Below, in pieces: positions 1 through 40,824 of a stretch of 40,824 bases of DNA (its first letter is position 1; each line of letters begins with the position of its first letter). This DNA comes from a virus. Taxonomy: Duplodnaviria; Caudoviricetes. Made by a program: the position numbers and the translations under genes. The stretch spans positions 1-40,824 of IMG/VR virus record IMGVR_UViG_3300037714_000079. One strand, 5' to 3'. The notes below the pieces were generated by a model, which saw only the letters and a list, made by a program, of their open reading frames with translations, was not told the DNA's origin and did not search any database.

Positions 1-477
1 ATGCCCCTGCCGCAAGATCTTTAGACCGTCACCTGGAGCCCCCCTAGGTATGCTGTTTACGCACTTGTCAAGAGCTTATACAAAGTTGTTATCACCCCGA
101 TTAACACAGCTCGAACCACGGCCCTCGACAGGGGCCGTTGCTGGTAATCAAATGAGAACGAGCAATCTCAAGCTAAGAGAAGTGTGTACAACGGGGTACG
201 CCTGTTCAATGCACCCGAACAAAGCACAACGCTGAACACGTGATGCAGAGATACATGAGGTTAGCTGTGTGAACCAAGCAGCAGAGGACAGCACAGGTAT
301 GCAGCACAACCACGTAAGGGCTGCTTCCCACACTAGGTACTAGCCAGGGATGGCCCATAGGCCCACCTAGATGGCCCGTAGGCGGCCTTGGGGACCTTGA
401 CTAGGGTCCTTACACCCGAGAGGGGGTTAAGACCGTAGGCGGGCCTCTATGTATAGCCCCGAAACAGGCCCCTCATG

Positions 478-511
478 GAACAAGGCCCCGGCTGATAAGC
501 CAGAGCCTTGT
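478..511 (-). terminator. Terminator-like hairpin after the leftward tRNA/membrane-protein unit
   Basis: Minus strand ACAAGGCTCTGGCT-TATC-AGCCGGGGCCTTGT, 14 bp including 2 G-U pairs; weak U tract. Confidence 0.5.
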
Positions 512-546
512 AGGGAGGAGGGGGAGGGGGTGTGTAGACCCCCCTT

Positions 547-711
547 TTAACGTGGAGGATCTTGGGTCGTAGAGGTGATCACAGTCGTGTTCGCACCCTT
601 GAGGGCGAGGATGAACCAGATAGGCAGCCACAGGCCACCCGTACAGATCGACAAGATCAGGTGTAAGACGTGGTTAGGTCCAGTCTTGACCACTGAGGTG
701 CTTGTACCCAT
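547..711 (-). CDS. Small membrane protein (NHxLHLILSxxTxGLWLxxW type)
   Basis: Hydrophobic segment with a motif common in phage small membrane proteins; start taken at ATG 711 behind GGAG. Confidence 0.7.
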   Translation of the reverse strand: MGTSTSVVKTGPNHVLHLILSICTGGLWLPIWFILALKGANTTVITSTTQDPPR

Positions 712-778
712 GCTGCTGCTCCGTTCAGGGACATCTCTGCTAGGAGACAAGTCGATGCCTGGGCTGCCGACGTTACAG

Positions 779-844
779 TTGCGGGGGTGGGACTCGAACC
801 CACGCGCTACGGCTCATGAAGCCGCTGATCTGCCAACCCGGATC
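779..844 (-). pseudogene. Truncated tRNA with CAT anticodon (Met/Ile2-like), lacking the 5' acceptor strand
   Basis: D-stem GATC/GATC, anticodon arm GCGGC-TTCATGA-GCCGT, T-arm GTGGG-TTCGAGT-CCCAC, 3' acceptor CCCCGCA-A; no complementary 5' strand. Confidence 0.7.
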
Positions 845-853
845 GGTGTCTAG

Positions 854-922
854 CCCGGGTGGAGAATCGAACTCCCGTTAGCGGTTTTGGAGACCGCCGC
901 TCTACCATTGAGCTACACCCGA
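854..922 (-). tRNA. tRNA-Trp(CCA) with shortened T-stem
   Basis: TCGGGTG-TA-GCTC AATGGTA GAGC-G-GCGGT CTCCAAA ACCGC-TAAC-GGGAG TTCGATT CTC-CACCCGG-G; T-stem 3' strand is 2 nt short; followed by CTA, not CCA. Confidence 0.8.
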
Positions 923-924
923 CC

Positions 925-1455
925 AGGAACAGAACCAGGCCCCCAGGACTTCTTCGGGACCGAACGGGCTGTGAACCCGGCCTGGTTCTGTTCTCGCCTG
1001 CTTGGACGGCCGAATGATCCCGTATTTCTCCGCAGAGTCGTGGCTGCCCACGAAGGTTCATTCGGTTCAGGTCCCCACTTAAGCGCCCGGCGTAGGCGCA
1101 CCCACGTCAACAACCTATGCCGATCTACATCGGGTACGAGGGTTTCCCGTCGTAGAGTGTTGCCCGTAGGTTAGTCACATCACTACCGTTAGCGGTAGTG
1201 ATGTGACAAGTTAGAAACCCTGGGCACGAGGCCCAGGGCGGGATATCCGTGATAAGACCTCGTGTACGGATATAACCACGGTGCAGCCGCTGTACACACG
1301 CTGCATCGGCAGGGATCACCGCCGTCGCGGGAGGGCCTTACCGGTCAAAGCTAAGACCCAGGCACACTGTGTGTCGTTTAAAACTCGGTCCTAAGACAGC
1401 CGAGTTCCTGGGTGGAAGCCGTGTTTGTCACCCGGTTCGGCATCCGGGTAGCGCT
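925..1455. ncRNA. Putative large structured non-coding RNA
   Basis: About 10 consecutive or nested helices of 6-15 bp, complementary loops, no credible ORF; strand ambiguous. Confidence 0.55.
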
Positions 1456-1464
1456 TGTTAGTCG

Positions 1465-1692
1465 TCAGCGCTGGTCTGTACTACGTACGTAGGCCACAAG
1501 CCTACGAAGGCGGGTTCTCGTACTCATCCTCAGGGCTCGCTTGGCTGCGGGACGTGAGCTATGGGTGTCGAACTTACGGCGAACGGCGCTCATAGCGCAG
1601 TATGAGCACCCGGTACCACACACCCGGACGTAGGAAGCTACCCCTCGGGACTGGCGTACCCACCAAGGGGCCGTCTTGTACGTTCGGCTCAT
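1465..1692 (-). CDS. Small Arg-rich protein with Cys cluster (MSRTxKxxPxWV type)
   Basis: GAGGGG SD before ATG; basic composition; CGTGCSYC. Confidence 0.65.
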   Translation of the reverse strand: MSRTYKTAPWWVRQSRGVASYVRVCGTGCSYCAMSAVRRKFDTHSSRPAAKRALRMSTRTRLRRLVAYVRSTDQR

Positions 1693-1987
1693 AGCCCCTC
1701 ATCGACTAACCCCGGCGGGGAGCCCACCCGACAGGGGAGAGGCTGCCAAGGGTTAGCTCAACCCACCGGGGACCCGTGTAAGCATCTTGGATTTCGCCGT
1801 TAGCTTCTAGGGGTTAACTACTAGCTATCTGTTACTAACCTTAACGGTCATCCTCCGGATGACCTCCGGATGACCTTAGGTTCTCTGTAGTTATCTCTTA
1901 GTACTTAGTAGGTGTAGTTGCGCCGTTTGAAGGCGCAACACGGGCCCTCCAAATATCACCCGTATGGGGGAGGGTAGAGAGCTGTTG

Positions 1988-2017
1988 CTTGACATATGCC
2001 ACAGGCACGAGGACAGT
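1988..2017 (+). promoter_or_regulatory. Early promoter overlapped by an operator (CTTGACATATGCCA)
   Basis: TTGACA-17 nt-GACAGT; the 14-mer recurs at 6677 and 11497; same geometry as L5 Pleft/operator. Confidence 0.65.
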
Positions 2018-2019
2018 CA

Positions 2020-2380
2020 ACCGTGTCAGGTCGACCAGGAACACCGGGAGGCCCGGCAGCACCGGGGACACGGACTGACTCCGTCCTAGCAGCGGAGCGA
2101 GCCAGCAACGGGAACCGGGATCCGTCGCCGAAGAGTGGACGCATAGACCAGGGCCTGATAGCCCCTGGAGACCACGCAGAGGGGGCGAGCGGGGCGGCGA
2201 CTGTCGGGAGACAGATAGCGCCCGCTGATCAGGGCCACCCGGCTAGGCAGCCAGGGTGTAGCTCCGAGGTTCACATGATCTTCCTGGGACGGGACAGCCG
2301 AGAACGTTCGGATCCACTGTTTCTAGCGGGCGACTCGGAGAGCATTCCAACAGGGTTCGATTCCCTCGGGTTGGCGCTTA
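2020..2380 (+). ncRNA. Structured leader/ncRNA ending in a tRNA T-arm-like module
   Basis: Multiple helices, GGGA tetraloop, long-range GGATCCG/CGGATCC pairing, AGGG-TTCGATT-CCCT arm. Confidence 0.55.
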
Positions 2381-2399
2381 AAGCAGAGGAGATGCTCGC

Positions 2400-2699
2400 A
2401 TGGCCCCCTTCCAATTCATCACTGACGATTGCCTCCGCGTAGGTACTTGTGTTTGCGGCTTCTGTAAGCGGATGTGGATCACGTCCACCGAGATTATTCG
2501 TGACTGCGAAAACGGCGACTGCCGTCGGGTAGCGGAAACGAACTGCCCCAGGTTCGGCTACAAAGTGTGCAAGAACCACGCTCACGCCAACTGCCATAAC
2601 CACGTCAAAGGGGCCGAGTGCACGACCCGGCTTCACCTGGATCTCCGCCCGCATACCCCGGAGTGGCTCCGAGGAGTGAAAACAAATGGCGACGGTTGA
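2400..2699 (+). CDS. Cys/His-rich hypothetical protein (putative Zn-binding)
   Basis: GAGGAG SD; many Cys and His residues. Confidence 0.65.
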   Translation: MAPFQFITDDCLRVGTCVCGFCKRMWITSTEIIRDCENGDCRRVAETNCPRFGYKVCKNHAHANCHNHVKGAECTTRLHLDLRPHTPEWLRGVKTNGDG

Positions 2700-2916
2700 A
2701 GAGTTTAAGGACATATATGACATCCTGCCGGATGTCTCCATCGACTATCGGAACTGGTACGAGTGTGAACGCGCCGTTCTGAATCCCGCGCTGGTTGCTG
2801 CTGGTTACCAGCCGGGTCGCTGGTACACGACGGAGAGCGATTCCTGTGGGCCCCTGGGTCGTGCCATGAACGCGTACGACCCGGAGGGGCATCTCATGAC
2901 AATCTGCTACGGCTAA
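2686..2916 (+). CDS. Hypothetical protein
   Basis: GAGGAG SD; overlaps the upstream gene. Confidence 0.7.
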   Translation: MATVEEFKDIYDILPDVSIDYRNWYECERAVLNPALVAAGYQPGRWYTTESDSCGPLGRAMNAYDPEGHLMTICYG

Positions 2917-2938
2917 GTCGTTATCGGCTGGGAGGCGC

Positions 2939-3133
2939 GTGAAGGTTACCGCCACATTTGGGCACTTTCCGCTACCCGTTCGAGGGCATACGACCATTGG
3001 AAAGCCCTACCGCCCACTGAGTTTGCCCGAGCCGTGGCTAGCGAACTCGCGAGGCGTATTCCTAACGCCTCTTATCACCGATAGTCGCCTATTCGTCATC
3101 ACGCTCCCGGAGGAGTACCAGTCCTATGATTAA
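2939..3133 (+). CDS. Hypothetical protein
   Basis: GGAGG SD, GTG start. Confidence 0.6.
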   Translation: MKVTATFGHFPLPVRGHTTIGKPYRPLSLPEPWLANSRGVFLTPLITDSRLFVITLPEEYQSYD

Positions 3134-3410
3134 CACCACGGACACACTAGTCGGGCTATCAAAAGCGCTCGACGTCTACCTGAAGTCAGGCATGGAAGTG
3201 TCTATCGGCTACTTCCGTAATGCGAACCATCTCTCTGGAAAACTACTGGTCGCCAACGACGTCACCTTTTGTGGTGGCGCTAATGACTATTACCAGATGC
3301 CAGAGACAATTCTCCCGTGGGTGGACATTAAGGAGATGGTTGGGGAGGGGTTCGGCGCGGAACGTATTACTCAGGTCGCTTGGGCAGCTACGCCGAAGTG
3401 GTATCGGTGA
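3126..3410 (+). CDS. Hypothetical protein
   Basis: GGAGGAG SD; tight packing with neighbours. Confidence 0.7.
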   Translation: MINTTDTLVGLSKALDVYLKSGMEVSIGYFRNANHLSGKLLVANDVTFCGGANDYYQMPETILPWVDIKEMVGEGFGAERITQVAWAATPKWYR

Positions 3411-3610
3411 GTAAACCGACGTTAGGAGACGTCCCTCTGCAACTGATTCGGCAGGGCGGGAGAACCTGTGTAGGTGGGGACTGCAATGCCTTTGGCTGCC
3501 CACATCCGTTCACCCTGCATGACAATGGTACCGGTCGTTGTCGAGGCATCCGAGAGCACTTCGGAAACGGCCCCGATACACTTTGTGACTGTGATCATTT
3601 TGTCACCTAA
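3407..3610 (+). CDS. Small Cys/His Zn-binding protein
   Basis: GTGA overlap start; C..GCxHxxxxH..C..CxCxxF pattern. Confidence 0.6.
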   Translation: MSKPTLGDVPLQLIRQGGRTCVGGDCNAFGCPHPFTLHDNGTGRCRGIREHFGNGPDTLCDCDHFVT

Positions 3611-3637
3611 AGCCACACTGACCCCGGAGGAGTATTA

Positions 3638-3817
3638 GTGAATCCTGAATACGACACCATAGGCCACATGTACGACGAACTCCTTCGCCGTAAGGAGATG
3701 GGTGAAAAGCTAGGGGTAAGCACAGCGAATCAGGCTTTGCTAGACCAGGCGTGTAGTTCGGCCGGATGGCTCTGGGTACGCCTTCACCGTCAGAGGGCAG
3801 CTTCGAGGGCAAACTAG
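3638..3817 (+). CDS. Hypothetical protein, 59 aa (MNPEYDTIGH...), not in the ORF track
   Basis: Read by hand: GGAGGAG SD, GTG start, TAG at 3815-3817. Confidence 0.65.
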   Translation: MNPEYDTIGHMYDELLRRKEMGEKLGVSTANQALLDQACSSAGWLWVRLHRQRAASRAN

Positions 3818-3824
3818 TCCGTCG

Positions 3825-3934
3825 TGGCAGGTTGGGTCATCCGCTGGGTGGCCCTTCCCGCGCCGACGGGCGCGAGGGCTCCCTACGTCGGCGGTGTCGA
3901 CGTAGGTTGAGCCCGCCAGCTAAGCTGTGTGCCA
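3825..3934 (+). ncRNA. Compact multibranch structured intergenic element
   Basis: Three internal hairpins closed by TGGCA/TGCCA; G-U pairs favour the + strand. Confidence 0.5.
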
Positions 3935-3961
3935 GTTCAACTAGGTAAGGGGCGTTGAAGG

Positions 3962-4141
3962 ATGCACGAAGGTCTGCCTGCCCTGCCGGAAGATGTCTAC
4001 GAGGCCAAGGACGGACATACGTACGAGATTCGTATCTTGCCCGACACGGACCCCCTATTGTGTAAGGTGTATCGTGACGGGGAGTTGCACAATACGTTTT
4101 ATACTGTTGACTTCGCTCGAAGAGTCTATCGCAGTATGTGA
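3962..4141 (+). CDS. Hypothetical protein, 59 aa (MHEGLPALPEDVYEAK...), not in the ORF track
   Basis: Read by hand; fills the gap in the operon. Confidence 0.55.
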   Translation: MHEGLPALPEDVYEAKDGHTYEIRILPDTDPLLCKVYRDGELHNTFYTVDFARRVYRSM

Positions 4142-4159
4142 GATAAGGAGCCACCACAA

Positions 4160-4354
4160 GTGCCGGAAGAATGGCTACTGTTGGTAACGGCGAAAGACGT
4201 GACACCTGAAGTCCTTGCTATCGAGGGGCCTTTAGTCCGGGACAGAATCCGAACCGATATCGTAGAGTCGCTAACGGAGCTTGGGTATACCCCGGAGTGG
4301 TCTGCTGACTCCGGGGTGATCTGTGTAAGGCTAACGGATTACAAGAAAGGCTAA
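4160..4354 (+). CDS. Hypothetical protein
   Basis: AAGGAG SD, GTG start. Confidence 0.65.
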   Translation: MPEEWLLLVTAKDVTPEVLAIEGPLVRDRIRTDIVESLTELGYTPEWSADSGVICVRLTDYKKG

Positions 4355-4359
4355 GCGCC

Positions 4360-4503
4360 GTGAAAGTCTCTGTAGCGATCATGGTGGACATCCCGGATAC
4401 GGCCAAGTGGACACTGGCATACGGGACTGAGGGCATTAAGGAGATTCGCCAGGACGTCAAGAACTACGTCGGGAACCTTGTTCAGCAGTCAGAGATGGGC
4501 TGA
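4360..4503 (+). CDS. Hypothetical protein, 47 aa (MKVSVAIMVDIPD...), possibly frameshifted near its end
   Basis: Read by hand; AAAGG SD; +1 frame continues to 4534. Confidence 0.55.
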   Translation: MKVSVAIMVDIPDTAKWTLAYGTEGIKEIRQDVKNYVGNLVQQSEMG

Positions 4504-4730
4504 CGAGGTTGGGGCGACGATCACGTGGAGGTAGACCCCTTCTCACGGCCTGAGAAGCACCCGCGCACATGGGTGAACTTAGGAGATCCTTTAGACAGTA
4601 CTCCAAGTGGGCTAATCCCCTGGTCGGTTGAGGTTTCCAGTTACTCGTCGTGGTCGACCCAGGAGCCCTAAATCTCGAACGTACGTGCGGCCTGAGTGAC
4701 AAACCCGCTGGTCAGGCGTAGTCTAGGCCC

Positions 4731-4746
4731 TGTGAAGTAGATCACA
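4731..4746. promoter_or_regulatory. CRP/GlxR-type binding box
   Basis: TGTGA-AGTAGA-TCACA, an exact TGTGA-N6-TCACA consensus in the intergenic region before the repressor. Confidence 0.55.
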
Positions 4747-4901
4747 GTGACACAACGATCGGCACTGTCCCGTTAACGACAGGGTGTAGTCCGAACGATG
4801 TAGCGGTTAACAGGCTGTAACCGGCGGCGCAGAGCCCTTAACTTGTCGATGGTAGGAGCACATGTAAAGTAATCCCCACAACGACGAAGGGGATTACCAC
4901 G

Positions 4902-5411
4902 ATGGCCAGGAAGCGCACGACGTCCAGAAAAGAGATTGAAGGTCTCTTGGACCAGGGCTTCACAAGGGTCGAGGTAGCGAAGATTTTGGGCATAACCCGG
5001 TCGGGGGTTAACTGGTACCTACTAAACACAGGTGACAAGCCCCTAGAGTACACCGTAGAGCGGGTGAAGCGAATGTTGCCGTGGAGTATATCCGGGGAAA
5101 CCGTTCAGGCTATCCCCTACAGGCAGGTACTCCTACACCTAGAGTACTCCGAAACCCACGGCAAAGGGATGTCCAAGGAGAAGCTTCGAAAGCTCAAGGC
5201 TTTCTACGAACGGCTGACGAGGTTCTCCACGGTAGTTCGCTACGACCCGGATATCCCTCCGCTTCCTGGAAACCGTTTCGGAAGCTTTGAATACGTACCA
5301 CGAGTAGAAAGCGACGGGGACCTTATCATCCGGGTCGACAACAATACAAAAATACCGGCCGATAACCGGATGAGGTGGTCACTCCCAGCACGGGAAGATT
5401 GGCCGGAGTAG
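4902..5411 (+). CDS. Immunity repressor (mycobacteriophage cluster A / L5 gp71-like)
   Basis: N-terminal HTH (GFTRVEVAKILGITRSGVNW); C-terminal motifs PW, HLEY, YDPxIPP, FxYVPR, DxDLIIRV. Confidence 0.85.
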   Translation: MARKRTTSRKEIEGLLDQGFTRVEVAKILGITRSGVNWYLLNTGDKPLEYTVERVKRMLPWSISGETVQAIPYRQVLLHLEYSETHGKGMSKEKLRKLKAFYERLTRFSTVVRYDPDIPPLPGNRFGSFEYVPRVESDGDLIIRVDNNTKIPADNRMRWSLPAREDWPE

Positions 5412-5423
5412 GTAAGGCCCCAC

Positions 5424-5717
5424 ATGTCAGCTAAGATGATTGCTAAGGTAGTCGGCAAGGTATTCGCATACAGGGACGGGGCCTTGCTGACTGTGATTCG
5501 GGGCAAGGGTGCCAGTCCGTACGGACTGGCCCTCGCGCCGGTTCGCTGCCTCTTGGTCGAACACTGCCACACCCTGGGGTATCGAGGGCGCAACGGAGAC
5601 GGCGACGAGGAACCTGAGTGGGCCCGGGGCGCTGAGATATCGATCTACAAGATATGGGCGGTCTGCCCCCCGTACGAACACGAATGCGTTGTGGAGGTTT
5701 CTTATGTCGCGAGCTAA
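5424..5717 (+). CDS. Hypothetical protein
   Basis: ORF directly after the repressor, in operon orientation. Confidence 0.65.
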   Translation: MSAKMIAKVVGKVFAYRDGALLTVIRGKGASPYGLALAPVRCLLVEHCHTLGYRGRNGDGDEEPEWARGAEISIYKIWAVCPPYEHECVVEVSYVAS

Positions 5718-5862
5718 ATCCTTAGGCACTGCCGTGGGGTTGGCCTTGTTCGTTATCAGCTTGGCCGCTTGGATGTGGACCGGCGAATGGCGATGGGCTG
5801 TTACTGGTACCGTCCTCGTTCTCCTGGGGGCGATTGTGGATGTCGTCCGTGGTCGTACGTGA
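5704..5862 (+). CDS. Small two-TM membrane protein
   Basis: GGAGG SD; MSRAKSLGTAVGLALFVISLAAWMWTGEWRWAVTGTVLVLLG... Confidence 0.7.
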   Translation: MSRAKSLGTAVGLALFVISLAAWMWTGEWRWAVTGTVLVLLGAIVDVVRGRT

Positions 5863-6674
5863 AAACACCCGACGAGCGCCACGAGGAGTACAAGACCCGC
5901 CCCCGGAGCTGGAGTCAGCTCACTAGCTACGAGAGCTGCCCCCATGCCTACTACCTGGAGCGGATAGCACAGGTCTGGCAGCGACCGGCCGCATGGTTCG
6001 CTACCGGTCTCGGGGTACATGCGGGTGTGGAAGCCCACGAGAAGAGTGAAGCACCCGACGTTGACTCCATGCTCCTAGTGGCTCAGGAGGCGTTCAGGGC
6101 TGATATTGAGGCCCGCCTAGAGCCCACACCCAACGCGGAGTATTGGCAGTCCTCAGGCCGTTATCACGGCCCGGAAGACATCCCTAGGCGCTATCAGGAT
6201 CTACGTAGGCACTTGGAGAACTATCTCCAGGTGTCGGCCGTCCGGCCCCCGGTTATGAGGCTAGATGACGCGCCAGCTGTTGAGTGGGTGATGGATTTCA
6301 ACCTAGACGGCGTTCGAGTTATAGGGTTCGCCGATCAGATCCGTGAAGGCGAGATCGTAGACGTCAAAGCGGGTAGCATGGTCCCGGATAATCCCGGGCA
6401 GCTCGCGGTAGGCGCTGAGGCTATCCGCCAGAAGACCGGGGAAAAGATTACCCGAGGCATCTACATCATGACAGCCAAGCCCCCGACCCCCAAGGGGCGG
6501 ATATCAGCGGCCCAAGTCGTGGAGAAAGATCTCACCACGATCCCCGTGGAAACCCTGACGGCCCGGTTCCATGCGGCCGATGAGGGGATCAAGGCGGGCA
6601 ACTGGGACCCGAAACCGGGCGATCAATGTCGGCGGTGCTCTGTCGCATCGTCATGCGATTTTCGCGTGCTCTAA
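5859..6674 (+). CDS. Cas4-like / PD-(D/E)XK exonuclease
   Basis: SWSQLxxYxxCP, GxxVH, GFADQ..DVK, C-terminal CxxCxxxxxC Fe-S ligands; GTGA overlap start. Confidence 0.88.
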   Translation: MKTPDERHEEYKTRPRSWSQLTSYESCPHAYYLERIAQVWQRPAAWFATGLGVHAGVEAHEKSEAPDVDSMLLVAQEAFRADIEARLEPTPNAEYWQSSGRYHGPEDIPRRYQDLRRHLENYLQVSAVRPPVMRLDDAPAVEWVMDFNLDGVRVIGFADQIREGEIVDVKAGSMVPDNPGQLAVGAEAIRQKTGEKITRGIYIMTAKPPTPKGRISAAQVVEKDLTTIPVETLTARFHAADEGIKAGNWDPKPGDQCRRCSVASSCDFRVL

Positions 6675-6676
6675 TA

Positions 6677-6690
6677 CTTGACATATGCCA
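6677..6690 (+). promoter_or_regulatory. Stoperator-like repressor site CTTGACATATGCCA
   Basis: Exact copy of 1988-2001, 2 nt after a stop codon. Confidence 0.7.
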
Positions 6691-6719
6691 AGGGCATATA
6701 GAAAGCCAAAGTGATTCCG

Positions 6720-6932
6720 ATGACTGACAAACTTGAACCCTTTGAGATCTACGCCGAAGGCGACGAGGACTACGAAACCCCGAGTGTCCTCGACACGTAC
6801 GAGCGGGTAGTTACCCTGATTCGGGAACTGGCCACGCTGGCTCCCCGTCTACCAACGTTGCCAGAGATGACAGACGCCGATGAGGCCCTCCGGGCACTGC
6901 GGCATCTTCGCCGTCAGCTCGAAGGGAGTTGA
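6720..6932 (+). CDS. Hypothetical protein
   Basis: ORF in operon. Confidence 0.65.
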   Translation: MTDKLEPFEIYAEGDEDYETPSVLDTYERVVTLIRELATLAPRLPTLPEMTDADEALRALRHLRRQLEGS

Positions 6933-7279
6933 CCGTGGCGAAAGACTGGGACCTCACAAAGCATCGGTACGAGATCCGCGTTAAGAAGACGCTCGAATCT
7001 GTCTGGATCTCGCTTTATGTTGGCCCGTGGAACAAGCTAGCTGAAAGTAAGTGGTCGGCAGCTTGGACCTTCTACGTGGACCGGCGATTGGTCCGCTTTG
7101 TCGACACCAAAGAAGCTTTGGCGATGTTTGATAACCACGGGGATCTAGTGGAATCAGAGAAGTATCTAGATGATTTCTACGTCGTCCCAGATGATGGCCC
7201 ACCCAACCGTAGGGTCGATCCGGAAATCCTGAGTGCCCTCCGTCGGAAGGTATTCCCGTTCAATGAGGAGGCCGCGTAG
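6929..7279 (+). CDS. Hypothetical protein
   Basis: GGGAG SD, TTGA overlap. Confidence 0.65.
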   Translation: MTVAKDWDLTKHRYEIRVKKTLESVWISLYVGPWNKLAESKWSAAWTFYVDRRLVRFVDTKEALAMFDNHGDLVESEKYLDDFYVVPDDGPPNRRVDPEILSALRRKVFPFNEEAA

Positions 7280-7282
7280 CCA

Positions 7283-8980
7283 ATGACCAATTCGGCTGCT
7301 GAGGCCGCCATTCAGTACACCGAACTCGGCTTCAAGGCATACCCCGTTCACGTGGACCTCGTGGCCGGGAACGACGGCAAGGTCCGGAAGATCCCTCGTT
7401 TCAAGGACGGCCATTGGTCCCCCGAAAAGGGGGCTGAATACCCGACTGACCCGGATGCCATTCGGGCCCACTGGGGCGACTACGACGGCGTAGTCATCGT
7501 TTGTGCGCTATCTGGCATCGTCGCCGTCGACATCGACCAGTCTGACGAGAAAGACGGCTGGGGCAACCTGAAAGCAGCCGGGCTACATCCACCGCGAACC
7601 CCAATGATCCAGCGCACGTCCAGCGGGGGACGCCATCTGTTGTATCGGGCCCCCAAAGGTGTGGAGCTATCCAATCGCCAAGGAGTCCCGGTCAAGGATG
7701 TCGATATCCGGGCAGGCGGAGGTAATGGCGGGCTTCTGTTCGTGGAGCCAACGGCCCTGCCGGATGGCCGGGCCTGGAAGTTCGGAACGGTTGTAGCCAG
7801 GGATGAGCTTCCAATACTCACCCCCGAATGGGTCGAGCTGATCCGGGTCAAGGAAGAGGCTCGTCGGGATCAGTCTTTGCCGTCTGACCCCGAAGCGCTC
7901 CTCAAGCGAGTTCGTGAAATGCCCGCTGGCGAGGGCTGGGAACGCCTAGGCCCTCTGTCAATGAGGTACGCCGCCGTCGCTATGGGCGTAGGTATGAAAG
8001 ACCCAGAGATTGAGGAAACCTTCCTCGACGCCTACAGGGATCGCCCAGGCGGCACACTGTCCGATGCTCGAAGGTCGATCAAGTCGGCGCTGACGAAGGT
8101 CGAGCCCTGGTTACCAGGTGAGCCAGAGCCTGATTTTGATGACCTAGTAGCCGTGGAGGCCACCCGGCAGGAAATCCGGCTGAGGGGCCAGAAGAAAGCC
8201 CTAGAGAAGATCGAGGGTGAAGCGGCTATCCATTTGCGTCGGGAGGATGCGGCCGACCTCACATCCCCGATGCAGTCGACGGTATGGGTTGTCCCTGGGC
8301 TGATAGCGGAGAACGAGGTTACCCTGTTGTACGGCGGGAGTCGGGCAGCCAAAACAGCGATGATGGTCGACTTGTGTGGGCACCTAGCAACAGCCGGGAG
8401 ATTCATGGGGTCGGACGTCAAGGCCACCCGAGGGCTGTATCTAGCGGCTGAGGCGTTTACCTCCGTGGCTAATCGGTTCAGGGCGTGGTTTCAGCACCAT
8501 GGGTTGACCCCGGACCCCCGGATGATTGAAGTTCAGCCTGGCAATCTACAATTGGATAGCCCGCGCTCGGTAGAGCGCGCGGTGAGCTACATGAAACCCT
8601 TTGGGTTTGTCGTAGTTGACATGTTGGAATACGTCACAGGCGGGCTGTCTATCAACACCGATGCCGCTCGTATTGTAGTGACCTTCAAAGACCTTGCTAT
8701 TAGGGCGGGGGTGACCTTGGTAGTCCTACATCACCCGAAGGCTCCTAAGGTAGACCGAGACGGCAATACGGTCTACTCGAAGGAAATGGCTGGACAACAC
8801 GGGGCTTTCTTCGGGAAGTCGAACTACATCCTATTCGCCGAACCCGATGGAGAACACAGGTATTCGGTGACTGTGACGAAATCGAAGGACAGCGAGGATG
8901 GATCCCGGTGGACAGGGCGAACCATCGGCGGGCCGGGCGGGTTCCCGGTGTACGTAAGTCAAGGAAAACTTGAGTATTAG
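7283..8980 (+). CDS. Bifunctional primase-polymerase / AAA (RepA-like) helicase
   Basis: Prim-pol motifs VAVDID, TxSGGRHLLY, DIR; C-terminal P-loop GGSRAAKT, YLAAE, VVVD, VLHH. Confidence 0.85.
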   Translation: MTNSAAEAAIQYTELGFKAYPVHVDLVAGNDGKVRKIPRFKDGHWSPEKGAEYPTDPDAIRAHWGDYDGVVIVCALSGIVAVDIDQSDEKDGWGNLKAAGLHPPRTPMIQRTSSGGRHLLYRAPKGVELSNRQGVPVKDVDIRAGGGNGGLLFVEPTALPDGRAWKFGTVVARDELPILTPEWVELIRVKEEARRDQSLPSDPEALLKRVREMPAGEGWERLGPLSMRYAAVAMGVGMKDPEIEETFLDAYRDRPGGTLSDARRSIKSALTKVEPWLPGEPEPDFDDLVAVEATRQEIRLRGQKKALEKIEGEAAIHLRREDAADLTSPMQSTVWVVPGLIAENEVTLLYGGSRAAKTAMMVDLCGHLATAGRFMGSDVKATRGLYLAAEAFTSVANRFRAWFQHHGLTPDPRMIEVQPGNLQLDSPRSVERAVSYMKPFGFVVVDMLEYVTGGLSINTDAARIVVTFKDLAIRAGVTLVVLHHPKAPKVDRDGNTVYSKEMAGQHGAFFGKSNYILFAEPDGEHRYSVTVTKSKDSEDGSRWTGRTIGGPGGFPVYVSQGKLEY

Positions 8981-8992
8981 GGAGAGAGACAG

Positions 8993-9208
8993 ATGACGAA
9001 GTACAAACTAATCGGCAAGGCCCCCGGGGTCAAGGGTCCGAAGCATGTCGGCCCCTTTAAGGCTAAAGACGGCGTGGTCATGGATGCCAACGAAGTTCGG
9101 GTCTCTTACGCAGATAGCCAGCATGTCGACTTTGAGGGTGAGGATGACTACAAGATCGCGGAAGTTATCGCCAAAGCCCTGAACGCCTATTTCGGAATCG
9201 GGGTGTGA
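8993..9208 (+). CDS. Hypothetical protein (paralog family member 1)
   Basis: GGGAG SD; shares a domain with the ORFs at 9205 and 10048. Confidence 0.7.
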   Translation: MTKYKLIGKAPGVKGPKHVGPFKAKDGVVMDANEVRVSYADSQHVDFEGEDDYKIAEVIAKALNAYFGIGV

Positions 9209-9609
9209 CCATGACGGATATCAAATCGGGTACACGGGTCACGGCTACTTGTACCGATGGCGTGGAGAAGGTTGCCGGGGTTCTCTTGGAACCGGGACAA
9301 GAGCAGGAATACTCAGATGAACGGTCAGTATTGCCGGATGGCAATTACCCGGACGATTACCGGTTTGTTCGGCCGGAGACCATTAAGGCAGTTGAGCCGC
9401 TGAGCTTCATCGGTCCGAAGCCTGAGCCGGTCGAGGAGCCTGCCGTGGTCCTGCCGTTCGCTGTTGTCCCCGGGATTAGAAGCATTATCTGGGATGACAA
9501 CGGCGAGGACCTAATCACAGTCAACGGATCGACCCTGACGGAAGAAGAAGACGGTGAACTGGCGGCTCTGGTCGTCAAACTCCTTAACAAGCACTTCGGC
9601 GTTGAGTAA
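9205..9609 (+). CDS. Hypothetical protein (paralog family member 2)
   Basis: C-terminal FIGPKP...PF...DxN...LLNKHFG domain. Confidence 0.7.
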   Translation: MTMTDIKSGTRVTATCTDGVEKVAGVLLEPGQEQEYSDERSVLPDGNYPDDYRFVRPETIKAVEPLSFIGPKPEPVEEPAVVLPFAVVPGIRSIIWDDNGEDLITVNGSTLTEEEDGELAALVVKLLNKHFGVE

Positions 9610-10051
9610 GCCAGTCGTCTGCAACGACTGCATCCGGGACGGCGTGAAGACCATCCGGCCCACGAAGAGGGTTAGCCCTAAGGTCAACCTTTGTGTGACC
9701 CACATCAGGGCCCGCCGTAAGGCTACCCGAGAGCGCGCTAGGGCTGCCCGGCTGGAGAGGGTCTACTCGATATCGGCCGAGATCTACCAAGAGCTGTACA
9801 AGGCACAGGGCGGGCAATGTGCCATGGGTTGCGGGGCCACCGGGAAGACAAAGGCGCTAGCAGTCGATCACGATCATAGTTGTTGCCCAGGGCCTACGTC
9901 GTGTGGCAAGTGCATCCGGGGTCTCCTATGCGGCCCGGATAACCAGTTACTCGGAAGATTCCGGGATGACCCGGAGAGATTCCGGGCAGCAATCGAATAC
10001 CTACTGAACCCGCCGAGCAGGCGGGTTCTTTCTTTTAGGGAGAAACTATGA
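9602..10051 (+). CDS. Recombination endonuclease VII
   Basis: YxIxxExYxxLYxxQGGxC..LAVDHDH..RGLLCxxxNxxLG..AIEYL. Confidence 0.9.
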   Translation: MSKPVVCNDCIRDGVKTIRPTKRVSPKVNLCVTHIRARRKATRERARAARLERVYSISAEIYQELYKAQGGQCAMGCGATGKTKALAVDHDHSCCPGPTSCGKCIRGLLCGPDNQLLGRFRDDPERFRAAIEYLLNPPSRRVLSFREKL

Positions 10052-10458
10052 CGTTTATCGGACCCAAGCCGACCGATGGCCCCAAGTACTGCACGCCGTT
10101 CAAGGCTGACTACTACATCGTGTTGGACGCTAATGATGTTGAGGTGACCACAGTAGACCTGGAGTCCTCGACGGACGACGCCGCGATGGCTCAGGCGATC
10201 GTGGACGCTTTGAACGAGAAGTTTGGAGAGAAGATCGATGTCGCGCCGAAGCTTCGGACTCTTATCGGTTGGTACCTCGGCCTTAATGGGGAAGAGGGGG
10301 AATTCGTTTATGACAGCCGAGTTTATGAGATCTCTCATGGGCGCTTTGTCTGGGCAGATTCCCGTAAGGAGGCTGAAAGCAGGGAACCGGGCTGGATGTT
10401 GCCGAATAATCACTATCGTCTCGTGGATGTCGAGACCGGCGAGGAGGTTACCGAGTGA
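10048..10458 (+). CDS. Hypothetical protein (paralog family member 3)
   Basis: N-terminal FIGPKP...PF...DAN...ALNEKFG domain. Confidence 0.7.
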   Translation: MTFIGPKPTDGPKYCTPFKADYYIVLDANDVEVTTVDLESSTDDAAMAQAIVDALNEKFGEKIDVAPKLRTLIGWYLGLNGEEGEFVYDSRVYEISHGRFVWADSRKEAESREPGWMLPNNHYRLVDVETGEEVTE

Positions 10459-10589
10459 TCTGGCGGTGCACAGTCATCCGGGACAAGCACGGCCCCCCGG
10501 TAATCGTCCGGCTGGATGACAAGGGCCGATGGGTCGACCGGTGGAACCGGGATACCAAGACATGGCAACCGATCGAGGAGAACAAATGA
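10455..10589 (+). CDS. Hypothetical protein, 44 aa (MIWRCTVIRDKH...), not in the ORF track
   Basis: GAGGAGG SD; GTGA and ATGA overlaps at both ends. Confidence 0.6.
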   Translation: MIWRCTVIRDKHGPPVIVRLDDKGRWVDRWNRDTKTWQPIEENK

Positions 10590-10738
10590 CGGAGAGTACG
10601 TCTTATCAGAAGGCTATGCTGTTCGCCCTGAATGTCTTGGGCAAGCACGTGTACGGCGGGACGGTGTCCCTGAAAGCGAAGGCCCGACGACGTTCCCTCA
10701 GTCGACGTCAGAAGGCGTCCCGGAAGGCTAACCGATGA
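10586..10738 (+). CDS. Small basic protein (KHVYxGTV...RRR...SRKANR type)
   Basis: GAGGAG SD; motif common in actinophages. Confidence 0.7.
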   Translation: MTESTSYQKAMLFALNVLGKHVYGGTVSLKAKARRRSLSRRQKASRKANR

Positions 10739-11493
10739 CCGAACCTCGCATTTTGGCCTGGGATATCGAGACATCGCCGAACCTGGCCTACGTCTGGGGC
10801 TTGTTCAAGCAGAACGTTAGCCTTAACCAGATTAAGGACCGTGGCGAGATCATGAGCTTCGGGGCCCGGTGGGTCGATGAGCCACCGAAGAACATCATGT
10901 TCTTCGGTGGCCCGAAGAAGTCTGACTACCGACGGATGATCCGAGCCGCCTTCAAGCTGTTCGATGAGGCTGACGCCCTAGTGTCCTGGAACGGGAAGGG
11001 ATTCGATACCAGGTGGATGCAGCGGGCATTCCTCTTGGAAGGTCTTGGCCGCCCGTCGGCTCATAAGGAAATCGACCTTATGCTGACGTCCCGGAAGCAC
11101 TTCCGGTTCGTCAGCTCGAAGCTCCAGAACGTCAGCCAGGAACTCGGGTTGGCTGGGAAGGTCCAGCATTCCGGGTTCGATCTCTGGCTTCGCTGCATGA
11201 AGGGTGACCCCGCTGCCTGGGAAGAGATGAAGGAATACAACCTTCAGGACGTCAACCTACTGGTTGACCTCTACGACAAGATGTTGCCGTGGATCGGGTC
11301 GGAGCACCCGAACCGCAATCTCTACTCGGAAGTTGACGGTTGTCCTCGCTGCCCGGCTGGCATAGAGGCGTTGAAGCCCCGGGGTTTCCGGCAAACGATT
11401 GTCGGGGCCTACCAGCGGTATCGGTGCGACGCGTGTGGGTCTTGGTCGTCGGAGGGTAAGCGCGTCTTCGGGGTTGATATTCGTGCTGCCTGA
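10735..11493 (+). CDS. DnaQ-like (RNase H fold) 3'-5' exonuclease with C-terminal Zn finger
   Basis: DIET, WNGKGFD, YNxQDV; CPxC...CxxCG. Confidence 0.85.
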   Translation: MTEPRILAWDIETSPNLAYVWGLFKQNVSLNQIKDRGEIMSFGARWVDEPPKNIMFFGGPKKSDYRRMIRAAFKLFDEADALVSWNGKGFDTRWMQRAFLLEGLGRPSAHKEIDLMLTSRKHFRFVSSKLQNVSQELGLAGKVQHSGFDLWLRCMKGDPAAWEEMKEYNLQDVNLLVDLYDKMLPWIGSEHPNRNLYSEVDGCPRCPAGIEALKPRGFRQTIVGAYQRYRCDACGSWSSEGKRVFGVDIRAA

Positions 11494-11496
11494 TTA

Positions 11497-11510
11497 CTTG
11501 ACATGTGCCA
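11497..11510 (+). promoter_or_regulatory. Stoperator-like repressor site CTTGACATGTGCCA
   Basis: 13/14 match to the other copies, 3 nt after a stop codon. Confidence 0.7.
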
Positions 11511-11518
11511 GTGGAAGG

Positions 11519-12103
11519 ATGAATGAGGCTATTGTCGCCGAGGTCGATAAAGCCGCACTCGTGGTCTCCCGCTCGTGGACAGGGGTACTGGACTTTGAGG
11601 ATATTCGCAACGGCACATGGGTGAAGATTCTGGAATCCCCGAAAACGCTGGAATCCCTAGAGTCCTACGAGGAAGGCCAACGGGGTCGGGTGCTCAGGGC
11701 TATCGCCCGGCAATGTGTCGGCGCGGAGCTGGCCGACCAAGAGGTGTTCTCCGCTCAGGTCTACTACTCGACGGATGACGTCCGGAGAATCCTGTCGAAC
11801 GGGGGAGCTATGGATATCCCTGGGTCTCCGTCACACGTCGAGTGGATCGACGCTCAGGAGGCCATGAAGGCCATTAGCCCACGGCATGCTGAGGTGTTGT
11901 TCTCCAGGTACGTCGCTGAGGACTATGACGCCTCAGCTGGGGTCTCCAGGATGAATCTCACCCGGGCTAGGGACGCCTTGGCCGTTGCCATGAATCGTCT
12001 CCGGCGAGAAGCGGAGATGGCCCATGAAGGCCCTGGTTCACGTCGGGTGCTGTCCAACTCGGCAACCCATTCACTGTCCAAGAGAGAAGGGGGCGACCGG
12101 TGA
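11519..12103 (+). CDS. Sigma-factor-like DNA-binding protein (cluster A type)
   Basis: W..ILE.P, YSxDDVRxIL, region-4-like helices, C-terminal HEGPGSR; start at ATG 11519. Confidence 0.6.
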   Translation: MNEAIVAEVDKAALVVSRSWTGVLDFEDIRNGTWVKILESPKTLESLESYEEGQRGRVLRAIARQCVGAELADQEVFSAQVYYSTDDVRRILSNGGAMDIPGSPSHVEWIDAQEAMKAISPRHAEVLFSRYVAEDYDASAGVSRMNLTRARDALAVAMNRLRREAEMAHEGPGSRRVLSNSATHSLSKREGGDR

Positions 12104-12264
12104 CGACTCTGTTTGATATCACGGTTACCCGAGGAGATATGTACCAATCGTGGGTGGTGCCGGAACTGTTTCCGGATGAGCGACCCGCGCTGATCGCCAA
12201 TTGGTCAGCGGATGACCGAGAAATGTACTGCGGAGGAGAATTCACCCATGGCTATGGCTGCTGA
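12100..12264 (+). CDS. Conserved small protein, 54 aa (MYxxxVxPELFP...NWSxDDxEMYxGG), not in the ORF track
   Basis: Read by hand; GTGA overlap; resembles a small cluster-A-type gene as recalled. Confidence 0.7.
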   Translation: MTTLFDITVTRGDMYQSWVVPELFPDERPALIANWSADDREMYCGGEFTHGYGC

Positions 12265-12714
12265 CTTCGACCCGTTCAAAGACGAAGAGGAGAACGAAGT
12301 GGCGGACCACAATGAAATCTCGGTGACCTTCAAGGCCCACGGGGGCTTTGACGCCCCGTGGATCGTTGTCCGGGGTAGTGCGGAATACCTGGCGGATCTG
12401 TTCAAGATCAAGGATTTCGATGGCCGAGTGTCGACCCTGATGAATCGAGTGGTGGACCTCGATAGCCACTACAAGAAGGTTATTGGTGGCGGGGCGGCCC
12501 CAAAAGGCTGAGGCCGGGTCAACCCCCAGGCAGTGTAGAGCCGCCTGAGTGGGCGGGTGAGCCACCTGAATGTGACCACGGCGAGAAGCGTAGATACAAG
12601 TCGACGCTTAAGAAGAACGGCGAAGTAGGCCACTTGTTTGAGTGTGCCGCCGTCGATTATCCCAACCCTGGGCAGTGTGACGCTCAGTGGCTGAACAAAC
12701 CTAAGGAGAAATAA
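12248..12714 (+). CDS. Conserved protein with C-terminal CxH..C..C Zn-ribbon reached by a -1 frameshift; short form ends at 12511
   Basis: N-terminal TFKxxxxFDAPWIVVRG; C CCA AAA heptamer at 12499-12505; -1 frame encodes CDHG..YKS..K.G..LFEC..QCDAQWL. Confidence 0.7.
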
Positions 12715-12715
12715 T

Positions 12716-13126
12716 ATGGCTTGGGAAACCGTCGAGGACAACGGCGGAGGCGACTACGACGAGCGTGAGCGCCTCGCCACAAAAATCGGCAGCAAGATCG
12801 AGGGCACCTATCGCCGAGTAGGGGACTTGGTTGACGGTAAGTACGGACCGGTCCGGTGGGTTGAAGTAGACACCCTGGACGGCGTTGAGGGCAGCTTTCC
12901 TCTCCGGTCTAAACAGCACCTTACGGTGCTTGAGAATGCCCTCGAAGATGAATTGCTGACTTCGGGTGTTCAGGTTCGGTTCTCGTTCGACGCCAAGGAC
13001 ACCAACAGCGGCAACACGATGAACAAGTTGACCATTCAGGTCAACCGGGGGGGCGGGAAGGCCCCGGCTAAGAAAGCGGCCCCGAAGGCTCAGGAGCCGA
13101 CGTCGGACGACGAACCAGATTTCTAA
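12716..13126 (+). CDS. Putative single-stranded DNA-binding protein
   Basis: Beta-rich OB-like core, low-complexity linker, acidic tail ending DDEPDF; directly upstream of PolA. Confidence 0.65.
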   Translation: MAWETVEDNGGGDYDERERLATKIGSKIEGTYRRVGDLVDGKYGPVRWVEVDTLDGVEGSFPLRSKQHLTVLENALEDELLTSGVQVRFSFDAKDTNSGNTMNKLTIQVNRGGGKAPAKKAAPKAQEPTSDDEPDF

Positions 13127-13136
13127 GGAGTAACCC

Positions 13137-15236
13137 ATGCGTGCGCCGGAAGGCACTCTCACCCTGGACATCGAGACCCATTCGGCGCACCTTATCTACA
13201 CACTGCCCCCTCAGGAGTTCTTCCGTCTCGGGGGTTATCGGTGGAAGGGTGATCCCGAAGTCACAATCACCACCGACCTCGAAGAGATGCGGGACGTCAT
13301 CCGCCGAGCCCGATGGATCGTCGGTCATAACATCCACTTTTTCGACCTGAAGGCTATCTTCGGGCATCTCTCCAATGAGCCTGTGAAGTTGGCGATGGAG
13401 GGTCGGGTATACGACACGATCATTCATGCCGGTCTGGTCAACCAAACCCCCGCCGAATGGCTGGATCGACACGGGTCCTTTCATAAAGCCCCTAAGGACG
13501 GCTGGAAGCCGAAGCAGATGATGCCTTGGTTCGGGTTGGATGAACAGGCCCACCAACTAGGTATCAGTGGAAAGACGGATGACCTTAAGAAGCTAGCTGC
13601 TGAGTTCGTGGAGCCGGGGGAGGATATCTCCCTGGGGTTCGGTCGAATCCCAGTAGATGACCCTCGATACCGGGCCTACCTCGTAGGTGACGTTGAGGCA
13701 TCAGAGCGGGTAGCCGCCGGGCTGGTCAAGCGAGGCAAACTCTCCGGTAACGGAGAGCGCTACGACGGCAGTCGTGGGTACACGCGGGATTACGTCGGTT
13801 ACCCGATGCGGGAACAAGAGATAGCCGCCCGAGCGGCGGTTATCGGGTCTAATGGCTGGAGGGTGTGGATTGAAGGGGCCACCAAACGCCGGGATGAGCT
13901 AGCCGCCCGCCGAGACGTCATTGTTGGGAAGCTGGCAGAGGATTACGGCCTGCCAACTGAGAGCGATAACCCTTGGTCAACTAACGACGGCAAGCGGGTC
14001 ATCGTGTCCACGTTGGCGGATGCGGGTATCACCCCGAAGACGGTCGACTGGCCCAAGACGGATGGATATAAGAACCGAGACCGCGATCGACTGAAGGCTA
14101 TCGAGAAAGCTAAGGCCCTCAGATCCTCGGTGTCGGCTTGGAAACACGAACTCCTTGCCGGTATAGCGGGGAACGGCCGGAAGCTCTCCAAGAGCCAGAT
14201 AGCGGCCCGCAATCGTTGGGTAATGGAGAAGTCCGCTGAGGCTACGCACTTAGAGCGCGAGCCACTGCCCCCGTGGTACGGGTTGTCTCTTGGTGGAGAG
14301 ACGCTAATCCAGCTGACTAAGGGTACGAGTGCCGAGGATCTAGGAACTGCCTTGGCGGAGGTCAAGGGACAGCGATCGCTTGCTCAGTTGACCCTAGACA
14401 GCCTCCACCCGGATGGCAGGGTTCACCCGGAGATCACCATGCTCCAGGCATCAGGCCGATGGTCAACCACCAAGCCTGGGCTGACCGTGTGGACGGCAAG
14501 GGGCCCCGGGGCCATCGAGAAGCAGTACTACCTACCTGATTATGCCGACGAGGTGTTGTGCACTGTCGACCTTAGCCAGGCCGATTCCAGAGGAATCGCC
14601 GCTGAATCGGGGGACACAGAGTTCGCCGTTAGGTTCGAGCCTGGGCAGGATGGCCACCTTCTCAACGCCATAACCACTTGGGGTTATGACGTAGTCATGG
14701 AGTCCGAAGAGACCCAGGCCCACTACCGGCAAGCTGTTAAGCCGATGTCCCATGGTCAACCCTATGGTGGTGGAGCGGCCACCCTGGCAGCGATGGCCGG
14801 GGCTCCGCTGGAAGACGCAAAGCGGTTCTGTGATGGCATGGTGCGGGACTTCCCGCGTTTGGCTGAATGGCAAGACGAGATCCGGAGATTCGCTCGTCGG
14901 CACGGCTACGTCGTCAACGACTGGGGCCGTCAGATGCGGGTAGATAAAGACAGGGCTCACACCCAAGGGCCCGCCTACATGGGCCAGAACGTCACTCGGG
15001 AAATCATGTGCGACATCTTGCTGTCGTTCCCGTTGCCGGTTCTCCGGCGGACGAAGGCTCAGATTCATGATGAGTTCGTGTTCTCCATTCCTCGGAAGAA
15101 CGCGAAGAAACACCAAGCGTGGCTAGTTAACGCTATGTCTACAGTCTTCGATCCCAAGCACGGTCGAGGACAACGAATCGAATTTCCGGCGTCGTCCGGG
15201 GCGCTCGGAGACAACTGGTACGAGTGCAACCATTAG
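13137..15236 (+). CDS. polA: Family A DNA polymerase with 3'-5' exonuclease
   Basis: Exonuclease motifs DIET, GHNIxxFD, YxxxD; polymerase motifs SGRWST, DLSQADSR, RxxxKxxxHGxxYG, IHDE. Confidence 0.92.
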   Translation: MRAPEGTLTLDIETHSAHLIYTLPPQEFFRLGGYRWKGDPEVTITTDLEEMRDVIRRARWIVGHNIHFFDLKAIFGHLSNEPVKLAMEGRVYDTIIHAGLVNQTPAEWLDRHGSFHKAPKDGWKPKQMMPWFGLDEQAHQLGISGKTDDLKKLAAEFVEPGEDISLGFGRIPVDDPRYRAYLVGDVEASERVAAGLVKRGKLSGNGERYDGSRGYTRDYVGYPMREQEIAARAAVIGSNGWRVWIEGATKRRDELAARRDVIVGKLAEDYGLPTESDNPWSTNDGKRVIVSTLADAGITPKTVDWPKTDGYKNRDRDRLKAIEKAKALRSSVSAWKHELLAGIAGNGRKLSKSQIAARNRWVMEKSAEATHLEREPLPPWYGLSLGGETLIQLTKGTSAEDLGTALAEVKGQRSLAQLTLDSLHPDGRVHPEITMLQASGRWSTTKPGLTVWTARGPGAIEKQYYLPDYADEVLCTVDLSQADSRGIAAESGDTEFAVRFEPGQDGHLLNAITTWGYDVVMESEETQAHYRQAVKPMSHGQPYGGGAATLAAMAGAPLEDAKRFCDGMVRDFPRLAEWQDEIRRFARRHGYVVNDWGRQMRVDKDRAHTQGPAYMGQNVTREIMCDILLSFPLPVLRRTKAQIHDEFVFSIPRKNAKKHQAWLVNAMSTVFDPKHGRGQRIEFPASSGALGDNWYECNH

Positions 15237-15244
15237 GGAGAGAG

Positions 15245-15406
15245 ATGTACGACGGCTATTACGTCTACATAGAAGATGGGGACATGTGGCTTGGGTACTC
15301 GCCTTACCCCTACGACGAGGAGGAGCTGGTTACGAATCTCGGGGGCGTCGCTGACCTGTTGGAAATTCTCGTAGCCATTCGCGCACACCAAGAGGAGAGC
15401 AAATGA
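15245..15406 (+). CDS. Hypothetical protein
   Basis: GGGAG SD, ATG 15245. Confidence 0.6.
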   Translation: MYDGYYVYIEDGDMWLGYSPYPYDEEELVTNLGGVADLLEILVAIRAHQEESK

Positions 15407-15744
15407 GCTATTCAGCCACGGGCGCTGACGCCTGGATCGCGGAGCAGACTCGGGAGATCGAGCGTCAGCACAATGAAATCATTGAGCTTAACGGCCGACT
15501 GGCGGACGCTATACATATGGTCAACGTCCTGGAGATCGAGAAGGACAACCTGGCGTCGGAGCTGATCGAGATGAACAGCGCCAAGGATACCGTTAGTGAT
15601 TACGCCAACGGGATTTCCAGTGAGCTAGACGGCCTGTACCGAAAGGTGGATCGGGCGATCGACAGCCTTCGGGTATTGGACGAAGTCCCAATTAGGGATC
15701 TCACTGCTTCGGTTGGAAACATTATCGAAGGGTTGAAGGCATGA
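15403..15744 (+). CDS. Coiled-coil hypothetical protein
   Basis: GAGGAG SD; heptad-like pattern. Confidence 0.7.
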   Translation: MSYSATGADAWIAEQTREIERQHNEIIELNGRLADAIHMVNVLEIEKDNLASELIEMNSAKDTVSDYANGISSELDGLYRKVDRAIDSLRVLDEVPIRDLTASVGNIIEGLKA

Positions 15745-15944
15745 GCGACTGGGAGAAGCTCGAAGAGCACGTCACGGTTTCGATGGTATTCGTAAACCAT
15801 GAGGGCCAGGGGTTCACCCGGGGTGAGACCTTACGTGTCGAGTGGATTCGTGACTTGGGTGGCGACTCCATCTCTGTTCGGGGTGTCGAACTGGAATCCG
15901 GCACTAAGGTTCGTATCGACATCCTGTATGGAGAGAGCAAATGA
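15741..15944 (+). CDS. Hypothetical protein
   Basis: ATGA overlaps at both ends. Confidence 0.65.
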   Translation: MSDWEKLEEHVTVSMVFVNHEGQGFTRGETLRVEWIRDLGGDSISVRGVELESGTKVRIDILYGESK

Positions 15945-16426
15945 CTGAGACGCCCCGTGAAGCGATTCTGACCGAGGCTGCCGGGCTGATCACCGGAGAC
16001 CGCAATAAGACCTACGGGTCTCCTACGGAGAACTTCTCCAACACCGCCGCCCTTTGGAGTGTTCAGATCGGCCACAAGCTGACGGAGCCGCTTACGGCGG
16101 CTGAAGTCGCTCAGCTCATGGTTCAGCTCAAGATGGCCCGGATGATCGCTCAGCCGAAGCGGGATAACTTCGTAGATGCGGCTGGTTATATAGCATGTGG
16201 CTGGGAGTGTGAAGAGGCAGACTCAGCCCTAAAACCAACTATCCGCTACGCGACGGATTCTGATGGATGGATTTACCGTTGGGATGGGTCTAGACTGACG
16301 TTCGTGGAGTACGCGGGGGCGGCACGTAAAACGTCTGTCTATAGCGGTATTGAGGTACTTTGGGCTGACCTAGAGGATACTGCTTACGAAATCCCGATCG
16401 ATGAGGTTCCGGAGTGGGCGCGATGA
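15941..16426 (+). CDS. DUF6378-domain protein with extra C-terminal domain
   Basis: ILxEAxxLIxGDRxxxYGxPxENF..LKxAR..DxxVDxAGY. Confidence 0.8.
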   Translation: MTETPREAILTEAAGLITGDRNKTYGSPTENFSNTAALWSVQIGHKLTEPLTAAEVAQLMVQLKMARMIAQPKRDNFVDAAGYIACGWECEEADSALKPTIRYATDSDGWIYRWDGSRLTFVEYAGAARKTSVYSGIEVLWADLEDTAYEIPIDEVPEWAR

Positions 16427-16692
16427 TTATCGTCAAAGCCGTCCAGACCTGTTGGGCTTGCCCCTCGCAATGGGATGCCTGGACTGATACAGGCCAGTAT
16501 CTCTATCTCCGCTATCGGTACGGCCACGGCACCGTGACGGCCTTCGAGGGGCCCAATTGGGAAGAGTGGACTCGGCGAGATGCCCCTCTTGCCGAGTTTT
16601 CTACGTGTAACCCCTGGGACGGCATTATCTCGCTCCAGGCGTTCGCGGAGAAAGCCGGACTCACCCTGAGCGATGACTTGGAGGAATCGTGA
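16423..16692 (+). CDS. Conserved hypothetical protein (QTCxACPSQWDAW..YLRYRxG)
   Basis: Motif common in actinophages; ATGA overlap. Confidence 0.75.
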   Translation: MIIVKAVQTCWACPSQWDAWTDTGQYLYLRYRYGHGTVTAFEGPNWEEWTRRDAPLAEFSTCNPWDGIISLQAFAEKAGLTLSDDLEES

Positions 16693-17054
16693 CCTATACC
16701 AATCCTCCACCCCGGTCTGACCTCAAATGGATCGGGGTTGATCTCGATGGCACCCTAGCCTACCCGTTGTGGACCCCGGATAACCCGACATCGGGTATCG
16801 GTAACCCGATTGCTGAGAACGTCCACAAGGCGGACGAACTGCGTATTGAGGGCTACAAGATCGTGATTCACACCTCCCGCCCGTGGACGGACTACGAAGC
16901 GATCGAAGGCTGGCTTGATCACTGGGGCATCCCTTGGGATCAGATCCAGTGCGGGAAGCCATTGTTCGCTAGCTACTGTGACGATCGGGGGGTGCATGAG
17001 TCCTCAACCTCGTGGGTTCCTGGAGGAAACCATTGCCGAACGTGTAGCTGTTGA
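16689..17054 (+). CDS. HAD-superfamily phosphatase (capless, PNKP-like)
   Basis: VDLDGTL, HTSR, GKP, YxDDR. Confidence 0.8.
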   Translation: MTYTNPPPRSDLKWIGVDLDGTLAYPLWTPDNPTSGIGNPIAENVHKADELRIEGYKIVIHTSRPWTDYEAIEGWLDHWGIPWDQIQCGKPLFASYCDDRGVHESSTSWVPGGNHCRTCSC

Positions 17055-17463
17055 TCGCTATTGGGACCGGGTTGTTGTGAAGCCCGGTTGCTGGGCTTGG
17101 CTGGGCTCCAAATTGCCGAGTGGCTACGGCTTGTTCGGCCATCGCGGGCGATCCGTTTATGCACACAGGTTTAGTTACACCTTGCATAAGGGATCAATCC
17201 CCGGCGGTTGGGTTGTTATGCACAAGTGTGACAACCCGGAGTGCTCTAATCCCCTTCATCTGGAAGTGGGTACTCAGGCGGATAATCGTCGGGACTGTGC
17301 AGCCAAGGGCCGGAACCCCCTGAACGGTAACCACCTGAAGACCCACTGTAAGAGGGATCACGACCTGTCGATCACTTCTAGGAGAACGGGCCGGGGTAAT
17401 CAACGTGTGTGCACTGAGTGCGAGCGCATGAGACAACGCGGGAGAAAGCGAATCCGGAGATGA
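16996..17463 (+). CDS. HNH homing-type endonuclease
   Basis: CWxWxG..GYG..AHRFSY..MHKCDNPxCxNPxHL..GTxxDN; KTHCKRxH and CxxC. Confidence 0.88.
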   Translation: MSPQPRGFLEETIAERVAVDRYWDRVVVKPGCWAWLGSKLPSGYGLFGHRGRSVYAHRFSYTLHKGSIPGGWVVMHKCDNPECSNPLHLEVGTQADNRRDCAAKGRNPLNGNHLKTHCKRDHDLSITSRRTGRGNQRVCTECERMRQRGRKRIRR

Positions 17464-17512
17464 ACGAAATAGATGATCGTGGCCGACACGAGTCGGCGGA
17501 AAGCTGGCTTCC

Positions 17513-17704
17513 GTGAAGAACGTCCGTAGTGAGCTGACCGATTACGGGTTCCAATTCGGGGCGGCTCTTGTCGAGCGTTGTGCCGAGATTCGAGGAACCA
17601 CGATCACGCGAATCACTCCCGATACGGGTGAGAGGTTGGATATATACGTCTCCCCAACCGGTCGATCGGTCCGGGTGTTCCGGGGCGGCAAGGAGTTGAA
17701 GTGA
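17513..17704 (+). CDS. Hypothetical protein
   Basis: IYVSPTGRSVRVFR-type small phage protein. Confidence 0.65.
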   Translation: MKNVRSELTDYGFQFGAALVERCAEIRGTTITRITPDTGERLDIYVSPTGRSVRVFRGGKELK

Positions 17705-17737
17705 GTAATTTGTCAGAGAGAATCCTCCTAGCCGCTA

Positions 17738-17992
17738 TTGAGGGTCCAGCCGATGTGGGGTGACCCAATTCGCACGACGCCCGACGGCCGAGGTATCCCG
17801 TGCGTAAAGAAAGTCGCCTGGACGGCCTATTGGTCGGATGCGGAGGGGCGTCACGAAGAGGACGGCGTCTCCTGGGACGTAACCCTCCCCGACTCCTTGG
17901 AGTTCGAGTGTTGCGGTCTGACCGAGGGGCGGACGTTCGAGACTTGGGCGGACGCCTTGAAGTTCGCTCTAGGCCGGTCGTGGGAACGATGA
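17738..17992 (+). CDS. Hypothetical protein (start uncertain)
   Basis: ORF in operon; ATGA overlap downstream. Confidence 0.55.
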   Translation: MRVQPMWGDPIRTTPDGRGIPCVKKVAWTAYWSDAEGRHEEDGVSWDVTLPDSLEFECCGLTEGRTFETWADALKFALGRSWER

Positions 17993-18201
17993 AAACCCTA
18001 ATTCCCTGGGCTCTCCTGGGTGGCCTGATTCTACGTCAGGCCACCCGAAGGGAGTGCGATTGCGTGGTACTGAGACGTCGGCTAGTCCTCGCTCACCGGG
18101 ATGCCCGAGGTTGGCGAGAGGAAGCCGTCTTCTGGGCTAAGAAGTTGGATGAGGCCATGATCCGAGAACAGGAAGTCCCCGACCGATTGGAGACGGCGTG
18201 A
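17989..18201 (+). CDS. Hypothetical protein
   Basis: ATGA overlap start; short hydrophobic N-terminus. Confidence 0.55.
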   Translation: MKTLIPWALLGGLILRQATRRECDCVVLRRRLVLAHRDARGWREEAVFWAKKLDEAMIREQEVPDRLETA

Positions 18202-18647
18202 AGTACACCTTCGAGTTCTTCGAGTACGGGAACGCGCGGGACCCCGGGACTGGGTATTACAAGTTCTACGACGAGTTCGGCCGTGAGACTAGCCGAGATG
18301 GCGGGTGCGCTGACTCTTGGCCGAAGACTAAGGCTGATGCTCAGGCGAGGTGTAACTACCTAGAGTGGTACGACGCTCTCCCGGTCGGCCAACGGGTAGG
18401 AGGCTGGCTCTCGGAGATCCGAACGGTTCATTCCCGGGCTATCGACGCCATCCGCCGTCTAGTCAAAGACGAGCATGGAAACTATGTCCATCCCTATGAC
18501 TGGACTGAAGACCAGTTCCAGGAAGCCACCTCTCAGGGTTCGGAGGAGGACGGCCAAATCGTACGACATCTGTACTTCGTAGCCGAATTTCTTCGATGGG
18601 CCGAGAAGACAGGACGTCCACCGAAGTACCCAGGAGCGAAGAAATGA
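18198..18647 (+). CDS. Hypothetical protein
   Basis: GGAG SD, GTGA overlap. Confidence 0.7.
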   Translation: MKYTFEFFEYGNARDPGTGYYKFYDEFGRETSRDGGCADSWPKTKADAQARCNYLEWYDALPVGQRVGGWLSEIRTVHSRAIDAIRRLVKDEHGNYVHPYDWTEDQFQEATSQGSEEDGQIVRHLYFVAEFLRWAEKTGRPPKYPGAKK

Positions 18648-18820
18648 CCGGCCCTATCGATCCGTCTCGGCCCCGCAAGGGGTTCATCATCGAAGCTAAG
18701 CGCCGTTCCGGAACTACGCTGTTCAAGTTCGCTGAACACGACGAAGCGTTGGTGGCCATCACTACTGAGCTAACGGTTAGAAACGAATTCAAGTCAATAA
18801 CGTGGAGGCCCGTAGAATGA
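18644..18820 (+). CDS. Hypothetical protein
   Basis: AGGAG SD, ATGA overlaps. Confidence 0.6.
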   Translation: MTGPIDPSRPRKGFIIEAKRRSGTTLFKFAEHDEALVAITTELTVRNEFKSITWRPVE

Positions 18821-19104
18821 CCACCCTTGATATCAATGGCAACACGGTCATCCGGGATGTGCGCTCGCACGGAATTCCGGGGTTGCTGGGGGCCCCGGAC
18901 GGAGCACTCATCGGCGGGCCGAAGGTCCGTACCGTCCTAGTCACCGAGAAGCGGTTCCCGGATCTAGATGCCCGGTACGTGATCGAGCGGGATACGTTGA
19001 CCCAGCTACGAGCAAGGGCTGCCCATGCGCGGGCGGTTAGGAAAACCCTCGGACAGCTCAACGGCTCCGAATCAACCGAGGGCATACCCGGAAAGGCGGC
19101 CTGA
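18817..19104 (+). CDS. Hypothetical protein
   Basis: GGAGG SD, ATGA overlap. Confidence 0.6.
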   Translation: MTTLDINGNTVIRDVRSHGIPGLLGAPDGALIGGPKVRTVLVTEKRFPDLDARYVIERDTLTQLRARAAHARAVRKTLGQLNGSESTEGIPGKAA

Positions 19105-19478
19105 TGTGCTCTCCCATGCCCGACATTGACGTATTTTCCGAACCTCCTCATTGGCGGGAGCTGGGGGAAGCTGAGGCCGAACTCAAGCGCCAGGATGAGC
19201 GTTGGGGCCAGCAGGACCACCCGGACGCCTCTATGGAGCTTGACGGATTCCCCGCGATCCTCGGCCCCCATCGAACCTTGGCTGTCATCCGTTCACAGGA
19301 GTCCCTCTCTCGGGAGAGGGGGCGACTTGGGTGGGATTTGATCCTCTTGGAGGAGGTCTACGAAGCCCTCAGCGAGCCGGACAACGACCGGAGGTGTGAG
19401 GAGCTGATCCAGGTTGCCGCCGTCGCGCTCCAGTGGGTTCAGGCTATCCGCCGACGGGATGCCAAACTGCTGGCATGA
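19104..19478 (+). CDS. MazG-like nucleotide pyrophosphohydrolase
   Basis: QDxRWGxQDHPD..WxxILxEEVxEA..ELIQVAAVAxxW. Confidence 0.75.
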   Translation: MCSPMPDIDVFSEPPHWRELGEAEAELKRQDERWGQQDHPDASMELDGFPAILGPHRTLAVIRSQESLSRERGRLGWDLILLEEVYEALSEPDNDRRCEELIQVAAVALQWVQAIRRRDAKLLA

Positions 19479-19786
19479 CGGCCATAGAAGACGCGAAGAA
19501 GCACGCTCAGGATCTCGTCGGGCGATACGGCCTCGGAAACCCGGCGTTGGACCTCGGGGGCTCAGTCCCAGAGGACCGTATACGGGGGTATAAGAAGCTG
19601 CTCCGCTTGTCCCGAGCGCGAGACATGCAGGACAGGGTAACCGGCACTCTCGGGTGGGATGATCTTCTGCTAGAAGAGTTACTAGAAGTCTTCACATCAG
19701 ACACCGATGCGGAGCGCTATAGTGAACTGATCCAGTTGGCAGGAACGTCCCTCGTGTACGCGGAGGCTGTTAAACGACGACGCTAG
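19475..19786 (+). CDS. Second, divergent MazG-like paralog
   Basis: LGWDDLLLEELLEV..ELIQLAG..YAEAVKRR aligns with the upstream gene. Confidence 0.65.
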   Translation: MTAIEDAKKHAQDLVGRYGLGNPALDLGGSVPEDRIRGYKKLLRLSRARDMQDRVTGTLGWDDLLLEELLEVFTSDTDAERYSELIQLAGTSLVYAEAVKRRR

Positions 19787-19793
19787 ATACAAC

Positions 19794-19837
19794 AAAGCCC
19801 CCTCCTGAGCCCCTAGTGGCTCAGGAGGGGGCTTTTT
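19794..19837. terminator. Bidirectional intrinsic terminator between the convergent arms
   Basis: AAAGCCCCCTCCTGAGCC-6 nt-GGCTCAGGAGGGGGCTTT-TT. Confidence 0.9.
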
Positions 19838-19861
19838 GTCGTTATTAAGAGGCTGGGTCGT

Positions 19862-20047
19862 TCACGGTTGATGTTCTGCCCTCCACTGGCGGTCAGCCTC
19901 GGCGGTCTCTGCCCAAGCCTCTTCTGTCATTTTTGAGATCGTTGTGGGTAATCTCGGCGCATCGAGATCGATCTCACCGCCTACACGATGTCCACGGTGA
20001 TCGAATTCGAGGGAATACCCCGGGGTCATATTGGAGGCCTCTGGCAT
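19862..20047 (-). CDS. Hypothetical protein
   Basis: TGATG coupling to the upstream gene. Confidence 0.5.
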   Translation of the reverse strand: MPEASNMTPGYSLEFDHRGHRVGGEIDLDAPRLPTTISKMTEEAWAETAEADRQWRAEHQP

Positions 20048-20271
20048 CACGCCCCCATCCTCACTGCACAGTAAGGACACCGACACCCTGTGTTGTGCAC
20101 AGGACGGACTTCACTGCGGAAGAACCGCTTGTCCGGGTATCGCCTCCGGGCCTGGCACCAAGGGACGAACGCCGTGATGGTGGGGTCCTGTAGTGAATCT
20201 TCGTTGAAATCGTGGATGTACCCGTCCGAGGTGACATACCGGGCCGTCCACGTGTCTGCGGTTATCGGCAT
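20047..20271 (-). CDS. Hypothetical protein with C-terminal CxCxxC
   Basis: ORF in the operon downstream of the integrase. Confidence 0.55.
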   Translation of the reverse strand: MPITADTWTARYVTSDGYIHDFNEDSLQDPTITAFVPWCQARRRYPDKRFFRSEVRPVHNTGCRCPYCAVRMGA

Positions 20272-20438
20272 GGCTCAGCCCGCCGGGGTCCGTAGGCTGT
20301 CTCGCTTGCCCACAGACCCGTGACGGGCTGAGAGTAAGCGACTTTCTCAACTCCCCGTGCCCTGTGGCACGGATCGACGCTGTCCGCTTGGGTGATCATG
20401 CAATTGTCCTTGATCAGGCCCGGCCCGTTGCCGGGCGG

Positions 20439-20660
20439 TCAGCCGATAGTAGGCGTTGGCGTGTCATCTGTCACGCCGTAGACCGTGTGTCCCACCCGGA
20501 CGGAGGAAGCTCCTTGGGCTAGCTCTGAGACAGCCTGAGCGGCCTCCTGGGCTAGGCGTCCGTTCCCTAGGTGGTCCCAGCCCTCAGCAAGTCGGCGGAT
20601 TTCACCGGTCAGTTCCTGCCTGCTACCTTCAACCCTCAAGTGGTCCGGAGATCGCTTCAT
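20439..20660 (-). CDS. Hypothetical protein coupled to the integrase
   Basis: ATGA overlap with the integrase stop. Confidence 0.6.
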   Translation of the reverse strand: MKRSPDHLRVEGSRQELTGEIRRLAEGWDHLGNGRLAQEAAQAVSELAQGASSVRVGHTVYGVTDDTPTPTIG

Positions 20661-21943
20661 GAGGCTAGGTTACCGGTCAGGATCTCAACTTCGATCACTT
20701 CGGGCTTGTGGGACGTCTTCCGGACACCGATGCGCACCCCCCGCTGTCGTAGCTCATCCCCGAGTTCGGCGAGGGTCAGCCGATCAACCTCCTCAGCCCA
20801 TGTACGGCCTGTGTTAACCCGTTCTACGCGGTCATTAGGTGATCGCGCTTCCAATTCGGTTAGCTTCTCGGACAGCTCAGACATACGGGCCAGCAAGGCC
20901 ACCCGATCTCCGTCCGCCATCTGACCGGCAACTTGGGTTAGTTCTACTCGACATAACGCGGCTTCAGCGGCAGTCGTATCCGGGTGCACGATCTCATCAA
21001 TAACCGGTTCCGCCCCAAAGGCTGAGACGAATTCGATTGTGGCGAGTTCGGCCAACACCTCCGCTCGAATTCCTAAGGTGTGCCCCTTCTCGGGGCACCG
21101 GTAATAGCACTGGGCGGATCGTCCACGGCCCGCGCCCTGTCGTTGTATGCGCAAGATGTGGCCACACACAAGACAGCACACTACGCCAGTTAGCTCGGCC
21201 GACCCGGACCGTATGCGTACTTGAGTGGGCTTTTGGGCCTTCTCAAAAGTCTCCGGGTCAATAATTGCCGGAGTAGGTACAGGACCTATCCCTATGTACG
21301 CATGGTTACGGATAGCTCTAAATACGCGGGGCTCCAGCCATTGGAGCTTACGCGCTATTTCCGGCACCCGCACCCCGTTGGCAGCCATTTCAAATATGCG
21401 GCGGATGTCCCCCTCGGTGTCTGGATTAATCTCCAAGCGGCCTTCAGAATCTAGGCGGTAACCGTGGGTCATTCCTCCCCCTAGCCATTTGCCGTCAGCC
21501 CGTAGCTTCGCACGGGCATCGGCGGACATTTCTAAGGAGGTAGTTCGAGCCATCTCCGCGAAAACCGCCGCGAGGGTAATGAATGCCTTAGCATACGGGC
21601 CTGCCGAGTCGAGTCCGTCAGCGACGGTAACCAGTCGTTTACCTCTCTCGTCCAACCATTGCAGTAGGAGGAGAGTGTCCAGCGCATCCCGCCCCACCCT
21701 GTCTAGCCGCCAGGCCACCATGACGTCCCAGGGTTTCGGCGGGGTATCCGTTAACCAGGGACCTAGGCTCGGTCGTTCAAACGGGGAGAGGGACCCTGAA
21801 ACCCCGAGGTCTTGGGTTCGGTGCACAAGGGTGCCCCCATGTACCTTGATCCACTTATCTTGGTGTTCTGCCTGCCGCTCGGGAGAGGTTGTCACCTCAC
21901 TGAGCTGGGACAACCGTGTAACGCCTAGTGTTTTTAGCTCCAT
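20657..21943 (-). CDS. int: Large serine integrase (Bxb1-like)
   Basis: RLS catalytic motif, TTSPERQ, DxGVSG, RLDRxxR; Zn ribbon CxxCG..YYRC..H; coiled coil. Confidence 0.92.
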   Translation of the reverse strand: MELKTLGVTRLSQLSEVTTSPERQAEHQDKWIKVHGGTLVHRTQDLGVSGSLSPFERPSLGPWLTDTPPKPWDVMVAWRLDRVGRDALDTLLLLQWLDERGKRLVTVADGLDSAGPYAKAFITLAAVFAEMARTTSLEMSADARAKLRADGKWLGGGMTHGYRLDSEGRLEINPDTEGDIRRIFEMAANGVRVPEIARKLQWLEPRVFRAIRNHAYIGIGPVPTPAIIDPETFEKAQKPTQVRIRSGSAELTGVVCCLVCGHILRIQRQGAGRGRSAQCYYRCPEKGHTLGIRAEVLAELATIEFVSAFGAEPVIDEIVHPDTTAAEAALCRVELTQVAGQMADGDRVALLARMSELSEKLTELEARSPNDRVERVNTGRTWAEEVDRLTLAELGDELRQRGVRIGVRKTSHKPEVIEVEILTGNLAS

Positions 21944-21954
21944 TCGGCAAAGGG

Positions 21955-22002
21955 TAGCATCCGCATACTTCAGCCGCCGCCGCTGACCCCAAGAGGTTGC
22001 TA
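21955..22002. other. Candidate attP overlapping the int promoter
   Basis: 48-bp imperfect inverted repeat TAGCA..TCAGC / GCTGA..TGCTA just upstream of int. Confidence 0.4.
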
Positions 22003-22025
22003 ACGTACGCGGGGTTGAAACGACG

Positions 22026-22067
22026 AAAAGCCCCCTACCCGGCCGTGGTGGCTAGGTAGGGGGCTTC
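22026..22067 (-). terminator. Intrinsic terminator ending the late/lysis operon
   Basis: Minus strand AAGCCCCCTACCTAGCC-ACCAC-GGCCGGGTAGGGGGCTTTT. Confidence 0.85.
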
Positions 22068-22075
22068 TGTGTTTA

Positions 22076-22252
22076 CTACTTGTTAGCGGGGCCGATGGCG
22101 ACACCGAGAGCTGCCAGGAGCGGGCTCAGGCCACCCAGAATGGCGGCTACGGTGTGGACGTCAAGGTGCACATCGAAGGCTGCCAACAGGCCAACGACGG
22201 CCGCTGGGGATAGCCCGAAGACAGCCGCTAGGACGGCTTTGGCGTACTTCAC
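22076..22252 (-). CDS. Holin-like two-TM protein
   Basis: Two hydrophobic helices, directly after the endolysin, GTGA overlap. Confidence 0.75.
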   Translation of the reverse strand: MKYAKAVLAAVFGLSPAAVVGLLAAFDVHLDVHTVAAILGGLSPLLAALGVAIGPANK

Positions 22253-23076
22253 GCGCACCACGCCGTAAACGGTGCCGATGCGTCGTAGAAGAGCGTCACC
22301 CCACGCACACCCTCAGGGAGAGCGACGGGCCCCGGACGGTCAGCATCGAAGTTCACCCCTCGATCACCAAGGTAACGGCCGAGAGCGGTACCCGCCGGGG
22401 TATCCCCGATGTAGTACACGTGGCCATAGACCTTAGCCCCCTTGCCTCCGACGAGACAGAACAGCGACCGCGCACCATTCGTAGGGATGGAAACCTGGCC
22501 CTTGCCAGCCGCTCCCTGAGCCATTAGATCCTCCTGGTTAGTACGGGCGGGCGGGGCAGAGCCCCCGCCGCCTCCGCCGTTAGCCACGGCGGGAATAAGA
22601 ACATCACGGGTTTGAGCAATCCGGGGGGCCCCAGGACAGCTCTTGGAAACTGGGGTCCAAGGACCGGGGGCCCCGAACTGCACATGCCACCCGATACCTG
22701 ATCCATAAGCGTTAGGGATCTGCCGCTTCGGGATACCATGGGTGTCACAGATCCAGGTAACGAGACGGATTAGAGCTTGAAGTTGAACCGGGGTCCATTC
22801 CCGGATCTTCCTGCCATCCTCGGTCTCGATGCTTACCGCGAAGCTGTTCGCGTTCTTGTTCGCGTCCGCCCGGATCTGGGTGTCCATGTACTGTTCAATG
22901 ACACCTTCCTCACTCACATAAAAGTGGCTTTCGAGGTCGGAGTTGTGCTGAAAGAAGTTGAACAGCGAGTCAGACGCGCTAACCGCTGTGTGTAGGATGA
23001 CCGCTCGTGGCGTAATTGACCCTTGGGTGTGGTTCTCACTGAGCGGCTTGTGTACCGCAAACGGACACCAAGCCAT
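22249..23076 (-). CDS. Endolysin, N-acetylmuramoyl-L-alanine amidase (Amidase_2) plus C-terminal domain
   Basis: ILHT, SHFYV, SIET, GWH, KxCPG Zn ligands; Gly linker. Confidence 0.9.
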   Translation of the reverse strand: MAWCPFAVHKPLSENHTQGSITPRAVILHTAVSASDSLFNFFQHNSDLESHFYVSEEGVIEQYMDTQIRADANKNANSFAVSIETEDGRKIREWTPVQLQALIRLVTWICDTHGIPKRQIPNAYGSGIGWHVQFGAPGPWTPVSKSCPGAPRIAQTRDVLIPAVANGGGGGGSAPPARTNQEDLMAQGAAGKGQVSIPTNGARSLFCLVGGKGAKVYGHVYYIGDTPAGTALGRYLGDRGVNFDADRPGPVALPEGVRGVTLFYDASAPFTAWCA

Positions 23077-23089
23077 GTGGGTGCTCTCC

Positions 23090-23365
23090 TTATTTACCGA
23101 TGAAGGGTAGGAAATTAGGTACCCAGGCCAGCGCCGCTACGGCCAGTGCCAACCATGTGACCTTGTTATCTTTCTTAGCGTTCTCAGCAGCGGTCACCCT
23201 GTGCTCAAGAACCGCGATACGGGGATCCTGCTTGGCCATATAGCCACGAACTTCACTGGCTAGAGTCGACATATCCGCCCGGGTTTCCGCGAGGCCGTCA
23301 TGTACAGCTTCCCGCACAGCGGTCAATTCCTCTCGGACGTACTGAAAAGGGTCAGGAGTCGTCAT
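23090..23365 (-). CDS. Coiled-coil protein with C-terminal TM (lysis-cassette associated)
   Basis: GGAGG SD, TAATG coupling; C-terminal hydrophobic helix. Confidence 0.7.
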   Translation of the reverse strand: MTTPDPFQYVREELTAVREAVHDGLAETRADMSTLASEVRGYMAKQDPRIAVLEHRVTAAENAKKDNKVTWLALAVAALAWVPNFLPFIGK

Positions 23366-23868
23366 TACGCCACCCTCCAAACTCGTGCTTGCGCGGGGCG
23401 AAGACCGTGGTTCAAAGACGTGTTAGCCCCGTTGTTGTAGAAGTAGGCACACACCTGAGTTCCGGATGTCAGCCGTACTCGGCCAGAGACGCCGTAATCC
23501 GGACCATCAGCAAATGAGATGAACGGCAAGACGTGCGTCGCATCATTGTATGAGGTAGCTCCAATGCACACGCCTCCGTTAACCGCAGCGTTAGCTCGGA
23601 TCTGAACCCAGAACTGGTAGTGGCCAGTCGCCCCGATCTCCCATGTATTGGAAGACAAGAGCGTGATTCCGTTGGGTGAGATGCTTGTAACTCCGAACAC
23701 GAGCTTGTTAGAGCCCGTGTTCAGTGCGTACGACCCTGAGGAGGCCCATTCTCCACCAGTAGCGAGGATGGCCTCCAAGGAGTCCGTGCGACCGTCCAGG
23801 GTGGAGATCCCTGATTCCAAGGTGTTAGCGTCGGCTGCTGTCCAGTCCTCACCGGCGAAAAAGGTCAT
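23365..23868 (-). CDS. Minor tail / receptor-binding protein
   Basis: N-terminal FxAGExxTAAxxN anchor; beta-rich C1q/TNF-like C-terminus. Confidence 0.7.
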   Translation of the reverse strand: MTFFAGEDWTAADANTLESGISTLDGRTDSLEAILATGGEWASSGSYALNTGSNKLVFGVTSISPNGITLLSSNTWEIGATGHYQFWVQIRANAAVNGGVCIGATSYNDATHVLPFISFADGPDYGVSGRVRLTSGTQVCAYFYNNGANTSLNHGLRPAQARVWRVA

Positions 23869-23869
23869 A

Positions 23870-26710
23870 TCACAGAGCCAATCGGGTCGGTTCTGCCACT
23901 CGGACGGGAGTCTTAGCTACGTGGCTTTTGGTCACGTAGTTAGTCGACCGAGTAACGGTGAACGTTTGGTAGTAGAAGCCGTCCGAGAAGGATGGCGTAT
24001 CAATATTGGTCACGGTCATCACCTCACCCCCAACCTCAATGGTGAACGGGAACAAAGACGAATGGGATGCATTGGTGATCCAGTCAACGGAACCTAACCT
24101 ACGAACGGAGAACGCGGTGCCTGTAGGGCTGACAAACCCGGCCAGTTCGTGGCCGTCCGTTTGCAGGCGTCCCTTTGTGCTCAGGACAATGTTGTTCCAT
24201 CCATCCGCTGGACCTAGGTTCATGGAGAACCTACGGCGGTGAACGGAGAACTCCTCTTCCCACCCGAAGACGATGAAGTCGAACACACCCTTACCCCCGG
24301 GGAGGTTCGGGAACTCGATTCTAACTACGTCTCCTGGGAACAGGGCCCGGATACCCGCCTCAAGGGCAGAGTTGAACTCAACCTCGATGGTCACATTCGA
24401 GATACGCGGGTCGCCCGTGGTGGTAGTAGCTACCAGGAACGCGGCGTACTGGCCGAGTGCTTCGTTGTCTGCCAGGGACACAGTGATCTCACCGACCAGG
24501 TAACCCGCACCCTCTGGATCATCCTCGGGGCGGTTGGAGTTCTGGGGGCCGGACGTCTTGAGATAGCTACTAGAACTGCCACCCGAGATTCGAGCAATCC
24601 CGTGGTTCACGGTGTCCGACAAGTCGGTAACCCGTTCCACCGGATGAATCACGGTGCCATCATCCGAAGACAGCGTGAATACTGGATCTTGCCCCTGCCG
24701 GGTATACCGGGGTCGGAACACGATTGCTCCTGTACGGAAGTCTTCGCCCATCAACCCGTAGTCAGAAAGAGCCGCCTTACGGGCGAGTTCTACGCTGTTG
24801 CCATCATCCTGTGCTGCCAGTTCTGTACCAGCAGGGTTCTCCAAAAGGCCATTTGGATAAATATCATACCGGGAGTAAGCAATTTGTGATTCTTCATCCA
24901 TAAGCCGGGCAATCCGATGTGGGCTGAACTCAGAGGGGTACCCGGGTGCCACCAAGAATGAGCGAGTCTCCGGTTCTTGAACCACGATCTGTGCCGCACT
25001 GCTAACATGAACATGCCCGAAGGCGATGTCACTAGATGCCGCACCCCCCCACCGAACTTGGCGTACAGGCCCGGTGGTGTACCCGGAGGGGCTCAAGGAT
25101 ATGACGGAGATAGAGCTTAAGGACCCTTCCTCCTGGAGTTCAAAGGTAATCGTCAGCCCTCCGCTGATTTCTCTAACCCAGAACTTGCAGTATACAAGCT
25201 TCTCGAACGCAGCGGATATCAGCGCACCGGTATCAAAAGCTATGACGTTGTATGGGTCGTTTGCCGGGTACATCAGGAGATAGAACAGGGTGCCAATAGC
25301 TTTCAGGTACAGGCGAACTTCACCGTGAGATGCTGTATCTATGACACACGACATTAGCTCTGTGCCCGACCCGATACCGGCGTCGTTCTCTAGCCTCATC
25401 TGCCAGGACACGTGTTGGTGGTCAATCGCGAGGGTATGGTCAGGAACCGCCCCGTATACCCATCGGCCGCCGTACGTGGCTACGGGATCAGACCCGGAGA
25501 ACCCGGAGAAAGCCGCTGGCGTCCAGAAGCCTTCAGTCAAACCTACCTGTGGAGCGGTAGCGACACCACTTCGAGTACTGGCCCCTAGCTGAGTTACTGC
25601 CCCGGTCCCCTCTTCGAGGGGCCAATACGCGACCACATCCGAACGGGCGGAGACGTGGCGATACATTCGAGACCGGTTGCTAACTTTAGTGGCCCGTCCA
25701 AGACGGGCCAGAGGACCACGTGCCCGAACTTGAACCTTGCGCCGGTACCCGGACGAATCCCAAAGGGGCTTAAAGGATGTTGCTTCACCCATGGCCCGAA
25801 CAGACTCATCTACGATCGCGGCTCCGCCGCGACTCGTCCACTGATTCCCTTCCTCGTCCTGAAACCCGTAGATACCTGCCTGAGTACGGTTCGTGAAATC
25901 GACCGTGGATACGGGTGTGCCGTTGGTCGAATCCCGGAGTTCAACGTGGCGGAGGATGCCCCGGGCCCCGAAAGGGGGAAGTAGGCCGCTGAGAACACCT
26001 CCGATAGTCAGCTCTGCCGGAGTAGTCGTCAGCGTCGCTACTCCGGCATTAGTAACCGTACTGGTCAGCGTCCACGGGCCGTTAATAGTCGTCGCCGTGT
26101 AGAAACGGGCGGTTCGTCCCCCTGCCCCGTTGTCGGCTTCAAAAGTCCACCTCAAAGCCCGTTCCGTATCCCCAAGGTTAAATATCGCTGCTCCGACTAG
26201 GGCAGATGTCGAGGCACCGCCGTTCGTAGTCCATGTAAAGAATGGGGTTCTGACAACCCCACTTACGCCCACCGCCCAGCCCATAGCCTCGGTGTCGGTG
26301 TCGATACGGCCGACGAGCCAAGTGCTCAAGTCTCCGATAGGTACAGAACCCTCGATACGAATGTCGTAGACGCCCGTAGTGGAGTCAGGGACTTCGCTGG
26401 TTCGGAAGACTGACATAATCTCTTGCTGGCTGTGGTAGAACTTGGCGTAGCTGTCCGACTCCCCCTCCGAAACCATGATCGGAGTGCCCATACCGAACTT
26501 ACGGTAGAGGTCCGACTCTGCGTTCTCCGGGTTAAACCGGGCCTCTTCATCGTCCAGGGTGAATCCGATTTCGGTCGGGGTCCACGTACCGTGCTCCGAG
26601 GGCTGACCGACCTTGGCGATGACGGGCTGAGACAGATCCAAGTACTCAGTGATGTCGTTCCAAACACCCTCGTACCGCATGAACACGTTGAAATCTGTCT
26701 CGCCTGCCAC
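23870..26710 (-). CDS. Large minor tail protein with LamG/ConA-like segments
   Basis: 946 aa after the tape measure; AYWPLEEG motif; GGAGG SD. Confidence 0.8.
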   Translation of the reverse strand: MAGETDFNVFMRYEGVWNDITEYLDLSQPVIAKVGQPSEHGTWTPTEIGFTLDDEEARFNPENAESDLYRKFGMGTPIMVSEGESDSYAKFYHSQQEIMSVFRTSEVPDSTTGVYDIRIEGSVPIGDLSTWLVGRIDTDTEAMGWAVGVSGVVRTPFFTWTTNGGASTSALVGAAIFNLGDTERALRWTFEADNGAGGRTARFYTATTINGPWTLTSTVTNAGVATLTTTPAELTIGGVLSGLLPPFGARGILRHVELRDSTNGTPVSTVDFTNRTQAGIYGFQDEEGNQWTSRGGAAIVDESVRAMGEATSFKPLWDSSGYRRKVQVRARGPLARLGRATKVSNRSRMYRHVSARSDVVAYWPLEEGTGAVTQLGASTRSGVATAPQVGLTEGFWTPAAFSGFSGSDPVATYGGRWVYGAVPDHTLAIDHQHVSWQMRLENDAGIGSGTELMSCVIDTASHGEVRLYLKAIGTLFYLLMYPANDPYNVIAFDTGALISAAFEKLVYCKFWVREISGGLTITFELQEEGSLSSISVISLSPSGYTTGPVRQVRWGGAASSDIAFGHVHVSSAAQIVVQEPETRSFLVAPGYPSEFSPHRIARLMDEESQIAYSRYDIYPNGLLENPAGTELAAQDDGNSVELARKAALSDYGLMGEDFRTGAIVFRPRYTRQGQDPVFTLSSDDGTVIHPVERVTDLSDTVNHGIARISGGSSSSYLKTSGPQNSNRPEDDPEGAGYLVGEITVSLADNEALGQYAAFLVATTTTGDPRISNVTIEVEFNSALEAGIRALFPGDVVRIEFPNLPGGKGVFDFIVFGWEEEFSVHRRRFSMNLGPADGWNNIVLSTKGRLQTDGHELAGFVSPTGTAFSVRRLGSVDWITNASHSSLFPFTIEVGGEVMTVTNIDTPSFSDGFYYQTFTVTRSTNYVTKSHVAKTPVRVAEPTRLAL

Positions 26711-26712
26711 TG

Positions 26713-29409
26713 TTACCTCCTACTAAAGAACTCTTCGGCGCTACCGCCCGCATCTTCGTCAACCGCCACCCGAATCGCGGACACCAATGGTTTGAGTCCA
26801 CCTTCGAGGTTGACCACGATCACTGGCTGGGAAGTCCCCCTTCCGGGGGCCCCGGGCTCTGGACTGAAAGACGGGGCCGACGAGCCATAGTCAACATCAC
26901 CCGCCCGTAGATTCCGGGTGATGGTTTGGTCAACGTCCGCCATCAAAGCGGGGATGGCTGGCATGCTCAGTCCGATGGAATCAATTCCATTCTGGAAACC
27001 GATCATCAGCCATTCACCGGCCTTCATGCCTTCCTTGGACGGAGAGCTAATGCCCAAGAAGTTCAGGACACTTCCCCAGGCATTCTTAACTGTTCCGACC
27101 AACTTGCTAGCGAGGTGACCTGCCATGTTCCCGATGCCTTTGATCAGGCCCCAGATCAGATCAGCGCCACCCTCGATCATCATAGGGACCAACTTTGGGA
27201 TCAGCTTGACGAGTTCCCATACAAGCTTCCACATGGCAGCCTGCAACTGGGGTCCCGACGTAACCAGCCCATCGATTAGCGCGAACAGAATATCGATGCC
27301 CGCCTTCATGATCTTGGGCAAGTTGTCCACGATCAAAGTGACGATAAGGGGGATGAGCTTGATGATGGACTCCACCAATTTCGGTATCGCGTTCACAATG
27401 CCGGTAATCAGTGAGGTCAACACCTTGATCCCGGTATCGATGATCTGAGGGAGAACCCCTACGACGCCATCGATGATGGTAGGTATAACATCCGTGATAA
27501 TGACTTCCAGCAATTTAGGAAGCACGGTTATGATGCCGTCCACCAAGGCCAAAATCACCTTAGCTCCAGCCTCTAGGATCATCGGCAACGCCGATACAAT
27601 CTGAGTCAGGAGTTTAGGAATCAACTGCACGACGGTAATCAGCAACTGCGGTACAGCCTGAACAATGCCGTCTACCAAAGCTAGGATGATCTTGATTCCT
27701 GCCTCTAGCAGCAGCGGAATCGCGTTGATAATCGCGGTCAGGATCTGAGGAATGGCAGAGGCTATAGTTGCAACCAAAATAGGAAGCGACTGAACCAAGC
27801 CCGTGACGAGCGCTTGAATAAGCCCTACGCCTGCTTCGATGATCCGGGGGATAGCTGCGACTAGCGTTTCGATAACCTTGGGGAGTACCGTTTGCACGAA
27901 GGTCAAGAGCTTGGGCAGAGCTGCCACGATCCCTTGAATCAAGCCTTCGAGCAAGGCCACCCCGGCTTCGATGATAGAAGGGATAGCGGTCAGCACAGCA
28001 ATAATTAGCTTGCTCACCAAGGACAGAATGTTGGACACCAATTGAGGAAGAATCCTCGGGGCAGCCTCGGCAATAGCCGTGAACAGCCTCAATGCTGCGC
28101 CACCCATCATCGGGATGGCGTTCACCACAGATTGAATCAGGCCGTCGATGAACCCGCTCAGGTTAAAGCTTCCAACCTCACCGCGAATAACCTGCATCAC
28201 TGCTGAGAGAACGTTCCCGAAGTCCTTCATGCCCTCCGCGCCACCCACGATATCTTCGACACTCTGACGGAACGCCGAGAACTTCTCCCGGGCCGTAGAT
28301 CCGAAGTTATTTATCTTGGTCAGCATCGCAGTAACGGCGGGCATGAAGAACGACCCGGCTACGATCGCGAAGTCTTTAACCAGATGCTTACCTACCGCAA
28401 ACTGGGAATTGAACGTGTCCATCTGCTTAGTGGCGATTTCCTTGGTGGCACCTGTAGCGCCTTCCAAAGACTTCTGGTAAACCCGGAGGGCATCGCTGCT
28501 GCCCATGAGCATGATGATTCCCCGACGCTGGTCATCGTTGAATCCCATAGTCTGGAGAGCCGCGTTACGAGCCTCTGTGGACAGGCCACCTAGGCCCTTC
28601 TCCATGTCCGCGATGATGTCGGCCGTCGGGCGCATAGCCCCGGCGGTGTCATATACCGTAACCCCGAACTTGGCGAACTCCGCCGTGTTCTTGCGACCCC
28701 ATACGTCCAGGCCGATCAGGGTGTTCTTAAGCAGGGTGCCCGCTTCGGAGCCCTTGAGGCCCTTATTAGCGAACTCCGCGAGGATGGCTACGCCTTCCTC
28801 CATCGATTTGTTGTACTGGACCAAGGCCCCCGCGCCGTCTTTGGTAAGCGCTTCTGAGAACTGCTGAACGGATGCGTTGGCCAGAACGGACGCCTGAACG
28901 AGGACATCAGACACCCGAGTCATGTTCTTCAGGTTCTCGGCAGCATCCTTGGAGGACAAGCCTAGTGCGGACTGTGCGTCCGTCAGAAGGTCCGTCGCTA
29001 GTGCCAAGTCGAAGTTACCGGCCGTGGCGAACTGTGCCACGGCGGGCATCGCCGCAATAGACTGTTCGGCACTGAGACCGGCAGAAGCCAGGAAGTAGAA
29101 GGCTTCTGCGGCCTCATTAGCACTGAACTTAGTTGTCTCCGCCACCTTCATGGCGGCATTCGACATCTCGTTCCGCATCTTGTCGGAGACGTCGCCCATG
29201 ATCGACGTAGACTGGGTCATCTTCTCGTCAAAATCCGCGAATGCCTTACCCACGCCTACAGCGGCCGTGGTCAGCGCTGCCGAGATGACTGCCCCAGCCT
29301 TAACCGCTGTAGATGCCAGGCCGCCAACCTTGCCCCCGACTTTGTCCAGCTCACCCGAAAGCTTGGAAGCGTCACCAACAATGGCAATGCGTAGAACCCC
29401 ACCGGCCAT
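26713..29409 (-). CDS. Tape measure protein
   Basis: TP901-type core (FSANEAAEA..KGSEAGT), ~11-aa amphipathic repeats, LGIxSPSK. Confidence 0.93.
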   Translation of the reverse strand: MAGGVLRIAIVGDASKLSGELDKVGGKVGGLASTAVKAGAVISAALTTAAVGVGKAFADFDEKMTQSTSIMGDVSDKMRNEMSNAAMKVAETTKFSANEAAEAFYFLASAGLSAEQSIAAMPAVAQFATAGNFDLALATDLLTDAQSALGLSSKDAAENLKNMTRVSDVLVQASVLANASVQQFSEALTKDGAGALVQYNKSMEEGVAILAEFANKGLKGSEAGTLLKNTLIGLDVWGRKNTAEFAKFGVTVYDTAGAMRPTADIIADMEKGLGGLSTEARNAALQTMGFNDDQRRGIIMLMGSSDALRVYQKSLEGATGATKEIATKQMDTFNSQFAVGKHLVKDFAIVAGSFFMPAVTAMLTKINNFGSTAREKFSAFRQSVEDIVGGAEGMKDFGNVLSAVMQVIRGEVGSFNLSGFIDGLIQSVVNAIPMMGGAALRLFTAIAEAAPRILPQLVSNILSLVSKLIIAVLTAIPSIIEAGVALLEGLIQGIVAALPKLLTFVQTVLPKVIETLVAAIPRIIEAGVGLIQALVTGLVQSLPILVATIASAIPQILTAIINAIPLLLEAGIKIILALVDGIVQAVPQLLITVVQLIPKLLTQIVSALPMILEAGAKVILALVDGIITVLPKLLEVIITDVIPTIIDGVVGVLPQIIDTGIKVLTSLITGIVNAIPKLVESIIKLIPLIVTLIVDNLPKIMKAGIDILFALIDGLVTSGPQLQAAMWKLVWELVKLIPKLVPMMIEGGADLIWGLIKGIGNMAGHLASKLVGTVKNAWGSVLNFLGISSPSKEGMKAGEWLMIGFQNGIDSIGLSMPAIPALMADVDQTITRNLRAGDVDYGSSAPSFSPEPGAPGRGTSQPVIVVNLEGGLKPLVSAIRVAVDEDAGGSAEEFFSRR

Positions 29410-29421
29410 TGTCGGCTCTCC

Positions 29422-29918
29422 TTATCGTCTTTTGCTTTGCGCAGCCTTGCGTTGTTTGTGAATCTCCCGTAGCCGGGCCGAGTACACGTCTAGCTCATCT
29501 TGGGTCATATCCCAGACGTCGGATGGCCTCAATGAGAATTCCTCGGCCAGGTACGGGAGCATCTTCAGGACTGCGCTGTAGTAGGGTCCTCCCCAGGGTC
29601 GTCCCCTGGGATTTCCCCGATGGTGTTGCCGTTGGCAGACAGGGCTTGAAACTCGAACTCAGTATCAGCGGCGTCGAGTTCGTTCTGAACCGTCAGATAG
29701 TTCAGGTTCCTCTCACGCTGCACGCGTTCGAGGTACACCAGCGCTACCACGGCGTCGATATCCGCTTCGAGCACGGCCTTGATTAGCGTCGACTGGGTGA
29801 ACCCGGTGGTCGACTTAATGGCACGCCACCCATTGGCGGGTACCTTCCTGTAGTCCAGCACAAGATTTCGATCACCAAGGCGGAAGTACGCCTTGACTTT
29901 GCCAACACCTACAGCCAT
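29422..29918 (-). CDS. Tail assembly chaperone; short form 29565-29918, long form via -1 frameshift to 29422
   Basis: Position before the tape measure; -1 frame encodes YLAEEFSLRPSDVWDMTQDEL.. Confidence 0.8.
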
Positions 29919-29932
29919 TTTCTCACCCGTTC

Positions 29933-30322
29933 TTAGTTCTTAAATGCTTGGTTCAGGGCGCTGTCTACGCGCTGTTCCAGGATCTTGAGGACTCCGGCCT
30001 CATTTTGTTTCGCTGTGTTCACGATGTACGGGCGTCCGGGCGTCTGGGGACGAATACCTCTACGACCCCATTGTTGGAAGTTAGCCTTTCGATGGCCACC
30101 TCCGACCCGAAGCAAGACTTCCCGGGAGCTAGCCGAAGGTCGTACGGTTGCACCGGACCCGGCACCTACCGCCCCCGGGACGGGGGCGGGTCGAAGCTTA
30201 GAGATTACAAACTCACCCACTTGTTTGTGGGCTCGGCCGATCTCCTTGGGTAACTTTCCGCCGTTCGCGATACGTACGGCCTTCTGGAATTCCTTAAATC
30301 CCTCAAGCTTGATAGCGGACAT
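29933..30322 (-). CDS. HK97 gp10-like tail completion protein
   Basis: IKLEGFKEFQKA N-terminus, WG..RPY C-terminal motif; start at ATG 30322. Confidence 0.65.
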   Translation of the reverse strand: MSAIKLEGFKEFQKAVRIANGGKLPKEIGRAHKQVGEFVISKLRPAPVPGAVGAGSGATVRPSASSREVLLRVGGGHRKANFQQWGRRGIRPQTPGRPYIVNTAKQNEAGVLKILEQRVDSALNQAFKN

Positions 30323-31272
30323 TACGCCGCTCCCGTCAAGCCTTCCGCGTTGGTGAGGACAGCCGTAATCGCAGCAGCGTCCGACGTCGCGGAAACACAC
30401 TTGAAAGGCACATTCTCGGACAGAAGTTCTGGTCCACCCACTTCTGTGGTCTCGCCATCAAACCGGACGTTGCACGTAACTACCAGGGTTTCAGTGCCGT
30501 TGTCGAACGTGAGAACCAGGGCGGCTTCGTCGCCAGCGATAAACCGGTTGTACTGAGTCAAGCCCTCGAAATCAATAGTGGCCGACCCTGTGTACTCACG
30601 GAACCCGTTAGCCAGGTACTCACGGGAGGTGGACTGCCCCTGACGAGGACGCTCCGTCAGGTTGTTATCCCCGCTGAGTTCGATCGAGTGCACGACGTTG
30701 TTCGTAGCCCCGCCGATGGACAGAGATGCCTCGGTGAATACGAACGGGGCCAGGGTGGAATCGTAGCTAGCCGAAGCCAGTGCCGTGCCCGTGGTCTCCG
30801 TCATCCCGACGATGTCTAAAGACAGCATGGCGATGGAGTTGAGGTCAGACGAAATGGCCCACTTGCCTACTTTGCAACCGGCATAAGTGAACGGTTGAAC
30901 CGTTGCCGTAATATCCGGTCGCCCCACCTGACAGGTGAACGACTTACCGGTCAAGTCGGCGGGGGTGTAGGTGTAGTCCCATTGACTAGCGTTCGTAGCC
31001 GTGGCAACAGCGCCGAACATGTGGGCAAAGAGGGTTGCTACGTCAGTATTCCATAGCTCCATCTCAACCGTACCGGAGACAAGCCCAGCGCCGGGCTTCC
31101 ATGCAGCCGTGACAAACCGACCGGCCCGAAGGCCGTTCGAGTCAAGCCGTTCGATGTTGTTCTTGATATTCTCGGAGTTGAACGGGAGAAACGTATCAAC
31201 GGTGACCGCAGTGCCCGGAGTCGTCTCCGAGACGTAGCCGAACTGGGCACCAACACCGGCGGGTGTGCTCAT
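30322..31272 (-). CDS. Major tail (tube) protein
   Basis: ExTxGTAV, TxQVGRP..YxGCK motifs; position in the tail module. Confidence 0.85.
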   Translation of the reverse strand: MSTPAGVGAQFGYVSETTPGTAVTVDTFLPFNSENIKNNIERLDSNGLRAGRFVTAAWKPGAGLVSGTVEMELWNTDVATLFAHMFGAVATATNASQWDYTYTPADLTGKSFTCQVGRPDITATVQPFTYAGCKVGKWAISSDLNSIAMLSLDIVGMTETTGTALASASYDSTLAPFVFTEASLSIGGATNNVVHSIELSGDNNLTERPRQGQSTSREYLANGFREYTGSATIDFEGLTQYNRFIAGDEAALVLTFDNGTETLVVTCNVRFDGETTEVGGPELLSENVPFKCVSATSDAAAITAVLTNAEGLTGAA

Positions 31273-31454
31273 TCCTTTTCACCTTCCTTGGTGTTGGCCT
31301 TGACGGCCTTGAACTTCCGGGACTGTTCACAGAGGGAAGCCGCCGTCTTGGCGTCAACCTCGAACACACCCCCCGGATATGCTGTGAATGTGGCCGCGCC
31401 CGTAGCGGGCACGACCTGAACGGGCCGATGGCCCAGGTACTCAACCTTGCTCAT
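31269..31454 (-). CDS. Small virion-module protein
   Basis: GAGG SD, ATGA overlaps. Confidence 0.6.
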   Translation of the reverse strand: MSKVEYLGHRPVQVVPATGAATFTAYPGGVFEVDAKTAASLCEQSRKFKAVKANTKEGEKE

Positions 31455-31906
31455 GTCAACCTCGCGTGCGCGGTGATATCGATAGTGATCATGCATCCCC
31501 AGCCGTTTTCCAACGGGGTCATCTCATTTCCCAATGCGGCGACCTGCCCCCACTGAATCGCTGAGTTGCCGATAGTGACGTCGTTGGCTAGGGCGTTCTC
31601 GACAACCGCTAGCAACTCCAAGGCGCGTTCTTGTGTAGCCTGAGCGCCCGCGCTCGTCTGGTCGGGTTTAGCCACCCAGACGATAGTTTCGATCGTGAAG
31701 CTTTCCTGGCGTTGCTTTCGACCAGCTCTATTGTTCGGGAACTCCTGTTGCCAGTCCTTGACGTCACCCAGCCACAAGCCCTCAAACCAGCTCTTGGCGG
31801 CTACCGGACCCGGCCACGCGTAGTTAACCTTGCCGGACAGAACTCCTGTATCCAAGGCGGACACTAGGGCTGCCTTGGCCACCCCCAGGGTGGATGTGGT
31901 AGGCAC
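31451..31906 (-). CDS. Probable tail terminator
   Basis: Size, position and alpha/beta pattern (KAALxxAL..VExALxxDxTI). Confidence 0.6.
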   Translation of the reverse strand: MPTTSTLGVAKAALVSALDTGVLSGKVNYAWPGPVAAKSWFEGLWLGDVKDWQQEFPNNRAGRKQRQESFTIETIVWVAKPDQTSAGAQATQERALELLAVVENALANDVTIGNSAIQWGQVAALGNEMTPLENGWGCMITIDITAHARLT

Positions 31907-31914
31907 ATCGCCTC

Positions 31915-32550
31915 CTAGTAGATGCCGACAGGCGGCAAGAGCTGGTCATTAAGGAACTCCCGCACCATCGGATCGACGGCACGATAGAACTGCAACGGAT
32001 CGGCGGGGTTCTCTGTGTCCGAATAGAACGACGGCTGTTGGGACCAGCCGCTAGATTCCCGCTTCCATACTCGCCGGAGAACGGCGGATGCGGCTAGCTT
32101 GAACTGAGCATCTACAGACGCCGTGTCAGCAACTCGGCCGGACGTGTAGGAGACAATAAGGTTCCGTCGTCCCGCTCGGAAGGTAGCGTCTACGCCGCTC
32201 ATGCGGCGATAGACGAAGCTGTACGGGTTGCCTGGTTCCAGTAGGTACCCGTTAGCGGGCTTGGTGCTGTCCGTCTCTGCCGTAAGGACTACTTCGCCGC
32301 CGTTTTGCCATTCCGAGAATGAGGAAATAGCCGTCGCGTAGTGCTGGTCTAGCATGATGATGCTGGCCCCGCCGTCGTGGCGCTCAGCAGTGACCGAACG
32401 CTGTACGACGTTGCCACAAAGGGAGTCAATACGCCGAGAGATGCCTGATACGTATAACGCCAAGCTGTCATCCTGGGTGCTCGTACCCGACGGCAGGTTA
32501 ACGGCCGACTTGGCCTCAGCCAATGTCAGCAAGTCAGTAGCACTAGCCAC
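31915..32550 (-). CDS. Head-to-tail adaptor
   Basis: LLTLAEAK..IDxxCG..ExHDG..VxYTxG. Confidence 0.75.
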   Translation of the reverse strand: MASATDLLTLAEAKSAVNLPSGTSTQDDSLALYVSGISRRIDSLCGNVVQRSVTAERHDGGASIIMLDQHYATAISSFSEWQNGGEVVLTAETDSTKPANGYLLEPGNPYSFVYRRMSGVDATFRAGRRNLIVSYTSGRVADTASVDAQFKLAASAVLRRVWKRESSGWSQQPSFYSDTENPADPLQFYRAVDPMVREFLNDQLLPPVGIY

Positions 32551-33931
32551 GTATCTTCACCTCCGGCCATTTCTCCTCGAATACTTTCTGGTCGTGCTCT
32601 AGCACGGCCCGCATAGATTCCCAATCGCCGGTCTTACTTCCGCCGTCGATGTGCGTGCACTTGGCGTCCAGGGCGATCGCCGTCTTGCCACCCGCGTAGT
32701 GCACGGACGTGAACAAGTCGTTATCCCCGAAATACCATTGGAGGTTCTTCGGGAACCGGTATCCGGTCTCGCCCTTGAGAGCGAACGCGAAGCCCGCAAA
32801 GCCCCCCGTGCCGTCGTAACGACCCGCGCACATGTCCTCGGTGTACTGGGTACCCGTACCCGCGCGGGCGTCGTAGTTGGCGCACGTAGCCCCAACTAAG
32901 GGGTCGTGACGGAGCGGGTGGACCAGGCTACTAACAAACGTAGGGCCATCGATCGTGATGTCGTTGTTCAGGATCACGACGTTAGACAGGTTGGACTCAG
33001 CACTAGCCTTTTCAAGGCCCCTGTTCCACATCTCGTGGATGTTCTTACCAGAGGCAGCCAAGATAATACCGCCACTCTCCCGGATACTGCCAAGCGGCAG
33101 GGAGCTACCGTTGTCGAACACGAAGATCTTGGCGCACTCACCTTGGTAGGCGAGTTCCTGAACCAGATGTTCGGTCATCTCCAGTTGCTCGAATGTATCG
33201 ATCTTCACTGGAATGACGACGTAGTTCGGGATGTCCGCGAGCTGAGGCTGTGAACCCTCGGTCAGGTAGGCCGTCTTGTGATGACTCGTCTTGACCGCAG
33301 TATTGACGTACACGCCAAAACCGAGGTCTTTAGCTCGCTTGAAGAACGACAAGTCCTCGCCGAAGAATCGACCCTTGATCTCCGCTTCGTGGAACCACGG
33401 GCGAGCCGAGTCCTTGAAAGCCAGCTCCATCTCAGCCAGCGCGAACCGGTGGACCGCGAAGAACGCGGCCCCCGTGCCGTCACACTCAACGACAGAATCA
33501 CGTGGGTAGTCATACACGGGGGCACACCCGACGGCCGTAGGCGTCTCCACCCAACGGTAAATGGTCGGGAACTGCTCCAACTTCATGGAGTTCTGGGGGC
33601 CAACGCCGTCCCGGCGCATACCAAACGCGAGGCCACCCATGATATAGGTGCCCTCTTCATGCGCCGAGTCAATCAGCCTGTCCACTGCGTCAGCATCAAA
33701 TCCCATGTCTGAGTCAATGAACACCAACCAGTCAGCGCCCGTCTTGAGGAAGGCGCGAACGGCATCATTGCGAGCGTCGGTGATTCGACCGGCCCCGCAT
33801 TCGTGATCCGTGAAACCCCGGAGACGCTGCTTGTTCAACAGGTCGTGGTGCATGAGGTTTCGAATTGACTTGTGGTAGGCCCACGACGGGTGGCCGTCGG
33901 TAAGAGTCCCGATGATGTACGTGTCCGACAT
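32543..33931 (-). CDS. Tandem two-domain GT-A (GT2-like) glycosyltransferase
   Basis: Domain 1: RN..WLVFIDSD..GAAF..GEDLSF..H.K. Domain 2: VVIPV..DNGS..WNRG..LNND..GDND..H. Confidence 0.85.
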   Translation of the reverse strand: MSDTYIIGTLTDGHPSWAYHKSIRNLMHHDLLNKQRLRGFTDHECGAGRITDARNDAVRAFLKTGADWLVFIDSDMGFDADAVDRLIDSAHEEGTYIMGGLAFGMRRDGVGPQNSMKLEQFPTIYRWVETPTAVGCAPVYDYPRDSVVECDGTGAAFFAVHRFALAEMELAFKDSARPWFHEAEIKGRFFGEDLSFFKRAKDLGFGVYVNTAVKTSHHKTAYLTEGSQPQLADIPNYVVIPVKIDTFEQLEMTEHLVQELAYQGECAKIFVFDNGSSLPLGSIRESGGIILAASGKNIHEMWNRGLEKASAESNLSNVVILNNDITIDGPTFVSSLVHPLRHDPLVGATCANYDARAGTGTQYTEDMCAGRYDGTGGFAGFAFALKGETGYRFPKNLQWYFGDNDLFTSVHYAGGKTAIALDAKCTHIDGGSKTGDWESMRAVLEHDQKVFEEKWPEVKIRG

Positions 33932-33952
33932 GGAATGCCCGTTCCTTAGTCG

Positions 33953-34228
33953 TTAGTTCTTGCGGGGTCGACCCGGACCGCGTTTGGCCGGAGTTTCAGT
34001 GCGAGCCTCGCCCGGCTCCTGTCGAGCCGTGCGGGTACCGTGAGTCAATGCTGACCGGTCACCGAGTTCGATGGTGTCCTTGGGTCGCGCAGTGTTCTTC
34101 AGACGGTCCTCGGCGCTCTCGAACAAGTCCGGGTGCGCGATAACCGCCGGGTGATCCTCGTCGTAAGGGTGGTTCTGGTAGATAAACCCCGCGCTAGTAC
34201 GCGCCGAGATCTTCGCGACTACAGCCAC
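33953..34228 (-). CDS. Small capsid-adjacent protein with C-terminal AT-hook-like KRGPGRPRK
   Basis: AAGGAG SD; HPxVxxHPDLF motif; basic tail. Confidence 0.7.
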   Translation of the reverse strand: MAVVAKISARTSAGFIYQNHPYDEDHPAVIAHPDLFESAEDRLKNTARPKDTIELGDRSALTHGTRTARQEPGEARTETPAKRGPGRPRKN

Positions 34229-34264
34229 GATTTACTCCTTTTCCCATTCAATCCCGTTCTGAAA

Positions 34265-34304
34265 GGCAGGGCCTAGGCGAACGGGCGAACTCCTAGGCCC
34301 TGCC
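34265..34304 (-). terminator. Hairpin after the capsid gene (attenuator / pseudoknot)
   Basis: 13-bp GGCAGGGCCTAGG/CCTAGGCCCTGCC followed by TTTC. Confidence 0.65.
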
Positions 34305-34311
34305 AGCTTCA

Positions 34312-35802
34312 TTAGGCGTTGGTCACCTGGAGCAGACGCCAACCCACAACCGTGTCACTCGCCGCGTGGCCAACCGTCAGGTTGGCACCCGTGCGGTGGT
34401 GAGCCAGCCAACCGCGCTGACCGGTCGGGCGACCATTGGTGGTACCGAATAGGTTCGGCACGAACTCCACCGACAAACCAAGACGGTCGTAGATGAGGTA
34501 CGTAGACGGGTCACCGACAGCAAGCACGTTGTTCGTGCCGCTGGTAGTAATGTCGCCGTCCATCGCTGAGTATTCCGAAACCCGCGCCATGATGGCCGGG
34601 TAGTTCCGGACGTTGGCGTTGGCCTGGGTATCGAACTGCTGAACGTCGTTGAGAACCGTGAGGTTAGCCAGCCACTGAGTACGGTCGTTGCGGTAGCGCG
34701 GGGGAAGCGCTTCGTACAACTTGTACAGGTCGGCCTGCCCGAAGACACCGTTCGTGGTCGAAGAAACTTCCGCGTTGGTGTTGGCGTCCAACGCGGTGAT
34801 CAAACCCCGGGGCTGGGAGGTGCCGTTACCAGTTGCAAACACGGTGGCCTCAACGTCATCGATCTCGTCATTGATCAGAGCAATGATCTCCGACTCCGCA
34901 CCCCGTGCATCCTCGAACGCCTCGAAGCTGATCGGGACGAACACGGTGCCCTTGTAGGCAGTCACGGTCGGGTTCTCGAAGCTGGGCGAGTTGTCGTCAA
35001 CCTCAGCGTCTTCAGCCTTCCAACTGTGAGACACACCCGAGGTCCGAACCGAGGTGTACACGTTGGTCGTACCGGTCTCCGTCCGCGCGAGGCGGCGAAG
35101 TGGGTTGGTACGGCCCGCGTTGGCAAGGATGATCGTGGTGTCCAGGTGGGATGGAATCAGGACCCCGGTAACATCCGAGAGACCCAGCGACCGGGCCAAC
35201 ATGGCACGCTGCGAAAGAGCACTGCGCTCCTCAACGGTCAGGTCTTCACCGACCATCTTCCGAAGGAAGGCATCCGCGTAGACGTCCGAGGCACCCAGGA
35301 GGATGAACTCAGACAGACCACGGGTCTGCGAGGAGTCATGGCCCCGACGCTCAATGAGCTTAGTAGCCGCTTCCTTGTGCTCGTCCGACACAAACCGGGT
35401 AGAACGCTCGATAGCGTCCAGGGCCCGCGCCTTGCACTCAGAGGCTCGCTTCTCGCCGTAGGCAGGAAGGCCCGACAGGTCGAACGGGTCAGTCTTCGTA
35501 CGAACACCCGTATTCGCCTTGCTACGCCACGCGTCCGGCTGAGAGCCCGGTTCGCCGGTAGGCTTACCCTCATCGGCGAGGGCGCGGGAACGAAGTTCCT
35601 CGCGCTCGGTCTCGCGCTTGATATCCGCAAGCAAGCCGGTAACCTTGCCGTCGTCCGATCGGGTCTCCAGCTCGGCTTCAATCTCAGCCGCGCGGGTGTC
35701 CTGCTCATCAGTAAGCTCAGCGGCGTCAACCTCGCTGAGGGTGCGCAGTTCGGTGATAAGCTCACCCTTGCGCTCCAGAAGCTTTTCCAGCTTCGTTTTC
35801 AT
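34312..35802 (-). CDS. HK97-fold major capsid protein with N-terminal delta domain
   Basis: Coiled-coil N-terminus; GxLIP, NPLRxLA, WxxE, GxGxxQPxG, GDxxxYxIxDR. Confidence 0.93.
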   Translation of the reverse strand: MKTKLEKLLERKGELITELRTLSEVDAAELTDEQDTRAAEIEAELETRSDDGKVTGLLADIKRETEREELRSRALADEGKPTGEPGSQPDAWRSKANTGVRTKTDPFDLSGLPAYGEKRASECKARALDAIERSTRFVSDEHKEAATKLIERRGHDSSQTRGLSEFILLGASDVYADAFLRKMVGEDLTVEERSALSQRAMLARSLGLSDVTGVLIPSHLDTTIILANAGRTNPLRRLARTETGTTNVYTSVRTSGVSHSWKAEDAEVDDNSPSFENPTVTAYKGTVFVPISFEAFEDARGAESEIIALINDEIDDVEATVFATGNGTSQPRGLITALDANTNAEVSSTTNGVFGQADLYKLYEALPPRYRNDRTQWLANLTVLNDVQQFDTQANANVRNYPAIMARVSEYSAMDGDITTSGTNNVLAVGDPSTYLIYDRLGLSVEFVPNLFGTTNGRPTGQRGWLAHHRTGANLTVGHAASDTVVGWRLLQVTNA

Positions 35803-35811
35803 GTGCGTCTC

Positions 35812-36555
35812 CTAGACGATGTACTTGCGATAAATCTGGCGAATTGCCTGGGGGGTCCGACGAGTGCCAGTTCGCGAGTCGTCTTCAGAAGTCCGCGCGG
35901 GGGCTGACGCCGTGCGCTGAGAGATAGCTCTCTCAAGGTAGGTTTCGACAACCTTAGGGTCTTTACGCCTAAGGCCCTCGTAATACCAATCCGTGGCTGA
36001 ACGAACATTAGCCGTAGCAGCCGGGTTAGCGGGGAACAACGTAGGGCCTGCCTCGAACACCCGCTGTTCCAAGATGGTCCGCTGGGGAATGCCGTCCGGG
36101 TTGAAGTCCGAAGGCTCCGGGTCGTAATCCCACTCATCGCGGACAACTTGGAATCGATAGGATGATCCGTAGATGCCGGACCGGAGGGCAGGCAAGAGGT
36201 CATTCACATATGGGGTGTCGAACAGCTCAGCCTCATAAGAGGCCCCCGTTCGATCCTCGTTCAGCGAGGAGAAGCGACCCAAGGGTTTATCGCCCACTGT
36301 CGGATCTAGGCCATGCTCGAAAAGCACATGAATCGTTGGCCTGCTGGCATCCCGGAAAGCGTTGAATGTCCTCTTGAACGAACCTGAAGCGGTTCGCTCC
36401 ATGAAGTGGCCCTCAAACATAGAGTTGATTTCAAACCAATTGTCGAATACCGAGAAGTGCCCTTCGAGGGTGGACGAGTTCTCATCGGCTTTGGCTCGCT
36501 CTGTAACAGCGCGGAGGACCGGAAGATCCAGCCGCGCCGGGGGCGCTTCGGTCAC
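35812..36555 (-). CDS. HK97-type prohead protease
   Basis: GHFSVF, FxE, LFxHG..PLG, GSSYRF, ExGPxxFPA. Confidence 0.9.
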   Translation of the reverse strand: MTEAPPARLDLPVLRAVTERAKADENSSTLEGHFSVFDNWFEINSMFEGHFMERTASGSFKRTFNAFRDASRPTIHVLFEHGLDPTVGDKPLGRFSSLNEDRTGASYEAELFDTPYVNDLLPALRSGIYGSSYRFQVVRDEWDYDPEPSDFNPDGIPQRTILEQRVFEAGPTLFPANPAATANVRSATDWYYEGLRRKDPKVVETYLERAISQRTASAPARTSEDDSRTGTRRTPQAIRQIYRKYIV

Positions 36556-37898
36556 TTCTGACCTCCGTTATCTGTGGTTTTAGGTTCGGATACAGGATCA
36601 GCGGTAACCGTCCCTGGGGGTTGAAGCTGAACACTCAACATCCCGGTGTGCTTCAACTGGCTGAGGTCGTTGTTAACAACTGCGTCGATAGCTGACTGAG
36701 GCTCGAAACCGTCTCGGACCGCGACCGCGATGGTCGATACACCCGTCTTGTTAATCGTGGCCTGGTCTATAGCGTCGTCCTGCAAGAAGGGCATGTCATC
36801 GCCGATCACTACAAGCTCATGGCTCTGATTCGGTGGCTTCAGAAGATTGGACATTGCCGCCGCCGCCTCTTCCCACAGGTATTGCAGGTGGATATCCGAG
36901 AACAACCGGCGGATAGAGTTGAAGTTGCCCGCGTTCAGGCTGGCACCCTGCATACCTTCGCTAGCCCCGGCGATAACCGGGTGCACTCCAGCGGCCATTA
37001 GGATACGAGTCTCCGCTTTCCCCTGGGTAGCTGCGAATTCCATCTGTTGCATGTTCGCGCCAACCACTGTGGCGTCCGCACCACCACCCAGATAGAGGGT
37101 TTTGTACGCGGATTCGATACCTTGGCCACCCTTTTCGATCAGCTTCTTGAACGCTTCGATTTGCTTGGGCGTAGTGGTGGCGTCGAACGACACGATCATG
37201 TTAGGCGTGGCACCCGACTCGAAGAACTTGAGCTTATGGTCCGTAGCCTGCTTATCGGCCTGAACCTCTCGAATGATGGGGGTCATCCAAGACATGCCAC
37301 GGAACCGCGCTAGCGGGTCCGGGAAGGGAGCGAAATGGGCTACCTCGTTCTGGAAGTAGAACCTACCCTCAGACTCGGGGGGCTTATACACGTACCCGAG
37401 GACTTCGGCATCTTCCGCGATCGACGGATTATCCGGTTCGAGATTGGATCCCAGAACGATGGTTACCCAGTCGGGGCGGAGAAACCCGAACTTGTTTCCG
37501 AAGTCCACCACATAAGCGTTGCCACTAGGGTCCGCGTGGTTAATCATTCGGGACAACAGTCTGGACTCGGTGCCACCCGGCCACGGTTTACGAACGCGGT
37601 TTAGTGACGTTGCCCGACGAACCTTACCGGTGTCGAGGTCCCGCCATCGGAATGTCCCTTGGCTGAAAACTTTCATCCGGATATCGGAGGCCGCGAAGAC
37701 TACGGGGTTGCCCGCCATCATCGAGATGGAGTAATCCTCGAACGTCCTCGGAGCAGGCTCCACGTTGCCGTGGATTGTCTGATTAGGTGCATGTGGGTAT
37801 CTGTGGCCCATGAACTCAAAGAACCAGTCCATTCCGAGTCCTTCGGATCGGACTTCGGAGCCCGTCAGCCGCTGGACTCCGCGTTGCCATAGTTTCAC
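36552..37898 (-). CDS. Portal protein (HK97 family)
   Basis: GNAY, LRPDWV, EVAHF..GMS, FFExGATP. Confidence 0.93.
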   Translation of the reverse strand: MKLWQRGVQRLTGSEVRSEGLGMDWFFEFMGHRYPHAPNQTIHGNVEPAPRTFEDYSISMMAGNPVVFAASDIRMKVFSQGTFRWRDLDTGKVRRATSLNRVRKPWPGGTESRLLSRMINHADPSGNAYVVDFGNKFGFLRPDWVTIVLGSNLEPDNPSIAEDAEVLGYVYKPPESEGRFYFQNEVAHFAPFPDPLARFRGMSWMTPIIREVQADKQATDHKLKFFESGATPNMIVSFDATTTPKQIEAFKKLIEKGGQGIESAYKTLYLGGGADATVVGANMQQMEFAATQGKAETRILMAAGVHPVIAGASEGMQGASLNAGNFNSIRRLFSDIHLQYLWEEAAAAMSNLLKPPNQSHELVVIGDDMPFLQDDAIDQATINKTGVSTIAVAVRDGFEPQSAIDAVVNNDLSQLKHTGMLSVQLQPPGTVTADPVSEPKTTDNGGQK

Positions 37899-38053
37899 GT
37901 GGAGTCACCTTTCTTGACATCGATTTGGGCGATGCCAATGAGAAGTAGGGATAAACCAGCGACGGCGTTTCCGAGGATCGGGCTAACCTGGTACATGCTC
38001 CAGAGGAACAACCCCCAGCCCAAAACGATGGTAATTGCTACTTTGAAGTTCAT
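37895..38053 (-). CDS. Small two-TM protein, 52 aa, between terminase and portal; not in the ORF track
   Basis: Read by hand: MNFKVAITIVLGWGLFLW...; GTGA overlap with portal. Confidence 0.7.
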   Translation of the reverse strand: MNFKVAITIVLGWGLFLWSMYQVSPILGNAVAGLSLLLIGIAQIDVKKGDST

Positions 38054-38058
38054 GCCCG

Positions 38059-39522
38059 TTACCCCGCGAATCCGAATAGCTCTCCGTCATTGCACTGTGA
38101 ATAAGCCACCGTGGCGGCCATGAACGGCCCGATATCCGAACGGCTCTGCACCCGGGACCACACCTTGCGATCCCCCTGAGGCCTGCCGATGAGGCCCTCT
38201 ACGGCCTCGGTCATCTTCACGCCGTATTTGCCGCGAGGAGTGAACCCGATTTTCTGGTCCGCGATGGCGTCGTAGATACGTCCACAGGCCAGGCTGGTCT
38301 CTGAGGCAGTCAGGGCTTTAACCATGACACCTTCGTTTGCCAAATCCTTAGCCAGGTAAGCAGCGGGCCCGGAACCGTCGAGGACAAATAAGCACTCCCA
38401 CTTGTCGTACAACTCCTTGCAACGCTGCACGGCCTGAGCGACACTCGGTAGGTAATCCAGGACCTCTACAATCTTGTTCTCACCCACTACAACGATCGAA
38501 GCTGACGAGTGGTCCTCTGCGATGTCCAGGCCGAAGATGAAGTCTTCGGTGGGGACGTCTACCGTCTGAACCGATTCCCACATCTGACGGGAGATCTCCC
38601 GGTCCTCATGTTGGGTAGACGGCACGTTGCCGTAAGCTCGCATAAACTCCGTGAGCGGCATTGACTGCCGTTCTCGGGTGAGAAATTCGATCCCGATGGT
38701 GTGCTGCCATTGCCCCTTGCCACACCCACACCCGTGGATCTCAAAGTCAGGGTCGGGGCAAAGCGCCGGGTGGAAGCTGTAGAAGCTCTCGGTGTCGAAC
38801 GGGTCCCAGTTCTCACCACCTGGGGCAGAGAACTCGAAGTAGGCAATACCGTGCCCGGAGTCATTGGCCACGGCCTCTCGGCCGATCTTGACCTTGTGGT
38901 TATAGACGACACTAAGGTCAGTTCCTGCCGTGGAGCAGTTAAGGAGCTGGGCATCATGACGGGTGGCCATCGTAGGCCGTAGGCCCTGTTCCCGGGCGAA
39001 GTCTGCGTCGTGCCAAATCTCATCTAGCACGGCTAGGTCGAGGGTTTTGGAGTGGCCTGCCGACTTTGAGGAGCTGGCCAAACGGAGCATAGATCCGTTC
39101 TTGAACCGTACATACTCATTACCCATACCCGTGCGGGGTGGCCCATCCATGAACCTCGCCAGGGGTGAACGTTCCATCATTGGGAAAAGTTCATCTAGCC
39201 ATTTATCCCTGGCATCACGGCCCGTTTGGGCCGTGAAGATTGTCCGCTGAGGATGGGTCCACCTGGGGGCCAGGCAGCGAGACACCATATATCCGGCGTA
39301 AAAGGTTGTCTTCCCAGACTGCCGGGGAACGGTCACGATGATTTCGCCGTAAGCCGGGCGGCCTGTCCTCGGGTCGATCTCGCCAGCGACGTCGGACACA
39401 AGGCGCTGCCATGGCATCAGAGGAACACCCAAAGCTTTCGCTGTAGCTGCTACCTCGGGGCCGAAGGTCTCCCGTTCGGGACGCCTGGGGGTGGCGTATT
39501 GCGGCTTGCACACCCGGTCCAC
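38059..39522 (-). CDS. terL: Terminase large subunit
   Basis: LMPWQ, VPRQSGKT Walker A, VLDE Walker B, STAG, nuclease GLD; start taken at GTG 39522 behind AGGAG. Confidence 0.93.
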   Translation of the reverse strand: MDRVCKPQYATPRRPERETFGPEVAATAKALGVPLMPWQRLVSDVAGEIDPRTGRPAYGEIIVTVPRQSGKTTFYAGYMVSRCLAPRWTHPQRTIFTAQTGRDARDKWLDELFPMMERSPLARFMDGPPRTGMGNEYVRFKNGSMLRLASSSKSAGHSKTLDLAVLDEIWHDADFAREQGLRPTMATRHDAQLLNCSTAGTDLSVVYNHKVKIGREAVANDSGHGIAYFEFSAPGGENWDPFDTESFYSFHPALCPDPDFEIHGCGCGKGQWQHTIGIEFLTRERQSMPLTEFMRAYGNVPSTQHEDREISRQMWESVQTVDVPTEDFIFGLDIAEDHSSASIVVVGENKIVEVLDYLPSVAQAVQRCKELYDKWECLFVLDGSGPAAYLAKDLANEGVMVKALTASETSLACGRIYDAIADQKIGFTPRGKYGVKMTEAVEGLIGRPQGDRKVWSRVQSRSDIGPFMAATVAYSQCNDGELFGFAG

Positions 39523-39530
39523 GGCGTCTC

Positions 39531-39686
39531 CTATTTTTCTAAGTGCACCAAGAGATGTTCCAAGTGGGTAATACACACCCGGATGCCTGTATGAGCGGGA
39601 TCTCCGGCGGCTTTACGTACCTCTTCCATACCTCGGTAAGCACTAATCAGGTCCCTTACTAGGGCAGGGGCGATAGTGTTACGCAC
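39531..39686 (-). CDS. Hypothetical protein, 51 aa (MRNTIAPALVRDL...), between terS and terL; not in the ORF track
   Basis: Read by hand: AAGGAG SD; fills the gap exactly. Confidence 0.55.
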   Translation of the reverse strand: MRNTIAPALVRDLISAYRGMEEVRKAAGDPAHTGIRVCITHLEHLLVHLEK

Positions 39687-39924
39687 CAAAAAACTCCTTC
39701 AGCGCTTCGTCCATCGGTTGATCGGGGGGTGTGCCGACCGGAAATAGGTCCTTGACGGCCTCTCGGTACTGACGCCAGATATTCGCGTCGTTGGGTCGGC
39801 CGTCTACTACCTCTGCCAAACCACGAGCGATCTCGATTTGAGCTGTGTCCTTCTCCGTCAGAAGCCCGGTAGACCGGAGAATGTCGATCGTTTTATCGAG
39901 GGATGTGAGTTGATTCATCACCAC
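39679..39924 (-). CDS. Terminase small subunit (actinophage type)
   Basis: Helical DxAxxxxARxLAxxxD motif; between HNH and terL. Confidence 0.7.
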   Translation of the reverse strand: MVMNQLTSLDKTIDILRSTGLLTEKDTAQIEIARGLAEVVDGRPNDANIWRQYREAVKDLFPVGTPPDQPMDEALKEFFGA

Positions 39925-40187
39925 TCCCTCGAAGCTGGCTCGCTACCCTTGGACACGAAGCTGATTGGTTTCTGACGTCGGCCCCGGTTGCAAGGGGCAC
40001 ATGCCGCCCGGTGGTTGCTCGGGTCGAGGATGGGGCCACCCATCTCCAACGGGATGATGTGGTCTAAGTCTTCGGCCTTACCGGTGCACCTCGGTCCACG
40101 GATCTGGCATTCGTAGTTATCCCTAGCGAAGACCGCGCTTCGCGCGCGGTCTCGGATCGACTGAGGGATATCGGACCATCTACTCAT
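39918..40187 (-). CDS. HNH endonuclease (HK97 gp74-like packaging accessory)
   Basis: RDxYxCQ..C..DHIIP..GG..N.RAACxxCN. Confidence 0.88.
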   Translation of the reverse strand: MSRWSDIPQSIRDRARSAVFARDNYECQIRGPRCTGKAEDLDHIIPLEMGGPILDPSNHRAACAPCNRGRRQKPISFVSKGSEPASREW

Positions 40188-40734
40188 CGCCTTCGGTCAC
40201 GACTTCCAGCAATCGGGTGTCCGCAACGGAGACGAACCCGCTGCATCCGGTGTTGGTGATGACTGCCCGGCGTACGGCCGTAACCACGTCTACGGCACCC
40301 CACGGACCCGTGTCACCGAGGTAACCCAGGGCCTCACCCATGCCGCTACCGATGACAGCTCGGGGACTGTGGTCCGCGATGACGGCCCCGTCGCTGTAAA
40401 TCGTGGCGAACCGGCCACGGTTCGCGATCACCGCGTAAACCGAGTCTTCGTCCTCAACCTCATACTTAGCGAGTGCCTTACGGATAGCAGGGACCACCCG
40501 AGTAACCACGTGCCGCATCCAATTGGGCTCTTCCTTTGGACGCCACGTAGGCCACGAAGCCTCGTACTTCAAAATCTGCGCTGATCGGAGGCTACCCGCA
40601 CACCCGATGACGTATTTACCTTCGATCCAGATTTTGGGCTCCGAGGTTTCCAGCTGAGTGCCACCTAGGGAGACTTGCCGATCAGCCGCCATGACTACAC
40701 GTTTACCGACCTTGGCGGCGACGATTACGGTCAC
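40180..40734 (-). CDS. Ntn-hydrolase, proteasome-beta/HslV-like threonine peptidase
   Basis: After Met removal: Thr1, Asp17, Lys33 at exact spacing; AGS and IGSG motifs. Confidence 0.8.
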   Translation of the reverse strand: MTVIVAAKVGKRVVMAADRQVSLGGTQLETSEPKIWIEGKYVIGCAGSLRSAQILKYEASWPTWRPKEEPNWMRHVVTRVVPAIRKALAKYEVEDEDSVYAVIANRGRFATIYSDGAVIADHSPRAVIGSGMGEALGYLGDTGPWGAVDVVTAVRRAVITNTGCSGFVSVADTRLLEVVTEGDE

Positions 40735-40824
40735 AGGTTCTCTCCTCTACCTGGGGACTCTTACATACAGTTATCAAAGGTCACACGGAGCTAGCCCTAT
40801 AGGTCGATCTGTGTAAAAAAGCAG

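Follow-up and report, generated by a model that had tools for sequence, protein, structure and literature searches.

Introduction

The replication-linked gene dnaX carries an X XXA AAR heptamer with a stop codon directly after it and yields a longer and a shorter isoform that differ by a C-terminal domain; a rarer, reversed form has a transframe long product (PMC5009743, accessible part). The same part of this source describes the lambda-like tail assembly chaperone pair G/GT, in which a conserved -1 slip near the end of the short ORF gives a minor, C-terminally extended product, as well as the Ig-like extensions of capsid and tail proteins (T3, T7 gene 10, A2, A118 and PSA), optional C-terminal domains which are in frame or frameshifted depending on the phage. 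Functional phage frameshifts are placed there in tail and capsid genes, cro of A2 being an apparently irrelevant exception. According to the available portion of PMC10885494, the SEA-PHAGES set used with PRFect contains 2,476 joined genes, of which 2,397 encode tail chaperones and 79 hypothetical proteins.

The gene described here lies in the window, the whole stretch of 40,824 nucleotides that was analysed, a 40.8-kb record from an uncultured virus, with an estimated completeness of 69%. Like dnaX, it combines a replication-linked gene, an X XXA AAR heptamer and an adjacent stop with two isoforms, predicted in this case, and its nearest dnaX version is the reversed form. Unlike dnaX, it is a phage gene of an unrelated family, its heptamer reads C CCA AAA or G GGA AAA where dnaX has A AAA AAG, and an upstream Shine-Dalgarno sequence is not consistently present at the split loci of its family. 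With G/GT it shares a short ORF ending close to a conserved site of -1 slippage, proposed in this case, but it belongs to the replication module, where its neighbours are gp52-like and PolA genes rather than those for major tail and tape measure proteins, and a separate chaperone-like gene is present elsewhere in the window. As with the Ig-like extensions, the C-terminal domain is optional and in frame or frameshifted according to the phage; in contrast to these extensions of virion proteins, the domain is predicted to be a zinc finger, and the protein carrying it is presumably not part of the virion.

Results and Discussion

A gp49-family gene split over two frames

The split gene and its neighbours are arranged as follows.

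11399 to 12264, plus strand: L5 gp53-like and gp52-like genes, upstream (PF25684, PF17468)
12232 to 12236, plus strand: Shine-Dalgarno-like GGAGG, 11 nt 5' of the ATG at 12248 (seen in the sequence, role presumed)
12248 to 12511, plus strand: ORF of 87 aa in the zero frame, encoding the N-terminal half of a gp49-family protein (PF25690 profile positions 38-118)
12499 to 12505, plus strand: putative slippery heptamer C CCA AAA, read as Pro-Lys; 7/7 split loci have this heptamer or G GGA AAA
12509 to 12511, plus strand: zero-frame stop, one codon past the heptamer (0-1 codons at 7/7 loci; TGA, TAA or TAG)
12513 to 12531, plus strand: weakly supported candidate for a 3' stimulatory hairpin, about -9 kcal/mol, separated from the heptamer by 7 nt
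12505 to 12714, plus strand: -1 frame extension, 69 aa, Pro-rich linker and predicted zinc-finger domain (PF25690 profile positions 127-188; pN/pS 0.19-0.35)
12571 to 12678, plus strand: predicted C-H-C-C zinc ligands, Zf-GRF-like (codons at 12571, 12577, 12643 and 12676)
12716 to 13126, plus strand: 136-aa gene with an acidic C-terminal tail, downstream (no Pfam or PHROG match)
13137 to 15236, plus strand: family A DNA polymerase (PF00476)

The short ORF ends with GCC CCA AAA GGC TGA and holds the heptamer in its own frame, exactly as the first-pass annotation had read it. Behind it, the -1 frame is open from 12466 to the stop at 12712-12714, one nucleotide 5' of the ATG at 12716. It provides 69 codons past the shift, against about 70 estimated earlier, and the impression that it has no obvious start of its own holds as well, no ATG, GTG or TTG being found in this frame upstream of the first Cys codon in the window.

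Since both parts match PF25690 in order and above the cut-off of 27 (38.1 bits for the zero frame, 32.4 bits for the -1 frame), they evidently represent two halves of a single protein of the L5/D29 gp49 family (PHROG 364), which has a similar cluster A-like neighbourhood. A tblastn search with the zero-frame and -1 halves recovered 229 and 315 phage records, respectively. The first-pass annotation expected cluster A homologs to combine the two parts in a single ORF, and this was borne out by Vanisoa gp50, a 188-aa gene that includes both halves; likewise, the five cultured phages fetched for the family all carry one long ORF, unlike the split lineage of the window. Among 27 locus rows, 23 were long, three split and one interrupted by a contig end, and the Cys domain is present in some, not all, of the long forms. 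A metagenome scan added at least two distant fused loci, and a scan with a DNA pattern gave three matches, two of them unrelated. In 32 records of cultured-phage DNA only short matches were obtained, none spanning the frameshift site, and none of 48 candidates proved to be a longer version of the short protein. Four distant homologs (L030, L039, L047 and L048) associate the same N-terminal domain with another, helical-looking C-terminal part lacking Cys.

PHROG 364 bears the label 'ribonucleoside reductase class II'. It was rejected for the gp49 family, whose proteins of 155-188 aa are not full-length reductases. The annotated reductase of Vanisoa is a neighbouring gene of 2 kb, and the label on PHROG 364 and on RefSeq cluster A gp49 genes was apparently borrowed from this neighbour.

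Conservation of the slippery site

Seven distinct split loci with DNA were compared: the window and L002 (IMG/VR), those of Amycolatopsis orientalis DSM 43388 (L017), A. halotolerans (L018) and Saccharopolyspora indica (L019), and L038 and L049 (IMG/VR), the pairs L013/L017 and L049/L050 being counted once each. The -1 product or the downstream gene led to four of the loci, and short proteins led to two more; none was picked for its heptamer. An in-frame heptamer nevertheless occurs at all seven, C CCA AAA at four and G GGA AAA at three, with the zero-frame stop 0-1 codons further on. Conservation of heptamer and stop in relatives was one of the checks proposed by the first-pass annotation, and split, heptamer and stop are all kept at 7/7 loci.

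Heptamers of this kind are rare in the surrounding genes. The 23 other genes of the window (8,192 codons) contain no in-frame V_VVA_AAA and six other X XXY YYZ heptamers, and 12,894 flanking codons from six loci contain none of the C CCA AAA / G GGA AAA type. In flanking ORFs, called mechanically, only one of 115 other Pro-Lys or Gly-Lys pairs uses CCA or GGA followed by AAA. Protein searches point the same way. Out of 69 distinct matches, 42 are at most 125 aa and 27 are long; Gly or Pro, then Lys and 0-2 further residues form the C-terminal end of 40 of the 42 short proteins (the two exceptions look like truncated long forms) and of 0 of the 27 long ones. The residue before Gly or Pro could supply the first base of the heptamer in 40/40 cases, including 8/8 informative ones, where Gln, Glu or Lys precede only Gly, and Asn or Asp only Pro. 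Split loci and short proteins are related, and these counts are not independent events. Because of the 0/12,894 background and of the switch between CCC and GGG, the heptamer appears to be conserved beyond chance and beyond protein constraint, and the split gene at 12248-12714 is confirmed as a real feature.

The best reading of this locus, and a highly probable one, is a programmed -1 ribosomal frameshift giving isoforms of 87 and 155 aa, the latter with a predicted zinc finger. The first-pass annotation had proposed such an event as likely, and the conserved heptamer and stop together with the constrained -1 frame support it. Ribosomes would slip back one base at C CCA AAA, tRNA-Pro (tRNA-Gly in the relatives) and tRNA-Lys re-pairing in the -1 frame, to make a short and a long protein, of which the 87-aa form would be the major product. 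The use of AAA rather than AAG may suit hosts with a second Lys tRNA.

A different possibility, which we regard as improbable, is that two separate genes exist and that ribosomes re-initiate at a non-standard start, one that overlaps the stop codon, to make the zinc domain. A CTG of the -1 frame does overlap the stop at three of the seven loci (window, L002 and L019), and in three or four other loci a GTG, TTG or ATG follows 12-14 codons further on. Yet the remaining four loci have CTA, CTA, GTA or GCG in this place, leaving no common start; the variation of this codon and the lack of commonly shared downstream starts thus argue against re-initiation, which also leaves the rare-codon heptamer and the CCC/GGG switch unexplained. 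Slightly less probable still is slippage of RNA polymerase, which would add a base at the C4A4 or G3A4 run, so that the fusion would arise by normal translation. Orthologues can indeed switch between ribosomal and transcriptional mechanisms, as for dnaX, but polymerase slippage is known from runs of A(n>7) or T(n>8) (PMC3711429, accessible part), against only four A here, and the conserved feature is codon-phased.

Possible stimulators of the proposed frameshift

For ribosomal frameshifting in E. coli, the available part of Sharma et al. (PMC4066793) counts V_VV.A_AA.R as one of the most efficient -1 motif classes, places 3' stimulators 5-8 nt downstream and attributes about 0.3% to the best heptamers without a stimulator. 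In bacteria a 3' structure is an optional element of such sites, as is an upstream Shine-Dalgarno-like stimulator. A short GC hairpin, perhaps together with the nearby stop, may assist the slip at our loci. Such a hairpin begins 5-7 nt past the heptamer at 7/7 loci and ranks in the top 1-8% of the local background at each of them (combined p about 7e-4, three lineages), with a 22-nt window picked after seeing the data; with 30 nt the ranks are 7-18%. It is no stronger than synonymous recodings in 5/5 tested sequences (fraction 0.40-0.78), covariation is mixed, its one covarying pair being broken in 2/5 sequences, and the 75-nt region downstream of the window heptamer folds no better than shuffles (z -1.1). 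Shine-Dalgarno-like pairing upstream is strong at one, moderate at two and at background level at three of six loci (background fraction 0.02-0.30). The slippery site is well supported; as the hairpin does not exceed recodings, covariation is mixed and upstream pairing inconsistent, a stimulator is only plausible. The two stems named earlier are implausible in this role: GGC-TGAG-GCC starts directly after the heptamer, with a 0-nt spacer, and GGGT-CA-ACCC would need a 2-nt loop.

Coding status of the -1 frame

In an alignment of five loci, variable columns of the -1 frame are distributed as 23, 15 and 53 of 61 over the three codon positions. Values of pN/pS reach 0.19-0.35 in this frame for 10/10 pairs, compared with 1.2-2.6 in the other two frames, and none of the five loci has a stop in it; the -1 frame is thus evidently under purifying selection. 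An HMM built from 20 fused proteins matches the -1 frame at six of the seven loci, with E values between 4e-21 and 3e-6, and none of the other frames. The exception is L038, where (3234-3314) the heptamer is directly followed by TAG, with a 5-bp hairpin, and the -1 tail is 24 aa long and lacks Cys; the frameshift signal seems to have outlived the zinc finger there. In the stop-lost P0060, from another subgroup, the zero-frame tail fits the domain when read in -1 (score 31-46, shuffles at most 16.5) and is not compatible with it in +1.

We consider it very unlikely that only the short protein is made and that the -1 frame is a decaying remnant: the missing finger of L038 and the diverged one of L049 would suit this idea, but purifying selection and the absence of -1 stops in 5/5 compared loci speak against it. 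An assembly or sequencing error in the window contig, the least probable explanation, is untenable for the family because independent loci, six besides the window and three of them in isolate genomes, carry the same split. For the window contig itself, comparison with contigs from two DNA runs gave no difference in one, probably the source of the record, and no coverage of the site in the other.

Evolution and distribution

Both quick trees place a subclade of seven fused proteins (151-154 aa) among the split rows, the support being unstarred. These close relatives (P0016 and P0053-P0058) are fused in frame and keep Pro-Lys-Ala at the junction in their protein sequences, which is why some constraint on Pro-Lys may act at the protein level. 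Relatives in frame without a slippery site had been named beforehand as evidence against a frameshift; this outcome did not occur, although this one close subclade is fused in frame. An AU test on 33 selected rows rejects trees in which one branch separates the split from the fused forms (p 0.0048) and therefore indicates at least two switches between them, the trees themselves being unrooted, built from about 80 columns and silent on the direction of the switches.

Short forms were detected in 2/401 genomes of the family-level sample, 2/147 of Amycolatopsis and 1/30 of Saccharopolyspora, corresponding to three distinct genomes; a further Amycolatopsis is on record with one short protein. In the order and class samples (401 genomes each), only the centre genome was positive.

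Genomic context

The window encodes a serine integrase, a repressor, a primase/helicase, endonuclease VII, an exonuclease and PolA. On account of these gene matches (integrase, repressor and replication genes), the phage is probably a cluster-A-like temperate actinophage; a host among the Pseudonocardiaceae is our guess.

The 136-aa gene downstream of the split gene, which may be SSB-like, has no informative family, Atlas or PDB match, and its ubiquitin matches were judged spurious. A gene of similar size and type is found 3' at 7/7 split loci, where the -1 frame stop either lies 0-3 nt before the start of this next gene or overlaps it. Such an arrangement would permit translational coupling.

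Three other genes of the window, all on the minus strand, deserve mention. Upstream of the tape measure gene lies a 117-aa gene (29918-29423) with an open -1 frame behind it; this frame closes shortly before the tape measure gene begins, an arrangement typical of G/GT pairs of tail chaperones, and no obvious X XXA AAR heptamer is present near the stop of the 117-aa gene. A glycosyltransferase-like gene (32543-33931) lies between the capsid and head-tail adaptor genes, and a gene for an HslV-family peptidase (40180-40734) is located upstream of the terminase gene.

The predicted zinc-finger extension

Three Cys of the extension are invariant in 25/25 rows and the His is kept in at least 90%. 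An AlphaFold model of the C-terminal domain of the window protein (pLDDT 80) gave the Zf-GRF fingers of NEIL3, APE2 and ZCCHC4 as the top three matches with Foldseek (best probability 0.97, TM 0.59, E 0.24) and again with VIA-align (Z 3.3-4.0; rmsd 2.7 over 44 residues at Z 4.0), and the best PDB match of the sequence profile was NEIL3 (E 0.19), all weak scores. Zf-GRF domains have a three-stranded antiparallel fold. The extension has in common with these fingers the GRF-type C-H-C-C ligand spacing, a preceding Pro-rich stretch and a C-terminal Trp. It departs from them in the GRxF motif (PMC9369019, accessible part), replaced here by G-H-L-F with His at the arginine position, and PF06839 (Zf-GRF) is not matched, a single one of 25 members reaching E 0.61. 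Given the weak scores, this replacement and the missing Pfam match, the modelled domain looks Zf-GRF-like without being a Zf-GRF member. This refines the Zn ribbon of the first-pass annotation. The APE2 finger binds single-stranded DNA and needs its G-R pair (PMC5861430, available part); binding of ssDNA by the finger predicted here is a guess, with the gene neighbourhood as support. The N-terminal domain, in the model of a fused relative, is predicted to form a beta-hairpin and two helices, and the fold search gave no clear match for it (best Z 4.6).

From the fold and the neighbouring genes, we tentatively suggest that the finger might bind single-stranded nucleic acid during phage replication or recombination, and that the slip might set the finger-bearing share of the protein, as dnaX does for tau and gamma.

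Conclusions

The mechanism proposed is a classical, textbook one, and what would be new is its occurrence in a non-structural phage gene family. Our literature search, which covered mostly papers outside subscription and the main texts rather than the supplements of PMC3711429, PMC4066793 and PMC10885494, found no frameshift report for the gp49 family. In this possibly widespread lineage of actinobacterial phages, frameshifting could possibly, though doubtfully, serve as a replication rheostat setting the balance between scaffold protein that bears a Zf-GRF-like, nucleic-acid-binding finger and scaffold protein that lacks it; it may also feed ribosomes to the next, possibly SSB-like gene, and the gene may have been switched between fused and split forms more than once.

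Gene callers miss the second half of the gene, and the split lineage shows up in protein searches only as short proteins. The Zf-GRF-like finger offers a structural lead for the common, unannotated gp49 family of cluster A, and the family provides a natural comparison of fused and split alleles. With prophages present in culturable strains of Amycolatopsis and Saccharopolyspora, namely A. orientalis DSM 43388, A. halotolerans JCM 13279 and S. indica KCTC 29208, the frameshift is testable. A conserved frameshift in a replication-module gene would widen the picture of phage frameshifting, so far centred on tail and capsid genes.
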